DNA of 63,496 nt from Candidatus Hadarchaeota archaeon (GCA_964394495.1 CAYMXQ010000002.1:1-63496), one strand, 5' to 3'; counted from the stretch's first letter, positions 1-63,496 are shown. The notes: a model not told the origin generated them from the sequence alone. Made by a program: numbers and translations.

Positions 1-85
1 CGCCGGGGAGGGGATTCGAACCCCTGGTCTCCAACGGAGAACCAGATCTCGAGTCTGGCGCGTTACCTGGCTTCGCTACCCCGGC
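1..85 (-). tRNA. tRNA-Ser (anticodon CGA), class II with long variable arm; 3' end abuts the window edge
   Basis: The reverse complement folds as a cloverleaf. Acceptor GCCGGGG/CCCCGGC, anticodon arm CCAGA-CUCGAGA-UCUGG, variable arm UUCUCCGUUGGAGAC, T arm AGGGG-UUCGAAU-CCCCU, discriminator G. Confidence 0.9.
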
Positions 86-148
86 CCAAACAATCCTAGG
101 TTGCTTAAGTAAAATGGCTTCCGAATGATGCGGTGACCTCTGACAAAA

Positions 149-3100
149 TCACAGAAAGTCGGCGAGGCTGAGCTGCCTGCGAGCATCGCTCTCGAACATC
201 GATTTGATGTCGTATTGGGTGAGGCCCAAGCGTTGTTTGGTGTAATCGCTGACATGGTATTCATCCGCCACCCGCATCGCGATCTGCATGTACTTCTCCA
301 CTCCCCCCCGCGTGACGGTCAGAATCAATTTACCGCCGCAGCGATTGCAAACGCCACTGAGCGGCACCCGGCGGTGAATGAAGTTGCACGACACACACCT
401 GAAACTCTGGCTCGCGAACCTTCGGAGGTTACCCTTCAGGTCCGGGATGAAGTGGTGCTCTATGAGTCGCTCGGCAACGTCCCGCTCATCCACGGCCCTT
501 ATCCTCCTCGCCAGCTCAAGCTGCTCTGATGTCTTCTCTTCCATCGTCTCCAGGGTCTTGTACCTGCTCGAGTGCGGACCGGCTGCGATATCGCTCGTGC
601 TGAAGGAAAACTTCAGCCCCTCATACTGCGCCTCCTTCCCGAGCCTCTGCCCGACGGTTTCCATCTGCTTCGCCAATTCCACGGGTTTAGCGTAGCGCTG
701 CGTAGCCTCGTAGAACTCCAGCGGATACCTCTCCATCACGTCCATGTTGTGCGCCTGCTTGTCTATCTCGGCGGGGTCTACGCGGGTGCTGAAGATAAGC
801 GGGGCGTCCATCGTCCCGCCGCGTTTGGACGGCAGAAAACGCCTGCTGAAGTTCAACAGGGCGTCAAGCAATAACATGACGCAGTCCTCATCGCCGTCAC
901 AATCCCTTCTTTTTGCCGCGTGGAAGAACGGGTGCGCGTAGCCAACGGTTGCTTCGGTGAACCCTATTATGCGCCCAGCGGTCCCGACAGAGGTGTGCGG
1001 AGCCAGACCCATCACTATGTGGCCTACGAGATCTGCCGCGCGAGTGACATTGTAGTACGGCGGCAGACCATAGACCTTCTGCAACAGCTCATCAACGAAC
1101 TTTGACGCCCGCAGGAGATAATCCGCTCCTGAATCCAATCCTGAATCTGCCCTCGCGTTTGAGATAATCACATCCTGCACTTTCAGCTCGACCAACTGAT
1201 CATCGCTCTCAAGCGAATCCCCGTTGATGTCCTTGGCGTACCCGAGCTCACGCAACCGCTCGACTGGGGTGCCTATCTCCTTGGGCTTGAAGTGAGTGAG
1301 GGGAACGTTGGTGGCATCGAACCTTATAGTCCCATCCTTGAACACATAGACGCCGTGTTTCGCGCGCAGTATTCCCTTCTCAATCGGCTCCGGGATCTTG
1401 TAAGCGCTGGTCATACCCTGCACCCCTTTGACCAACTCTGGGGGCTTTTCCTGAAGCCGCTCAAGCGCGGCCTCGAAAAGTGATTTCAGGTCTAGCCCAC
1501 GTTCGCTGAAATACTCAGCGCGAACATTGCACACCGGGCACCTCTCGTTCGCCACCGGACGCTTGCAGCGGGGGCACGCTTTCATGTATTCCGCAGTGGA
1601 CCCGCACTTCTGACATTTCCTCGTGAAACCGATGGACCCGCATTTCTGGCACTTTAGCGTCGCTACTTCGACGTATACCTCACCCTTCCCAAACGTCGCC
1701 TTAGATTCTTTCCTCTCACCCTTCATGTTGTTTTCAGCCGCTGCCTTCACCAAGCTGCGAGTCATTCCGCCGCGCATTCCTACTGGAAAAAGCACGTGTA
1801 CCGGGGGGCTCATCTGACGTGGATTGGCCTTCTCCGGCCTGCCCATCCTGGCGCCTATGCGTGTTGGGGCCTTCTTCCTAACCGGGAACCCAGCCAACGT
1901 CTGGATTATCTCCATGACGTCCTTTGCAGCGCTTAGAAGCATGGTCTCTTCCAATTTTTTCCCGGTCAAACATTGCCCATCGAGCAATCCAAGGCATCTA
2001 CATAGCGGGAGGGCGTGGTCTTCTATTACCACTTTTCCGTTCTCAACTCTGTGAGGTACTCCAAGCTCTTCCAACGCCCTCTTTGGAGATTGGTCAGGCG
2101 AGAGGCGCAACCGCTTGAGCTCACCGCCTTCAAACTCCGGCTCCCCGCTGGCCAGCCAGTTGCCGAGCTCCCCCAGTTCCTCTATTTTGAGATCGTGGTA
2201 TGGGTATGTGCAAGCTGGGTGGAGAGGAACCCTGAGCTCCTCGGATATCTTTATCGCGAGTGCTGGTGCTGGCCTCGGATACGGTTTCGAAAGGTACTGG
2301 CTCAGATCTGACTCGAATTTTCTGTCCGCTAGAGCTAGCCCAACTTCTTGAGACCACCATTCTTCACAACAACCTGCAGGCATCAACGGATGGTTGTTCT
2401 CTAGAAACTCCCCAAAGCCGATGAGGATATCCCCCAAAAACAGTATCTCGTCTATCTTGCCTCTCAACTCCGACGCTTCCTCCGCTGAGTTGAGCTGGAC
2501 TACCGAACCGTCTCTAAGTTTGACGGTCGGTCCCTCAACAGAGTCAACCGGTACAACGACCCCGCTCTTCCCCGGCCGTTCCATCTTAAGCTGTGTGCCA
2601 ACTGCCACGAAATCGTTGCACGCCGCCATTGTCGCGGGATGCAAACCGACCGCAGCTATACCTGTATTCCTCGCCCGCCCGTAGCGTAGCCTGAAACCTC
2701 CCTCGCTGCCGCGCTGCCTCCCTGGATGAGACAAAACAGGCCTTCCTGCTATGACCTCGTTCAGATACGCATCCCCTTTCGGAAAAGCAGCGGCGCCCTT
2801 GTCATCAGTCGGCGCCTTTGTGACCAATTCAGAAAGCCAGCCCCACCCGTCGATATTCAGCTTGTCCACGTACTTCATTATCTTGGCAGCCTTCTGCATA
2901 ACCCCCTCGACCAGCGCCAGGACCGCACCGCCCCTAACTAGGTTGTGTTCTATGCGTTCGAGGTCCCTAAATGCGGTGACCGTTATGTCCCTCTCGGTTG
3001 GCTCACCGGTTATTTCCACTGGGAGGTTCTGTACCGCGAATTTTACGTCCTCCTGTGACGGTTTGTACTGCTCGCGTGCTATGCTCGTGCCGTATAGTTC

Positions 3101-3667
3101 GACCTCCTCCGCAAATCTATTCACTTCTTTTTCGCTCGGCTTGAACGCGCTTAGATACAACCTCCGCCGCACGAAATCCCCTGCTAGAACTGCCATGGCT
3201 GCTGCTGTCCCACCGGCGGCCCTGATGGGACTAGCGAAGTAAAGCGCGAGATATGGGCTCCCGTCGAAATTCTTCTTTATCTCGACGTGTGTTATGCCCT
3301 CCAGAGGCGCGGTTACTCTTCCCTCCGTTAACACGGCCAGCGCCGTCCGTATGGCCTGCTCGGCCACGGCTTGTTCATTTAATTTACCGAACTTCCCATC
3401 GACGATCATCTCAACCAGTTTCAGCGCCAGCTCCTCGCGATCCTCGCTGGACATTACCTTCTCAAGCTCCCGTATCACCTCTGCGACGCCCTTCGGCCCG
3501 ACTAGCTCCTCGACCCTCGCTGCTAGATCACCTGCTCGCGGAATCTCCGGTTCAAGCTCAGGGTCGTGTCCCAGCGAGCGAGCTTTTTTGGCTATCTCGT
3601 ACATCTCGTCTATTTTATGCTCCAGCACGGTGAAGTATTCGTCCATCTCCACGCTCATCGTCGTCAA
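149..3667 (-). CDS. polC: DNA polymerase II (PolD) large subunit DP2
   Basis: 1172-aa ORF. Has the DP2-typical zinc clusters (CQKCGS..CQKCGS, CPRC..CPVC, CVSC..CNRCGG). The start overlaps the upstream gene stop by 4 nt. Confidence 0.95.
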   Translation of the reverse strand: MTTMSVEMDEYFTVLEHKIDEMYEIAKKARSLGHDPELEPEIPRAGDLAARVEELVGPKGVAEVIRELEKVMSSEDREELALKLVEMIVDGKFGKLNEQAVAEQAIRTALAVLTEGRVTAPLEGITHVEIKKNFDGSPYLALYFASPIRAAGGTAAAMAVLAGDFVRRRLYLSAFKPSEKEVNRFAEEVELYGTSIAREQYKPSQEDVKFAVQNLPVEITGEPTERDITVTAFRDLERIEHNLVRGGAVLALVEGVMQKAAKIMKYVDKLNIDGWGWLSELVTKAPTDDKGAAAFPKGDAYLNEVIAGRPVLSHPGRQRGSEGGFRLRYGRARNTGIAAVGLHPATMAACNDFVAVGTQLKMERPGKSGVVVPVDSVEGPTVKLRDGSVVQLNSAEEASELRGKIDEILFLGDILIGFGEFLENNHPLMPAGCCEEWWSQEVGLALADRKFESDLSQYLSKPYPRPAPALAIKISEELRVPLHPACTYPYHDLKIEELGELGNWLASGEPEFEGGELKRLRLSPDQSPKRALEELGVPHRVENGKVVIEDHALPLCRCLGLLDGQCLTGKKLEETMLLSAAKDVMEIIQTLAGFPVRKKAPTRIGARMGRPEKANPRQMSPPVHVLFPVGMRGGMTRSLVKAAAENNMKGERKESKATFGKGEVYVEVATLKCQKCGSIGFTRKCQKCGSTAEYMKACPRCKRPVANERCPVCNVRAEYFSERGLDLKSLFEAALERLQEKPPELVKGVQGMTSAYKIPEPIEKGILRAKHGVYVFKDGTIRFDATNVPLTHFKPKEIGTPVERLRELGYAKDINGDSLESDDQLVELKVQDVIISNARADSGLDSGADYLLRASKFVDELLQKVYGLPPYYNVTRAADLVGHIVMGLAPHTSVGTAGRIIGFTEATVGYAHPFFHAAKRRDCDGDEDCVMLLLDALLNFSRRFLPSKRGGTMDAPLIFSTRVDPAEIDKQAHNMDVMERYPLEFYEATQRYAKPVELAKQMETVGQRLGKEAQYEGLKFSFSTSDIAAGPHSSRYKTLETMEEKTSEQLELARRIRAVDERDVAERLIEHHFIPDLKGNLRRFASQSFRCVSCNFIHRRVPLSGVCNRCGGKLILTVTRGGVEKYMQIAMRVADEYHVSDYTKQRLGLTQYDIKSMFESDARRQLSLADFL

Positions 3668-4473
3668 TTCACCACCTCTGCTATGCTTTTTAGCACAAAA
3701 TCAGGCGCCATCCTCGTGTTCCTTACCTTCCGCACGTCCTCCTTCGTACACACGCCGCTGAGCACAAGCGCGGTCCTGACACCGGCAGCTTTCCCTGCCA
3801 TGACATCCGTGTCGATGCGGTCGCCGATCATCAATGTCTCCCTTGGTCTAGCGCCGAGCAACTTGAGCGAAATTTTTATCGTGTGGGGTGATGGCTTTCC
3901 GACCACAATGCTCGGCTCCTTTCCCGAGCAGCCGACGAGCGCCCCGACCATTGCTCCGGCCCCTGGAGTGAGCTCGACCTCGGTGGGATATGTGGAATCC
4001 GTGTTCGTGGCAATGAAATACGCCCCGGCACGGAGAGCGCGCAGCCCAGCCGCGATCTTTCTGTAACTCAACTTTCGGTCCAGACCAACAACCACATGAG
4101 TCGCTCCCTCGGCCTCCTCTTCTGAAACTATTTTTAGCCCAGCGCCTCTCAGCTCCGACCGTAAACCGTCCTCGCCCACCACGTAGATTACCGCGTCTGG
4201 GTATCGCCTTCGCAGGTAAATCGCAGTAGCGTACCCAGCCGTCACTATTTCAGACTCATCCGCTGGGATTCCCATAGACTTCAATTTTCTGGCGTACTCC
4301 GCGCGAGTGCTCGATGAGTTGTTCGTTGAAAAGATCAGCTTCTTGCCCTTACCCCGAAACCACCTGATCGCCTCCGATGCGCCTTCAACTGGTCTTTTTC
4401 CAGTGTAAAGAACGCCGTCCATGTCTAGGATTATGGCCGATATATTCTCGATGTTTAGAACGTGCTTATACAA
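3664..4473 (-). CDS. HAD-superfamily hydrolase, subfamily IIA (NagD-like sugar phosphatase)
   Basis: 269 aa. Motif I ILDMDGVLY, later STNNSS and the MIGDRIDTD motif. Embedded between the two PolD subunit genes. Confidence 0.8.
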   Translation of the reverse strand: MYKHVLNIENISAIILDMDGVLYTGKRPVEGASEAIRWFRGKGKKLIFSTNNSSSTRAEYARKLKSMGIPADESEIVTAGYATAIYLRRRYPDAVIYVVGEDGLRSELRGAGLKIVSEEEAEGATHVVVGLDRKLSYRKIAAGLRALRAGAYFIATNTDSTYPTEVELTPGAGAMVGALVGCSGKEPSIVVGKPSPHTIKISLKLLGARPRETLMIGDRIDTDVMAGKAAGVRTALVLSGVCTKEDVRKVRNTRMAPDFVLKSIAEVVN

Positions 4474-6043
4474 AATGTATCGCCTCGGTCTGATGCGTTT
4501 GAAGGTTAAAAACTGGCACGATACCCGGCGTCGGCTCCACGCCCAACTTCCGCATGAACTCCGTCATTCCCTGAAATGTCCCAGAGTTTATCACGGAAAC
4601 GTCTCTGTAGCGCGTGTGCTCCTCGCGATGGACATGGCCGCAGTGGAAAACGTCCGGTGCTTCCTCTATGACCATGTAATCGTGCTGCTCAGGGGATATC
4701 GCCGTGCGGCCGCCGTATATGGGCGCGAGGTGTCTTTTCTGCAGGAGTTTGATCATTATCGAGGTCGGATTTACACGGTTGATGCCCGGCATGGCCGAAA
4801 CTACGTCATCGAAGCTCCTGCCATGGTACACGATAAAATTGACACCATGGAGAGAGACCCAAACCGGATTTCCGACCATGACTGAGTTCAGCCCGTGCAG
4901 TCCCTCAGCCACATTCTTATGAATCGCTGGCTGCGGCTCAGCGGGGCGCACCGCGTCGTGGTTGCCTGGTGCTATGATGATGGTGATGTGTTCTGGGATT
5001 TGGCTGAGCAGCTTTGCTGCCGTATCGTACTGTTTGAAAATATCGTCTACCAGGAGTTCCTTCTCCTGCTCAGGGTATACTCCGATCCCATCTACGACGT
5101 CACCAGCGATGACGAGGTACTTGACCCTGCCCGCTAGCTCTTGCTGTCTGGGGTCGTCGGCTCCGCCGTGCAGCCATTTCACAAACTTCGAGAACAGATT
5201 TTCCAGAAACATCTCGCTCCCAACGTGTAAATCCGATATCAATGCGGCGCAAATCGGATCATCCGCTATGTGCGTCTCATGTTTCATGGGCAGGTCTGGC
5301 CAGATTATGTCATTCACGAAAATCCGTGGGGCCCTGTCACCACTTCGCAATGACCCCACCACTCCAATGACCTCGTCCACGACAACCTCCGCCGCCTTCT
5401 GCGCGAGCTCTCTCTTCCCCTTGAAGACGAGCGTTGATATCCTTCCGGTTTGGTCTTCTAGGTCTATCATCGTATTTCCAGCCGAGGACTCCCGCTTGTT
5501 TGACACGATTCCGATCACTTTGACCTGCGCCCTGTCGTCAACGTTCCTCAGGCTTCCTATCGGGAGCGCATCCTGTAGCTCAACCCGCTTTCGAAGGAGA
5601 CGGTTAATCCGCTCGTATCTGTCCTTGAAGAGCCCCACGAAATCCTTTAGCCCCCCCTCGCTGTAGCTCCGCCCGGTGATGTCTTTCTGCACCACGACGC
5701 GAGCCTCGTACTCGGCTGCGATGGGTTTGAATTTCGTGTGTGTGAGTTCGGGCAGTCTCTTTTCCTCGAAGCTTGGCCCGGGCACCGCCTCGATTTCAGC
5801 TGCGGCTATGGGATGTACGACGGGTTGCTGCCTTGGCTGCGGTTGTACGACCCCCTCCAGGATTCTCGTCACGATATCGGGAGTTATTATGAACGGCCTG
5901 CTCTCTGTTTCCCTCAATGCGGCCAAAACTCGTTCTACTGCCGCTTCCGCGTCCTCCCGTCCCAGAAGCACCTCAAGTGTGCCCTTCGTCGGCTGCATGT
6001 CCGCTTCTATAAATCTGCGAACAACGGCACCCTCATCCATCAA
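4466..6043 (-). CDS. polB: DNA polymerase II (PolD) small subunit DP1 (exonuclease)
   Basis: 525 aa. Calcineurin/Mre11-like phosphoesterase motifs DLHVGS, GDVVDG, GNHD, GHVH, preceded by an OB-fold region. Confidence 0.93.
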   Translation of the reverse strand: MMDEGAVVRRFIEADMQPTKGTLEVLLGREDAEAAVERVLAALRETESRPFIITPDIVTRILEGVVQPQPRQQPVVHPIAAAEIEAVPGPSFEEKRLPELTHTKFKPIAAEYEARVVVQKDITGRSYSEGGLKDFVGLFKDRYERINRLLRKRVELQDALPIGSLRNVDDRAQVKVIGIVSNKRESSAGNTMIDLEDQTGRISTLVFKGKRELAQKAAEVVVDEVIGVVGSLRSGDRAPRIFVNDIIWPDLPMKHETHIADDPICAALISDLHVGSEMFLENLFSKFVKWLHGGADDPRQQELAGRVKYLVIAGDVVDGIGVYPEQEKELLVDDIFKQYDTAAKLLSQIPEHITIIIAPGNHDAVRPAEPQPAIHKNVAEGLHGLNSVMVGNPVWVSLHGVNFIVYHGRSFDDVVSAMPGINRVNPTSIMIKLLQKRHLAPIYGGRTAISPEQHDYMVIEEAPDVFHCGHVHREEHTRYRDVSVINSGTFQGMTEFMRKLGVEPTPGIVPVFNLQTHQTEAIHFV

Positions 6044-6051
6044 AACCCCCT

Positions 6052-7362
6052 CTAAACCAGCGTAATCTGCTTGGGGAGGGGTAACACCTCTACGCTGCCG
6101 ATGGAATAATCCTCTTGAATGGACGCTCTAGCTTGAGTCGGATGGATGTTCAACTTTATTTCCCTAGTTCGGCCGTGGCGGCCCTTGTTGATGATCTGCG
6201 CGCTTATTATCCCGAGCATGTCCAGCTCGGATATCAGGTCGCTCACGCGGCGTTGCGTCAGAACATCCAGCCCTATCTGCTGGCATAGGTCCTCGTAGAT
6301 ATCATAAACGTCGCCGCTTACTATCCTGCGCGGGGTCCTCTCCACCAGCAAAACGACGCTGTAAAGCACCAACTTAGACTGCGTGGGCAACGTTCGGATT
6401 ATCTCGACCATCTTATCCTGATCTATCTTCTCGTGGGCCTGCCTGACTTGCTCAAGCGTTACGAACTCCGCTCCCACGCGCTCTGCAAGTTCCCCCGCCA
6501 CCCGAAGTAAATCAAGGGCCCGCCTAGCGTCTCCGTGCTCCCTAGCCGCGTGGGCAGAGCAGAGCTGAATCACGCCCTCGCCGAGCACATCGTCCACGAA
6601 ACTTATCTTGGCCCTCTTTTCTAGGATTTCTTTGAGCTGAAGACCGTTGTAGGCGGGGAACACCAGTTCCTCCTCGCTAAAGCTGCTCCGGACGCGTGGG
6701 TCCAAGTATTCCATGAAGTTCGTGTCATTCGAGATGCCAACGACCGCGACCTTTGAGTTCTTCAGATCGGAATTCATCCGTGTGAGGTTGTATAGCGCTT
6801 CATCTCCGTTCCTTTGTACAAGTTTATCGACCTCGTCCAGTACTATCACAGCAAGCTGTTTTTCCTCATCCAGCGCCCTGAAGAAACTGCGGTAGACCTC
6901 ATCAGTGGGCCATCCAGTCATAGGTACGCGCCTCGGAAGCTCGATGGATTTCAGAAATTCCTCGCCTCGGGAATTCCTCAGTTTTTCCAGGAAAACACCT
7001 GAAAGGGTCGCGAGTATCCTATACTGAGTGTTCACCACCTCGCAATTCATGTAAATCACGCTCACTTTCAACGGCGCGCGATCGCTGACCTTTTCGAGTT
7101 CCTTCGCCACGTACTTCACGCTTGCGGTCTTTCCCGTCCCAGGCTTCCCGTATATTAAAATGTTCGACGGGGTCTCGCCTCTCAACGGCGCCGCCAGTAT
7201 CCGCGCGAGCTGCTTGATCTGATCCTCTCTGTGCGGCAGTTCCTCAGGTGTGTAGCTCGGGCGTAGGTACTCTCGGTTTTTGAATATCGGCCTCGTCTCC
7301 AGCAACGTGCTGAACAGACCTCCCAAACTCATCTTTTCCAGCCTCCTCTCCAATCTTTTCAA
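6052..7362 (-). CDS. cdc6: Orc1/Cdc6 replication initiator (copy 1)
   Basis: 436 aa. Walker A GKPGTGKTA, Walker B VIVLDEVD, C-terminal winged helix. An alternative start at 7332 (MSLGG) is possible. Confidence 0.93.
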   Translation of the reverse strand: MKRLERRLEKMSLGGLFSTLLETRPIFKNREYLRPSYTPEELPHREDQIKQLARILAAPLRGETPSNILIYGKPGTGKTASVKYVAKELEKVSDRAPLKVSVIYMNCEVVNTQYRILATLSGVFLEKLRNSRGEEFLKSIELPRRVPMTGWPTDEVYRSFFRALDEEKQLAVIVLDEVDKLVQRNGDEALYNLTRMNSDLKNSKVAVVGISNDTNFMEYLDPRVRSSFSEEELVFPAYNGLQLKEILEKRAKISFVDDVLGEGVIQLCSAHAAREHGDARRALDLLRVAGELAERVGAEFVTLEQVRQAHEKIDQDKMVEIIRTLPTQSKLVLYSVVLLVERTPRRIVSGDVYDIYEDLCQQIGLDVLTQRRVSDLISELDMLGIISAQIINKGRHGRTREIKLNIHPTQARASIQEDYSIGSVEVLPLPKQITLV

Positions 7363-7822
7363 ACAAATCGTTCAACCCTTGGTTCCAGCTCTCGAGCACA
7401 CCGACCAAGCGATTGACCAGGAAACGTTCTTCAAGCGGCATCTCCCCAAGGCTCTCGGGCGAAAGCGCTAGCCTGAGGAGTTTTGGCAGCCTAGTCTCCA
7501 ACAGGGTCATTGTTTGAGCCTTTAGCCCATCCGCCTTCTCAAGGTCTCCCCCTATCTTTAAGTTTGAGGTTTCGTGCATGGCTGATGAGTAAAAATTTTC
7601 TGGGAGAGTTGCTAGTCCGGAGCTGCGCTCCTCGGTGAGAACCAGTTTTCGAAGTTCCGAGATAGTGGGCTTTTTTGTGGGTACTACAATACCGTGACGC
7701 TCAAGAACCACTGCCTCCCATGACCAGAGCGTTATTTCTTCCCCATCTGAGAAAGGACCAAGTTGCTTGCCCGCCAGTTTCAACTCTTGCATATCTTTGA
7801 TTACGCGAACATGCTCTTTCAT
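7244..7822 (-). CDS. GINS subunit (Gins51-like)
   Basis: 192 aa lying directly between MCM and Orc1. N-terminal small beta domain, then a helical domain with LPENFY and RLPKLLRLAL motifs typical of GINS A-domains. The tail overlaps the Orc1 gene. Confidence 0.6.
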   Translation of the reverse strand: MKEHVRVIKDMQELKLAGKQLGPFSDGEEITLWSWEAVVLERHGIVVPTKKPTISELRKLVLTEERSSGLATLPENFYSSAMHETSNLKIGGDLEKADGLKAQTMTLLETRLPKLLRLALSPESLGEMPLEERFLVNRLVGVLESWNQGLNDLFEKIGEEAGKDEFGRSVQHVAGDEADIQKPRVPTPELHT

Positions 7823-9826
7823 TCACTTCACCGCTCGACTTATCATCTCTGGTTTAGGCGAGTAGAGATAGCCCCTCTTTTTTTCCTCCTCGATCATCTC
7901 TTCCACAAACTTCTCACTGATTTTCTCCGCCATCGCCTTGATCTTCACCTTTTCAATCGGTGCTGCCCCTCCGTACTCTTCCTCCAACTCTTTTATTATC
8001 TCAAGGACTCGTTGACGCCTCTCGCGTTGGGACTTGGGCATACCTGTCATAAGCAGATCTATGTCCGTGGCGCCCGTCTCCGTGTCCAGCCCGGCCTCTT
8101 TCAAGGAAGTTTTTACGAGGTTTATCGCACGGTTTGCGTCCTCAACAGTGACTCGGTTGCTCAACCTCATCCTTGCGTTTGCCTTCGCCAGCCGTATGAG
8201 CGCCTCCAGCTGTCTAACCGTTATGGGCAGCGGGGCCCCCTCCGCCACGATCTTCCTCCAGTCCACGAAGAAATTCTCTATCGCTTTCTGGATCTCCTTA
8301 TCTTCAAGTTTGGGCTCGATGTTCTTGCGCGCGTAGATGATAATTTTACGCAGGAAATCCGGATTAAAGGGGGCTTTCACCACCTTCTTCGGGTCTGTGT
8401 GCATCTTCAGGACATGCTGCGCTATCTCGTGGTCGTAATCGGCGCGAGGCTCATCACGCATTATCAATACCAAATCGAACCTGGAGAGAAGGACTGGCTC
8501 CAAGCCAATCTGCTGCACGAGCGGTCTACTTATGTCAAACCTGCCGTACTTTGGATTCGCAGCAGCGAGGACTCCAGTGCGGGTGTTGAGGGTCGCAATG
8601 ATGCCTGCCTTGGAGATGCTGATTGTTTGTTGTTCCATGGCTTCTAAAATAGCGCCCGACTCTTCTCGGTTCATCTTCTCGAACTCATCTATGCTCGCTA
8701 GCCCGCCATCAGCTATAACAAGTGTCCCGGCCTCAAGGGCCCACCCACCGCTTATCTCATCGCGGACTGCAGCAGCCGTGAGCCCAGCACCCGTAGACTT
8801 TGTTCCCGAGGTGTAGAGGCCGCGGGGGGCTACCGCTGCTACCCACTTCAGTATCTGACTTTTCCCAGTGCCCGGGTCTCCCGTTAGGAGAACATGGGAG
8901 TCGCCGCGTATCCTCGTCCCATCCGACAACTCGATGGGGTTACACCCGAAAAGCTGGAGCGCCACAGCCTCCTTTACTGCCTCGTGTCCATGGATCGCGG
9001 GGATAACTGACTGGATGATTTTGTTTCTGACCCACGGGTCCTTGGCCAGCTCCTTTATTCTTTTCTCATCTTCCTCCGTCAACTCGGCCTCCTCGACCCC
9101 CTTCTGTAGGACCTCGGTATGGCTCACAAACAGTATCTTTCGAAAAGTCGTCGTGTGCTCCCTATGTTGCCTCTCCTGGAAAACGCGGAGCACCCCTGTC
9201 ATGGCCACGTGATTACCGGGCACGGCTTTGTCGACAAAATCGTCCCTGACTATGCCATCCAGCCTCCTAGGCATCCGCCCCCCACGGAGTTTTTCAGGGG
9301 GTTCTTGGATACAAATGCTCTGCCAGTCGCGGAAAATCGTGCTTTCTATTACGAGATCAAACGGGCCTTTTTTACGACAATTTGGGTTTTCGCAAACGAG
9401 CGGCTCCCTAAAAAACTCGTCCACCTGCAGCACCCTGTTCTCCTCCCCACAGCGCCTGCACTTGAACACGGCTTCCTTAGCCTCTGGTTTCACCTCACCA
9501 GCCCGAGTCATGATGCCCTCTACTTGGATGAACTTGCTAACATGTTCGGCGCGAATGTTGCGTATCTCTATGCTTTCAGGCAAACTCTTAACACGGAGAC
9601 GCATGCCAGGAATTTTTGTTATGTCTTCAAGCATGGCGTCGGCGGCATCAAAAAATCCCGGAGGGGAATCCAGCAGTGCTTTGGCGAGATTTTTGTTGAA
9701 TTCAAGGAGGTTCTCGAAATCGATGACGATTGATTTATGCCCAGATGACGTTCTCCTCCTGAGTTCTTTTATGATGTCTTTCCCGTGGAGAAACTCCTCT
9801 AGTTTTTCCATTAGTTCGGCCTCCAA
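7823..9826 (-). CDS. mcm: MCM replicative helicase
   Basis: 667 aa. Zn finger CRRCG..CENPNC, Walker A GDPGTGKSQ, Walker B IDEFEKM, arginine finger SRFDL, C-terminal winged helix. No intein. Confidence 0.95.
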   Translation of the reverse strand: MEAELMEKLEEFLHGKDIIKELRRRTSSGHKSIVIDFENLLEFNKNLAKALLDSPPGFFDAADAMLEDITKIPGMRLRVKSLPESIEIRNIRAEHVSKFIQVEGIMTRAGEVKPEAKEAVFKCRRCGEENRVLQVDEFFREPLVCENPNCRKKGPFDLVIESTIFRDWQSICIQEPPEKLRGGRMPRRLDGIVRDDFVDKAVPGNHVAMTGVLRVFQERQHREHTTTFRKILFVSHTEVLQKGVEEAELTEEDEKRIKELAKDPWVRNKIIQSVIPAIHGHEAVKEAVALQLFGCNPIELSDGTRIRGDSHVLLTGDPGTGKSQILKWVAAVAPRGLYTSGTKSTGAGLTAAAVRDEISGGWALEAGTLVIADGGLASIDEFEKMNREESGAILEAMEQQTISISKAGIIATLNTRTGVLAAANPKYGRFDISRPLVQQIGLEPVLLSRFDLVLIMRDEPRADYDHEIAQHVLKMHTDPKKVVKAPFNPDFLRKIIIYARKNIEPKLEDKEIQKAIENFFVDWRKIVAEGAPLPITVRQLEALIRLAKANARMRLSNRVTVEDANRAINLVKTSLKEAGLDTETGATDIDLLMTGMPKSQRERRQRVLEIIKELEEEYGGAAPIEKVKIKAMAEKISEKFVEEMIEEEKKRGYLYSPKPEMISRAVK

Positions 9827-10283
9827 ATCACCACCTCGGTAAAACGACGATACGCAAAGGGGGGGTATCGCATAAATGCTATGTTGTAAAAAATTTGCTC
9901 TTTAACGTTAAAAAATGAGAAAAATTTTGACTTTGTATTACCTATCCACGCTGCAATTTTGTTCAACTTGAAGGTAAGGGATCTACTAATACGCCGGCAC
10001 ACTTTCGCGGCACTGTTTGACGCTAACGGCAAGGTACTCACCATGTTAAACTCAAATGGTAAATTTTTTGCTTGTTTAGGGGAGAGGTCGCCGAAAAAAA
10101 TCCTGATTCCGTTTTGCTGCTTTGTAACGGTTTATTTTAAAATCGTCGGTTATGTTGCTCATTTTTCCCAACAAGAGGTGTGTTTTCCTTAGTTCGAGTG
10201 GAAACACAGGAAAACAGTGGAAATATAGGTCTGAAAGCTTTCGCTGAAAGGTTAAACCTAAAATTTAAAATTTTTGAGTTGAA
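9827..10283. promoter_or_regulatory. Candidate replication origin (AT-rich region with ORB-like boxes) upstream of the MCM-GINS-Orc1-PolD operon
   Basis: 457-nt non-coding, visibly AT-rich stretch (9880-9945, 10060-10150). Two direct ORB-like boxes: TTCGAGTGGAAACACAGG (10193-10210) and CAGTGGAAATATAGG (10215-10229). Dyad TGTGTTTTCC/GGAAACACA around the first box. G7 run at 9859-9865. Confidence 0.5.
10082..10102 (+). repeat. 21-nt motif GAGAGGTCGCCGAAAAAAATC, copy 1 (identical copy at 18020-18040)
   Basis: Exact 21/21 match between two intergenic regions about 8 kb apart. Flanks are also similar (GTTTaGGg / GTTTGGaa upstream; TTGCT..TTTG..GGTTTATT downstream). Confidence 0.85.
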
Positions 10284-11582
10284 TCAGCGTATCTTAATGT
10301 ACTCATAAGCTTGGGTCGCTGACTCAAAACAATAATGGACGCGCTGGTAATCACGCCTAAATTCGGCTACTTCGGCAGCCACGCGACTTGTCTCTTCACC
10401 ATCGATGACAATCCGCTTGATAAAGTCGGCTATAACTCCCATTTCCCTCTCCTTCATCCCGAGCCTAGTCACCTCTGAAGCGCCTAGCCTTATGCCACCA
10501 GGGTTTTTGTAGTGTCTGCCATCACGGATGTCCCAAGGCAACAGGTTTCGGTTCAATATGCTGTTCGCTTGCTCCAATTTTTGTTCCAGCGTACCACCGT
10601 CACCATACTTTGTGACATCGACAACTATCATATGCGAACGAGTAAATCCCTGATCCGGGCACAGTACATTCAATCCTAGATCGTAAAGTGCTCGGCCCAA
10701 TGCCCTGGCGTTTTTGACTATTTGAGACGTGTAATCCTTGCCGAACTCGAGCATTTCGGCTAGAGCTATCGCCAAAGCGGCTACCGAGTGGAGATGATGG
10801 TTGCTGACGACGCCCGGGAATACTGCTTTGTTTATCGCCTCGGCCAACTCTTTTTTACACAAAATCATGCCATGCTGGGGCCCTGGCAGGGTCTTGTGGG
10901 TGCTACACGTCATCACGTCCACTCCCTCCCGCAATGGGTCTTGAAATTGCCCCCCGGCTATCAGCCCTGCCACGTGAGCGGCGTCGTACGCCACGTACGC
11001 ACCAACCTCCCTCGCCACCTCGCTGAGTTCCCTCACGGGATGGGGGAACAGAAAAACGCTGCCTCCGAAAAACGCGAGCTTTGGCTTGACCTCCCGTATC
11101 ATCTTCGCTGCGGCATCAACATCGATGTTCATCCTTTTCTCGTCGAACGGCCAGTACTCCACCTCCAGTCCATGTACTGCCCCAGCTGTTCCGCCGAACT
11201 TCTGCTTGCCCATGCTTATGTGCCCGCCGCATGGGATCGCCAGACACATCATCTTGTCTCCTGGTTTTGTGAGGGCAGTGTACATGGCGAGGTTCGCTAC
11301 GACCCCTGAGATTGGCTGTACATTTGCGTGCTCTGCCCTGAAAAGTTCCTTCGCCAGGTCCATTGTGAGAAACTCAACCTGATCTATGTATTTGCAGCCA
11401 GCGTATACTCGCTCACCGGGCCAACCCTCAGCATACCGGTGATGGAAATCGCTTATCAGTGCCTCTCTCACCGCCGGGCTAGTCACATTTTCGCTGGCTA
11501 TCAACGGCAATGATTTTTTGAACCAGTCGTGGTGCTCCTGCAGCAGCTCCAAAGTCCTGTCGTATGCTTCCTTAGGGCGCAT
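10284..11582 (-). CDS. glyA: Serine hydroxymethyltransferase
   Basis: 432 aa. PLP-lysine motif TCSTHKTLPGPQ. Typical SHMT N-terminus. Confidence 0.93.
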   Translation of the reverse strand: MRPKEAYDRTLELLQEHHDWFKKSLPLIASENVTSPAVREALISDFHHRYAEGWPGERVYAGCKYIDQVEFLTMDLAKELFRAEHANVQPISGVVANLAMYTALTKPGDKMMCLAIPCGGHISMGKQKFGGTAGAVHGLEVEYWPFDEKRMNIDVDAAAKMIREVKPKLAFFGGSVFLFPHPVRELSEVAREVGAYVAYDAAHVAGLIAGGQFQDPLREGVDVMTCSTHKTLPGPQHGMILCKKELAEAINKAVFPGVVSNHHLHSVAALAIALAEMLEFGKDYTSQIVKNARALGRALYDLGLNVLCPDQGFTRSHMIVVDVTKYGDGGTLEQKLEQANSILNRNLLPWDIRDGRHYKNPGGIRLGASEVTRLGMKEREMGVIADFIKRIVIDGEETSRVAAEVAEFRRDYQRVHYCFESATQAYEYIKIR

Positions 11583-11586
11583 CCCA

Positions 11587-12810
11587 TCACCTTAACAATT
11601 TCACTATATCATCGTATCTGGCCGGGGCTTCCCGTATCGGCCCCGAGACTTTTATTGCTTCCTCGGGGTCCTTTAAAAGATGTCCGGTCGTGACACAGAC
11701 CACGCACTCGTCACGCTTGACTGTTCCTTGACTCACGAGTTTTTTAAGCCCGGCAACGGTTGAAGCGCTCGCGGGCTCCACTCCTATCCCCTCAAGTCTG
11801 GCCAGCAGCTTTTGGGCCTCGACGATCTCGTCATCGCTCACGGCCTCAGCAGTGCCCCCAGAGGCCCGAATTGCACGGATGGCCTTCGGCCCGTTGACGG
11901 GGTTGCCTATACGAATCGCCGTGGCTATCGTCTCCGGTTTTTCTGTAGGTTCGAACCTGTCCAACCCGCGCTTTATGGCGTCTACGATTGGCATAGACCC
12001 CTCAGCTTGAATCCCCGTCATCTTGGGTATGCCGTCTGTCAAACCGACCATATCTAATTCAAAAAAGCCCTTGTATATCGCCCAGATATTGGCGCAGTTT
12101 CCCATCGGTACAACGATACGGTCCGGCACCTTCCAGCCGAGCTGGTCTGCTATCTCAAACCCTATCGACTTCTGTCCCTGGGGCCTGAACGGATTGAGAG
12201 AGTTCAGGAGGTAGACGTCCTTATGCTCGTCACATATCCTACGCACGATTGCTTGCGCCTCGTCGAAGTTCCCCTTCACGGCAACCACGTCGGCACCGTA
12301 GACCATTGTCTGCGCGAGCTTCCCTAGCGCCACCTTTCCCTTTGGGAGCAGGACCACACAGCGTAGACCTGCCCTCGCCGCGTATGCTGCGAGTGACGCG
12401 GAGGTGTTTCCTGTCGACGCGCATGCGACCGTCTTGACCCCGAACTCTAGCGCTTTCGTGACCCCGACCGTCATCCCGCGGTCCTTGAAAGAACCTGTTG
12501 GGTTGGCTCCCTCGAACTTCACGTAAAGCTCCCGGACGCCGACCTCCTTCGCAAGACGGTCGCATCGGTATAGTGGAGTCCCGCCCTCATCGAGACTGAC
12601 GATCTTCGACTCGTCCAGAACTGGCATGAACGCCCGGTATTTCCAGACACTCGGGGGCTCTGACTTCATACGTTTGCGGTCGAGCCTGCGCTTCAGTTCG
12701 CTAGGTTTAAACTCTACTTCCAGCAATCCGCCACACTTTGGGCATGTGTAGAACCTCTCATTTATCTTGAATTTAGCGCCGCACTCAATACACTCCAACC
12801 GCAAGTTCAA
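11587..12810 (-). CDS. thrC: Threonine synthase with N-terminal zinc ribbon
   Basis: 407 aa. CIECG..CPKCGG ribbon and PLP-lysine motif FEGANPTGSFKDRG. Confidence 0.92.
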   Translation of the reverse strand: MNLRLECIECGAKFKINERFYTCPKCGGLLEVEFKPSELKRRLDRKRMKSEPPSVWKYRAFMPVLDESKIVSLDEGGTPLYRCDRLAKEVGVRELYVKFEGANPTGSFKDRGMTVGVTKALEFGVKTVACASTGNTSASLAAYAARAGLRCVVLLPKGKVALGKLAQTMVYGADVVAVKGNFDEAQAIVRRICDEHKDVYLLNSLNPFRPQGQKSIGFEIADQLGWKVPDRIVVPMGNCANIWAIYKGFFELDMVGLTDGIPKMTGIQAEGSMPIVDAIKRGLDRFEPTEKPETIATAIRIGNPVNGPKAIRAIRASGGTAEAVSDDEIVEAQKLLARLEGIGVEPASASTVAGLKKLVSQGTVKRDECVVCVTTGHLLKDPEEAIKVSGPIREAPARYDDIVKLLR

Positions 12811-13823
12811 CCCCCAAGCGTTCGATGGATATCGATCAGATCGCCGAGCAATGAACTCGAGGTCTCCTGCGGGCCAGCTCCGAAGCCGGTTATGGTAATC
12901 TCCCGCGCCAAATCAAGCTCAAACGTCACGGCATTCAAAGTCCCACCAACCGCAAGGGGATGCCCGAGTGGAACAAGCTTTGGCCCCACCTCAAGTGTGT
13001 TTCTCCTCGCGATGCCGATGAGCTTTATGGCCTGCCCGGCTTCACGGGCCAGACGAATCGCCTCTATGGAAACCCGGTCGACGCCCGTCACATTGACGTC
13101 CCTGAGTTTTGCGTTCACTCCCAAAAGCGAGTTCGCGAGGATGGTGAGTTTGCATGCTGTGTCTATGCCTCTGATGTCGAGGGTCGGGTCCTTCTCAGCT
13201 ATTCCCATTTCTTGTGCTTCGCGAAGAATTATATCGAAGGGAATGCCCTCTGTGCCCATGCGTGTTAGGATATAGTTTGTGGTTCCGTTTAGCACCCCAC
13301 GAATCTCACGTATGTCATTCCCAGCCAAAAGTTTCCTTGCCAAGCCTATCACCGGCACGGCCCCGCCCACCGAAGCTGAATACCTGAACTCCACCCCGCA
13401 CTTCTTTGCCAGTGAGTCTAGTTCCCTGAAAGCGACAACGAGTGGACCTTTATTGGAGGTTATGACGTGCTTCCCAGCTTGCATGGCACGCTTGATGTGG
13501 GTCAGGCCCGGCTCCCCAGTCTCAATGTTCGTCGGTGTTAGCTCATAGACGACATCTGCCTCCACACGTTCAATTACCTCCAGAGCCGTTTTGCCACGTT
13601 TTCCTCCTTTATACGCTGACACTGTTCCTCTCTTCTCTGCTGCGTTCAGCAACTGTGCTAAACTAAGCCCGTTTTCGTCAACGGCTGCACCGAACTCATC
13701 CACGGCCGCTACCACGCGAGGTGTTAAACCATGAGTTTCGCGTAGGAAGTCTGCCTTCTGGATGAATACGCGGGTGAGCCCTTTGCCTAGGTTCCCAAAC
13801 CCAACGAGCACTATCCGCATCAT
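12807..13823 (-). CDS. hom: Homoserine dehydrogenase
   Basis: 338 aa. N-terminal Rossmann motif VLVGFGNLGKG and a homoserine-DH catalytic domain (NGTTNYIL). No C-terminal ACT domain. Confidence 0.9.
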   Translation of the reverse strand: MMRIVLVGFGNLGKGLTRVFIQKADFLRETHGLTPRVVAAVDEFGAAVDENGLSLAQLLNAAEKRGTVSAYKGGKRGKTALEVIERVEADVVYELTPTNIETGEPGLTHIKRAMQAGKHVITSNKGPLVVAFRELDSLAKKCGVEFRYSASVGGAVPVIGLARKLLAGNDIREIRGVLNGTTNYILTRMGTEGIPFDIILREAQEMGIAEKDPTLDIRGIDTACKLTILANSLLGVNAKLRDVNVTGVDRVSIEAIRLAREAGQAIKLIGIARRNTLEVGPKLVPLGHPLAVGGTLNAVTFELDLAREITITGFGAGPQETSSSLLGDLIDIHRTLGG

Positions 13824-14398
13824 TCCGCCTCCACGGATGTTATCATGAGAAGTTTTTTCTTGCCCGCTATGAATTTTAGCGTGGAAATTGCTGATTTAGC
13901 GTGTCTTTCGCCGTCGGCTGTAATTGTCATCCGCGCAGCTGAGTCTTTGCCCGGCGCCCCCATCGCTAGACTCAAGTCTGACACCATAACTCCTCTTATG
14001 GAGTTCAGACGGTCGATCGTGTCTCGTATGTCGGTATGGATGATGTGGCCTATCAACAATACTGTTGTTCTTAATGCGCCCTCCCGCTCTCCGAGCTGAG
14101 TGACCCTCACACCCATCGCCCGAAGCGTTTCCAAGATTTTATTGAGCCTTGTCCTATCACCTATTTCGAACACCAGCATTACGGGCAAGCGCCCAAGCGG
14201 TGTCTTCCGCTCGCGCTGGTGCATAATGCTCTGTATGTTTCCCCCGAAACGTGAAATCGGGTCGAGCGCCTTAAGGAGCTGCCCTGGGACATCCTCAAGC
14301 TCCATCAAGATTCTCACCAGCATATCCCCACACTCCAATATACAGGAGACCTCCGTTTCATCTGAGTTCGGGGGCAAAATAAATGTTGCTTCACTCAC
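13820..14398 (-). CDS. Tandem ACT-domain regulatory protein
   Basis: 192 aa with two ACT-like beta-alpha-beta-beta-alpha-beta units. Translationally coupled just upstream of hom, which lacks its own ACT domain. Confidence 0.7.
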   Translation of the reverse strand: MSEATFILPPNSDETEVSCILECGDMLVRILMELEDVPGQLLKALDPISRFGGNIQSIMHQRERKTPLGRLPVMLVFEIGDRTRLNKILETLRAMGVRVTQLGEREGALRTTVLLIGHIIHTDIRDTIDRLNSIRGVMVSDLSLAMGAPGKDSAARMTITADGERHAKSAISTLKFIAGKKKLLMITSVEAE

Positions 14399-15616
14399 TT
14401 ATGCTTTTGACAGCTTGACCAGCTCGTCCATTAATTCGTGACCTTCGATTAGGCCGAGGGCCCCTCTTTTGGCCGAGGCCTCGTCGAAAGATTTCACCGC
14501 GTCTCTCTCGTTTCTCGTCGAATAAATCGCGACGGGCACTGGCTCCGGGGTATGGGATCTGACCTTTATTGGTGTCGGGTGGTCCGGCATTATCGATATG
14601 ACATATTCCCCGTATTCCCCTTTCAACCCATCCATTATCTTTCCGAGCAGACGGGAATCAATATTTTCTATTGCTTCGATTTTTCGACCTAGGTCGCCCA
14701 TGTGCCCGGCTTCGTCCGGCGCTTCTACATGGACTAAAACCAAATCGTGGGTCTTTAACGCCTTCAACGCGTACTTCGCCTTGTTTTCGTAGTTTGTGTC
14801 GAAGTAGCCTGTCGCCCCAGGAACTTCTATTTTGCTCATCCCCGCGTAAACGCCTATGCCTTTTATAACATTTACGGCTGACACGATAGCCCCTTTGAGC
14901 CCATACTTTTCGGTCAATGTTTTAATCCTCGGTCTTTTTCCTTGGCCCCACAGCCAAATCATGTTGGCCGGTTTCCTTCCCGCTTTTACCCTAGCGGCGT
15001 TTGTTGGGTGGCTCGTGAGGATTTGTTTTGATTTCAGTGTCATCTCGTTCAGAATTTTTGCTGTTTCGTTGTTTTTCGGTTTGATTAGGTGGTCGCTGAC
15101 TGTTTCTCCGACGATATCGTGGGGTGGAATAGTTTTGAGCTTACCCGCGCCCCTCGGCGCGTCTCTCATGACAAATAGATGGCGGTAGCTAATACCAACG
15201 TAAAAGTCGCCCAAGCGCCCGTAATTTTTCTTTACCGCGCCCATCAGCTCTTGTGCTTCCTCTGTGGTTATGTGACCGGCGCTGTAGTCCGCGATGACTC
15301 CGCTTTCTTCTGTTATCAGGTTGCACCTGAAAGCGAGGTCATCCTTCTCCAATTTGACATCGATGCCGGCTGCTTCCAAGGGGCCTCTGCCGCTGTGATA
15401 CTTCTTGGGGTCGTAACCGAGTATTGACATTATTGCGATATCCGAACCCGGCTCCGTCTTCTTCGGGATAGTTCTCAGCAACCCGTTCTTACCGTGGGAG
15501 GCTATCCAGTCCATGTTCGGTTTATCCGCGGCTTGTAAGGGAGTCTTCCCCCTGAGTTCCTTAATGGGATAATCTGCCATTCCGTCTCCAACTACTATGA
15601 CATATTTCATGCGCAC
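14399..15616 (-). CDS. Archaeal cofactor-independent phosphoglycerate mutase (ApgM) family protein; in this context the proposed non-orthologous homoserine kinase
   Basis: 405 aa. Alkaline-phosphatase-superfamily metal motifs VVGDGMADYP and HVEAPDEAGHMGD. First gene of the ACT-hom-thrC-glyA operon, which has no thrB. Confidence 0.75.
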   Translation of the reverse strand: MRMKYVIVVGDGMADYPIKELRGKTPLQAADKPNMDWIASHGKNGLLRTIPKKTEPGSDIAIMSILGYDPKKYHSGRGPLEAAGIDVKLEKDDLAFRCNLITEESGVIADYSAGHITTEEAQELMGAVKKNYGRLGDFYVGISYRHLFVMRDAPRGAGKLKTIPPHDIVGETVSDHLIKPKNNETAKILNEMTLKSKQILTSHPTNAARVKAGRKPANMIWLWGQGKRPRIKTLTEKYGLKGAIVSAVNVIKGIGVYAGMSKIEVPGATGYFDTNYENKAKYALKALKTHDLVLVHVEAPDEAGHMGDLGRKIEAIENIDSRLLGKIMDGLKGEYGEYVISIMPDHPTPIKVRSHTPEPVPVAIYSTRNERDAVKSFDEASAKRGALGLIEGHELMDELVKLSKA

Positions 15617-15803
15617 GCCCCGCTCGGTTACTTCTCAATTTCTTGTAAGCTACACTATATAATGCCAACCCCTGCGTTAACCAGAAAAACGTTGCACACA
15701 ATTTTCGTCGGGGCGAACGCCATTTTGACCGACCCTACTATGACTTTTTACGTGGTGTCTTAGTTTTTAGGGAGACTTGGCACGTGCTACACCAAGATTT
15801 AGT

Positions 15804-15935
15804 CTACTCCTCTTCAACCAACTCTTCTTCGGCGAGTAAACATTCGTTGTGCGAGAAAAAGTCGCACCCGGGACAGCACTCGTTGCGGTTCCCGCACTCT
15901 TCATGCATGTAGCACCGAAAACAGCACTTTGGCAC
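15804..15935 (-). CDS. Hypothetical 43-aa cysteine-rich protein with acidic tail
   Basis: GTG start preceded by GAGGTG at a 5-nt spacing, with TTTAAATA (TATA-like) further upstream. Sequence (M)PKCCFRCYMHEECGNRNECCPGCDFFSHNECLLAEEELVEEE has 9 Cys. Too short for the ORF track. Confidence 0.3.
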   Translation of the reverse strand: MPKCCFRCYMHEECGNRNECCPGCDFFSHNECLLAEEELVEEE

Positions 15936-16139
15936 TGCAGCACCTCTGGAAACTCTCGTGTAAAAAAACTCCGTTTTCGTATTTAAACGTTTCGCTGGAA
16001 TTTTAGTTTAAGCACCAGTTACCCCACCCAAATGGAAATCTCGGTCAAATATTCCCCTAAACCTTAGTAAAGCCCAGAAAAGAGAGCTAAACCCCAAAAA
16101 GAGAAAGATTTTTATGGCAGTTAAATCCTATTATTAATT

Positions 16140-16422
16140 GCGCTGGGAGGGTGATCCGGGAGGGCCTCTAGAATCGATCTTGGTGGATCCCACTGGTAAG
16201 GGCCTTTATTGAGTTAGGCCAATTCGTAACGGCCCCGAACAGCAGGCTGACAAGGTTGGTTCGAAGACTCTTAACTGGTCGCGGCGTGGAAAGTTCGCAA
16301 GATCGCTCCACACGATCCGTGAAGGGTCGGAACGGTGTGGTTCGGCGGGCTGCCCAAAAGGTGGTCTGGACGGGCTGCATCGACTGCGATCATAGAGGGA
16401 CTCGCGGCCCAAATCCTGGCGC
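16140..16422 (+). ncRNA. Structured ncRNA of about 283 nt; RNase P-RNA-like motifs and topology but atypical architecture; SRP RNA is the alternative
   Basis: TATA-like TTTTTATGG lies about 25 nt upstream and a T6 run (16424-16429) follows immediately. The 9-bp terminal helix 16140-16148/16414-16422 and the long imperfect helix 16242-16260/16360-16378 contain many G-U pairs, which work only on the + strand. Also GGAAAGUUCGC..GCUCCA at 16288-16309, and AUAGAG followed by GGACU (16392-16402), which is complementary to AGUUC. Confidence 0.6.
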
Positions 16423-16467
16423 ATTTTTTGATTATGAAAAAGCTCTCTTGATTTTGCTAAACGATTT

Positions 16468-17097
16468 CTATTTCAAAACTTCTCCTGTTTTCAAGTACCA
16501 GAGATAAAGATCTAACTCGCTCAGCGTAAGGCTTAGCCTCCGTGCGAGTTTCTCTAGTTCTTTTTCTACTTCTAAATAACGCGCGCGCGTCAATGACCGG
16601 AGCATTTTATCGATTAGTTCGTGCTCATGAAGAACGCTGAGTACGTGTCGATCCAGTATGGCTACGTTAACGAACCCAACGTTGCGCAGGAAATGCGATG
16701 CTTCTTTCCAACCCAAACCTTTCACATTGTTTACCAACCACTCGCGGGCTTGCCGCTCGTCCTTGAACTTCTCTATGATGTCTTTTATGCCACGAAACCT
16801 ACGCGACTCGACAATGTAGTGTGCTCTGGTGTTTGGGAACCTATGCCCAAGCCGCCGGAGCTTTTCTTTTAGCTCTGTCTCGGGCAGTTTTAGAAACCCC
16901 TCGCTCCCGAGCTCATGCTGGATTTTTATTCCAGATCTGGCCGTCGAGTTTGCGGTGAGGATACAGAAACATAGCTCAGAAAACCATTCTTCGTTACTTT
17001 GATGGCTGCGCTCCCTGAACTCCTGCGTCCTGCGAGCTACAAGCTCGCCCACCTCCCCTGCCTTCAGTTCGTTTATCTTTTTTACTAAGCTTCCCAC
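16468..17097 (-). CDS. ogg: 8-oxoguanine DNA glycosylase/AP lyase, archaeal Ogg2 type (HhH-GPD)
   Basis: 209 aa. HhH motif VKGLGWKEASHFLRNVG followed by the catalytic-Asp context AILDRHV. Size and layout resemble the roughly 207-aa archaeal Ogg. Confidence 0.85.
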   Translation of the reverse strand: MGSLVKKINELKAGEVGELVARRTQEFRERSHQSNEEWFSELCFCILTANSTARSGIKIQHELGSEGFLKLPETELKEKLRRLGHRFPNTRAHYIVESRRFRGIKDIIEKFKDERQAREWLVNNVKGLGWKEASHFLRNVGFVNVAILDRHVLSVLHEHELIDKMLRSLTRARYLEVEKELEKLARRLSLTLSELDLYLWYLKTGEVLK

Positions 17098-17112
17098 CGG
17101 CTGCGCCCCAAC

Positions 17113-17967
17113 CTACAAAAACGGGGTTTGATTAATGCCTTGCTCTGATTGGACTGTTAGCTCTGTTTGAGTTGGGGCTGTCTGCCATTGACGGAAATAT
17201 TTCATCAACCCAAACGACGCGCTTGGGTGCGATTCCCACTCAAACAACCGCGCATTGGATGGGCTGGCGTCGAAAACCGAAAACGCGCCCACTTTCTTTG
17301 GGTCCAATGTAACCGAGACGAGACCTGTTTCCGGGCAAAGGCTCATCGGCGCCAACAACAAACCTCGCCTAGCCCGAAGCTCGGAGAGGAGGCATGTCTC
17401 TGTGCCTCTTTTTATCCCGAGGGAGGAGTTGATACCATCAACAATGACGCCTGGGAACTGTTCGCGTAAGTAGCTCGCAATATAATCCGTAAGCCCTCCC
17501 TGTAAACCCGCCAAAACGTCCGCGCCACCATCCCACGCTTCGCATGGTATTGTCTCAAGCGGCAACACCAAATCAAATCCTAGATCCCCGCTGTACTTCA
17601 CCCAAGGTTCTGGGGCACCCGCGTCAGCTAACGCCTCAACAACCCAAACTGTCGCCGTCTTTGCAAACTTAAGCCCGCCGTGTTTCGCTCTTACCGCCCA
17701 AACCAAATCGCGGCCCGCGGGGGAAGAAAAGTCCCGCCCCTGGTACCGCCAGTAAGAGCAGTAGAACGCTGACGCCCCCAACGCCAAGGCTCGGTTCAGT
17801 TCTGCTGTTGCGTTCAAAGCTACGGGCTGCTGCTCGCCTTCCCTAAAATATCGTTGTATGCTTTTGGCACGGCTGTTGTAGAACGCACACTCTCGAACGT
17901 CCTCGCTTCCTCTAGCACCCGCGAAATTTGTGATCGCTCGTCTCACATCGAGGCGATGGTAGTACAC
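17113..17967 (-). CDS. PriS-like (archaeo-eukaryotic primase fold) protein lacking the catalytic residues
   Basis: 284 aa, collinear with the PriS motifs. RECAF (vs REFGF). SAFYCSYWRY (vs YAVYSSVALY). GRDLVWAVRAKH in place of the metal-binding ELVFDIDAKD. KYSGDLGFD in place of YSGRGYH. LLLAPMSLCPETGL in place of LRLPSTLHSKVGL. Confidence 0.65.
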   Translation of the reverse strand: MYYHRLDVRRAITNFAGARGSEDVRECAFYNSRAKSIQRYFREGEQQPVALNATAELNRALALGASAFYCSYWRYQGRDFSSPAGRDLVWAVRAKHGGLKFAKTATVWVVEALADAGAPEPWVKYSGDLGFDLVLPLETIPCEAWDGGADVLAGLQGGLTDYIASYLREQFPGVIVDGINSSLGIKRGTETCLLSELRARRGLLLAPMSLCPETGLVSVTLDPKKVGAFSVFDASPSNARLFEWESHPSASFGLMKYFRQWQTAPTQTELTVQSEQGINQTPFL

Positions 17968-18287
17968 GTTGCTCCCTCAACTGAAGTTCGTCCTGTTTTC
18001 TTAATGCCGGTTTGGAAGAGAGAGGTCGCCGAAAAAAATCAACTTAAATTACGTTGCTTTTTGCTTTGTTTCTGTTTTTTCTAGGGTTTATTCCTTTTTT
18101 TGTACGATTCACCCGAAAAAAACTGATTTTTATGTATTTTAGTTAAGTATGTGCTCGATTCAGCCTTTTTGAGTTCAAAATACCGTTATTTGCTTCCTGT
18201 GCATCGCTCCCGACCGACCCCTTTGTTTCCACTGGACTGTAGATAGAATAGATAGAAATAAAGTTATGTTACATTTAATATACTAAT
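17968..18287. promoter_or_regulatory. Second origin-like AT-rich intergenic region with a canonical ORB box
   Basis: 320 nt, strongly AT-rich. On the minus strand, TCCAGTGGAAACAAAGGGG (18218-18236) matches the archaeal ORB pattern (TCCAGTGGAAAC + G-string). Contains copy 2 of the 21-mer. Confidence 0.5.
18020..18040 (+). repeat. 21-nt motif GAGAGGTCGCCGAAAAAAATC, copy 2
   Basis: Identical to 10082-10102, in the same orientation. Confidence 0.85.
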
Positions 18288-18704
18288 ATGTATACTTTAG
18301 AATTCGACACTGGTTGGGCAGCGGGGGTTATAGAAAGCAAAGGCGTTTTCACTGTAAACAAAATCAAGTTCAAGCGAGAAACTAGACACGGGACAAAAAC
18401 TTACCAATACATCAATCCGGCGTTCTATCTCGTAGGAAAGGATCGCTCCGCGTTAGAGGCAGTAAAGAACACTTTGAACATAGGTAAAGTCAATCGCCAC
18501 GGAGCCATCTTTCATCTGAGCGTAAGACGAAAGACGGAGGTCATACGACTAGCAGAATTTTTGGAGGGAAAACTTAGATCGGAACACAAAACCGAACAAT
18601 TCTGGCGGTGGAAAGCACAGGTGTTGGAGTGGAAATCAAGGGCGTGGGGTGCGGGCAGAGACCAAAACCAAGTACAAACGGACAAACTCGCCAAAGGCTT
18701 TTAG
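18288..18704 (+). CDS. Single-motif LAGLIDADG homing-endonuclease-like protein, probably inactive
   Basis: 138 aa. WAAGVIESKGVF aligns to LAGLIDADGSF, with Lys where the catalytic Asp sits. Downstream pattern GKDRSALEAVKNTLNIGKV...IRLAEFLEGKL is typical of the fold. The gene is visibly AT-richer than its neighbours. Confidence 0.6.
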   Translation: MYTLEFDTGWAAGVIESKGVFTVNKIKFKRETRHGTKTYQYINPAFYLVGKDRSALEAVKNTLNIGKVNRHGAIFHLSVRRKTEVIRLAEFLEGKLRSEHKTEQFWRWKAQVLEWKSRAWGAGRDQNQVQTDKLAKGF

Positions 18705-18712
18705 CAGCATAG

Positions 18713-19738
18713 AGCACTTTTTCGTGTGGTGGTGGAACGAAGGAAAGGCTTGGCCTAATTACGCGCGGCACAACCGAGGTCGTCACCGAAACTGAACTAC
18801 AGGCGCTCTTAAAGCAGGAAAAAAAGTTTCTAGCTTACTGTGGGTACGAACCATCTGGCAAGATTCACTTCGGGCACGCCTTGACCGTCCAGAAACTGAT
18901 GGACATCCAAGAGGCCGGGGCTCGCGTCATCGTCTTGCTTGCTGATTTACACGCGTATCTAAACCACAAGGGAACCCTCGAAGAGATCAGGCGGGTGGCG
19001 GAATACAACAAGCACTGTTTCATCGCCCTAGGGCTGGACCCCGGGCGGGCGGAGTTTTTGCTGGGTTCAGATTTTCAGCTTAAGCCAGAGTTCATGACGG
19101 ACGTACTCAAGATGGCCACGGACACTACGTTGCTCAGGGCGCGGCGGTCTATGGCTGAAATCGCGAGGCACTTGAAGGATCCAGACGTAGCGCAGGTGCT
19201 TTATCCACTCATGCAAGCGGTCGATATGGCGCACCTTAAAGTAGACGTGGCAGTTGGGGGGAACGACCAACGCAAGGTGCACATGATAGCGCGTGAGAAA
19301 TTGCCAGCGCTGGGATACAAAAAACCTGTTTGCGTCCATGTCCCGCTTTTGCATGGGACGGACGGCGCAGCCAAAATGTCGTCAAGCAAGGGCAACTTCA
19401 TCGCGATAGACGACGAGCCCCACGTGATAAAACAAAAAATAGAAAAAGCGTTCAGCCCGCCAAAGCAGACGAACGACAACCCCATTGTCGAGTACGCCGA
19501 ACACATCGTTTTGCCTGCTCTAGGTAAACTGGAGATCAAAAGGCTGGAACGTTACGGAGGACCGCTTGGACTAATCGACATAGGCGAGCTCAAAAAACTT
19601 TATGGGGCTGGCCAGCTGCACCCAGCCGACCTGAAGGCAGCAGTGGCGGAAGCGCTCGTCGACGTACTCGCGCCCGTCCGCGCTTACTTCGAAAAACATC
19701 CAAACGCTAGACTCGCAGAGCATTTCAAGGCTCATTAG
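18713..19738 (+). CDS. tyrS: Tyrosyl-tRNA synthetase (open frame given; true start unresolved)
   Basis: HIGH motif (KIHFGH, 18860-18877) and KMSSS motif. Collinear with archaeal TyrRS from ERLGLITRGTTEVV onward. There is no in-frame ATG/GTG/TTG between the stop at 18710 and the TTG at 18881, and that TTG lies downstream of HIGH. Confidence 0.85.
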   Translation, partial: STFSCGGGTKERLGLITRGTTEVVTETELQALLKQEKKFLAYCGYEPSGKIHFGHALTVQKLMDIQEAGARVIVLLADLHAYLNHKGTLEEIRRVAEYNKHCFIALGLDPGRAEFLLGSDFQLKPEFMTDVLKMATDTTLLRARRSMAEIARHLKDPDVAQVLYPLMQAVDMAHLKVDVAVGGNDQRKVHMIAREKLPALGYKKPVCVHVPLLHGTDGAAKMSSSKGNFIAIDDEPHVIKQKIEKAFSPPKQTNDNPIVEYAEHIVLPALGKLEIKRLERYGGPLGLIDIGELKKLYGAGQLHPADLKAAVAEALVDVLAPVRAYFEKHPNARLAEHFKAH

Positions 19739-19795
19739 TTTTCGGCGCTACCCAACCTTTTAAGAGCGAGCCGTCATTAAATTTGGGGCTAGAAC

Positions 19796-20620
19796 ATGAG
19801 AGCGAGGCCGCGTTCGATATCGATCACCTCCGGCAAGGGAGGGACAGGGAAGACCACCCTAACAGCTAACTTAGGCGTGGCGCTCGGTTCGCTTGGGAAA
19901 GACACGACTATACTCGACGCAGATCTCACCATGGCAAACTTGGCGCTGGTCCTCGGGATGCATAAAGTTGAGTCGTCTTTGCTCGACGCGTTGACAGGCA
20001 AGGCCGATGTCGCCGATGTCGTTTACAAAAAGTACGGGATTAAAGTGGTCCCGATGGGGTTCCGGTTTGAGGATGTTCATGACGTGTTTTCTAAGGTGAA
20101 GCGCGAGAGCGTGGAGGAGGTAATAAACGAGCTCCTAAGGCAGACCGAATTTTTGTTGATAGACGCCCCAGCCGGCATCCAGGACGCAACGATAATTTCG
20201 ATTGCAGCGGCACGAGAGATGATCCCCGTATGTAACCCGACATACCCGAGCATTGTGGACTGCTACAAGATCGTGCGGCTGGCGAATGTGTTGGGTTCTT
20301 GGACAAGGGGGCTTGTGGTCAACCGTAGCGGGAAGAAAGCAGACATCTCAACTGGGGAGATCGAGCAGTTCATGGGGCGTGCGTTAGGATCCATGCCGGT
20401 TCTCGCGGGGGTCCCTGAAGACCCGAAAGTCCAAGAGGCCGAGCGGGAGGGGATCCCTGTTGTGGTGTACGAACCCGAGTGCGAGGCGTCGGTTGCGATA
20501 AACGAGCTGGCTAAGGTCGTTTCCGGCGAAGCAGATTTGCCCTATACACCTTACGAGGAGCAGGCCGTCAAGGAAACCACATCTAAACTGATACGGGCGC
20601 TTACCGGCCGCAGCAGGTAG
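19796..20620 (+). CDS. minD: MinD/ParA-family P-loop ATPase
   Basis: 274 aa with the deviant Walker A SGKGGTGKTT. Confidence 0.85.
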   Translation: MRARPRSISITSGKGGTGKTTLTANLGVALGSLGKDTTILDADLTMANLALVLGMHKVESSLLDALTGKADVADVVYKKYGIKVVPMGFRFEDVHDVFSKVKRESVEEVINELLRQTEFLLIDAPAGIQDATIISIAAAREMIPVCNPTYPSIVDCYKIVRLANVLGSWTRGLVVNRSGKKADISTGEIEQFMGRALGSMPVLAGVPEDPKVQEAEREGIPVVVYEPECEASVAINELAKVVSGEADLPYTPYEEQAVKETTSKLIRALTGRSR

Positions 20621-20699
20621 TTCTGGCCTGACTAAGCTGGGGTACTACGCCCCCACTGATGGTTAAGTTGTTATAACGCGGAAATCCACTAAGTTAGCG

Positions 20700-21215
20700 A
20701 TGCCCAGACTAGGTGGTTTGTCCATCGAGGTCAGGCATGGAGACCTCACGAAACAGGCGGCCGATGCGATCTGCAACCCCGCGAGCAGCGGCATGTACAT
20801 GGGAGGCGGTGCGGCGGGGGCGCTGAAGCGAGTAGGCGGCGTGGAGATTGAGCGAGAGGCTTTAAAGCATGCACCGGTACCTGTTGGGAAAGCGGTCGCG
20901 ACAGCAGCTGGCAAGCTAAACGCGAAATGGGTGATACATGCCCCGACAATGGAGCGCCCCGCGATGACCACGACTAGCGAGAAGGTCTATCTGGCGACGA
21001 AGGCAGCTCTCGAGCGCGCGGATTCGGTTGGGTCTAAAAGCATGGTAACCCCAGGCATGGGAACGGGGGTTGGCATGGTCTCGTGTGAAAACGCCGCGCG
21101 AGCGATGGTGAAGGCAATAAAAGAAGTCAGCGAGTCGGCAAAGTCGCTTAAAGAAGTAGTTTTATGTGATTTGGACGAGGAAATGGTCGAAGCTTGGAGG
21201 AACGCTTTAGAGTGA
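20700..21215 (+). CDS. Macro-domain protein (ADP-ribose / O-acetyl-ADP-ribose binding or hydrolase)
   Basis: 171 aa. Motifs DAICNPASS, GGGAAGALK, WVIHAPT. First gene of the lipoylation/gcv operon, 4 nt before lplB. Confidence 0.8.
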   Translation: MPRLGGLSIEVRHGDLTKQAADAICNPASSGMYMGGGAAGALKRVGGVEIEREALKHAPVPVGKAVATAAGKLNAKWVIHAPTMERPAMTTTSEKVYLATKAALERADSVGSKSMVTPGMGTGVGMVSCENAARAMVKAIKEVSESAKSLKEVVLCDLDEEMVEAWRNALE

Positions 21216-21219
21216 TAGA

Positions 21220-21495
21220 ATGCTGTACGCGGAGTTCAAGGCACCTAAGGGCGTGATTAAGGTCGAGTTGGAGATGGCCAACGGCAGGATCTCGCGCGTC
21301 TCCTTAAGCGGAGACTTTTTCATGTATCCCGAGGAGGCGATCGAAGAGTTGGAAAGAGTGCTAGAAGGTGTAGAAGCAAAGAAGGAGGCGTTGCTCGTAG
21401 CGGTCCGAAAATTCTACAGTTTGACCGGTGCTAAAACCCCTATGTTGGAGCCTGAGCACTGGGTCGAGGCCATCATGAGGGCGTCTGGTGGTTAG
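21220..21495 (+). CDS. lplB: Lipoate-protein ligase accessory subunit LplB (stand-alone LplA C-terminal domain)
   Basis: 91 aa. The SLSGDFFMYPEE motif matches the LplA C-terminal domain, as in the split Thermoplasma-type ligase. Confidence 0.75.
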   Translation: MLYAEFKAPKGVIKVELEMANGRISRVSLSGDFFMYPEEAIEELERVLEGVEAKKEALLVAVRKFYSLTGAKTPMLEPEHWVEAIMRASGG

Positions 21496-22254
21496 ATGGA
21501 GTGGCGATTGCTTCCAATGAGAATAGATGATGCGTTCATGAGCATGGCGATTGACGAAGCATTACTAAAACTAAACGCGGAGGGCAGTTCACCAAACACC
21601 GTTCGGTTCTGGCGCTGGTCTCCTTCGGCCGTCTCACTTGGCTGTTTTCAAAGCTTTGAACGTGAGGTAGATTTCGGGGCAGCAAAAAAATACGGCGTCG
21701 ACATCGTCAGGCGAATCACGGGCGGCGGAGCGGTTTTTCATGATCACCAAGGCGAACTCACATACAGCGTGGTTTGCAGACAAAGCGACGTGCCGCATGA
21801 CATAATAGAATCTTACAAGATGATTTGCGGTGGTCTGGTCCAAGGCTTCGGGCAGCTGGGGCTCTGTGCAGAGTTCAAGCCCGTCAACGATATTCAGGTC
21901 GATGGAAAGAAAATTTCTGGCAGCGCCCAGACCAGGAGGTGGGGTTCGGTGTTGCAACATGGCACGATACTCATCTCGCCAGATGTGCGGCAGATGTTCG
22001 AGCTGCTCAAGGTCAGTCCAGAAAAAATCTCTGACAAGTTTATAACGGCAGTTTACGAGCGTGTGACGACAGTCGAACGTAAGCTTGGACGAAAGCCGAG
22101 TTTCGATGAGGTTCGCTGGTCGATGAGCGCTGGGTTCGAGAAGTCGCTTGGGATCGAACTTTACGAGGGGGAGCTAACGAATGAAGAGCTTGAACTCGCG
22201 GCTGAGCTTAAGCCAAAATATTCGTCAGAAACATGGCTGAGGAAACGTAGATGA
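21496..22254 (+). CDS. lplA: Lipoate-protein ligase A catalytic subunit
   Basis: 252 aa. RRITGGGAVFHD motif and the lysine context KISGSAQ. Confidence 0.9.
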   Translation: MEWRLLPMRIDDAFMSMAIDEALLKLNAEGSSPNTVRFWRWSPSAVSLGCFQSFEREVDFGAAKKYGVDIVRRITGGGAVFHDHQGELTYSVVCRQSDVPHDIIESYKMICGGLVQGFGQLGLCAEFKPVNDIQVDGKKISGSAQTRRWGSVLQHGTILISPDVRQMFELLKVSPEKISDKFITAVYERVTTVERKLGRKPSFDEVRWSMSAGFEKSLGIELYEGELTNEELELAAELKPKYSSETWLRKRR

Positions 22255-23177
22255 CCGCAGATATCAAACACGATGCATTTCCAAGGCCAGAAGCCGATCG
22301 TACTTTTTACGCCTGTTACCCACACCCACGTTTCCCGATACTATCGATCACCGGCGACGACTGTGCACTGAGATGTAAGCACTGCGGACGTCGATACTTG
22401 CGTCACATGATTTCTTGCTCCTCCCCCGATGCTTTGCTTAAAAAATGCGTAGAGCTCGCGGCAAATGACGCGCGTGGAGTGCTTCTGAGCGGTGGTTACA
22501 ACAGTGAGGGCTACGTACCGTTTGAGCCGTTCCTAGACGCAGTAGAACGGGTGAAGCGCGAGACTAAGTTATTCATAAGTGCTCACACAGGTCTGGTGCC
22601 GTGTTGGCTTGCGCATGAGTTGGGCAGGGTAGGCGTTGACTTGGCGGATTTCGACCTCATAGGTGATGACGATACTATCGCGCTGGTGCTTGGTGTCGAC
22701 CGTACCGTCGATGACTACCGACGCGCTATGTCAGCGCTCAAACAATCATTGCCCCATGTTTCTCCCCACATATGCATCGGTCTGCACGCAGGTGAGCTTC
22801 GCGGTGAGTCCATGGCGCTTGATATGGCGTTAGAAGCGGAGCCGTCGGTCGTAGTTCTGCTAGTCCTCACGCCGACTCCTGGCGCGGAGTTTGGGGGCCT
22901 GACCGCTCCGTCCATTGAGTCAGTCGAAAATGTGGTAGCCGAGGCTAGGTCAAAGTTCCCTCACTCTCAGCTTGCGCTCGGGTGCATGCGGCCACGCGAT
23001 TCTAAGCGCGTCGATTTCGAGCTCGCAGCTCTGCGGGCGGGCGTAGACCGAATGGAGATCCCCAGCGAACAGACATTGGAAGCAGCGCACAAGCTCGGGT
23101 TTCAAGTGCTGAAGCTCAACGCATGTTGTTCGGTTCCTAATGAATTGGCAGGTGCACCGACTTGGTCGAGTACGTGA
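22251..23177 (+). CDS. Radical SAM protein, LipS1/LipS2-type archaeal lipoyl synthase component
   Basis: 308 aa. CX3CX2C motif (CALRCKHC). ATGA overlap with lplA and followed by a second radical SAM gene. Which of LipS1/LipS2 it is cannot be told by eye. Confidence 0.65.
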   Translation: MTADIKHDAFPRPEADRTFYACYPHPRFPILSITGDDCALRCKHCGRRYLRHMISCSSPDALLKKCVELAANDARGVLLSGGYNSEGYVPFEPFLDAVERVKRETKLFISAHTGLVPCWLAHELGRVGVDLADFDLIGDDDTIALVLGVDRTVDDYRRAMSALKQSLPHVSPHICIGLHAGELRGESMALDMALEAEPSVVVLLVLTPTPGAEFGGLTAPSIESVENVVAEARSKFPHSQLALGCMRPRDSKRVDFELAALRAGVDRMEIPSEQTLEAAHKLGFQVLKLNACCSVPNELAGAPTWSST

Positions 23178-24127
23178 AAGTGGCTTTTGGCACAGGGGCG
23201 GTACTAGGCCTATGGCGCGGACAGCTTGCATCGCCGCCGACCACAGCCCACTTTTTGACATACTATGAGAACCGCTGCAGTGCAAACTGCAAGTTCTGCC
23301 CTCAAGCGCGTGAGAGCACGTCCGGTTTACAAATGCTATCGCGGGTGCTCTGGCCTCGGTTCGAATTTGAGAAAGTCCTCGTGGCATTGGGCAATAATTT
23401 GGATGAGTTCAAACGTGTTTGTGTGCAAGCAGTTAACTATCCACGCATCGTGGAAGAACTATGTGAGATAATAGGAAGGATAAAAAATGTCTGCGATCTT
23501 CCAATTTCAGTGTCCTGCCAACCTCTGGGCGCAAACGACATGAAAAAGCTGGCGGACTCGGGCGCTGAGCGAGTAAGCGTGGCACTCGACGCCGCGACAC
23601 CGGAATTATTCGATAAAATCAAAGGCGACGGTTACACTTGGGATGGGCACATTGAAGCGTTAGATAATGCCAAGGCAATTTTTGGTGATCGTGTTTCGAC
23701 TCATCTCATTGTGGGGCTTGGTGAAACGGAGGAAGAAATGGCGAGGACAATCCAGTTCCTGCACGACCGAGGAATAGCCATCGGTTTGTTTGCGTTCACC
23801 CCCGTCACCGGCACTCCTCTTTCGAGCCGCCCCAAGCCAGATGTAGCTAGCTACCGCAGGATTCAGCTCGCGAGGTTTTTGATAGTTAACGACATGAGCA
23901 GGGCCGAGCGAACACGTTTTGAAAGCGGGCGGATAGTCGACTTAGGGGCCGAGAAAGACCTCTTAGGCAGGGCGATAGCATCGGGTGAGCCATTCCTCAC
24001 GTCAGGGTGCCCAGATTGTAATCGTCCGTTCTACAACGAGTCACCGCGGGGGCCGGTTTACAACTACCCGAGAAAACTAACGTCAAAAGAAATCACAGTT
24101 ATCCAAGGACAGATAGGCAACCTTTAA
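23162..24127 (+). CDS. Radical SAM protein (BioB/LipA-like), LipS1/LipS2-type lipoyl synthase component
   Basis: 321 aa. CX3CX2C motif (CSANCKFC). An alternative GTG start at 23174 gives a GTGA overlap with the upstream stop. Confidence 0.65.
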   Translation: MVEYVKVAFGTGAVLGLWRGQLASPPTTAHFLTYYENRCSANCKFCPQARESTSGLQMLSRVLWPRFEFEKVLVALGNNLDEFKRVCVQAVNYPRIVEELCEIIGRIKNVCDLPISVSCQPLGANDMKKLADSGAERVSVALDAATPELFDKIKGDGYTWDGHIEALDNAKAIFGDRVSTHLIVGLGETEEEMARTIQFLHDRGIAIGLFAFTPVTGTPLSSRPKPDVASYRRIQLARFLIVNDMSRAERTRFESGRIVDLGAEKDLLGRAIASGEPFLTSGCPDCNRPFYNESPRGPVYNYPRKLTSKEITVIQGQIGNL

Positions 24128-24166
24128 ATTTTCTGGCACCAGTTTTAGCGGGTTTGAGGTGATATA

Positions 24167-24592
24167 ATGAAGGTCGGTGGATATGAAATCCAAGAAGGGC
24201 TCTACTACAGCCGAGAACACGAGTGGGTCAAGATTGAAGGCAAACTTGCCCGCGTAGGGATTACGGACTACGCACAGGGCAAACTGGGCGATGTCGTCTA
24301 TGTTGAGCTACCTGACGTGGGGAAGCAGGTCAAGCAGGCAGCCGAGCCCAAGAGTAGGGAAATGGAGCTTGGGGCGGTTGAGTCAATAAAGGCAGTTTCG
24401 GCCGTGTACAGCCCCTTGAGCGGCAAGGTCAAAGAGGTGAACACAGCACTTCGGGAGCGCCCAGAGCTGGTCAACACGAGCCCCTACAAAGAGGGCTGGA
24501 TCTGCGTGCTAGAGCCAAAAGCCATAAACGCCGAGCTCGGGCAGCTGATGGATTCCAAAGCGTACTCTGAATACCTGAAAAAGCTCGGGTAA
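24167..24592 (+). CDS. gcvH: Glycine cleavage system H protein
   Basis: 141 aa with the lipoyl-lysine motif VESIKAVS. Confidence 0.93.
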   Translation: MKVGGYEIQEGLYYSREHEWVKIEGKLARVGITDYAQGKLGDVVYVELPDVGKQVKQAAEPKSREMELGAVESIKAVSAVYSPLSGKVKEVNTALRERPELVNTSPYKEGWICVLEPKAINAELGQLMDSKAYSEYLKKLG

Positions 24593-24602
24593 ACTGATGT
24601 AA

Positions 24603-25991
24603 ATGGCCCACCACTACATCCCGAACACGCGAGAGATAAGGGAGCAGATGCTGCGCGAAATCGGTGTCGCTAGCATCGGTGAGCTCTTTGCGGACATCCC
24701 CCCTGAAATCCGGCTCAAGCGCGGTTTGAAGATTCCCCCTGCAATGTCGGAACTTGATGTCAAGCGCCACGTCCAGTCCATGCTATCAAAAAACAGGCCA
24801 TTCACAAGGACGCCGACCTTTCTAGGTGGAGGGGTCTGGCCTCATCATGTCCCTTCCCACGTGAGAGCAGTGATACAACGCGCCGAGTTTTTGACTTCTT
24901 ACACTCCCTACCAAGCGGAAGCCAGCCAAGGAGTTCTCCAATCATTGTTCGAGTACCAGAGCATGATATGCGAGCTTGTCGGGCTTGAGGTCGCGAACGC
25001 TTCGATGTACGACTGGGCGACTGCGCTTGGAGAAGCAGCGCTAATGTGTGCTCGTGTGACTGGGCGGCGTAAGTTCATAGTGCCAGAGATCATCTCGTGG
25101 GAACGTTTGTCGGTGCTCCGTAACTATGCGCGCGGGCCAGCCCTGAATGTAGTTGGAGTGGGGTACGATCGTCGCACCGGTCAGCTCGACTTGAAACGGC
25201 TCAAAGAGAAGCTAGACAAGGATGTTGCGGGAGTGTACGTAGAGAATCCAAGCTATTTGGGGTTCTTGGAGACGCAGGTGGATGACATCGCCGAAGCCAC
25301 GCATGGCGTTGGGGCCAAGTTCGTGGTGGGGGTCAACCCAGTTTCACTCGGTCTTCTAAAAGGGCCGGGAGATTACGGCGCCGACATTGTTGTGGGGGAG
25401 GGGCAGCCGCTAGGAAATCCGGTAAGCTTTGGCGGACCGTCCCTTGGCATATTCGCCTGTCGCGACGAGGAGAAGCTGGTTCGGCAGCTCCCAGGCCGGC
25501 TGATCGGTATGACGACGACGCTCGAAGGCAATGTGCGGGGGTTTGCAATGACTCTGCAGACTCGTGAGCAGCACATCCGACGAGAACGAGCGACGTCAAA
25601 TATCTGCTCAAACGAGACGCTCTGCGCTGTCGCCGCGGCCATTTACTTATCTTCGCTCGGACCGCAGGGTTTTCGCGAACTGGCTGAGACATGTGCGGCG
25701 AACGCCAAGTACGCGATGGATAGATTAAACGGCATCAAAGGGCTGGAAGTGCCGATTTTTGACTCTCCGCACTTCAACGAGTTCGCATTGAGGTGCAAAA
25801 AACCGAAGCTAACTATCGAGAAATTCAACTCAAAACTTTTGGAACAGGGGGTCCACGGAGGCAAGTCGATCAAAAAAGAGTTTCCAGCGTTAGGTGAGAC
25901 GGCTCTACTCTGTACGACTGAACTGCACACGAAAGAGGATATAGATGGGCTCGTTGAAGCCGCCTCTCGAGCAGTAGGAGGGAGAAAATGA
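24603..25991 (+). CDS. gcvPA: Glycine dehydrogenase (decarboxylating) subunit 1
   Basis: 462 aa with a typical split P-protein alpha subunit N-terminus (HYIPNT...). Confidence 0.93.
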   Translation: MAHHYIPNTREIREQMLREIGVASIGELFADIPPEIRLKRGLKIPPAMSELDVKRHVQSMLSKNRPFTRTPTFLGGGVWPHHVPSHVRAVIQRAEFLTSYTPYQAEASQGVLQSLFEYQSMICELVGLEVANASMYDWATALGEAALMCARVTGRRKFIVPEIISWERLSVLRNYARGPALNVVGVGYDRRTGQLDLKRLKEKLDKDVAGVYVENPSYLGFLETQVDDIAEATHGVGAKFVVGVNPVSLGLLKGPGDYGADIVVGEGQPLGNPVSFGGPSLGIFACRDEEKLVRQLPGRLIGMTTTLEGNVRGFAMTLQTREQHIRRERATSNICSNETLCAVAAAIYLSSLGPQGFRELAETCAANAKYAMDRLNGIKGLEVPIFDSPHFNEFALRCKKPKLTIEKFNSKLLEQGVHGGKSIKKEFPALGETALLCTTELHTKEDIDGLVEAASRAVGGRK

Positions 25992-27490
25992 GCTATCGTC
26001 AGGCGAGGTGGGCGCGTGAGGGGCGTTTGGAGCCTTTGGTCTTCGAACTGAGCAAGTCCGGCCGTAAAGGAGTTAGCCCGCCTAAAAAAGCGCTGGCAAA
26101 CATAAAAATCCCAGACAAGCTAGCGCGCCGTTCGCTGAATCTGCCGGAGTTATCCGAGCCTGAAGTGGTCAGGCACTACACCCGGCTTTCGCAGATGAAC
26201 TATGGCGTCGACTTGGTTTTCTATCCCATTGGGTCCTGCACGATGAAGTACAACCCAAAGATATGTGACGAGCTGGCCAACATGGAAGACGCTGCTTTCA
26301 TACACCCCGATCAGGACGAGGACACGGTGCAGGGCGCATTGGAGCTTATGTATAACCTGGAGCGTTACCTCTCCGAGATAGCCGGGGTGTCCAGAGTATG
26401 CCTGCACCCGTCTGCCGGGGCGCATGGGGAGTTGCTTGGCATGTTGCTAGTCCACGCGTACCATAAGTCCAAAGGAGAAGAGAGACCCGATGTCATAGTG
26501 CCCGACTCCGCCCACGGCACGAACTTTGCAAGCGCTGCGATGGCTGGGTTCAAAGTAATCATAATCCCATCAGATGACCGCGCGCGGGTTAATCTAGAAG
26601 CGCTTCGCTCGGCAGTTTCGAACAAGACCGCTGCCCTCATGCTGACGAACCCGAACACGCTGGGGTTATTCGAGGACGAGATGTCGGAGATCGCGAAGAC
26701 CGTCCATGATGTTGGTGGTCTGTTGTACTACGACGGCGCGAACATGAACGGGATTTTGGGCAAGGTTCGTCCGGGGGACATGGGCTTCGACATCGTCCAC
26801 TTCAACCTCCACAAGACATTCTCGACGCCTCATGGGGGAGGTGGTCCTGGAGCAGGTCCGGTCGGTGTGGTCAAGAAGTTGGAGAAGTTTTTGCCTGTGC
26901 CCGTGGTGGAGTACGACAAGAAGAAAAAGCGGTACTACCTCGATTATGACCGCCCCGAGTCCATCGGCAAAATCAGATCGTTCTATGGTAACTTCGGTGT
27001 GCTCGTGAAGGCGTACACGTACATATTGATGATGGGTGCAAGCGGGCTGAAGGAGGTCGCTGAAACGGCGGTCCTGAACGCAAATTATGTGATGAGGAAA
27101 ATGGCCGATGTCAGCGGGTTCGAGGTCAAGTTCAATGGTCCATGCAAACACGAGGTTGTATTCAGCGCTGAGCCGCTCAAACGTGAAACTGGCGTAACTG
27201 CGCGAGACGTGGCCAAGCGCTTACTCGACTATGGAATGCACGCACCCACATATTACTTCCCACCAATCGTTCCAGAAGCCCTCATGGTCGAGCCAACAGA
27301 AACTGAGCCGAAGGAGGAGTTAGATCGTTTCGTGGTCGCGATGAGGGAAATCGCCGGGGAGGCACGTTCTAACCCAGAAAGACTGCGAGCTGCCCCGACC
27401 GCCACCTCCATCGGCAGGCTGGACGAGGTCAAGGCATCCCGCGAACCTATTTTGAGCTGGAAGATGTACCGTAAATCGGCGAAGCGATGA
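25988..27490 (+). CDS. gcvPB: Glycine dehydrogenase (decarboxylating) subunit 2
   Basis: 500 aa. PLP-lysine motif NLHKTFSTPHGGGGPG. ATGA overlap with gcvPA. Confidence 0.93.
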   Translation: MSYRQARWAREGRLEPLVFELSKSGRKGVSPPKKALANIKIPDKLARRSLNLPELSEPEVVRHYTRLSQMNYGVDLVFYPIGSCTMKYNPKICDELANMEDAAFIHPDQDEDTVQGALELMYNLERYLSEIAGVSRVCLHPSAGAHGELLGMLLVHAYHKSKGEERPDVIVPDSAHGTNFASAAMAGFKVIIIPSDDRARVNLEALRSAVSNKTAALMLTNPNTLGLFEDEMSEIAKTVHDVGGLLYYDGANMNGILGKVRPGDMGFDIVHFNLHKTFSTPHGGGGPGAGPVGVVKKLEKFLPVPVVEYDKKKKRYYLDYDRPESIGKIRSFYGNFGVLVKAYTYILMMGASGLKEVAETAVLNANYVMRKMADVSGFEVKFNGPCKHEVVFSAEPLKRETGVTARDVAKRLLDYGMHAPTYYFPPIVPEALMVEPTETEPKEELDRFVVAMREIAGEARSNPERLRAAPTATSIGRLDEVKASREPILSWKMYRKSAKR

Positions 27491-28590
27491 AGCTAGGCTT
27501 GATCGTTAACCCAATAGCAGGAATGGGAGGCCGCGTAGGTCTCAAGGGAACAAATGGCATTGGTGTCGTAGCCAAAGCCACAGAACTCGGCGCAAAGCCG
27601 GTTTCCCCAGCCAGAGCAGTGAAGGCATTACGGGCTTTGAAAAGGGCCGGCATGGAGTTCGAGCTGGTCACGTACCCTGTTGAAATGGGGGAGTCAGAGG
27701 CAGCAGAGGCTGGGCTGAAGGCGCGGGTCATCGGGAACATCACTCTAGGGAAAACCACTGCGGATGACACGAAACGCGCGGCAAGAGAAATGCTTGAGGC
27801 GGGCGTAGATCTGATTCTCGTGGCTGGTGGAGACGGCACGATGAACGATGTCGTTGAAGTTATAGGGACAAAAACGCCTGTCCTTGGCATTCCAACAGGT
27901 GTTAAAATGCACTCCGCGACTTTTGCCAACACCCCAGAAGCAGCAGGCCAAGTTGCAGCACGTTTTTTGAGCGAAGGCCTGCCTCTTCGGGAGGCGGAGG
28001 TCATGGACATAGATGAGGATGCCTACCGCGAAAACCGGTTGGTGGCCAAACTGAGGGGCTACGCTCATGTACCGTACGAGCCGGTGATGATGCAGGCGAC
28101 CAAAGAGGGCAGCACCGGGTTTGAGCTGGCCGATCAAAAGGCGATTGCGCGTTGGACGATTGAGCTCATGGAACGTGACCGCCTGTACATATTGGGGCCG
28201 GGAAGCACAACGCGCGCCGTGGCTGAGGAGCTTGGCGTATACAATTCCACGTTGCTTGGCGTCGACCTTATTCACGATTTTAAACTACTCGCTCGCGATG
28301 TCAACGAAAGCCAGATTTTAGAGACCATGGGGGACAAGCCCGCCACAATAATAGTGAGCCCGATAGGCAAGCAGGGCTTCATACTTGGTCGCGGAAACCA
28401 GCAACTTAGTCCGTCTGTCATCAGGAAAGTGGGGAAGAAGAACATCCTAGTGCTCGCCACGCCACACAAGTTGTCCATGACTCCGGCTTTGAAGGTCGAC
28501 ACGGGCGATTATGCTCTGGACGGACAGATTCGAGGTTACATCCCCGTTGTGGTGGGGTACCTTCAAACCCAGATGGTTAAGGTAGTATAG
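27487..28590 (+). CDS. ATP-NAD kinase-like protein (COG3199 / AcoX-like), function unknown
   Basis: 367 aa. N-terminal IVNPIAGMGG and the GGDGT motif (LVAGGDGTMNDV). ATGA overlap with gcvPB. Confidence 0.7.
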   Translation: MKLGLIVNPIAGMGGRVGLKGTNGIGVVAKATELGAKPVSPARAVKALRALKRAGMEFELVTYPVEMGESEAAEAGLKARVIGNITLGKTTADDTKRAAREMLEAGVDLILVAGGDGTMNDVVEVIGTKTPVLGIPTGVKMHSATFANTPEAAGQVAARFLSEGLPLREAEVMDIDEDAYRENRLVAKLRGYAHVPYEPVMMQATKEGSTGFELADQKAIARWTIELMERDRLYILGPGSTTRAVAEELGVYNSTLLGVDLIHDFKLLARDVNESQILETMGDKPATIIVSPIGKQGFILGRGNQQLSPSVIRKVGKKNILVLATPHKLSMTPALKVDTGDYALDGQIRGYIPVVVGYLQTQMVKVV

Positions 28591-28634
28591 GCCAAGCATT
28601 TTAAATAACGACCCGAGCTTGATAGGGTGTAAAA

Positions 28635-29108
28635 ATGGCAATTGGGAGAAGACATCAGGACCCAGATTACCGTATAAAAGGCCTGACTAAGGTTAAAATC
28701 AAGGACGTGATGAACACCAGGCCCAGGACGGTCGGCCCTGGCACTTCAATCGACGGTCTGATGGACCGTCTGCTCGGTCAGATAGAGGGGTGTTTTCCGG
28801 TTGTGGACAAGAACAAGAAACTTCTGGGGGTAGTTACCGAGAGCGACATACTGCAAGTGCTCCACCCAGCGTTCCCCCAGAAGATGGTCGGCTCCGTCTT
28901 CAGGGAGGCCATGAAAGGAACGGCGAAGACAGTTGGGGAGATAATGACGAAACGTCCCGTAGCCGTGAGCCCAGACATGGCAATAGCTGAGGTCATGAAC
29001 CTGATGGCCGCGCACAAGCTCCGCCGCCTGCCGGTAGTAGATGGCGAAAAGCTCGTCGGATTAGTTTCCTTCAGGGACATCATCAAGCTCTATCGAGTCG
29101 TGAAGTAG
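28635..29108 (+). CDS. CBS-domain pair protein
   Basis: 157 aa with two CBS repeats (VVDKNKKLLGVVTESDIL; VVDGEKLVGLVSFRDII). Confidence 0.85.
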   Translation: MAIGRRHQDPDYRIKGLTKVKIKDVMNTRPRTVGPGTSIDGLMDRLLGQIEGCFPVVDKNKKLLGVVTESDILQVLHPAFPQKMVGSVFREAMKGTAKTVGEIMTKRPVAVSPDMAIAEVMNLMAAHKLRRLPVVDGEKLVGLVSFRDIIKLYRVVK

Positions 29109-29118
29109 GTGGTCGATT

Positions 29119-30366
29119 ATGGCGGTCGAACTCTTATCGGTGCTACTGTACCTTGCCGTGTTCCTCGCAGCTGCCAAGCTCGGCGGCGTGTTCGCAGCTA
29201 AGATCGGACAGCCGACGGTCTCCGGTGAACTCATCGCAGGTATAATGATAGGCCCGTTCGTGGCTGGCTGGATATCGCAGCAGATTTTCGGCGTTTCCCT
29301 CTGCATCAACCCAGGCACACCTGCGGGGGAGTTCATGGGCATGCTTGCCGAAGTGGGGATAATCATGCTGATGTTCCTCGCCGGGCTTTCGATTGACGTG
29401 GGCGAGTTCAAGAAAGCTGGGAAGCCTTCAGCGATTGTGGCTGCCGCCGGTGTGGTGGTCGCGTTCGCGCTAGGTTTCGGTGCAGCTTCGATATTCGGCT
29501 GGACCACCCTGGAAGCTGCGTTCGCAGGCGGGATTCTCGTGGCCACTAGCGTGGGCATCACGGTCAGGACCCTCATAGGCATAAACAGGTTGCATACTCG
29601 CGTTGGCATGACCATCCTGGGTGCGGCAGTAATAGACGATGTCCTTGGGATAATCATACTGAGCGTGCTCACTGGCATAGCTTTAGGCGGAGTTTCCTTC
29701 CTGGGCATCGCGGAAACTCTGGGCCTGATGGGCCTGTTCTTCCTCTTGGTCGTGTTGATAGGGTTCAAGTTAGGACCGCGCATCATAACTTATGTCGGCA
29801 GACTCGACGTCGAAGAGATAACGCTCTCCGTGGCCCTGGCGCTCGTCTTCTTGGTCGCAGCGCTCGCCGAGATGGTGAGCATCGCAGCCATAACCGGGGC
29901 GTTTTTGGCGGGGTTGATAATAAACAAGTCCCAAGCGGCCGGAGCGCTCAGGGCAAAGGTCTCGATGTTGGGTTACGGGTTCTTCATACCGCTGTTTTTC
30001 GTCGGGATGGGCGCGCACACAGACCTGCAGGCGTTGAGCAGCGTCAGCTTGTTGGCCCTCGTCTTCCTCGGCATAGCGATGTTCGACAAGATAGCGGGAT
30101 GTGGGCTCGGAGCCCTGCTCAGCGGTTTTGGGGCCAGGGACTCCTTGAGGGTGGGCGTGGGCATGATGCCGCGTGCCGAAGTGGCGCTCGTCATGGCAGC
30201 AATCGGTATAAAATCAGGGGCGGTTGGCCCGGCGCTGCTTTCGATGACGGTCATGGTCGTGCTTGTCACGTCACTCGTCACACCTGCCATGGTGAATCTC
30301 GTCTTCAGAGGCTCCAACGGCAGAAAAGCAGATGTCGGGCTTTCGCGTCGAAACCGGCAGCGATGA
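29119..30366 (+). CDS. Cation:proton antiporter, CPA2 (Kef/NapA-like)
   Basis: 415 aa, polytopic. N-terminal GQPTVSGELIAGIMIGP motif. Confidence 0.85.
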   Translation: MAVELLSVLLYLAVFLAAAKLGGVFAAKIGQPTVSGELIAGIMIGPFVAGWISQQIFGVSLCINPGTPAGEFMGMLAEVGIIMLMFLAGLSIDVGEFKKAGKPSAIVAAAGVVVAFALGFGAASIFGWTTLEAAFAGGILVATSVGITVRTLIGINRLHTRVGMTILGAAVIDDVLGIIILSVLTGIALGGVSFLGIAETLGLMGLFFLLVVLIGFKLGPRIITYVGRLDVEEITLSVALALVFLVAALAEMVSIAAITGAFLAGLIINKSQAAGALRAKVSMLGYGFFIPLFFVGMGAHTDLQALSSVSLLALVFLGIAMFDKIAGCGLGALLSGFGARDSLRVGVGMMPRAEVALVMAAIGIKSGAVGPALLSMTVMVVLVTSLVTPAMVNLVFRGSNGRKADVGLSRRNRQR

Positions 30367-30429
30367 TTGACCCGACCGTTGGCTCACGATTTTAACGTGT
30401 GCGTATGATATTGGTTAGGGGGGCTGGCG

Positions 30430-31626
30430 TTGTTCGAGGAAATCTTTGAGGAGGAGCTCGGCCGGGAATCGGTTTTTCGCGATGCCAGTAAGCTTTTACC
30501 CGATCACGTTCCTGCAGCCCTGGTGCACCGCGATGAGGAGTTCCGCCAGCTGACCAGGATCTTCAAACCCGTGATCGAAAGCAAGGCCAGCCAGCGAGTT
30601 CTAGTAACAGGCAGCACAGGGGTCGGGAAAACGGCCCTGACCCGAAGGTTTGGAGCCGTGTTGGAGGCAACGGTAAAAAGTAGGAACCTTAACCTGATTT
30701 ACTTCCACATAAACTGCCGTAAGGACAGGACACTTTATTCCGTCTTGGTGAAGCTTTACCAGCACTTTAACCCACGCTGGCCCTATCGCGGGCTAGGTCC
30801 AGAGAAGCTTCTCGACACGGCCGTCACATACCTGAACTCCCACGATGCCTATCTGGTGCTCACCTTGGACGAGATCGATTACTTCCTGCAGCTGAACGGC
30901 CCCGACCTGCTCTATTCACTGACTCGTGCGGCCGAGGAGTCGGGGGGGCCTAATCGGATAAGCATCATAGCGATAGCAAAAGACAAGAGTTTTCTTAGGT
31001 ACCTCGACGCCGCGACCCAGAGCACTTTCATGCATAACGTCCTGCATCTCGATAAGTACAACGCCCGGCAACTGACGGACATAATGAACCAGAGGATCGG
31101 GGAGGCCTTCAAGGTGGGGGCGGTTGAAGAAGAAACCGTGGAGTTGATAGCCGACACCGCCTCTCGGTTGGGTGACGCGCGCTTCGCTCTCGAGTTGCTC
31201 TGGCGAGCCGGCATGATGGCGGACGGGGAGAGGAAGGATGTGGTCGCACCGGAGCACGCGCGCCGAGCTAAGGCGGAGGTCTACCCTGAGGTCAAACGGG
31301 AGGTCCTGCGCGAACTGCATCCGCACGAGAAACTTGTCCTACTGGCCATCGTGCGGAAGCTCAGGATTTCCAAACGGGCTTACGCGCCCACAGAGGATAT
31401 GGAGAGCTCATACCGCGTAGTCTGCGAGGAGTACGGGGAGGAGCCTCACGCCCACACTCAGTTTTGGGGGCACGTAAAGCGGATGGAGGGTCTAGGCCTA
31501 GTAGATCTTAGGCCCACCAAGTCTCGCCATCGCGGGCGGGGAAGTTTAAGGATAGGTGCCCACGAGATTCCAGTTGAATGGCTGGAGAGGGAAATGGAAG
31601 GGCTGCTCGATGGCCGCAAGCGATAG
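30430..31626 (+). CDS. Orc1/Cdc6 replication initiator paralog (copy 2)
   Basis: 398 aa, TTG start. Walker A GSTGVGKTA, Walker B VLTLDEID, C-terminal winged helix. Confidence 0.9.
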   Translation: MFEEIFEEELGRESVFRDASKLLPDHVPAALVHRDEEFRQLTRIFKPVIESKASQRVLVTGSTGVGKTALTRRFGAVLEATVKSRNLNLIYFHINCRKDRTLYSVLVKLYQHFNPRWPYRGLGPEKLLDTAVTYLNSHDAYLVLTLDEIDYFLQLNGPDLLYSLTRAAEESGGPNRISIIAIAKDKSFLRYLDAATQSTFMHNVLHLDKYNARQLTDIMNQRIGEAFKVGAVEEETVELIADTASRLGDARFALELLWRAGMMADGERKDVVAPEHARRAKAEVYPEVKREVLRELHPHEKLVLLAIVRKLRISKRAYAPTEDMESSYRVVCEEYGEEPHAHTQFWGHVKRMEGLGLVDLRPTKSRHRGRGSLRIGAHEIPVEWLEREMEGLLDGRKR

Positions 31627-31696
31627 AAAGACTTTTTCAACTTTCAGCCAAAGTCCTTCGGGGGTCGTGGGGTAGCCTGGTCTATCCTTCTGGCTT

Positions 31697-31719
31697 AAGG
31701 CCGTTTTCGGCCTGCCAAT
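31697..31719 (+). other. tRNA-Pro intron 1 (23 nt) at position 33/34
   Basis: hBHBh' motif. Central helix TGGC(31691-94)/GCCA(31714-17). Bulges TTA and ATC. Inner helix AGGCCG/CGGCCT with a TTTT loop. Outer helix 31687-90/31721-24. Confidence 0.75.
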
Positions 31720-31723
31720 CGGG

Positions 31724-31745
31724 GCTTAGACCAACTAGGCGAAAG
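31724..31745 (+). other. tRNA-Pro intron 2 (22 nt) at canonical position 37/38
   Basis: hBHBh' motif whose central helix TTCG/CGAA(31740-43) exists only after intron 1 is excised. Bulges GGG and AGA. Inner helix CTTAG/CTAGG. The outer helix is the anticodon stem. Confidence 0.75.
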
Positions 31746-31783
31746 AGCCAGAGACCCGAGTTCGAATCTCGGCGACCCCACCA

Positions 31784-33004
31784 CTACTTCCTCTTTTTCC
31801 TGACACGTTTCGTCTTAGGTGGCTTCAGGCGGGCCAGCCCCCAGACTGCGAGAAGTAGCAGAACCGCGACGAGTATGTAGATGAAACCTTTCCAGATGTC
31901 ACCTCCCGGCATCGAGCCCCAGCTTCCGAAGCAGTAGAGCCGACCGTCACCCGACCCAAAGACCTTCCCATATGCAATGGCAGGTGAGGCAGTCCCTGTG
32001 GCCCCTATGTGGTATTTCCATACAAGGTCCCCGTTCTGTGTGTTCAAAGCGTAGAGGTACCCGTCTTGGGTGGCAATGAAAACCTTGTTGTCAGTGACGG
32101 CAGGTGAAGACTGCACTTGTCCCTCAGTGGTGTAACTCCACCTCAGTCCACCGTTTTCGGCGTCTAGGGCGTAGATGAGGCCGTCGTTCGAGCTGAAATA
32201 GACCGTGTCGTCTGCGATAGCCGGGGAGGATTCGATTGGATTTCCCACACCAAATTTCCAGAGCTCACCTCCAGTAGCTTTGTCAAGCGCATAGAGATGT
32301 CCGTCGTTCGAGCCGATGTAAACGCGACCGTCCATGACCGCCGGAGAGGAGACTATTGAATTATTTTCTATCTGATGACTCCAGAACACAGACCCATCAC
32401 CCGTACGTAGGGCATAGACAGTGCCGTCCCAAGTTCCGATGAAAATCAGGCTGCCTTCAATTGCTAGCGAAGATGTGGTCATACTCGCCAGGTTTTTCTC
32501 CCAAATCAATTGCCCGGTCGTTGTGTTGAGAGCATAGACGAAGTTGTCAGTTGAGGCGATGTAGACGACGTTGTTCACTACTGCTGGCGAGGAGTAAATC
32601 GCGCCCTGCGTAGAGTAGCTCCAGATGTTCTCTCCTGTCGCCACGCCCAAACAATAAACAAAATGGTCGTGGGAACCGAAGTAAACGCGCCCGTTGGAAA
32701 AAGCGGGTGACGAGACTTCACCCCCCGCATTGAACCTCCATATCTCTTTCCCGTTGAACACATCTATCGCGTAGAGATATCCACTGCTCGACCCTACGAA
32801 CACCTTGTAGTTGTCGACCGCAGGCGAGGAAAGTGTACCCTCTGCATCGAACGTCCACGCGATTTCGTAAGTGTCCGGAGCGGGATAGTCAGAATAGCCT
32901 GTGCGTTGGGGGTCGTGTTGAAAAGTAGGCCACTCTTGCGCCTGGACAGTTCCAGCTAGCATTAGGGCGATGATTATTACAAGCACGGCTTTCACAGGCA
33001 TCAT
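31784..33004 (-). CDS. Secreted/anchored PQQ-like beta-propeller repeat protein
   Basis: 406 aa. N-terminal signal-like segment, about 8 repeats of the V(Y/F)xGSxDGxLYAL type, C-terminal TM helix plus a KKRK tail. Confidence 0.8.
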   Translation of the reverse strand: MMPVKAVLVIIIALMLAGTVQAQEWPTFQHDPQRTGYSDYPAPDTYEIAWTFDAEGTLSSPAVDNYKVFVGSSSGYLYAIDVFNGKEIWRFNAGGEVSSPAFSNGRVYFGSHDHFVYCLGVATGENIWSYSTQGAIYSSPAVVNNVVYIASTDNFVYALNTTTGQLIWEKNLASMTTSSLAIEGSLIFIGTWDGTVYALRTGDGSVFWSHQIENNSIVSSPAVMDGRVYIGSNDGHLYALDKATGGELWKFGVGNPIESSPAIADDTVYFSSNDGLIYALDAENGGLRWSYTTEGQVQSSPAVTDNKVFIATQDGYLYALNTQNGDLVWKYHIGATGTASPAIAYGKVFGSGDGRLYCFGSWGSMPGGDIWKGFIYILVAVLLLLAVWGLARLKPPKTKRVRKKRK

Positions 33005-33060
33005 CCCTACTTTAATTATAGCACGTAAATTTCTACTAGTTAGGTCATTTTATGCCGTAT

Positions 33061-34563
33061 TTACTTCGGGCCTTTCCACTTACTCAATGGCACACCAAGC
33101 TTTTTCTCCACTAAAGGCCTGTGGATCGAGTTCATTGTACAGAACGGTATGATGCGCCCGTCTGGTACAGCATAGTGGATACCACAGCGTTCAATGCGTT
33201 CCAAGTCGAAGTTGTATGGGTCCTGGAAGTGCATGCAGCCGATCATGAGCGCTCTCTCGTGGAACTCCGAGATGGCCGTGTAATCGCCTGTGCGGATGAC
33301 GTTCAGGACTATCTTGAGCGGGTTTAACCCCTTCGGTGCCTTTGACAGATCTATTGTGCTCGGGATGTCCTTCAGCGCCTTCGCCATGACCCTGGTCTTC
33401 GCCCCGAACCCACCCTTCTTCAGGTCCTCGGCATATTCGTCCAGCAAACTGAAAAGCTTCTCGACATTCACGAAACGTGTTATCGGGATTATCTTGCCAT
33501 CGTCCACGAATACGTACGTCGCGGCACCACAGTGTTCGTGGCACGTGAACTCTACGTAAGGTTTGCCCTTGTAGGCCTCGACAAAGCGCGAGATTGGCAC
33601 CACACATGGCACTGGGTAGAAGTCTGATGTAGCTATCTGTCCATCGGTCTGCTTTTCAACGGCCTTCATGAAATCCGGGATTGTTATCCGCCAGCTCTTG
33701 CGTTGCTTCTGCGATATTCTGCCAGCAAACGAGACAGGTTGCACGTTCACGCACTTGACGACGTCCATGTTCTTTATCGCGAAGCGGATGATGTCACCGA
33801 GTTGTTTGTCGTTAACACCCTTGACGAGCGTGACAACTAACACGACGCTGCGAAGATCCACCTTCCGGCAGTTTTCGATTGCCTTGAGCTTGTGGTGTAG
33901 GACATCCTCCCCCCGCGTGGTCTTGTACGGTTCGGGTGTCACACCATCGAATTGGAGGTAGAGCGTGCTCAACCCGGCGTCCACCAATCTTTTCAGGAAA
34001 TCCAGATCCTCAGCGATCCGTTTGCCGTTGGTGTTGACCTCGATGTGCAGAAAGCCTGCTTCGTGCGCGGCGCGGACGATGTCGGGGAGGTCATCGCGTA
34101 GGGTTGGTTCACCGCCGGATAGTTGTAGTCCTGGAGCTGGAACCGGTTCGTTGGCGCGGAGGTTACGGATCATCTCAACTATTTGGTCGAATGTGGGTTC
34201 GTAGACATATCCAGCCACAGCAGCGTTAGCGAAACATATCGGGCAGCGCATGTTGCAGCGGTTTGTGACGTCAATTATACCCAAGATCGTGTGCGACTTG
34301 TGGTTGGGGCAGATGCCGCAATCGAACGGGCATCCGCGGTCCTCCTTTGTGTGGGGGTTCTCTACTCCCTTCCCGACGCTCGCGAACTCCTGGGCCCGTT
34401 TATACAATTTTGCATCCGACCAATAGACATCCTCAAATTTACCGTGCTTTGGGCACTCCTTCCTAATCAGCGCCTCGCCGTCCTCCTCTACGATTTCTGC
34501 CTTAATAACCTTCACGCACTCAGGGCAGAAGCTTTTGGTCTTCTTGAGTAACTTCCCGCTCAT
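33061..34563 (-). CDS. Radical SAM protein, tetraether lipid synthase (Tes / GDGT-MAS)-like
   Basis: 500 aa. N-terminal zinc ribbon (CPEC..CPKHG), CX3CX2C (CNMRCPIC), C-terminal HFQDPYNFDLERIERCGIHY..PDGRIIPFC region. Divergent from carS. Confidence 0.6.
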   Translation of the reverse strand: MSGKLLKKTKSFCPECVKVIKAEIVEEDGEALIRKECPKHGKFEDVYWSDAKLYKRAQEFASVGKGVENPHTKEDRGCPFDCGICPNHKSHTILGIIDVTNRCNMRCPICFANAAVAGYVYEPTFDQIVEMIRNLRANEPVPAPGLQLSGGEPTLRDDLPDIVRAAHEAGFLHIEVNTNGKRIAEDLDFLKRLVDAGLSTLYLQFDGVTPEPYKTTRGEDVLHHKLKAIENCRKVDLRSVVLVVTLVKGVNDKQLGDIIRFAIKNMDVVKCVNVQPVSFAGRISQKQRKSWRITIPDFMKAVEKQTDGQIATSDFYPVPCVVPISRFVEAYKGKPYVEFTCHEHCGAATYVFVDDGKIIPITRFVNVEKLFSLLDEYAEDLKKGGFGAKTRVMAKALKDIPSTIDLSKAPKGLNPLKIVLNVIRTGDYTAISEFHERALMIGCMHFQDPYNFDLERIERCGIHYAVPDGRIIPFCTMNSIHRPLVEKKLGVPLSKWKGPK

Positions 34564-34651
34564 TCAATCATTCACCATTAAAAGGAGGGATATTTTAAAT
34601 CATTGGTATAAATTCTAGCGAACAAATCCAGTTGGGAGAGGTAGTGAGAAA

Positions 34652-35161
34652 TTGTGTAAAGAAGTACTTGGCCTAATTGCCTCAGCACTTTGGTTTATAC
34701 TGCCGGCGTACGCGGCAAACGCAACCCCGGTCGTGCTGGGTGGTGGGAGGCCGATAGACGGCGGTAGAAAGTTCAGAGACGGGCGCCCGATTTTTGGTCC
34801 TGGGAAGACCATATGCGGATTTGTGGCAGGGCTGGTAGCAGGCCCCGTGGTGGGCGCGCTACAGGGGGTTTGGGCCGGTGACGTTTTCACTTACACCGTA
34901 CTCGGCTTCCTGCTCGCGTTAGGGGCATTGACGGGGGATTTGCTCGGTAGTTTCATTAAACGTCGTTTGGGCATCTCGCGAGGAGGAGCCGCGCCAGGCT
35001 TGGACCAGCTCGGGTTCATCGCGTTGGCTTTACTCTTTGCGAGTCCGTTGAGAGTGCCTGGCTGGGACGTGATATTGACGATTTTCATCATCACCCCGCC
35101 AATTCACCTCGCCACAAACTTCGTCGGCTACAAACTTGGATTCAAGAGCAGGCCCTACTAA
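34652..35161 (+). CDS. carS: CDP-archaeol synthase
   Basis: 169 aa membrane protein (DUF46 pattern). Motifs LPAYAANATPV, GKTICGF, GDLLGSFIKRRLGI, GLDQL. Confidence 0.85.
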   Translation: MCKEVLGLIASALWFILPAYAANATPVVLGGGRPIDGGRKFRDGRPIFGPGKTICGFVAGLVAGPVVGALQGVWAGDVFTYTVLGFLLALGALTGDLLGSFIKRRLGISRGGAAPGLDQLGFIALALLFASPLRVPGWDVILTIFIITPPIHLATNFVGYKLGFKSRPY

Positions 35162-35172
35162 CGGGTGAGATT

Positions 35173-36120
35173 GTGGGTAGGAAATACGACGTGTTCGGGA
35201 TTGGGACCGCGCTCGTGGATTATTTCACACAGTCCACAGATGAGTTCTTGGCGAGAAACGGTCTGATAAAGGGCGCCACAAATTTCGTACCCCGCGAAAA
35301 ACTTGATGATCTACACGCTGAACTTTCGGACTCGGTATTCACGTACCTCCCTGGAGATAACGCGCGTAACGTGTGCGAAGGAGTCCGTTTCCTAGGAGGG
35401 AAGGCCGCGTACGCAGGTCGTGTAGCTAGGGACAAAGACGGTGAAATCTTCGAGAAAAGCTTGCGAAGTCAGGGCATAAACTCCTTCTTGGAAAAAAAGC
35501 CGGGTCGTACCGGTAAGATTATCGCGTTCATAACGCCAGACTTCCAACGCACGTTCGCGGCAGACCTCGGAAACGGCGTGGAGTACGACGCCTTGCCAGC
35601 TGATGGCGTAAAGGACTCAAATTTTCTATACCTTACGTCGATAACCCTCCTCAAAGAGGGCAGGGTTTCCAAAAGCGCGCGCGAGGCCATGAAGTTCGCG
35701 AAAGACAATGGCGTGCGCATCTCAATCTCGCTTGAGAACCCGCCCATGGTACGTGAGAACAAAAACAAGCTGCGCGAGGTCATCCGTGAATCAGATGTAC
35801 TGTTTACGAACGAGGATGAGCTTAGAGCCCTCACCGGCTCGAAAGAGGAGGACGCGGCGCTAAAACTCGCAGAGGATGCACCGACAGTTTATTTGAAAAA
35901 AGGAAAAGCCAGTTCTGTCGTCTTTTCGCGCGGTGAGCGGTTCTCAATCCCCACATGTCCCGCAAAAGTCGTGGATACAACGGGGGCCGGTGACTTTTAC
36001 GCCGCCGGAGCCCTGTTCGCACTTAGCCGTGGGCAATCTATCGAAGCGGCGGGACATCAAGGTGCAAAGCTTGCAGCAAAGGTAATAGAAAAATTCGGCG
36101 CGACGCTGTACAAAGACTAG
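35173..36120 (+). CDS. PfkB-family carbohydrate/nucleoside kinase
   Basis: 315 aa. N-terminal GIGTALVD and the C-terminal DTTGAGD motif. Confidence 0.85.
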   Translation: MGRKYDVFGIGTALVDYFTQSTDEFLARNGLIKGATNFVPREKLDDLHAELSDSVFTYLPGDNARNVCEGVRFLGGKAAYAGRVARDKDGEIFEKSLRSQGINSFLEKKPGRTGKIIAFITPDFQRTFAADLGNGVEYDALPADGVKDSNFLYLTSITLLKEGRVSKSAREAMKFAKDNGVRISISLENPPMVRENKNKLREVIRESDVLFTNEDELRALTGSKEEDAALKLAEDAPTVYLKKGKASSVVFSRGERFSIPTCPAKVVDTTGAGDFYAAGALFALSRGQSIEAAGHQGAKLAAKVIEKFGATLYKD

Positions 36121-36185
36121 TCACGGCAAAATATCAAGCGCAACATTTAATCGCTGAACTTTTCAAATTATTAAACGGGAGTGGA

Positions 36186-36356
36186 ATGGGCAGAGTCACA
36201 GGTGTTTGTGTCATGTGCGGGCATGTAGGCACCGAGGTCTACAAGTGTGGCGTGTGCGGAGCCACTGTTTGCTCCAGCTGCTTCATGCGCGACATCAACG
36301 TCTGCAAGAGGTGCCTTCGTAAAGGGCTCTGGGTGAGCGACTCAGGCCCAAAGTGA
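36186..36356 (+). CDS. Small 4xCxxC zinc-ribbon protein (56 aa)
   Basis: MGRVTGVCVMCGHVGTEVYKCGVCGATVCSSCFMRDINVCKRCLRKG... carries four CxxC pairs. ATG at 36186. Too short for the ORF track. Confidence 0.5.
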   Translation: MGRVTGVCVMCGHVGTEVYKCGVCGATVCSSCFMRDINVCKRCLRKGLWVSDSGPK

Positions 36357-36381
36357 GTTTTGACTCCCGACGGCGATAACT

Positions 36382-36780
36382 TTGCTTACAAGTGAAGCAC
36401 TAGAAGATTTTGAAGAATTGATCGCCGAGTTAAAAGAACAGGCCTTGGCCGGGGTTCCAATCATAGTCGAGGGAACCGATGATGTACGTACATTAAAGAG
36501 ACTAGGAATCGAGGGGAGATTTCACAAGATATCTAGCGGGAAATCAGTTCTGAACTTCATCGAGGGGCTATCCGGCGCAAAAGAGGCCATCATCCTCACC
36601 GACTTTGACCGCACAGGCGAAAGGCTGGCGAAATTCTGCGCCAAGCACCTCAAGCAGCTCGGCGTTGAACCAGTCACCGAAATCAGGGAAAAGATTGGGG
36701 CGCTGGTCCACAAGGAGGTCAAGGACATAGAGGGGCTCGCTAAATTCCTTGAAAATCAGCGCACCACGTCTAGAGGCTAG
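36382..36780 (+). CDS. Small Toprim-domain protein (UPF0292-like)
   Basis: 132 aa. IIVEGTDDV (Toprim Glu) and ILTDFDRTGE (DxD) motifs. Confidence 0.75.
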   Translation: MLTSEALEDFEELIAELKEQALAGVPIIVEGTDDVRTLKRLGIEGRFHKISSGKSVLNFIEGLSGAKEAIILTDFDRTGERLAKFCAKHLKQLGVEPVTEIREKIGALVHKEVKDIEGLAKFLENQRTTSRG

Positions 36781-37391
36781 CTTTCAGTGACTTTTACCTG
36801 CGAGAGAAACTTGCGGACCAGAGGACGTTTTATACCAGTGGACAGGAGCTTCCGCTCGATTTCCTTGTCGGTCTTCCCTTGCTTTTTCAGCTTTAGATAA
36901 ATCCTCTTCATAGTTTCAAAAATCTCGTGGGGGAAGCAGACCCACGCGTCAGTCTTCCGCACGACGAAATCAGGAGTTACAATCGACCACGGCTTTTGAT
37001 ACAACGTGCATATTTTGACATTGGCCGCACCCAGCTCGAGCAGATGATTCTTAACGAGCTTGAGGCTGTTTCCAGAATCGGCGATGTCGTCCACGAGGAG
37101 GACGTGCTTTCCTTTTACGTCGACTGTCAGAGGTTGGGTTATCTTGGGTTTGGAGCGGGTCTTGTAGATGTCGACGTAGTACTCCACCTTTATGGTCGCG
37201 ATTTTTGGGTTCTCGAGGAGGTCGGACAAAATCCTTCCAGGCACCCATCCACCACGGGAAATCGCGACTATCAATTTAGGCCTGTATTTGCTGCGCTTTA
37301 TCTTGTCCGCGGCCCTGATGCACATGTCATAGACATTGTCCCAGCTAGGGGCCTCGTACTTCTCAGGTCTTTGCGGCGATTTCATCAACAC
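36777..37391 (-). CDS. Purine phosphoribosyltransferase (Hpt/Gpt-like)
   Basis: 204 aa with the PRPP-binding motif VLLVDDIADSGNS. Confidence 0.85.
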   Translation of the reverse strand: MLMKSPQRPEKYEAPSWDNVYDMCIRAADKIKRSKYRPKLIVAISRGGWVPGRILSDLLENPKIATIKVEYYVDIYKTRSKPKITQPLTVDVKGKHVLLVDDIADSGNSLKLVKNHLLELGAANVKICTLYQKPWSIVTPDFVVRKTDAWVCFPHEIFETMKRIYLKLKKQGKTDKEIERKLLSTGIKRPLVRKFLSQVKVTES

Positions 37392-37474
37392 ACGGTTTTC
37401 ACTATGTTGCTCAATCCTTTAAATTTTCGAATTGGCGTCCCCATCTAGATTAGACTTAGCCAGCAGTTTTAAAT

Positions 37475-37494
37475 ATATGAATGCACGTTCATAT
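37475..37494. promoter_or_regulatory. Inverted repeat ATATGAA-N6-TTCATAT between the TATA-like box and the acr3 start; candidate ArsR operator
   Basis: Perfect 7-bp arms. Overlaps the end of TTTTAAATATA (37467-37477) and ends 10 nt before the acr3 ATG at 37505. Confidence 0.45.
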
Positions 37495-37504
37495 GAGATA
37501 GACT

Positions 37505-38554
37505 ATGAAAAACAAAAAACATGAGCTGGCGTTCTTTGAGAAGTACATGTCAATATGGGTAATAATCTGCATAGCGTTAGGGGTAGCCATCGGCAAGCTT
37601 CTCCCTGTATTCCCACAGACGCTGAGCAAATTCGAGTACGCAAATGTATCCATCCCTGTCGCCGTCCTCATCTGGCTGATGATTTACCCCATGATGATGA
37701 AAATAGACTTTGGGTCGGTTGTCGCAGCCGGGAAAAAACCGAAGGGACTGGTGATAACCTGGGTTGGGAACTGGGTGATAAAGCCGTTCACCATGTACTT
37801 AATCGCGCTGTTCTTCCTCACGATAATTTTTTCCGCGTGGATCCCAGCGGCTCTGGCAAAGGACTACTTGGCTGGCGCGATTCTGCTGGGCGCAGCTCCG
37901 TGTACTGCGATGGTCTTCGTATGGAGCTACCTGAGTGGGGGTGATCCCAACCACACTTTGATACAGGTCGCGACCAACGACTTGATCATACTCCTCGCCT
38001 TCGCTCCGATAGTCGGCTTTCTGCTCGGGGTCAGCAACATACCAGTACCTTACGACACGCTGATCCTTTCCGTTGTGTTCTACGTCGTCATCCCATTGAC
38101 AGCAGGGTACCTAACGAGGAGGTACCTGGCAAAGCGTAAAGGAATCGCGTGGCTCGAGACGGTTCTATTCCCGCGGCTACGAAATATCACGATAATCGGA
38201 TTGCTTCTGACCTTGGTCATCCTGTTCTCATTCCAAGGTGATGTGATACTCAACAACCCAGTGCATATACTGTTGATCGCCGTACCACTCGCAATCCAGA
38301 CTTTCTTCATCTTTGGTGTGTGTTATTGGTGGGCGAAGTTGTGGAAAGTCAAATACTCCGTAGCTGCCCCAGCGGCCTTGATAGGCGCCAGCAACTTTTT
38401 CGAGCTGGCCGTGGCAGTCGCAATATCTTTATTTGGTATTTCGTCCGGTGCAGCCCTCGCCACAGTGGTTGGCGTATTGGTAGAAGTGCCTATTATGCTC
38501 GTGCTGGTTAAGATATGTCTGAGGACGAAAAGCATGTTTCCACAGGAGGACTAA
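37505..38554 (+). CDS. acr3: Arsenite efflux transporter, ACR3 family
   Basis: 349 aa, polytopic. N-terminal FFEKYMSIWVIICIALGV and the GAAPCTAMV motif. Confidence 0.9.
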   Translation: MKNKKHELAFFEKYMSIWVIICIALGVAIGKLLPVFPQTLSKFEYANVSIPVAVLIWLMIYPMMMKIDFGSVVAAGKKPKGLVITWVGNWVIKPFTMYLIALFFLTIIFSAWIPAALAKDYLAGAILLGAAPCTAMVFVWSYLSGGDPNHTLIQVATNDLIILLAFAPIVGFLLGVSNIPVPYDTLILSVVFYVVIPLTAGYLTRRYLAKRKGIAWLETVLFPRLRNITIIGLLLTLVILFSFQGDVILNNPVHILLIAVPLAIQTFFIFGVCYWWAKLWKVKYSVAAPAALIGASNFFELAVAVAISLFGISSGAALATVVGVLVEVPIMLVLVKICLRTKSMFPQED

Positions 38555-38556
38555 TC

Positions 38557-38790
38557 ATGTTTGAAAAGATTCTTTATCCAACCGATTTTTCAGAGTACGC
38601 TGAGAAACTTGCGGGAGCCTTGAACGAGCTCAAAAACGCCGGGCTGAAGGAAGTTGTGCTAGTCCATACAGTAGACTTTCGTACGGCAGGGGGGATGGTC
38701 AAGGAAATGCTAGTTGGTTCTGCTTGTGCACATGTTGTCAGGCACACCACAAGGCCCGTTTTAGTCATCAGAAAAGACATTCCAGTCTGA
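38557..38790 (+). CDS. Universal stress protein family, internally truncated (77 aa)
   Basis: The N-terminal ILYPTDFSE..VVLVHTVD runs directly into the C-terminal LVGSACAHVVRHTTRPVLVI, so about 60 residues of a normal Usp fold are missing. AGGAGGA lies upstream of the ATG. Confidence 0.55.
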   Translation: MFEKILYPTDFSEYAEKLAGALNELKNAGLKEVVLVHTVDFRTAGGMVKEMLVGSACAHVVRHTTRPVLVIRKDIPV

Positions 38791-38801
38791 AACGTGAGAC
38801 C

Positions 38802-39086
38802 ATGCCGCGACCAGTAAAAAATCAGCTCGTGTTACTCAAGTGCCTAGCTGATGAGACCCGACTGGAGATTTTGCTGACGTTAAAAGGTGGCGAACGTTGC
38901 GTGTGCGAGATCGTGGATAGGCTGGGAAAGGAGCAGTCTTTGATTTCACATCACCTGCAGTCACTGAGAAAGTGCGGTTTCATCCGAAGACGGCGCAGCG
39001 GAAAAAATATAATGTATCGAATTGTCAATCAGCGTGTACTAAAATTACTTGACAGCATCGATAAACTCCCCAAGAAAATTTGTTAG
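38802..39086 (+). CDS. arsR: ArsR/SmtB-family metalloregulator
   Basis: 94 aa with the CVCEIVDRLGKEQSLISHHLQSLR helix-turn-helix and its CVC metal site. Confidence 0.88.
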   Translation: MPRPVKNQLVLLKCLADETRLEILLTLKGGERCVCEIVDRLGKEQSLISHHLQSLRKCGFIRRRRSGKNIMYRIVNQRVLKLLDSIDKLPKKIC

Positions 39087-39165
39087 CGCGGAAGCTGTGG
39101 CAGATGCATGCGTTTTCGGGCAAATATTGATTTATCCCAGAGCGAACATCAGTTGAGGAGTTTGA

Positions 39166-39627
39166 ATGATGGAGTGGCTGTCATTTTTCATTTCCCTGGT
39201 GCCTTTCCTCGAGTTACGTTTTTCTATTCCATTGGCCCTTTGGTACAACCCCGGTCTCTCCCCCACCACAGTATTCGCGATATGCGTGGCCTTGAACATA
39301 CTAGCTATCCCGGTCGCCTACTTGTTGCTGGATTTCATCCTCCCGCCGATTCGCCGTAGGTCGGGTTTGGTCGAGAGGATGTTCAGGTGGTCCGTGAGGC
39401 GCGCCAAAAGACATCAAAATCTAAGTCTGGTCGGGCTCGCCCTGTTCGTTGGCATCCCGCTTCCCGCTACTGGTGCCTACACGGGCTCCCTCATAGCGTA
39501 TATCGCTGGGCTGGACAGGAAACGCGCTGCATTGGCTATGGCCGCAGGAGTCGTCATCGCGGGCGTGTTGGTCTGGATTTTGACGACTATGGGGATAATC
39601 TTCATCCAAGGGCTGTCGCCGTCTTAA
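39166..39627 (+). CDS. Small multidrug-export-like membrane protein (COG2426 / PF06695-like)
   Basis: 153 aa, 4 TM. Motifs PFLELRFSIPLA and GIPLPATGAYTGS. Confidence 0.7.
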   Translation: MMEWLSFFISLVPFLELRFSIPLALWYNPGLSPTTVFAICVALNILAIPVAYLLLDFILPPIRRRSGLVERMFRWSVRRAKRHQNLSLVGLALFVGIPLPATGAYTGSLIAYIAGLDRKRAALAMAAGVVIAGVLVWILTTMGIIFIQGLSPS

Positions 39628-39819
39628 TTTAATTGTTGTAAATATAACAAGAGAACAACAGCTTTTTAGGACCAGATTGGAATAATAAGAGTCGATCATC
39701 AAATCAAGCCAGAATCACCATCAGGCTCATTCTGGCTTCTATAGGGTGTGTTGCCCTTGGAAGGAAAAAATCTGAAAGACGAAGTAGCCGAAAGGCTAGG
39801 CAAAAAGGAGGTAGCATCT

Positions 39820-40962
39820 ATGCGAGATGATATTGGTACGACCAAGTATCTTATCCACGCTAAAATAGAGGCAAACGGCGTGGTGGAGCGCCCCGATGTC
39901 GTGGGCGCGGTTTTCGGACAGACGGAAGGGCTTCTTGGAGAGGATTTGGACTTACGGGAATTGCTTAAGACAGGTAGAATCGGTCGAATTAACGTGAACA
40001 TCAATTCTACACAAGGAAAGTCCTCAGGCACCATATCCATCCCATCCAGCTTGGACAGGGTGGAGACGGCGATCATAGGTGCCGCACTGGAGACGATTGA
40101 CCGCGTTGGCCCATGCGAGGCCACGATAAAAGTCGATAAGATAGAAGACGTGCGCGACACGAAGCGGAAATTCGTCGTCGAGCGAGCGAAGAAGCTGTTG
40201 GACGCCTTTGAGGAGGTGGCGCTGGAGAGCCAGGAGATAACAAACAGGGTGAAAAACTTGGCGCGGACCGACGAAATCGGCGAGTACATGGGACTCCCAG
40301 CTGGCCCGGGAATTAACGAATCCGACGCCATCATAGTGGTCGAGGGACGAGCGGACGTGCTGAACTTACTACGAGCGGGGATTCGGAACGTCATCGCCGT
40401 TGAGGGGACCAGCGTACCCCAAGCGGTGGCTGATTTGTCGAAGAACAAGATAGTGACAGCATTCACCGACAACGACCGTGGCGGTGACCTAATCTTAAAG
40501 GAACTGCTCCAAGTGGCGAAGGTCGAGTTTGTTGCCCGTCCTCCGCCAGGTCGCAGCGTGGAGGACCTCACCAGGAAGGAGATAATCAAAGTGCTGCGGG
40601 ACAAAGTCCCGATTGAAGAGGCCAGGGCAAAGCCAGCCAAAACCGAGGAGAGAGCCCCAGAGTTCGAGCGGTTGGAGGAGAGTATGAACCGGCTCCGCGG
40701 GACGCTGAAGGCTGTGCTCCTCAACGATCAGATGGAACAAGTCGAGGAATTGCAGGTCAGAGACCTAAGGGATAAGCTCTCGAATGCGTCTGGCGTGAAA
40801 GCGGTGGTCTTCGATGGTGTGGTGACTCAAGAGCTGGCAGATCTCGCGGCTGAAAAGGGCGTCAGCTTCGTCGTCGGGGTACGATCGCGTATCGAGAAGG
40901 CTCCCAAAAACGTGCGAATCATGGCATTGGACGAACTCCGAAGACAGAGATACCAGCGGTGA
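39820..40962 (+). CDS. dnaG: Archaeal DnaG primase-like protein (Toprim; exosome-associated)
   Basis: N-terminal [33 protein letters not shown]. Toprim motifs VVEGRADV and DNDRGGD. The ATG at 39820 is preceded by AGGAGGT; the ORF track's upstream GTG at 39748 is less likely. Confidence 0.9.
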
Positions 40963-40966
40963 ACCA

Positions 40967-41419
40967 TCAGAAATAGAGTTCCATCACAACTGCCGTTTCT
41001 CCGTCTTCGTAATAGTAGGGAATCTCTTCCATCCTCTTGAAACTGAGCTTGTAATAAAACTGCTGTGCCTCGATGTTGCTCTTCCGGGACTCCAGCCGTA
41101 TGAGCCTAGCCCCCTTTGCCATGAGGCGGTCCATTACGTGTTTCATGAGCGTCGTCCCGACCCGTTGCCTTCGGAAGAGCGGATCGATGCCGATGGCCAA
41201 GACATGCCCCGTTGCCCCCCACCTGATTACTCCTATCACGTAGCCGACGACCTTTCCGTCGGTCTCCGCAACGAGAAAGCCATCCGGATGCATCACGCGC
41301 AGGCGGTTGAGCAGGCCGAGCGGGTAAGGGTCCTTGAAGCACTTGTATTCGATACATAGTATCGCCTGTAGGTCATCCGAAGTCGCGTCCCTTATGCGCA
41401 CTAACCTTTGGGCCACCAT
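40967..41419 (-). CDS. GNAT N-acetyltransferase (RimI/Ard1-like)
   Basis: Acetyl-CoA motif RRQRVGTTLM. Start taken at MVAQRLVRIRD; the ORF remains open up to 41482. Confidence 0.8.
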   Translation of the reverse strand: MVAQRLVRIRDATSDDLQAILCIEYKCFKDPYPLGLLNRLRVMHPDGFLVAETDGKVVGYVIGVIRWGATGHVLAIGIDPLFRRQRVGTTLMKHVMDRLMAKGARLIRLESRKSNIEAQQFYYKLSFKRMEEIPYYYEDGETAVVMELYF

Positions 41420-41474
41420 GTAAAGTCCCAAACCATGTTTTAAGCGGCAATGGATAAAATCATTTGGGGATTGT

Positions 41475-41870
41475 TTGGTCACGCCTAAAGGCAGAGGTGT
41501 TCGGTTCGAATACCGAGTAGCATATCTCTTCGAGCGTTTCGGCTACTCTTGGGACCGCTCTGGGAGCTCGCTTGGGGTCGACTTGAAGATATCCAAGGGC
41601 GGGCGTCTCAGATACTTGGTTAGTTGCAAAAAAACATCCAAACTTGGGACGATATACCTGCCCCGGAATGAAGTCGAACGGCTCTCAGCTTCGGCTAAAG
41701 AAACCGGAGCCCAGGGAATGGTGTGCTTCGGCTTCCGCCTCACGCCAGTATTTACTCTACCAATCGAGAAAGTCGCTGGTCTAGAAAGCACGAGGCTCTA
41801 CTACAAAATCAACCCTGCAGATGGCAAACCCCTTAAGGAGATTCTGGAAGGGACTTTGGGTGATAAGTGA
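41475..41870 (+). CDS. Hjc-family (PD-(D/E)XK fold) Holliday-junction-resolvase-like protein with a substituted catalytic Glu
   Basis: 131 aa, collinear with Hjc (KG..E.., RSGSS.GVDL, YLVSCKK vs YLCIEVK). The Glu of the ExK motif is replaced (Cys/Ser). Confidence 0.55.
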   Translation: MVTPKGRGVRFEYRVAYLFERFGYSWDRSGSSLGVDLKISKGGRLRYLVSCKKTSKLGTIYLPRNEVERLSASAKETGAQGMVCFGFRLTPVFTLPIEKVAGLESTRLYYKINPADGKPLKEILEGTLGDK

Positions 41871-41894
41871 CTCTTCTAGAGAAGGCGCATAACA

Positions 41895-42947
41895 ATGCGC
41901 GTCGTTCACAAGGATTTAAAGCACGGAAAAATCAAGCTCGCGGTGGAAACGCTTGACGACCTCTGGCACCTCCAGCACATCATCAGCCCAGGCGAAATTG
42001 TCGTATCGTCAACTTGGAGGCGGAATCGGGAGGACGGGGACAAGCTTCGGCCCGAGCGGATGGAGAAGAGGCGCGTGACCCTCTCCATCAGGGTAGAAAG
42101 CGTGGAGTTCCACCAGCACGCCAACCGTCTGCGCCTCTTGGGGACCATCGTAGAGGGACCTGATACGGGTAAACACCACTCGTTCAGCTTTGAGCCGGGG
42201 TCGACGCTCGCAATAGTAAAGGATTGGAAGCCAGACCATCTCGAACGCATCAGAGAGGCCGTCCGCGCGAGTCGTAGGCCGCGCGTCCTAATTGTAGCTC
42301 TAGATGATTCCTCAGCTGAGATGGCGCTTGTCCGCCAGTATGGGTTGGACATGCTTGGGACCATCTCACACTCCAGAGCCGGAAAGCGCTATTCCGTCGA
42401 GCGGGAGGCAGATGAAAAAAAGTTCTTCCACAGGCTGGCGGAGGCGATGAAAGATTTGGTCTCGCGTGAAGATGTCCGAGTCGCAATAGTCGCTGGCCCT
42501 GGGTTCACCAAGGACGCGTTTGTTTCCATCCTGCGTGAGAAAGACCCTGAATTGGCCCGCAGGGTGAGGTGCGATGACGTAAGTTCGGGGGGAAGGGCCG
42601 GGCTTTACGAGATCGTGCGACGCGGGATGGTCGAGCGGGTCTCTCAGGAGGATCGTTTTTCGTATGAAACCTCGCTAGTAGAGAAACTTATGACTGAGAT
42701 AGCGAGGGATGGTCCTGTAACTTACGGGCTGAAGGAGGTCGGTCGCGCGACTTCGATGGGTGCAGTCGAAAAGTTGCTGGTTGCAGACGAACTTCTGAGG
42801 TCTGACCGAGCTGGTTTGGAGGTGACCTTAGAGGGGGTGCGCAGGACGAGGGGAGATGTCGTGGTCGTCAGCACCGAACACGACGCGGGTAAGCAGCTTA
42901 TGTCGATAGGTGGTATCGCAGCGTTACTCCGGTTCAAGATTAAATGA
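41895..42947 (+). CDS. pelA: Pelota/Dom34 mRNA surveillance factor
   Basis: 350 aa. N-terminal KIKLAVETLDDLWHLQHII, central and eRF1-like C-terminal domains. Confidence 0.92.
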   Translation: MRVVHKDLKHGKIKLAVETLDDLWHLQHIISPGEIVVSSTWRRNREDGDKLRPERMEKRRVTLSIRVESVEFHQHANRLRLLGTIVEGPDTGKHHSFSFEPGSTLAIVKDWKPDHLERIREAVRASRRPRVLIVALDDSSAEMALVRQYGLDMLGTISHSRAGKRYSVEREADEKKFFHRLAEAMKDLVSREDVRVAIVAGPGFTKDAFVSILREKDPELARRVRCDDVSSGGRAGLYEIVRRGMVERVSQEDRFSYETSLVEKLMTEIARDGPVTYGLKEVGRATSMGAVEKLLVADELLRSDRAGLEVTLEGVRRTRGDVVVVSTEHDAGKQLMSIGGIAALLRFKIK

Positions 42948-43145
42948 GTGTGAACACTGGCGGGCAGTAGACTCCTGCTTCCGGATCGTCCACAAAAATA
43001 CGGTCCTGTGCGCGTGCGCCATTCAGCTGGGCGTATAGGGAAGGTATGATTTTTGTTAACCCAGTTTAGTATCCGGACATTTACGTGCCAATCGACGTCA
43101 AAAAGTTTATTTGCACTTTGTCTAACCTAAAACAGAAGGTGAACG

Positions 43146-43445
43146 ATGTCCATTCCACCCGAGATAGCTTGGCTCATACCCATTCTCATACCTTTCATCT
43201 TAGGCTTTCTCGTAGGTGCAGTGGTAAAAAAAGCCCTGAAGCTGGCGATGGTTGTAGTTGCTTTGATTATCGTCCTGATCGCAACTGGTGCCTTGAGCCT
43301 GACATTCACCGACCTTTACGATAGGGCGGTGGAGTTCTTACCTAAGATATTTAATGCTGGGAGTGGGTGGATTAATCTCCTACCATATTCTTCCATAATG
43401 TTCTTGGTCGGCCTCGGGCTAGCGATATGGAAGGTTAGAGCCTAA
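43146..43445 (+). CDS. Hypothetical small membrane protein (3 predicted TM helices)
   Basis: 99 aa, hydrophobic. AAGGTGA lies upstream of the ATG. Confidence 0.5.
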   Translation: MSIPPEIAWLIPILIPFILGFLVGAVVKKALKLAMVVVALIIVLIATGALSLTFTDLYDRAVEFLPKIFNAGSGWINLLPYSSIMFLVGLGLAIWKVRA

Positions 43446-43492
43446 CGCCAGATGGGCATTATAGTTATTCGCCTGCGTTCAAAGTTAGTTTT

Positions 43493-44296
43493 ATGAGCGC
43501 GGCACCGATTCGCGGCGCTCCAGCGCTATCCATCAAAGTCGCAGGGGAGCGCATACTCGTCGCGGCTGACTTGCACTTAGGCATCGAGGGCGAGCTTGCC
43601 AAGAAGGGCGTCTCTCTGCCTAGCCAGATCCCAAAGGTGAAAGCAAGGCTCGTCGGATTGATAAAAAAACTGGGCCCAGACCGCTTGATTTTGCTCGGAG
43701 ACGTGAAGCACAACGTTCCCGTCGCCAGCTGGCAGGAGTGGCGCGAGGTTCCAGGGTTCTTCGAGGATTTGAAAGAACTCGTTCAAGTTGACGTGGTCCG
43801 TGGGAACCACGACGGCGGGCTGGAGGGTATGCTGCCTCAGGGCGTGAAAATCCACGAAGCGCATGGGATTGTGCTTGGCAAGCGAAAGAGGATTGGGTTG
43901 ATGCACGGGCACACTTGGCCTTCTCCCGCGCTGCTTGACGCAGAGCTGATCGTGGCTGGGCACAACCACCCCGCGATTGAGTTCCGGGACAAGCTCGGCG
44001 GGAGGACAGTAGAACCTATCTGGCTCCGCGCAAAGCTTGACATCGAAAAGTTCCCGAAAAAACTACAGGCGCATATCAAAGGGACCACACCTAAACTTTT
44101 AGTGATGCCGGCTTTTGGCGAGCTGGTCGGAGGAGCCGCCGTCAATCGCGAGATCCCTGAGGAGCTCATCGGCCCGATGTTCAAGGCGGGCGCCGTTAGA
44201 CTTGAAGAAGCCGAGGCATATCTGTTGGACGGCACGTTTTTGGGCAAAGTTGGCAGCATGAGAGGAAACAGGTATCTTAACCAAAGGGAGAGGTAA
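43493..44296 (+). CDS. Metallophosphoesterase (calcineurin-like; small archaeal SbcD-related family)
   Basis: 267 aa with motifs AADLHLG, GDVKH, GNHD and GHNHP. Confidence 0.8.
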   Translation: MSAAPIRGAPALSIKVAGERILVAADLHLGIEGELAKKGVSLPSQIPKVKARLVGLIKKLGPDRLILLGDVKHNVPVASWQEWREVPGFFEDLKELVQVDVVRGNHDGGLEGMLPQGVKIHEAHGIVLGKRKRIGLMHGHTWPSPALLDAELIVAGHNHPAIEFRDKLGGRTVEPIWLRAKLDIEKFPKKLQAHIKGTTPKLLVMPAFGELVGGAAVNREIPEELIGPMFKAGAVRLEEAEAYLLDGTFLGKVGSMRGNRYLNQRER

Positions 44297-44310
44297 GGAG
44301 GGTGGACTAG

Positions 44311-45696
44311 TTGACCGATGTGCTGATTATCGGAGCTGGCCCTGCGGGGCTCTTCGCAGCTCATGAAATATCAAAAAAATCCAATCTCTCGGTGGCTGTC
44401 GTCGACTGGGGGCGGGAGATCGAGAAACGTTCCTGCCCAGCCTTCAAAACTGGTGTGTGTATAGGATGTAAACCCTGCCACATCATGTGCGGACTCGGCG
44501 GTGCCGGTGGGATGTCCAGCGGCATATTAAATCTCAGGCACGACATCGGCGGCGACCTCAGCAAGCTCACCAAAAGCGTCCAGAAGGCAGAGGCTCTGGT
44601 CGAGGAAGTTGATGACATTTTTGTGGAGCACGGTGCCCCGAAGAAGGTCTACGGCGGGAGTTCAAAGGGGATTGAGGAACTCAAGCGAAAGGCGGCTGCA
44701 GCCGGCGTAAAGTTCATTCCGATTACTCAGCGACATATAGGGAGCGAATACCTGCCAGGGGTCATCAACTCGTTCAAGCGCAAGCTCGAGAAACAGGGCG
44801 TGAAATTCTTGCTCAACTCCCGAGTAGAACGTATAGGCAAAAATGAAGTCACGATCAAAGGTAGGGCGATTGGTGCAAAATACATCTTGGCCGCCCCAGG
44901 AAGGGTGAGCGCCGACTGGTTCGCTGAACAGGCTCGGCAACTGGGGGTGAATCTGACCCATGGCCCAATTGACATAGGTGTCCGCGTGGAGGTGCCAGCC
45001 TCAGTCTACGAACCGTTAGTCAGGGTGAACAGGGACCCGAAGTTCCACATCCGAACTAAAACATTCAATGATTTTGTAAGAACTTTCTGCACAAATGCTA
45101 GGGGCTGGGTAATGGAGGAGCGTTACGACACTCACGTGGGCGTGAACGGACAGTCGCTTCGCGGTAAAAAATCCCCAAACACCAACTTCGCCCTTCTCGT
45201 ACACATTGAGTTGACCCAACCAGTTACAGACACCACTGCATACGGTCGGTCGATCGCTTACTTGGCCACCACGATTGGCGGTGGGCGTCCCGTGCTCCAG
45301 CGCTTGGGAGACCTACGTGCTGGGCGGCGTTCAACAGTGGAGCGCGTGAGGCAGGGGCGCGTCGTCCCGACCCTAAAGAGCGTCACTCCTGGGGACGTTT
45401 CGATGGCCCTTCCTGGCAGGGTCGTGATAGACATATTGGACGGGCTCGAGCGTCTGGACAGGGTGGCACCGGGCGTCGCTTCCGATTCGACCCTCCTCTA
45501 CGCCCCGGAGGTGAAGTTCTACGCCATGCAGATAAACGTTGATCGGAACATGGAGACGAACGTACCGAATCTATTCGTCGCAGGGGATGGCGCAGGGTTG
45601 TCACGGGGCATAGTCACCTCGGCCGCCACTGGGCTGCTGGCCGCCCGAGGAATTCTAGAAAAAGCAGGGAAAATGCGGTGCCCGAACGACCGTTAA
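44311..45696 (+). CDS. FAD-dependent oxidoreductase (COG2509-like)
   Basis: 461 aa. N-terminal IIGAGPAGLFAA and C-terminal FVAGDGAG. Confidence 0.75.
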   Translation: MTDVLIIGAGPAGLFAAHEISKKSNLSVAVVDWGREIEKRSCPAFKTGVCIGCKPCHIMCGLGGAGGMSSGILNLRHDIGGDLSKLTKSVQKAEALVEEVDDIFVEHGAPKKVYGGSSKGIEELKRKAAAAGVKFIPITQRHIGSEYLPGVINSFKRKLEKQGVKFLLNSRVERIGKNEVTIKGRAIGAKYILAAPGRVSADWFAEQARQLGVNLTHGPIDIGVRVEVPASVYEPLVRVNRDPKFHIRTKTFNDFVRTFCTNARGWVMEERYDTHVGVNGQSLRGKKSPNTNFALLVHIELTQPVTDTTAYGRSIAYLATTIGGGRPVLQRLGDLRAGRRSTVERVRQGRVVPTLKSVTPGDVSMALPGRVVIDILDGLERLDRVAPGVASDSTLLYAPEVKFYAMQINVDRNMETNVPNLFVAGDGAGLSRGIVTSAATGLLAARGILEKAGKMRCPNDR

Positions 45697-47873
45697 ACGA
45701 GAGATGTCTCGATCGAGTAGATCCTAGCGTGCAGTTTTCCATCGAGTTTGTATAACTTCGCAGTCGCCCTGAACCTGCTTCCCTTCTTCAGCAACTGCCT
45801 GGGCCCGTCGTATTCCTCCGGAACCATCACAGCGTGCCATTTCCCATCAACAGACAGAATCGCTCTTCCCTGGAGAACCTTCTCCACCTCAAACGTGTAG
45901 ACATCTTGGGGCCTAAGCTTCGCGACCTCAGCCCCCACCGGGAAGATTTTATCTCCAGTCACTTCGATCTGGGCTTCCTCTTTTAGTTTTTTGATTGCCA
46001 CTTTTGTGACTGCTTTGTCCAAGCCAGCCTTCTTGAACTCGCCACTCAGCTCGTCGATGGAGATCCCGTCCCGACCGACCTCCAGAACCCGATAAAGAAG
46101 GCGTTTGGCCGCCTCTCTGACTTCTCCATTGAACTTTTCCAGTCGCTCCTCCTCGGTATCCCCAACATCCGGCATTGCCAGATCTTCATCAGCAGTAATG
46201 GCGGGGTGGAGCTCAGGTTTATACTTCTCAGCCTCTGCGATGACCTCAGGTGAAATAGGGTTTTTTTCGAGTTCAGCAACGGGTCGGATGATTGGTTGGA
46301 GCTCCGTGTTCAAGCGTTTCATTATCGACTTCATCCTCTCCGCCATCCGCCTGCTTGCATGGAGGTAGCCGACATCGAGCGTATCCTCGGCAGCTAGGAT
46401 GATCGCCTTACCGAATTTCCTCCTCCCGGTCCTGCCCTTCCGCTGTATGTACCTTATCTCACTCGGGACTGGCTCGTAGAAGACCACCAATTCCACGCTC
46501 GGTATGTCCAGGCCTTCCTCACCTATGCTCGTGGCCACCAATACCCTCAGGTCTCCACTTCTGAACTTGTCCAGTATCTCAGCCTGTTGCTCCTGGCTGA
46601 GCCCAGAGTCCTTTTCCTTATCAGCCTGACCCACAAATCTCGCCGCAGCCACCCCTTGCTCAGACAGCTTTGAAACAAGGTAGGAGGAGGTGTCCCTGTA
46701 CTGAGTAAACACGATTACCTTGGAGGAAGGCTCAGCCGAGAGCTGGTCGAGAACGATGCGTTGTAGGACGGGTATTTTTGGGTGGTCCTCAAGCGAGCCA
46801 GAACTGAGCGCGTCATAAACACCCTTGGAAGTGAACTCGGAAAAGATCCCCTTGTGGCTCCTTTTCTGGCTCTCCGCGACCCGCCCCAGAAAACACCTGA
46901 GCGTGTGTACTCCTTGGCTTTCGAGCAGTTCGAGCGCGTGATAGAGGGTCAACGCCGAGGACAGGTGGCCCAAGAAACCGTACAGCGGCCCTCTCGCCTT
47001 CAGATGGGTACTCCCGATCCTATGCCTTAACTCGTCACTGGCCTTCAGCAGGTCTGTCCTGAAGATGTACTGAGGTGGTTTTTTGATCACACCCATAGAG
47101 GACAACTTTCGAAGCCTCTCATCCAGCATTTCTTTTATGGTACCCCTGATGGTCTGATAAGATTCAGGTAATTTCACGAACTTCCACTCGACCGCGACTG
47201 GGCTCACATACGGTTCCACGTCAGGGTCCTCTTCCGTCCTGGCCTCGACGTGCTCGATGTAAAGTGCGTCGCATATCTCCTTGATTTTTTTCTTGTCCGC
47301 CCCCGGGCTGGCGGTCAAGCCCAAGATTATGGGGTGGGGCGATTCGTCCACGTAAGCCTTTGCAACGCGCGTGTATGCGTAGTTCTTTTTGGCCCTGTGG
47401 CACTCGTCGAAGACAAGCAGGCTGAAATCCCTCAGGCTCATCCCGAGCTCGTGATCGTTGTTGACCACCTGGGGCGTGGCGAAGTAAATGCGAGCCTGAC
47501 CGTTCCAAGCGCGCTGCCTGTAGTTGGGAGGATACTTTCCGGTCAGCACCTGAACATCCTGGGGGCGAAGCTTCAGGAGCCGCAGGAAAGTGTCCCTGTG
47601 CTGCAGAACCAGCGGCCGGGTCGGGGCCATCACCAGGACTTTCTTGTCGCCGTAGTTGTAGAGGAAGTGCGATGCAGCCAAGGCAGCTATGACCGTCTTG
47701 CCGAGGGCGGTGGGTAGTACGATGAGGGTATTTCTCTTCGTCACCTTTTCAGCCAAATCTGATTGGTAGGCCCTCTCCTCAAGGGACTCTGCTCTTATCA
47801 TGGGGTTGGTTATCATTTCCAGCCATGCCTCCAAATCATCCAAAATCTGTTCGCGGCGGTAAAAAGTAATCAC
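45693..47873 (-). CDS. Hef/FANCM-family SF2 helicase without ERCC4 nuclease domain
   Basis: 726 aa. Motifs YQ..LPTALGKT, FDECH, TASPG, QRKGRTGR. The C-terminus is a winged-helix-like segment plus an approximately 80-aa beta-rich domain instead of ERCC4-HhH2. Confidence 0.8.
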   Translation of the reverse strand: MITFYRREQILDDLEAWLEMITNPMIRAESLEERAYQSDLAEKVTKRNTLIVLPTALGKTVIAALAASHFLYNYGDKKVLVMAPTRPLVLQHRDTFLRLLKLRPQDVQVLTGKYPPNYRQRAWNGQARIYFATPQVVNNDHELGMSLRDFSLLVFDECHRAKKNYAYTRVAKAYVDESPHPIILGLTASPGADKKKIKEICDALYIEHVEARTEEDPDVEPYVSPVAVEWKFVKLPESYQTIRGTIKEMLDERLRKLSSMGVIKKPPQYIFRTDLLKASDELRHRIGSTHLKARGPLYGFLGHLSSALTLYHALELLESQGVHTLRCFLGRVAESQKRSHKGIFSEFTSKGVYDALSSGSLEDHPKIPVLQRIVLDQLSAEPSSKVIVFTQYRDTSSYLVSKLSEQGVAAARFVGQADKEKDSGLSQEQQAEILDKFRSGDLRVLVATSIGEEGLDIPSVELVVFYEPVPSEIRYIQRKGRTGRRKFGKAIILAAEDTLDVGYLHASRRMAERMKSIMKRLNTELQPIIRPVAELEKNPISPEVIAEAEKYKPELHPAITADEDLAMPDVGDTEEERLEKFNGEVREAAKRLLYRVLEVGRDGISIDELSGEFKKAGLDKAVTKVAIKKLKEEAQIEVTGDKIFPVGAEVAKLRPQDVYTFEVEKVLQGRAILSVDGKWHAVMVPEEYDGPRQLLKKGSRFRATAKLYKLDGKLHARIYSIETSLV

Positions 47874-47948
47874 TCATCAGCAAAAATGTGTGCACGGTAA
47901 AATCCTTATTTTAGAGAAGAAGCCATAGTTTTCGGAGGAGACTGAGTT

Positions 47949-48689
47949 GTGGGTGCCGCTATGGTGAAAAACCTGAAGCCCATTTACGAGCCGAAGAGCG
48001 GCAGAAAAATGAGGATCGTCGCGCTGTTTTCCGGGGGCGCCAGCGCCGTTACCTTCATGGTCGGAGGAAAGGGGTACGAGGTCGTCGGCGCCGTCTCCAG
48101 CAACAAGAACGCATCCGGTATAGAGAATGTCGGCAAGTTAGGCATACCGGTCGAAGTTGCAGATATCCGCGACTTCTACGGGGATAAACCGATCAAAGAC
48201 ATGAAGATTAGAGAGGCCTACGACGAAAAGCTACTATCCGTCATGGAAGGGAAGAAGTGGAAACCAGACATAATCGCGTGCTCCGGGTACATGTACGTCC
48301 TGACCAAGCGGTTCTTAGGCAGGTTCCCGAACAGGGTCCTGAACGTGCACCCGGCCGACCTGTCGGTGTTGGAAAATGGAATGAGAAAATACGTCGGAGC
48401 GGATGTAGTCAGGGACCAGATAGAGGCCGGAGAGAAGGTCACGAAGTCGACAATACACATAATGGTAGGCGAAGTTGACTGCGGCCCGATTCTATACATA
48501 TCCAAAGGTTTGCCTGTTGAGGGTAGAGACCCGAAAGAACAGCAGGAGCGGATGAAGGAGAGGTGCGATGGTCCCGCCTACAGGGAGGCCTTGGACATGC
48601 TTTCTAAGGGAATGCTTGCCATTGACGCCGACAATAATATCTACGTCAAACGCGGAGATGGGTGGGAAGTCCAGAGTTGGAGGGGTTGA
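47949..48689 (+). CDS. purN: Phosphoribosylglycinamide formyltransferase-like (PurN family)
   Basis: 246 aa. IVALFSGGAS, NVHPADLS, STIHIMVGEVDCGPIL. Confidence 0.8.
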   Translation: MGAAMVKNLKPIYEPKSGRKMRIVALFSGGASAVTFMVGGKGYEVVGAVSSNKNASGIENVGKLGIPVEVADIRDFYGDKPIKDMKIREAYDEKLLSVMEGKKWKPDIIACSGYMYVLTKRFLGRFPNRVLNVHPADLSVLENGMRKYVGADVVRDQIEAGEKVTKSTIHIMVGEVDCGPILYISKGLPVEGRDPKEQQERMKERCDGPAYREALDMLSKGMLAIDADNNIYVKRGDGWEVQSWRG

Positions 48690-48690
48690 A

Positions 48691-50076
48691 TTGGCGGTTG
48701 GGGTTTTGGTGGTGAGCTATGGGAGCAGGTGCGCTTGTATTGTGGATTCACTTTCAAGGAGCGACCACAAGGTCAAGCTCTTCATAGCGGACAAGCAGAG
48801 GAACCCGTTCAACGTGAAAAAGGCCGAGGAGACCAGAGGTAAGCACGTCGTGGTTTCAGATTTAAATGTGGATGATATCACCAAATTTGCGAAGATGCAT
48901 GAAAAAGAGATAGAATTCGGGGTGGTCGGTCCTGAGGCCCCCGCCATGAACGGGGTAAGAGACAGTATCGAAAAAGAGACGAAAATAAAGATGGTCTGCC
49001 CGACATCCGAGTACTTCATCGAGAGGAGCAAGGTCGAGCAGAGGATACTGATAGATAAAGTAGTCCCAAAGGCCAACCCGAGATTCAAAGTCTTCAACCC
49101 ACGCGACTATGGCGGAAGTGGCGGGGTCAAAAAAGACGTCTACACGTGGCTGGACGAGATTGGAAACGAAGTGGCTGTAAAACCTGACGCGCCGGCGACG
49201 GGAAAAGGAGTTGGCGTCTGGGGAGACCATTTCACATCTAGAGAAAGCATGTTTGAGAATTATTTCCTCCCGAATTTTAAGAATGGAGCCGTAATAGTCG
49301 AAGAAAAGGTGGAGGGTGAGGAGTTTTCTCTACAGTTCGTTTCCGATGGAGAGCATTTGGTCCCCACACCAGCCGTCAGGGACTACAAGAGAGCTTTCGA
49401 CTGGGACCTAGGCCCGAACACCGGAGGGATGGGCTCGTACAAGGACAGAGGGGATTTGCTTCCGTTCATGAGGAAAAGCGACTGGACGGATTCGCTGGAG
49501 ATAGGGGCGAAGGTCCACGAGAGGCTGAAGAAGGCCAAAAAGAACACGGAAGTGAGGGGAATTCTGTACATGGCATACATAGTCACAAAGGATGGTGTGA
49601 AGGTTTTAGAGATAAACAGCAGATGGGGCGATCCGGAAGTTATGAACGTCTTGCCAGTCTTGAAAGATGATTTCGTGGACGTTTGCCACAAAATTTTGGA
49701 TGGTAATCTGAGAAAACTGGATTTTGAGGACAAGGCCACGGTTGTGACTTACGCGGTTCCCCTGGATTACGGTGGATACGCAAGTTTCTCCGGTCCCAAA
49801 AAAGTGGATCTGAGCAGAGCCGAAAAGCTGAAGGAGAAGTACGGGGATGACCTGAGGATCTACCCGGGCGCCATGGAGCTGAGGGATGGGGAGACACAAG
49901 CTCTAAAGTCTAGGGTCGTGGCGGTGGTGGGTATATCGAGAACTTTGGAAGGCGCCAGGGAGATATCCATGGATGGGATCAGGAAAATCGATGGTCCGCT
50001 CAGGCACAGGAAGGACGTGGCCCTCCCAGAGTACATAGAGAGAAGCAAAAAACACATGAAGGGACTCTCGGCATGA
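48691..50076 (+). CDS. purD: Phosphoribosylamine-glycine ligase
   Basis: ATP-grasp protein collinear with PurD (GPNTGGMGSY, LEINSRWGDPE). TTG start chosen right after the purN stop; the ORF track's longer form overlaps purN. Confidence 0.85.
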   Translation: MAVGVLVVSYGSRCACIVDSLSRSDHKVKLFIADKQRNPFNVKKAEETRGKHVVVSDLNVDDITKFAKMHEKEIEFGVVGPEAPAMNGVRDSIEKETKIKMVCPTSEYFIERSKVEQRILIDKVVPKANPRFKVFNPRDYGGSGGVKKDVYTWLDEIGNEVAVKPDAPATGKGVGVWGDHFTSRESMFENYFLPNFKNGAVIVEEKVEGEEFSLQFVSDGEHLVPTPAVRDYKRAFDWDLGPNTGGMGSYKDRGDLLPFMRKSDWTDSLEIGAKVHERLKKAKKNTEVRGILYMAYIVTKDGVKVLEINSRWGDPEVMNVLPVLKDDFVDVCHKILDGNLRKLDFEDKATVVTYAVPLDYGGYASFSGPKKVDLSRAEKLKEKYGDDLRIYPGAMELRDGETQALKSRVVAVVGISRTLEGAREISMDGIRKIDGPLRHRKDVALPEYIERSKKHMKGLSA

Positions 50077-50153
50077 AAACAGCAACTTGGGTAAGAAAAT
50101 TTCACAATAATCTTCTTAAAGGAACCCACAAGAATTAAACCGAGGCTGGTCAG

Positions 50154-51557
50154 ATGGGCGGGATTTTTGGTTTAGTGTCGAAGAAGGATTGCGCGGAAGA
50201 TTTGTTTTACGGCACTGACTACCTCTCCCACCTTGGCACTGAATATGGTGGCCTCGTGGTCTTCGGTGAAAAGATAGTGAGAAAAATCCATACCCTGAGT
50301 CAGACCCAGTTCAAGTCAAAGTTCTATGAGGATAACAAGAACATGCACGGCAACAGTGGGGTGGGCGTGATAAGCCCAAATGAGATACAGCCAATATGTT
50401 TAGATTCAAAATTTGGCCCGTTCTGCGTATGTATGACTGGCTTGATAAAAAACGCCGATGAGCTGGTTGAGGAATTGTCCAAAAAAGGCGTTTCGTTCAG
50501 CGAGATATCAGAAAAGGGCGTTAACTCTGTCGAAGTTGTTGCCAAGCTCATCGCCGAGGGGAAGAACATAGTGGACGGGGTCAATCACATGTTCAGCAAG
50601 ATCAAGGGGTCATGCTCCCTCCTAGTTCTCAACAAGGACGGCGTATATGCTGCCAGGGACAAGTTCGGATACAGCGCCTTGGTTGTAGGGCAGAAGAAGG
50701 ATTCCTGGGCGGCCACATCCGAGAGCTCCTCTTTTTTCAATCTGGGCTTTGAAATCAAGAAATACCTTTTACCTGGTGAAATAGTGCTGCTCACACAATC
50801 TGGTATGTCCGCAAAGCAAAATGGCACGAACGTAGGCGAAATAAACGCCTTTTTATGGATCTATACGGGTTTCCCAACTTCTTCCTATGAGGGGGTAACC
50901 GTGGAGGTAGTGAGGGAGAGGTGCGGGAGATATCTGGCGAAGAACGACAACGTCAAGGTAGATCTGGTCGCTGGCGTACCGGATTCAGGCACTACTCATG
51001 CCATCGGGTATTCGCTGGAATCGAGAATCCCATTCAGGAGGCCGCTGATTAAATATACTCCGGGATATGACAGGAGCTACACGCCGCCATCCCAAGAGAC
51101 CAGAGAGCTGATCGCGAGGATGAAACTGATTCCAGTCAAAGAAATTATCGAAGGACAAAGAATCATACTCTGTGACGATTCCATAGTGAGGGGTACCCAG
51201 TTAAGAAATATCACACAAAAATTGTGGGATAATGGAGCGAAAGAAGTCCACTTGCGCATAGCATGTCCACCGTTATTATTCCCGAGCGCGTTCGATTATT
51301 CGACGAGGACGATGGAGGAGCTGGCAGCCCGCCGTGCAATCAGGGTTATCGAAGGGAGAAACGTGAAAGACGTGAGCGAGTATCTAAACCCGGATTCGGG
51401 GAAGTACAAGAAAATGGTGGACCACATAGCCAAAGAGTTGGGCGTCACCTCTTTGAGGTATCAACGTTTGGATGACATGGTGAAGGCAATAGGACTCCCC
51501 AGAGAGCGCCTAAACTTATACGTGTGGACAGGTGAAGCAATAGCCCCTGTCAAGTGA
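50154..51557 (+). CDS. purF: Amidophosphoribosyltransferase homolog with degenerate glutaminase domain
   Basis: 467 aa. PRT motif IILCDDSIVRGTQ is intact. The N-terminus is MGGIFG instead of MCG(I/V), and other Ntn-glutaminase motifs are substituted (HRGQE -> HLGTE, HNGN -> MTGL). Confidence 0.8.
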   Translation: MGGIFGLVSKKDCAEDLFYGTDYLSHLGTEYGGLVVFGEKIVRKIHTLSQTQFKSKFYEDNKNMHGNSGVGVISPNEIQPICLDSKFGPFCVCMTGLIKNADELVEELSKKGVSFSEISEKGVNSVEVVAKLIAEGKNIVDGVNHMFSKIKGSCSLLVLNKDGVYAARDKFGYSALVVGQKKDSWAATSESSSFFNLGFEIKKYLLPGEIVLLTQSGMSAKQNGTNVGEINAFLWIYTGFPTSSYEGVTVEVVRERCGRYLAKNDNVKVDLVAGVPDSGTTHAIGYSLESRIPFRRPLIKYTPGYDRSYTPPSQETRELIARMKLIPVKEIIEGQRIILCDDSIVRGTQLRNITQKLWDNGAKEVHLRIACPPLLFPSAFDYSTRTMEELAARRAIRVIEGRNVKDVSEYLNPDSGKYKKMVDHIAKELGVTSLRYQRLDDMVKAIGLPRERLNLYVWTGEAIAPVK

Positions 51558-51574
51558 GATAATCTCAAATCGGA

Positions 51575-52060
51575 TTACTTTCGAGGACTGAGCACCTGGT
51601 CGTCTGCTTTCACTTTCTCTTTTATCCTGCCCTGGTACGCAGCGATTTTCTTGGAGAGTTCCTTGTCGCCCAATGAGAGTATCTTCACCGCCGCCAGGGC
51701 AGCCGCCTCGGGCTCCAAGACCACAAGCGGGGCCACGCCGCTAGGCATGCGTAGAGACGAATAGATGTCCACGCTCCAGAATTTCTCGGGGCGAGGAGGA
51801 CATGCGATCACAGGGTATTTCGTGTTAGCGTCGACCATCCCAGATAGGGCGTTCGACCTGCCAGCTATCGTTATGTAGACCACTTCGCCACCTTTTTTCT
51901 CGTATCCCTTCAATATCTCGAGCACTTCCTCTGGTGTCTTGTGGGCGGAAGCGATCCGTTGGTCAAAATCTACTCCAAACTCTTTCAGCACCCGCCTAAT
52001 TGGCTCGGCAAAGTCGGTGTCCGACTTGGAGCCGAACAGTATCACGATTTTTCTCGTCAT
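51575..52060 (-). CDS. purE: AIR carboxylase / N5-CAIR mutase family, class II-like PurE
   Basis: 161 aa. FGSKSD and AGRSNALSG motifs. No purK in the cluster. Confidence 0.88.
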   Translation of the reverse strand: MTRKIVILFGSKSDTDFAEPIRRVLKEFGVDFDQRIASAHKTPEEVLEILKGYEKKGGEVVYITIAGRSNALSGMVDANTKYPVIACPPRPEKFWSVDIYSSLRMPSGVAPLVVLEPEAAALAAVKILSLGDKELSKKIAAYQGRIKEKVKADDQVLSPRK

Positions 52061-52153
52061 CCGTTGATATTCTCTTAGGGCGAGATTTATACGTTCCTCA
52101 CCACCCGCCGCTAAAGTTTAAAGCGGCTGGGGGAAAGTTGTGTCGGTGGTGAC

Positions 52154-53611
52154 ATGGCAGAAGGAAAATTTGGTCACGATACTTTCCTCTCCCCATTCAC
52201 CTGGCGTTACGGTAGTCCAGAGATGAGGAAGATATTCTCGGACGTGGATTGCCGGACGGCGTGGAGGAAAATCTGGCTGGCCCTCGCCGAAGCTCAGGCG
52301 GAGTACGGCATCGTTACCAAAAAGGAGTTAGCGGACCTAAAGTCAAAGGCTGGTCCGGAGCACATCAACATCAAACGTGCGCACGAGATCGAACGCGAGA
52401 TAAGGCACGACCTGATGGCGGAGATCAAGACATACGCGGAGCAGTGTCCAGTCGGCGGAGGAAAGATCCACCTGGGCGCGACGTCCATGGACATCGAGGA
52501 CAACGCCGATGCACTGCGGAAGAAAGCCGCGCTCGACATCCTGCTCACGAGGCTGGTAAACTGCTTGGAATCGCTCTCTGAGAAAATCATGAAATATAAA
52601 GATACGCCCTGCATCGGCTGGACGCACTTACAGCCGGCTGAGCCCACGACGCTCGGTTACAGGCTGGCCGGTTACGCACAAGATCTGGTGCTTGACGTCC
52701 GCGCGGTCGAGGTCCTGCTCCAGGATTTCGTCAGGGGGAAGGGGATAAAGGGCGCGGTCGGCACGTCGGCCAGCTTTCAAAAGCTGCTAAAGGGCAAGGG
52801 CAAGCCGCGCGACTTGGAGCGACTGGTGATGCAAAAGCTCGGTCTTGAGGCGTTCCAGATATCGACCCAGACGTATCCCCGGAAGCTGGATTACCTTGTA
52901 ATAAGCGTCCTGGCGAGCATATCACAGAGTTCGCACAAGTTCGGGGTCGACCTGAGGCACATGCAATCTCCGGCTTACGGGGAGCTGTCCGAGCCGATTA
53001 AGGGAGGACAGGTCGGTTCGTCTGCGATGCCGTTCAAGAGGAATCCGGTGAGCGCCGAACGTATGTGCTCACTGGCGAGGTACGTGGCAGCACTGCCGTG
53101 GGTGATGTGGGAGAATGCGGCTCATATGGTCCTAGAGCGGACACTGGACGACTCTGCGAATAGGAGGATTGCGATAGCCGAGAGCTTCTTGGCCGTGGAC
53201 GAGTGCCTGATCATATACGAGTGGATCGCGCGCGGCATGATGGTTTATCCAGTGATGATGAGGAAGAATCTCGAAAGATACGCGCCGTTCGCGGCCACCG
53301 AGGCGGTCCTCATGAAGCTTGTCGAGCGTGGCGGTGACAGGCAGAAGATGCACGAGAAGCTTCGGGATCTATCGTTCAAGGCATGGGAGAAGGTCATGGC
53401 CGGCGAGGAGAACCCGTTGTCCAAACTCATTAAGGATGACAGGACCATAAGCTCCAAGTTGAGCGCGAAGGAGATAGACGAGCTGCTCAAGGTGGAGGGG
53501 CATTTGGGCGATGCGAGCGAGCGATGCGAGGATTTTGTGAAAACCACCGTCAAACCAATTCTATCGAGATACAAGGACAAGCTTGGGAAGAGGCGGGACG
53601 TCGAGTTCTAG
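52154..53611 (+). CDS. purB: Adenylosuccinate lyase
   Basis: 485 aa with the fumarate-lyase signature GSSAMPFKRNP. Confidence 0.92.
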   Translation: MAEGKFGHDTFLSPFTWRYGSPEMRKIFSDVDCRTAWRKIWLALAEAQAEYGIVTKKELADLKSKAGPEHINIKRAHEIEREIRHDLMAEIKTYAEQCPVGGGKIHLGATSMDIEDNADALRKKAALDILLTRLVNCLESLSEKIMKYKDTPCIGWTHLQPAEPTTLGYRLAGYAQDLVLDVRAVEVLLQDFVRGKGIKGAVGTSASFQKLLKGKGKPRDLERLVMQKLGLEAFQISTQTYPRKLDYLVISVLASISQSSHKFGVDLRHMQSPAYGELSEPIKGGQVGSSAMPFKRNPVSAERMCSLARYVAALPWVMWENAAHMVLERTLDDSANRRIAIAESFLAVDECLIIYEWIARGMMVYPVMMRKNLERYAPFAATEAVLMKLVERGGDRQKMHEKLRDLSFKAWEKVMAGEENPLSKLIKDDRTISSKLSAKEIDELLKVEGHLGDASERCEDFVKTTVKPILSRYKDKLGKRRDVEF

Positions 53612-53614
53612 CTG

Positions 53615-54490
53615 GTGGTCGCTTTGGCGGTGATCATGGATGGAAAAGCGCTTGCTGAAGACTTCAAACGTGACATCGCCGCACGCGTAAAGACGATGAA
53701 GGGGCGAGGGATAACGCCGACTCTCGCGACAATTTTGGTGGGGGACGACCCTTCATCCAAAACATATGTTGGCGGGAAGGAGAGGGATTGTAAGGAGGTA
53801 GGCATCGAGTTCAGGTTACACAAGCTCCCATCTAGTGTCCCCGAGCACGAGCTGCTGGGATTGATTGGAGTGCTGAACGCAGACGATGAGATTCATGGAA
53901 TAATCGTGCAGATGCCGGTCCCAAAGCATCTGGACAAGAAAAAAGTGTCCGCCAGTATAATCCCAAAAAAAGACGTGGATGGGCTACACCCCTACAACGT
54001 CGGAAAGCTCTGGCTTGGCGCGTATGACTTCGAGCACGACCTCTTGCCCTGTACGCCCAAGGGAATAGTGAAACTTCTGGATCGTTACAAAGTAGCGCTT
54101 GAAGGTAAACTGGCAGTGATAATAAACCGGAGCGACCTCGTGGGCAAACCACTTGCTAAACTGTTTCTGGATAGGAACGCGACGGTCCTCGTATGCCATT
54201 CCAAGACGCCAAATCTGAAAAAGCACACGAGCGCCGCAGATGTACTGGTCAGCGCTGTTGGCAAGCGTCCGAGTTTTGTCGTTGATGAGGAAATGGTCAA
54301 AGAAGGAGCGGTCGTCATCGATGTCGGCATGAATCACATCGGTGGTAAGCTGCAGGGTGACGTCGATTTCGAGCAGGTTAAAGAAAAGGCGTCTCACATC
54401 ACACCCGTGCCCGGCGGTGTCGGCCCGATGACGCGCGCAATGTTGCTGGCAAATGTTCTGATAGCCACAAAGCTTGCGGAAGGAGCATAG
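53615..54490 (+). CDS. folD: Bifunctional methylene-THF dehydrogenase/methenyl-THF cyclohydrolase
   Basis: 291 aa. Motifs DGKALA, ILVGDDPSS, NRSDLVGKPLA, PVPGGVGPMT. Confidence 0.92.
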   Translation: MVALAVIMDGKALAEDFKRDIAARVKTMKGRGITPTLATILVGDDPSSKTYVGGKERDCKEVGIEFRLHKLPSSVPEHELLGLIGVLNADDEIHGIIVQMPVPKHLDKKKVSASIIPKKDVDGLHPYNVGKLWLGAYDFEHDLLPCTPKGIVKLLDRYKVALEGKLAVIINRSDLVGKPLAKLFLDRNATVLVCHSKTPNLKKHTSAADVLVSAVGKRPSFVVDEEMVKEGAVVIDVGMNHIGGKLQGDVDFEQVKEKASHITPVPGGVGPMTRAMLLANVLIATKLAEGA

Positions 54491-55080
54491 TGTCAAACGA
54501 GAAAAAAACAATCAGGGATAAATTCAAGTCGTTGAGGATGCGCCTCTCTAGGGACGAGGTTTCAACAAAAAGTGAACAACTCAAAAAATCGCCCTTCGAA
54601 ATGCCTGAATTTTCAAAGGCTAAGACAGTCGCGTTCTACGTCGCAAAACAATCCAGCCACGAGGTCGAAACCGAGGACATGATTAAGGAAAGCCTGAAAA
54701 TGGGCAAGCGCGTGCTCGTGCCAATCGTCGACAAGACTAAGAGAAAAATACTCTTCTCAGAATTGCGGGGTTATGATTTGGAACTGGCTCCTGGGGCATT
54801 CGGCATCCTCGAGCCCAAACCTTCTTGCAGGCGATTAGTTCCAGCACATGAGGGCGATATCATCATCGTACCCGGAGTGGCGTTCGATCTCCACGGGCAC
54901 AGGCTTGGCTATGGAGGGGCTTACTACGACAGGCTTTTACGGGAGGTGTCGTCAATCAAGCCATCGGTTCGATTCATCGGTCTGGCGTACGAGATGCAGG
55001 TAGTAGAGAAACTGCCGAACTCCTCTCGCGACGTACCCGTGCACATCCTAGCGACCGAAAAGAGAGTGTTGCATTTTTAG
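54490..55080 (+). CDS. 5-formyltetrahydrofolate cyclo-ligase
   Basis: 196 aa with the C-terminal GYGGAYYDRLL motif. Confidence 0.85.
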   Translation: MSNEKKTIRDKFKSLRMRLSRDEVSTKSEQLKKSPFEMPEFSKAKTVAFYVAKQSSHEVETEDMIKESLKMGKRVLVPIVDKTKRKILFSELRGYDLELAPGAFGILEPKPSCRRLVPAHEGDIIIVPGVAFDLHGHRLGYGGAYYDRLLREVSSIKPSVRFIGLAYEMQVVEKLPNSSRDVPVHILATEKRVLHF

Positions 55081-55114
55081 GCGGGAAGACAATCGTGAAT
55101 TGTGGGGGCTGGAA

Positions 55115-56296
55115 ATGGACTCGAAATATGCCGATGTAGGCGTTGATGTCAAAAAGAAGGGCACGGAGGTCTTCAAATCATCCATAAAAAGCATTTTTCC
55201 CCGAGCATTTTGCCCCATAACTCGCGACACAAAAGTTGGAAAATATGGCCTAGTGCTCCACACGGATGGTGCTGGGAGCAAGCCCCTCCAGAACTACCTC
55301 CACTGGCGTGAAACTGGCAAGAGCAGTTGGTTCAAGGGCATAGCCCAGGATGTCGTCGCGATGAACGTGGACGATGTGATATGTGTGGGGGCGGCGCCCG
55401 TGGGTTTCGTGGATTACGTCGCGATAAATCCGTCCAAGGTCCCCAAGGAGGAGCTGCTGTTCGCCCTCAACGCGGGTTTCAAGGAATGTTTTGACATGCT
55501 CAGGAGGCACGGGATAAAGTTGCCGTTCCTAGGTGGGGAGACGGCCGACCTCCCTGACCAGCTTCGGACGCTGGATGTCTCCGGCACGATAAGCGCCCGT
55601 GTCGAGTTGTCTAAAGTCATAAGCGGCGAGAAGATCAAGCCGGGCGATGTTATCGTGGGCCTGATGAGCGGCGGACGCACTAAGTATGAGCAACGTAAGA
55701 ACAGCGGGATAATGTGCAACGGCATAACGCTCGCGAGGCACTGTCTGATGAAACACGACTATGAGCGCAAGTATCCCGAGCTTAAGGATTCAGATAGCAG
55801 GGGCTATTACGGGAAGTTTTCGTTCGATGAGCATCACGACGAACTTGACATGACGGTCGGCGAAGCGATTCTGTCCCCAACCAGGATTTTCGCCCCCGTG
55901 GTAGCGAGAATTTTGGAGAAGTGTGGGGAGCAAGTGACAGGTTTGGTCCACAATACCGGCGGTGGGCAGACGAAGTGTTTGAGATTGGGCAAGAACATCC
56001 ATTACATAAAAGACAATTTAATCAAGCCGTACGGGATATTCCATTTGATCCAGTGGGAAGCCAGTGTGAGCTGGCGGGAGATGTTCGAGGATTTCAACAT
56101 GGGAGTCGGATTTGAGGTCATTGCGAGAAAAGAAGACGTGGATGGGATCCTAGCCATCGCTGAGAGGTTTGGCCTGGGGGCAAAGGTTATCGGGAGATGC
56201 GAGAAAAGCGATGGAAAGAACAAATTGACGATAAGGAGCGGGTTCGGAAAATTTGGGTATGGGCGAAGCCATGAAGCAGTACCACGCGAGGATTGA
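55115..56296 (+). CDS. purM: Phosphoribosylformylglycinamidine cyclo-ligase (AIR synthetase)
   Basis: N-terminal KYADVGVDV. PurM N- and C-domains (DGAGSK, GGETA). ATG at 55115. Confidence 0.88.
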   Translation: MDSKYADVGVDVKKKGTEVFKSSIKSIFPRAFCPITRDTKVGKYGLVLHTDGAGSKPLQNYLHWRETGKSSWFKGIAQDVVAMNVDDVICVGAAPVGFVDYVAINPSKVPKEELLFALNAGFKECFDMLRRHGIKLPFLGGETADLPDQLRTLDVSGTISARVELSKVISGEKIKPGDVIVGLMSGGRTKYEQRKNSGIMCNGITLARHCLMKHDYERKYPELKDSDSRGYYGKFSFDEHHDELDMTVGEAILSPTRIFAPVVARILEKCGEQVTGLVHNTGGGQTKCLRLGKNIHYIKDNLIKPYGIFHLIQWEASVSWREMFEDFNMGVGFEVIARKEDVDGILAIAERFGLGAKVIGRCEKSDGKNKLTIRSGFGKFGYGRSHEAVPRED

Positions 56297-56516
56297 GGTC
56301 AAGTTGAAGCCGGGGTACTTGGACCCGGAGGGCGAGACGGCCAGGAAGGCGTTGCTCGACCTGAGGTACAAGGTCCAGAGGGTCGGCACGGCGAGGATTT
56401 ATGAAATAGACCTGCAGGCGACGTCGCTTGAGGACGCGAAGAAAAAAGTGGACGAGATGTGCAGGAGGCTGCTCGCTAACCCCGTTAAAGACGATTACAC
56501 TTTTGAAGTGAAATGA
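56271..56516 (+). CDS. purS: FGAM synthase subunit PurS
   Basis: 81 aa with the motif IEVKLKPGYLDPEGETARKAL. Overlaps the purM end by 26 nt. Confidence 0.88.
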   Translation: MKQYHARIEVKLKPGYLDPEGETARKALLDLRYKVQRVGTARIYEIDLQATSLEDAKKKVDEMCRRLLANPVKDDYTFEVK

Positions 56517-56517
56517 G

Positions 56518-58887
56518 ATGACTTCCTTTTACGTAAAAAAGGGGTTTCCATTCGAGCTTCACGAGGTCAGCCTACTTGACGCCGGCGATGAACAGCTTTC
56601 CAAGATAAGTCAGGAACTCGGCCTAGCTCTGAACCCGGAGGAAATGCAGGCATGTAGGAGCTACTTCTCAAGGAAAGGCAGAAACCCGACCGATATCGAG
56701 CTCCAGACCATAGGTCAGACCTGGTCAGAGCACTGCTACCACAAGACGTTCAAGGGCGAGATGCTCGTCGGCAAGCGCAAGGTAAGGCTATTCAAGGACC
56801 TCATCTCAAAGGCGACGAAGGAACTATCGCTGCCCTGGTGCGTCTCCGTTTTCGAGGACAACGCGGGCATAGTCGACTTCGAGCACGGATATGCGATAGC
56901 GGCCAAGGTCGAGACGCATAACCACCCCTCCGCGATAGAGCCCTTCGGGGGCGCGGCCACCGGCGTCGGGGGCGTGATACGGGACATCTTAGGCGTCTGG
57001 GCGAAGCCGATAGCAAACATGGACGTGCTGGGGTTCGGCCCATTGGATTACGATCATGAAGCCCTCCCTGCAGGCGTGAAGCACCCGAAGTACATCTTCA
57101 ACGGGGTAGTGGCGGGGATAGGATGTTACGGCAACAACATGGGTATCCCGACCGTCAACGGCGGCATCTACTTCGACGAGAGCTACGTCGGAAACCCCGT
57201 GGTGTACTGCGGTTGCGTTGGCTTGCTACCAGTGAATAAATTCGTGAAGAGGACAAAGCCTGGGGACGTAGCCATCCTCGCGGGCGGTAGGACAGGCAGA
57301 GACGGCATCCACGGCGTCACGTTCGCATCGGCAGAGCTCACGGCGGAGTCGGAGGAGGTCTCCAGGCCGGCTGTCCAGATTGCCAACCCCATAGAGGAGG
57401 AGAAGCTGAAGCGTGCCATCCTCCAGATAAGGGACGAGGGACTCGCATCCGGCATAACCGACCTTGGCGGTGGCGGTCTATCATGCGCAGCTGGTGAGGT
57501 GGCAGATCGCTCGGGCTGCAGCATCACCGTTGAACTCGATAAGGTGCCTCTGAAGCACCCGAACATGCCGCCCTGGGAGATTTGGATATCAGAGTCCCAG
57601 GAGAGGATGTTCCTGACTGTTCCGAAGAAGAACCTCAGAAGGGTGCTTGAGATCTTCCATGACGAGGACGTGGTGGCCACGGTAGTAGGACATTTCACGA
57701 AAGGCAACACGGCCAAGGTCGTGTACAACGGGCACGAGATACTTGACCTAAGCCTGGATTTCCTGTACGGTCCGCCTACCGTCAGGAGAACCGTGAAACG
57801 CAAAGCACACAAGCTAAACGAGCCACGTCTCTCGCAGCCCTCCAACATGACCAAAGTATTGCTGAAACTGCTCGCCGCGCCTAACATCGCCAGCAAGGAG
57901 AGCGTGGTGAGGACTTACGACCACGAGGTCCAGGGAAACACCGTCCTGAAACCGTTTCAGGGCAAGCACAGCGGACCAAACGACGCCGCAATCCTGAAGC
58001 CGCTTCAGGACTCTTGGCGCGGGGTGGTAATCTCCTGCGGGATGAACCCGAGCTACGGGCGGATAGACCCATACTGGATGGCCGCATCGAGCGTCGATGA
58101 GGCGATTAGAAACAACGTCGCGGTCGGAGGGAGGAGAATCGCTCTTCTAGACAACTTCACGTGGGGCAATCCAGAGAAGAACGAGCACCTCAGCGCGCTG
58201 GTGGACGCGTGCGAGGCATGTTACGACTTCGCCAAGGCTTTCGGCACGCCCTTCATCTCCGGGAAGGACAGCCTGTACAACGAGTCGCCATTGGGTCCAG
58301 TTACACCGACGTTCCTGGTGACAGCGATCGGCATCATCCCGGACGTAAGAGATGCGGTTTCGATTGATTTGAAGCGGTCTGGTGACGCGATTTATGTGGT
58401 CGGACGTACTTTTCCAGAGCTCGGCGGTTCAGAGTATTACAGGCTGTTCAAGGAGGTCGGAAAAAGCGTCCCGGAGGTCAGGGCTGCCGACGCGAAAAAG
58501 ACGTTGACTTCAGTCACAGAAGCGATTGACCCGGGTTGCGTCAGGGCATGCCACGACGTTTCGGAGGGGGGCCTGGCTGTCGCGGCTGCGGAGATGGTCC
58601 TGGGCAGCGACCACGGTGCGGAGCTGGACTTGAGGAAAGTCCCGGCGTCGATGGGCGGCAGGGCGAGAGATGATTTAGCAATGTTTTCCGAGTCTAACAG
58701 CAGGTTCCTGGTCGAGGTCGCACGCGGGAAGGAGAAAAAGTTCGAGAAGATTATGAAGGGCGATTTCGGGCTAGTCGGCATGGTGAGCGAGGCGGGTGGG
58801 CTTTCCGTGAGGGGGCTGAAGGGTAAAAAAGTGATCGACGTCAGCTCCAGAAAACTGCGGGAAGCCTGGAAGGGAGGGTTGAGGTGA
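56518..58887 (+). CDS. purL: FGAM synthase II
   Basis: 789 aa with the motifs ETHNHPSAIEPFGGAATGVGG and GKDSLYNE. Confidence 0.93.
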   Translation: MTSFYVKKGFPFELHEVSLLDAGDEQLSKISQELGLALNPEEMQACRSYFSRKGRNPTDIELQTIGQTWSEHCYHKTFKGEMLVGKRKVRLFKDLISKATKELSLPWCVSVFEDNAGIVDFEHGYAIAAKVETHNHPSAIEPFGGAATGVGGVIRDILGVWAKPIANMDVLGFGPLDYDHEALPAGVKHPKYIFNGVVAGIGCYGNNMGIPTVNGGIYFDESYVGNPVVYCGCVGLLPVNKFVKRTKPGDVAILAGGRTGRDGIHGVTFASAELTAESEEVSRPAVQIANPIEEEKLKRAILQIRDEGLASGITDLGGGGLSCAAGEVADRSGCSITVELDKVPLKHPNMPPWEIWISESQERMFLTVPKKNLRRVLEIFHDEDVVATVVGHFTKGNTAKVVYNGHEILDLSLDFLYGPPTVRRTVKRKAHKLNEPRLSQPSNMTKVLLKLLAAPNIASKESVVRTYDHEVQGNTVLKPFQGKHSGPNDAAILKPLQDSWRGVVISCGMNPSYGRIDPYWMAASSVDEAIRNNVAVGGRRIALLDNFTWGNPEKNEHLSALVDACEACYDFAKAFGTPFISGKDSLYNESPLGPVTPTFLVTAIGIIPDVRDAVSIDLKRSGDAIYVVGRTFPELGGSEYYRLFKEVGKSVPEVRAADAKKTLTSVTEAIDPGCVRACHDVSEGGLAVAAAEMVLGSDHGAELDLRKVPASMGGRARDDLAMFSESNSRFLVEVARGKEKKFEKIMKGDFGLVGMVSEAGGLSVRGLKGKKVIDVSSRKLREAWKGGLR

Positions 58888-58891
58888 TGTC

Positions 58892-59698
58892 ATGAATAGG
58901 CCTAAAATCTGTATCCTGAGAGTTGGCGGCACTAACTGCGACGGAGAGACGAAAGTGGCCATAGACAGCTTGGGGGCGAGGTCAGAGATCGTCCATCTGA
59001 ACAAGCTGATTGGGAATAAGAAGATTATGGGCTACGATGCCCTGGTGATCCCCGGAGGTTTCTCATACGGCGACCATGTCAGGGCAGGTGTTATACTCGG
59101 TAAAAGGATGACAAGCGCTCTCTCAAAGGAGCTGGAGAAGTTCGTCGAGGAGAGGAGGCCAGTCCTGGGGATATGCAACGGTTTTCAGGTGCTCGTGGAG
59201 TCAGGGCTTTTGCCTGGGTTCGACGGCATAAGTGATCACCCGCAGGCAGCGCTCGCGATAAACGGCTCCGCGAAGTTCGAGTGCAGGTGGGTTCATCTTA
59301 AACACGAGAACCGCAGGAATTGCATCTTCACGCGAAAACTGAAAAATGGGCATAAGGTCTTCATGCCGGCCGCACACGCTGAGGGGAGGTTCGTATTCCA
59401 AAAAGAAAATGAGGAAAAGAACCTGAGAAAGCTGAAAAGGAACGATCAACTGGTCTTCCGATACTGCGATGAGGAGGGGAACTACGCAAAGGGAAGATAT
59501 CCGGTCAACCCGAACGGAGCGTTCCACGACATAGCAGGCATATGTGACCCGAGCGGGACTGTTTTTGGGCTCATGCCGCACCCAGAAAGGGCGTATTTCG
59601 GGGTCCAGTTGCCAGATTGGACCGCCGCCGGCCAGGTGCGGAGATACGTCGATGGAAGGCTGATATTCGAATCCATGGTCGAGTATCTGAGGGAATAG
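58892..59698 (+). CDS. purQ: FGAM synthase I (glutaminase subunit)
   Basis: 268 aa. Class I GATase nucleophile elbow GICNGFQ and the distal HPE motif. Confidence 0.92.
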   Translation: MNRPKICILRVGGTNCDGETKVAIDSLGARSEIVHLNKLIGNKKIMGYDALVIPGGFSYGDHVRAGVILGKRMTSALSKELEKFVEERRPVLGICNGFQVLVESGLLPGFDGISDHPQAALAINGSAKFECRWVHLKHENRRNCIFTRKLKNGHKVFMPAAHAEGRFVFQKENEEKNLRKLKRNDQLVFRYCDEEGNYAKGRYPVNPNGAFHDIAGICDPSGTVFGLMPHPERAYFGVQLPDWTAAGQVRRYVDGRLIFESMVEYLRE

Positions 59699-59699
59699 A

Positions 59700-60638
59700 T
59701 TACTCGAACTCGATAGTGGCCGGAGGCTTGCTCGACAGGTCGAAGAGGACGTGTGTCACGGTGGGCAGTTCCTTGGTAATCCTCTTCTCGATCTTGCGCA
59801 TCGTGTCCCACGGAATGGTCGATGGCTCTGCGGTCATGGCATCTTTGGACTGAACCGCCCTAACCACCATTATCTCACCGTATTTTCTCTTCCCAGATTT
59901 CGTAATCCCAGTCCCTCTATCGCTCATGAGCACGGCGAATGCTTGGAAGCAATCAAATTCTTTCGTCTCTTCCTCCACGATCACCGTCGCTTTCCTCACG
60001 AGTTCGACTCGTTCGGGCGTCACCTCGCCTAGGACCCTTATCGACAGACCCGGTCCAGGAAAAGGCCTCCTCTCGGAGACCTCCTTCGGTAGGCCCAGCG
60101 CCCGCGCCACCTCCCTGACCTCGGGTTTGTAAAGCTCCTTCAGCGGCTCGAGGACCTTGTAACCGTACCGCTCCATCGGGTTGATTCCTATCTGCTCGAG
60201 GACGTTATGTTGCGATTTTACCCCACCCTTGGTCTCGATCACGTCGGCCGCTATGGTCCCCTGGAGCAAGTAGTCAACCTTTAGTTCACGGGCTAGACGG
60301 GCGAAAGTCTGGTAGAACGCCTCCCTGAACGACTTCCTCTTCTCCTCGGGATCGGTCTTTCCCTTCAGGGCCTTGAAGAAGTCGTCATCGACGTCCTTGA
60401 TTTCGGCCTTTATCCCGATTTTCATCAGGACGCTTATCACCTGCTGGGGCTCGCCCTTGCGCATCAAACCGTCGTCCAGGAAAATGACCTTCAGCCTGTC
60501 CTCGACCGCCCTGTGCCCGAGCGCGGCCGTGACCATGCTGTCAACGCCACCGGAGGTCGCGCACACAGCTTTCCCGCCGCCGATGGCCTGCTTCAGCCAC
60601 GCGGTCTTCTCCTCGACGAATTTCTCGGGTTTAAACAT
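59700..60638 (-). CDS. guaA: GMP synthase subunit B (ATP pyrophosphatase)
   Basis: 312 aa from MFKPEKF. PP-loop TSGGVDS. The 81-codon upstream extension in the ORF track has atypical A/T-ending codon usage and no homology signal. Confidence 0.9.
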   Translation of the reverse strand: MFKPEKFVEEKTAWLKQAIGGGKAVCATSGGVDSMVTAALGHRAVEDRLKVIFLDDGLMRKGEPQQVISVLMKIGIKAEIKDVDDDFFKALKGKTDPEEKRKSFREAFYQTFARLARELKVDYLLQGTIAADVIETKGGVKSQHNVLEQIGINPMERYGYKVLEPLKELYKPEVREVARALGLPKEVSERRPFPGPGLSIRVLGEVTPERVELVRKATVIVEEETKEFDCFQAFAVLMSDRGTGITKSGKRKYGEIMVVRAVQSKDAMTAEPSTIPWDTMRKIEKRITKELPTVTHVLFDLSSKPPATIEFE

Positions 60639-60976
60639 AGAGGGGGATACTTTTCTTCTTCGTGAACTACCCCCAGCTATCGCAGGGAGCTTCCTGCCTC
60701 GGCGACGGCCTGCTGGCGTCTCCACAGACGTGAATTCGGGGCGTTCCACCCCTACTACGTCCGTCAGGCGATTCCCTTCAGCTTTACGTGATACGGGACT
60801 ACCTAACGCAGTATGCATCACGACCCAGTGCTTGCAGGTGGACAACGCTAGTTTTTCCTCCAACTCATTTATAGGTTCCACCTCTCATCCCCTCCCTGAA
60901 GGAATGAGATTTCTCGGCGGTAGAGTTAAAAAGTTTTGGGCTCACCACAGGCCGAGCGAGGGCCGCACCTTTTCGA
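60639..60976 (-). promoter_or_regulatory. Long (338 nt) non-coding spacer and 5' leader upstream of guaA-B, with terminator, promoter-like box and stable hairpins
   Basis: Features on the minus strand: a U5 run just after the GH5 stop; a 9-bp hairpin UCUCAUUCC/GGGGAUGAGA (about 60883-60909); CTATAAAT at 60874-60867; then about 200 nt of GC-rich, helix-forming leader before the ATG. Confidence 0.45.
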
Positions 60977-62140
60977 CTAGTTCTTCCGCGATCGGCTCTT
61001 CACTTTTGCGGTCCACCATTCCACCCACCACCTGTAATCGGGCAACAACCCCAAACTCGTCAGCAGAAAGGAACCCGAAATCAGTGCTAACACGCCCGAG
61101 ACCGAGTACGTGACCAACATCAATTCGACGAAGCACAACGCTGGCGGTTCGCCCTGCAGACAGCCCTTCACCGCCACCCCGTACTGGCTCGGCGTAAAGT
61201 TCTCGTAATCGAGGAGCAGATTTGGAGCCCAATCGGCGCTGAAACAGTAGGCGATCCAGCTCGCCCCCCGCTCCTCCAACGCCTTCAGCGGAAGCTCGTC
61301 GGTCTCCGCGAACACGACCGGGAGCTTGTTCTCGTACTCGGCCGCCGGATTCCATTCCCAGTACGAGGTCCGCTTGTAGGCGAGGTTGTTGTCCTCGATC
61401 GGGTACTTCTCGCACCAGCTCAGATCCCTCGCGTACCAGATGCCGCTGACTATCAGGAGCTTGTCCGGGTCGTTCTGCCGAATCCTACTTATGATGTTCT
61501 CCTCGGCGAAGGCCTTCCACAGCAACCACGAGACCTCCAGGTTATCGTTCTCCGCCCACTTGACCTCGTTGAAGATTTCGTAAGCGACGACCGTATTCTC
61601 GTCCTTGTAGCGCTCGCTCGCGTTCTCCCAGAAGCCGATCAGCCAGTCGTTCCTGTAGTAGAAGATGTCCTCGGTGTGCTCGCCCGTCCACTCGGTGTGG
61701 TAGGTCTCCTCCGGTGGGAAGCCGACCGAATGGAAATCGAGTATGACCATCAGACCGTTCAGCTCCGCCTGCTGGATCGTCTTGTCAATGTCGTCCCACG
61801 GGAGCACGTTCTCCCAACCGTAGTAGATCACCGGGTAAATCGGCAGCCGAATCGTATTCGCGCCCCAAGCCTTCGCCTCCGCTATGTACTTGGCGAAATC
61901 AACGCCCCTGTTCTCGAGATAAATCGGAGGCATAATCCCGACGCCCCTGAACGCGACCTGCTCCCCGTCTTCTTCGGAGAAACCAGTACCGTCGACCCTG
62001 ATGTCCGCGACCAGAGGCGTGGTGAACCAGCCGACCCTGGCGATCAAGTAAAACGAGGACACAATGAATGTGATTAGACTGACTATGAAAACAACAGCCG
62101 AAATACGCACCATTGTGAGGCTCGGTCCCTTCTCTTTCAT
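60977..62140 (-). CDS. Membrane-anchored glycoside hydrolase family 5-like (TIM-barrel)
   Basis: 387 aa. N- and C-terminal TM segments. Motifs NTIRLP, ILDFH, YEIFNEV (acid/base Glu) and a FAETDE candidate nucleophile. Confidence 0.6.
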   Translation of the reverse strand: MKEKGPSLTMVRISAVVFIVSLITFIVSSFYLIARVGWFTTPLVADIRVDGTGFSEEDGEQVAFRGVGIMPPIYLENRGVDFAKYIAEAKAWGANTIRLPIYPVIYYGWENVLPWDDIDKTIQQAELNGLMVILDFHSVGFPPEETYHTEWTGEHTEDIFYYRNDWLIGFWENASERYKDENTVVAYEIFNEVKWAENDNLEVSWLLWKAFAEENIISRIRQNDPDKLLIVSGIWYARDLSWCEKYPIEDNNLAYKRTSYWEWNPAAEYENKLPVVFAETDELPLKALEERGASWIAYCFSADWAPNLLLDYENFTPSQYGVAVKGCLQGEPPALCFVELMLVTYSVSGVLALISGSFLLTSLGLLPDYRWWVEWWTAKVKSRSRKN

Positions 62141-62147
62141 AGTAATC

Positions 62148-63401
62148 CTATTCGGTCACGCCAGCGACCTGCGCGTATATCGCGATGGTTTCCGCTGCCA
62201 CCTTGTCGAGCGTGTACTTCTCCAGTATCCTCTTCCTACCGTTTCTTCCCAGTTCTTTCCTCAGCGTCTCTGATTCGAGCATCTCTATGGCGAACTTGGC
62301 AATGTCGTTGGGGTCGTCTGGGTTGATGTGAGCTCCGCACCTGTCAGGGCCGTATGGGACTATCTGCTCCTTGAATCCCGATACCCCCCTCGCCCCGACT
62401 ATCACAGGCTTGCCCATGCTCATAGCCTCCGCGCAGACGATCCCGAATGGCTCGTATTTAGACGGGAAGGCTGCGATGTCGCAGGACGCATAGTAAAGCA
62501 ATCGCTCGTTCTCGTTGACCATCTCATACCGCAGCTTCACGCTATTCTGGATCCCCAGGCTGGACACCAGGTGCCTTATCATGTTCTCCTGGTCGCCTTT
62601 CCCGAGTATGACAAGTTTCGCGTCCGGTACTTCTTTGAGCACGATCGGCATGGCGCGGACGAGGGTGTCTGCGCCCTTCACCCAGTTGAGCCTGCCGACG
62701 AAGAGCATCGTAGGGTCCGTCCCCACACCTATCTTTTCCCTGAATGCCGCGACTTTGTCGGGGGAGAACCTCTTGCTCTCTGGGTCGTATTTTTTCTCAT
62801 CGACACCGTTTGGCACCACTCTTATCTTCTTCTCCTCGTACCCAAGCGATATGAGCTGGTCACGCATCCCGTAGCTGACGGTTATTATCGCGTCCGCCAT
62901 CCTCCCGCCCAACCTTTCCAGACTTTTGATGGTTGGGGAGCCGTTCCCGGTCCTTCCCTCCTCCAAGGAGTGCAGGTGGAAGACGAGGGGCTTTTTGAGC
63001 GATCTTTTGCAGATTATACCCGCAATCGCAGAGAGCCAGTCGTGTGCGGCGATGATGTCAAAGTCACGTTTGTCGCTCCTCACTAGCAGGTTTATCGCTT
63101 TGGTGGCAGAGAGGATGTTGTACATGAAGACATCGGCGAAGTAATTTTGGGAGTCCAGTGGCCACCTCTTCACATCCTCAGGAACAAAGACGGGCAGCAC
63201 GTCGACCGCATCCGCCCCGAGCGGCCTGTGCACCTCCACGCCTTCGTAGAGGTCCCTTGTTATGGCGTCACCTGGGTTTTTCGAGAAGACCGTCACGCTG
63301 TGCCCCAGCCTAGCAAAACGCCGGGTCAGCTCGAACGCGTATGTCCCGAGGCCCCCCACGAAGAACGGTGGGAACTCGAACGGGAAGTACAGTATGTTCA
63401 T
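62148..63401 (-). CDS. Glycosyltransferase, GT4/GT5 (archaeal glycogen-synthase-like)
   Basis: 417 aa. N-terminal FPFEFPPFFVGGLGTY...GHSVTVF and C-terminal EPFGIVCAEAMSMGKPV. Confidence 0.8.
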   Translation of the reverse strand: MNILYFPFEFPPFFVGGLGTYAFELTRRFARLGHSVTVFSKNPGDAITRDLYEGVEVHRPLGADAVDVLPVFVPEDVKRWPLDSQNYFADVFMYNILSATKAINLLVRSDKRDFDIIAAHDWLSAIAGIICKRSLKKPLVFHLHSLEEGRTGNGSPTIKSLERLGGRMADAIITVSYGMRDQLISLGYEEKKIRVVPNGVDEKKYDPESKRFSPDKVAAFREKIGVGTDPTMLFVGRLNWVKGADTLVRAMPIVLKEVPDAKLVILGKGDQENMIRHLVSSLGIQNSVKLRYEMVNENERLLYYASCDIAAFPSKYEPFGIVCAEAMSMGKPVIVGARGVSGFKEQIVPYGPDRCGAHINPDDPNDIAKFAIEMLESETLRKELGRNGRKRILEKYTLDKVAAETIAIYAQVAGVTE

Positions 63402-63496
63402 GTTTGCCTCGTTAATTCCGGTTATTTCGTCTTCTCTTAAATGCTTGGGGCCATTATTTGCAATGTCCTCGTCATAACGACCAGGTTCTAGTCGCC

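Follow-up and report, generated by a model that had tools for sequence, protein, structure and literature searches.

A Hadarchaeota tRNA-Pro(CGG) gene with two anticodon-loop introns around a 4-nt micro-exon and a predicted order of splicing

Multiple-intron archaeal tRNAs of the BHB type are well described, mostly from Thermoproteales (PMC4090602, PMC4033280). In a canonical archaeal pre-tRNA, nt 32 to 35 form the 5' strand of a 4-bp central helix, and the cuts are made after the second base of each of the two 3-nt bulges (PMC4090602). As stated in the tRNAscan-SE 2.0 paper, some introns are so close to each other that formation of the second BHB requires the prior removal of one of them (PMC8450103), and intron heterogeneity at a single tRNA locus has been described for Caldiarchaeum (PMC3293823). 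Non-canonical introns are also known from three thermophilic euryarchaeal methanogens (Chan et al. 2011), and the pre-tRNA-Pro(GGG) of ARMAN-2 harbors two T-loop introns, at positions 53/54 and 59/60 (PMC3239211). Finally, Kaneta et al. report that Hadesarchaea possess an alpha4 EndA with an L3 insert, which was linked in 2018 to a broad specificity and to a larger number of disrupted tRNA genes in this lineage (PMC5829648).

Here, we analyzed a gene from a 63,496-nt stretch of DNA (the window, at its full length) which, judging from its sequence, is well supported as a tRNA-Pro(CGG) gene with introns at positions 33/34 and 37/38 and a CGGG micro-exon between them. The Thermoproteales with multiple-intron tRNAs (such as Pyrobaculum and Thermofilum), which are handled by SPLITS and tRNAscan-SE 2.0, are Crenarchaeota, whereas the present gene belongs to Hadarchaeota. 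Furthermore, unlike in Thermoproteales, the anticodon loop contains both introns, separated by 4 nt, and the middle exon consists of the anticodon plus G37. Position 33/34 is absent from the intron positions listed in a review of the field (PMC4090602). Once intron 1 has been removed, intron 2 is a textbook match to the canonical 37/38 hBHBh' intron (geometry according to PMC4090602), but, unlike in the canonical case, intron 1 interrupts the central helix of intron 2 as long as the transcript is unspliced. The ARMAN-2 tRNA-Pro(GGG) resembles the gene of the window in having two BHB introns in one 7-nt loop and a very short middle exon. It differs in that the T loop is concerned, the middle exon measures 6 nt instead of 4, the EndA is of the epsilon2 type and the anticodon is not isolated (PMC3239211). 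The Hadesarchaea of Kaneta et al. are of the same lineage as the window, and the main text of that paper, in its available parts, contains no gene-level description (PMC5829648).

Our literature search, which reached reviews and tool papers but not primary intron catalogues, returned no description of the 33/34 plus 37/38 combination. The author of an earlier note on this DNA was not aware of a description of two introns 4 nt apart in the anticodon loop. Within the literature searched, this stands for the combination of positions, but interdependent close introns, a loop with two introns and disrupted tRNA genes in Hadesarchaea were all known before. Marck and Grosjean reportedly described in 2003 a Methanothermobacter tRNA-Pro with a non-canonical intron at about 32/33 and a canonical one at 37/38. 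We take this as a lead only, and the literature search gave no match for it; such a gene would share the two anticodon-loop introns with that of the window but would have its non-canonical site at about 32/33 instead of 33/34. The components and the splicing logic are thus already known, and the anatomy is neat and strongly supported.

The gene extends from 31661 to 31783 on the plus strand (123 nt) and reads GGGGTCGTGGGGTAGCCTGGTCTATCCTTCTGGCTT-AAGGCCGTTTTCGGCCTGCCAAT-CGGG-GCTTAGACCAACTAGGCGAAAG-AGCCAGAGACCCGAGTTCGAATCTCGGCGACCCCACCA. It was recognized by the Rfam tRNA model RF00005 with 43.8 bits under relaxed filters (gathering score, 29), the match spanning model positions 1 to 71 and containing a single insert, of 50 nt, in the anticodon loop. 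The helices of the cloverleaf are all intact. The acceptor stem has 7 bp (GGGGTCG/CGACCCC), the D and T arms and A73 are present, and the CCA is encoded (31781-31783). The anticodon stem is formed by CTGGC (31690-31694) and GCCAG (31747-31751), and the 52 nt between its strands represent a 7-nt loop and 45 extra nucleotides. These features, including the normal acceptor, D and T arms, are in agreement with the earlier note. Exon 1 (31661-31696, plus strand; tRNA positions 1 to 33) comprises the 5' strand of the acceptor stem, the D arm, CTGGC, U32 and U33. It is followed on the same strand by intron 1 (31697-31719; 23 nt, position 33/34), the micro-exon CGGG (31720-31723; anticodon C34 G35 G36 plus G37), intron 2 (31724-31745; 22 nt, canonical position 37/38) and exon 3 (31746-31783; positions 38 to 76). 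The latter contains A38, GCCAG, a 4-nt variable loop, the T arm, the 3' strand of the acceptor stem, A73 and CCA. The limits of both introns were defined by BHB geometry and covariation. Those of the micro-exon, already proposed in the earlier note, are defined by BHB geometry and are borne out by TGGG at the same place in UGG paralogues and by CGGG in intronless orthologues.

On both sides, the gene is accompanied by elements that may direct its transcription. Upstream, a purine-rich stretch (AGAAAGA) followed by an A/T box, CTTTTTCA, forms a promoter-like element (31625-31639, plus strand), with the A/T box at approximately -29 to -22 relative to the first tRNA base. Downstream, 11 nt past the CCA, an oligo-T run (TTTTT, 31794-31798, plus strand) resembles a terminator and overlaps with the 3' end of the PQQ-repeat ORF, which is encoded on the minus strand.

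Default ARAGORN and Rfam with fast filters both missed the gene. Nevertheless, ARAGORN assigned tRNA-Pro(cgg) to every form spliced in silico, whether either or both introns had been removed. The predicted product of 78 nt (75 nt plus CCA) has the loop UUCGGGA with the anticodon CGG and G37, as the earlier note had derived. It combines an NGG anticodon followed by G37 after splicing with A73, G1-C72 and a body like that of archaeal tRNA-Pro; over the first 30 nt, the gene matches a Methanopyri tRNA-Pro(GGG) (L003) at 29 positions. Moreover, the first 51 nt of the predicted mature tRNA, including the whole anticodon arm, are identical to an intronless tRNA-Pro(CGG) (L133), and a second intronless orthologue (L052) matches it at 73 of 78 positions without any indel. 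These orthologues, which score 58.1 (L133) and 57.5 bits (L052) with the Rfam tRNA model, read ...GGCTT-CGGG-AGCC... and are collinear with the predicted product. No second tRNA-Pro was found in the window, where the sole other tRNA is a tRNA-Ser(CGA) (1-85, minus strand). Matches to tmRNA and permuted tmRNA scored 28.1 and 21 bits, below the gathering score of 47; they stem from the tRNA-like ends and were rejected. Group I and group II introns carry a catalytic RNA core and measure hundreds of nucleotides. Self-splicing introns of either type were likewise rejected, the two introns being only 23 and 22 nt long and giving no Rfam intron match.

We then considered the two BHB motifs. The central helix of BHB-1 pairs TGGC (31691-31694; nt 28 to 31 of the anticodon stem) with GCCA (31714-31717) of intron 1. 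Its bulges are TTA (31695-31697) and ATC (31718-31720), and its inner helix has 6 bp (AGGCCG 31698-31703/CGGCCT 31708-31713). In BHB-2, the central helix pairs U32 U33 C34 G35 (31695, 31696, 31720 and 31721) with CGAA (31740-31743), the bulges are GGG (31722-31724) and AGA (31744-31746), and the inner helix has 5 bp (CTTAG 31725-31729/CTAGG 31735-31739). All helices and bulges drawn in the earlier note are therefore present, and both introns show the core of a BHB, that is, a 4-bp central helix and two 3-nt bulges on opposite strands. After removal of intron 1, BHB-2 is a strict hBHBh', the outer helix being the anticodon stem, lengthened from 5 to 7 bp. The outer helix of BHB-1 (C27-G35, U26.G36, U25.G37 and C24-G) can form only if half of the D stem melts. 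L010 and all UGG paralogues retain only 1 bp of this helix, and it is weak or absent in most members of the gene family presented below. Since this outer helix is not conserved, we consider BHB-1 a relaxed BHB and not a second complete hBHBh'. Of the two complete motifs claimed in the earlier note, only BHB-2, in the form lacking intron 1, can be retained as such.

Based on these motifs, we consider it very likely that this is a functional tRNA-Pro(CGG) gene with two short BHB-type introns in its anticodon loop, of which the one in the relaxed BHB-1 is processed before the one in the canonical BHB-2. In the primary transcript, nt 28 to 31 of the stem would pair with the GCCA of intron 1 and not with their usual partner, which would create BHB-1, and its 3-nt bulges would direct cutting to 33/34 and to the site immediately 5' of C34. 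EndA would cut this motif, and a ligase (RtcB in archaea) would join the ends. The ligation would render U32, U33, C34 and G35 contiguous and enable them to pair with the CGAA of intron 2. At the same time, the freed strand of the anticodon stem would pair again with its mature partner beneath BHB-2, giving an hBHBh' at 37/38. The intermediate devoid of intron 1 would read GGCUU-CGGGGCUUAG, and a second round of cutting and ligation would yield the 75-nt tRNA plus CCA with the loop UUCGGGA. One strand of the anticodon stem would hence act as a conformational switch, serving intron 1 first and the mature stem afterward.

The energies of the two conformers agree with such a switch. In the context of the folded tRNA body, the computed energy of the BHB-1 conformer was -40.5 kcal/mol, compared to -41.4 kcal/mol for the anticodon-stem conformer, and this near equality suggests that BHB-1 is accessible. 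The RNAfold minimum-energy fold of the whole precursor is not a cloverleaf. BHBs, however, seldom correspond to the computed energy optimum, and for this reason we discounted that fold as evidence and compared explicit conformers instead. If the proposal holds, the endonuclease must accept a relaxed motif, since the outer helix of BHB-1 is weak or absent in most members of the family. The EndA of Hadesarchaea, reportedly linked to a broad specificity (PMC5829648), would fit this need because that helix is weak and unconserved. No EndA, RtcB or Trm5 was detected with Pfam among the 50 of 57 ORFs of at least 90 aa that were scanned in the window.

To compare related tRNA-Pro loci, as the earlier note had suggested, we scanned prokaryotic genomes, one for each species, for tRNA-Pro-like genes that contain long inserts, requiring a gap of at least 55 nt. 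This yielded 36 loci. Fifteen of them share the two-intron layout, and all 15 are from Hadarchaeota/Hadesarchaea MAGs, six having CGGG and nine having TGGG, i.e., tRNA-Pro(UGG). Together with the gene of the window, this makes 16 two-intron genes (7 CGG and 9 UGG), and further examples occur in metagenomes. Both paralogues were found in five MAGs, with exactly one CGG and one UGG gene in each, both interrupted. As the scan found one of each, they look like the only copies, although a scan that requires a gap of at least 55 nt is blind to intronless ones.

In a 14-sequence alignment, both motifs turned out to covary. The central and inner helices of BHB-1 were paired in 97.9% of the cells, compared to 17-57% in controls with slid partners, and 5 pairs had changes on both sides. 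Similarly, 98.9% of the cells were paired in the anticodon stem and BHB-2, with 4 pairs changed on both sides. The sequences of the inner hairpins vary across lineages, but their pairing is always kept. The dual role of the anticodon-stem strand is illustrated by L010, where stem base 28 has changed from U to C and each of the two bases that it can alternatively pair with, one in intron 1 and one in the 3' strand of the stem, is G instead of A. N34 and its partner in intron 2 form C-G in the 7 CGG genes and U-A in the 7 UGG genes; because this split follows the two paralogue clades, it represents few independent events. Taken as a whole, the comparison nonetheless leaves no ambiguity. More generally, the pairing of U32/U33 and of N34/G35 with intron 2 is kept in 96-100% of the cells.

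Some members of the family deviate from this pattern. The central helix has a C.A mismatch in BHB-1 of L015 and L022 and a U.C mismatch in BHB-2 of L002, presumably because the enzyme tolerates imperfect motifs or because these are assembly or population variants. In addition, the inner helix of intron 2 measures 1-2 bp in several two-intron UGG genes from metagenomes (L073, L079, L087, L147, L118 and L155), and our strict parser failed on, or mis-parsed, UGG-type genes of this kind. This helix seems dispensable in part of the two-intron family.

The order of the two steps was addressed by enumerating all one-step and two-step paths that leave a 7-nt loop, each intron being required to have a 4-bp central helix, two 3-nt bulges and an inner helix of at least 3 bp. 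In the real sequence, this exhaustive enumeration gave exactly one BHB path with zero mismatches, namely, intron 1 followed by intron 2. When the 52-nt insert was shuffled, a complete path of any kind was obtained in 53 of 5,000 cases, with criteria looser than the real motifs, whose inner helices have 6 and 5 bp. A unique strict path with zero mismatches was found in 13 of the 16 genes; L002, L015 and L022 need one central-helix mismatch and, unlike the other 13 genes, were scanned with one mismatch allowed. As the earlier note had proposed, BHB-2 appears only after removal of intron 1: with zero mismatches, it was detected in the unspliced RNA of none of the 13 family members scanned in this way, the window's gene among them.

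It could be argued that the gene structure is the same but the order is not strict, a broad-specificity EndA removing intron 2 first, or either intron first, through a relaxed motif. Indeed, when one mismatch is allowed, intron 2 of the window's gene can leave the unspliced RNA through AUCG/CGAA, a central helix of 3 bp with an A.A mismatch, and the 5-bp inner helix, and intron 1 can follow. This reverse route is also present in L015 and L022, and the EndA insert of Hadesarchaea is reportedly linked to a broad specificity (PMC5829648). The reverse route is, however, weaker than the forward one, since BHB-2 then lacks an outer helix and its central helix is imperfect, and none of the family members scanned without mismatches shows BHB-2 ahead of intron 1 removal. 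Furthermore, the conserved pairing of U32 and U33 of exon 1 and of N34 and G35 of the micro-exon with intron 2, together with the covariation of N34, points to selection on a helix that is continuous only once intron 1 is gone. We therefore regard a loose order as unlikely, though it is the most serious alternative to removal of intron 1 before intron 2. Intron 1 followed by intron 2 is the sole strict route, and it is from this that we infer the order. The word "obligatory," used for it in the earlier note, holds for strict BHBs and otherwise depends on the strictness of the enzyme, since a single mismatch opens the reverse order. In a lineage whose EndA is reportedly of the alpha4 type with an unusual insert, the gene would provide a clean natural substrate for tests of ordered BHB splicing.

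The locus itself is informative as well. In the window, an Orc1/Cdc6 gene (30430-31626) lies on one side of the tRNA gene, and a gene for a PQQ-repeat beta-propeller protein lies on the other (31784-33004, minus strand). The order orc1/cdc6, tRNA, PQQ is common to Hadarchaeota MAGs and metagenomic contigs, with 55-76% amino acid identity. We placed the window in Hadarchaeota because of its 69-76% amino acid identity to Hadarchaeota MAGs and the gene order shared with them. At this locus, we encountered four intron states, in genomes whose Orc1 is about 59-76% identical to that of the window. There is no intron in L052 and L083 and only a 37/38 intron in L102, L097 and L050. The 33/34 plus 37/38 combination is found in the window and in L002, L010, L015, L016, L019, L022, L065, L068 and L105, and a D-arm intron at 22/23 (central helix GTCT/GGAC) accompanies the 37/38 intron in L005, L008 and L026. 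L005, the closest relative of the window by Orc1 identity (76%), has this D-arm intron in place of intron 1. All orthologues have an A/T-rich box approximately 24-32 nt upstream and an oligo-T run downstream, and they thus look like independently transcribed genes. With its four states, the locus represents a compact system for studying the gain, loss and relocation of tRNA introns outside Thermoproteales.

These comparisons also bear on whether the locus might be a decaying pseudogene or the remnant of a mobile-element insertion that is not processed to a working tRNA. Insertions do visibly affect tRNA-Pro genes of this lineage, as exon-1 stumps lie beside a LAGLIDADG-like ORF in related loci. 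Such a fate is nonetheless very improbable for the gene of the window, given its intact cloverleaf and given that both BHB motifs have been preserved by compensatory changes in lineages that share only about 66-71% identity with the window in the flanking DNA. The five MAGs with one interrupted CGG gene and one interrupted UGG gene, apparently their sole copies within the reach of the scan, argue in the same direction.

Removal of a single 45-nt intron, finally, is effectively refuted: it is suggested by ARAGORN -i, which read the unspliced gene as a tRNA-Phe(aaa) containing a 45-nt intron at 33/34 (and L158 likewise aaa), by the 37/38 reading, which indeed gives the Leu anticodon predicted in the earlier note, tRNA-Leu(aag), and by a one-step path found with one mismatch allowed (central helix GGCU/AGGC, loop UUAAAGA, as in Phe(AAA)), but neither junction pair lies in a BHB at zero mismatches, the 37/38 central helix UUAA/CGAA has 2 pairs only, the one-step path has a weak inner helix of merely 2 bp, the body is that of tRNA-Pro over the 51 nt shared with the intronless gene, and both the internal CGGG/TGGG block and the sequence it pairs with show conservation and covariation, for which the interior of a plain intron would have no need. 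Since default tools miss the gene and ARAGORN -i calls it Phe(AAA), MAG pipelines could list tRNA-Pro(CGG) as missing from Hadarchaeota or annotate a spurious A34 tRNA there.

Several related loci harbor an additional gene. In L014, L148, L147, L079, L087 and L158, a conserved ORF of approximately 260-270 aa precedes a complete two-intron tRNA-Pro(UGG), and a decayed stump of tRNA exon 1, measuring 37, about 30 or 13 nt, lies upstream of this ORF. In L014, the ORF is at 2755-3573 and the stump at 3683-3719, both on the minus strand; in L158, the ORF is at 3001-3780 on the plus strand. The stump has kept the promoter that intronless tRNA-Pro(UGG) genes next to orc1 have (L090 and L124). The ORF family consists of 8 unannotated proteins with two LAGLIDADG-type motifs. 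An AlphaFold model (pLDDT 79, pTM 0.82) predicts a two-domain LAGLIDADG homing-endonuclease fold that matches I-DmoI, I-Tsp061I, intein endonucleases and WhiA. The order of stump, ORF and tRNA gene suggests that a homing-endonuclease cassette was inserted into a tRNA-Pro gene near the site of intron 1.

It has long been proposed that introns safeguard tRNA genes against mobile elements. One may speculate that the anticodon-loop introns are maintained in Hadarchaeota as an immunity against a LAGLIDADG homing-endonuclease cassette that targets tRNA genes, an idea we hold to be quite doubtful. A stump, an ORF and a two-intron copy would be expected if the enzyme cut the uninterrupted anticodon arm and a resistant copy traveled with the cassette. 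If true, this would be direct genomic evidence for tRNA introns shielding tRNA genes from mobile elements, and it would account for the presence of an intron on either side of the anticodon. A search for viral contigs carrying the 3' part of the tRNA, as a possible attP, gave no match. The most distant homologue of the ORF (P0008, 38% identity; L157, 207-1274, plus strand) is followed by a tRNA-like 5' half, GGGAAGCTCAGTCTGGTAGAGCACCCGGCTTTTAAGG..., at about 1300-1350, and neither ARAGORN nor Rfam detected a complete tRNA after it.

Elsewhere in the window, a replication gene cluster occupies 149-9826 on the minus strand. It includes the large subunit of PolD (149-3667), next to which lies a HAD hydrolase gene, the small subunit of PolD (4466-6043), a first Orc1/Cdc6 gene (6052-7362) and MCM (7823-9826). 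The 460-bp intergenic gap between Orc1/Cdc6 and MCM (7363-7822) is a candidate replication origin. Additionally, an ORF at 18881-19738 on the plus strand encodes a class I aminoacyl-tRNA synthetase of the Trp/Tyr type. It has 285 aa, and its match to the Pfam catalytic domain begins at profile position 25, so that either the true start lies upstream or the enzyme is unusually compact.
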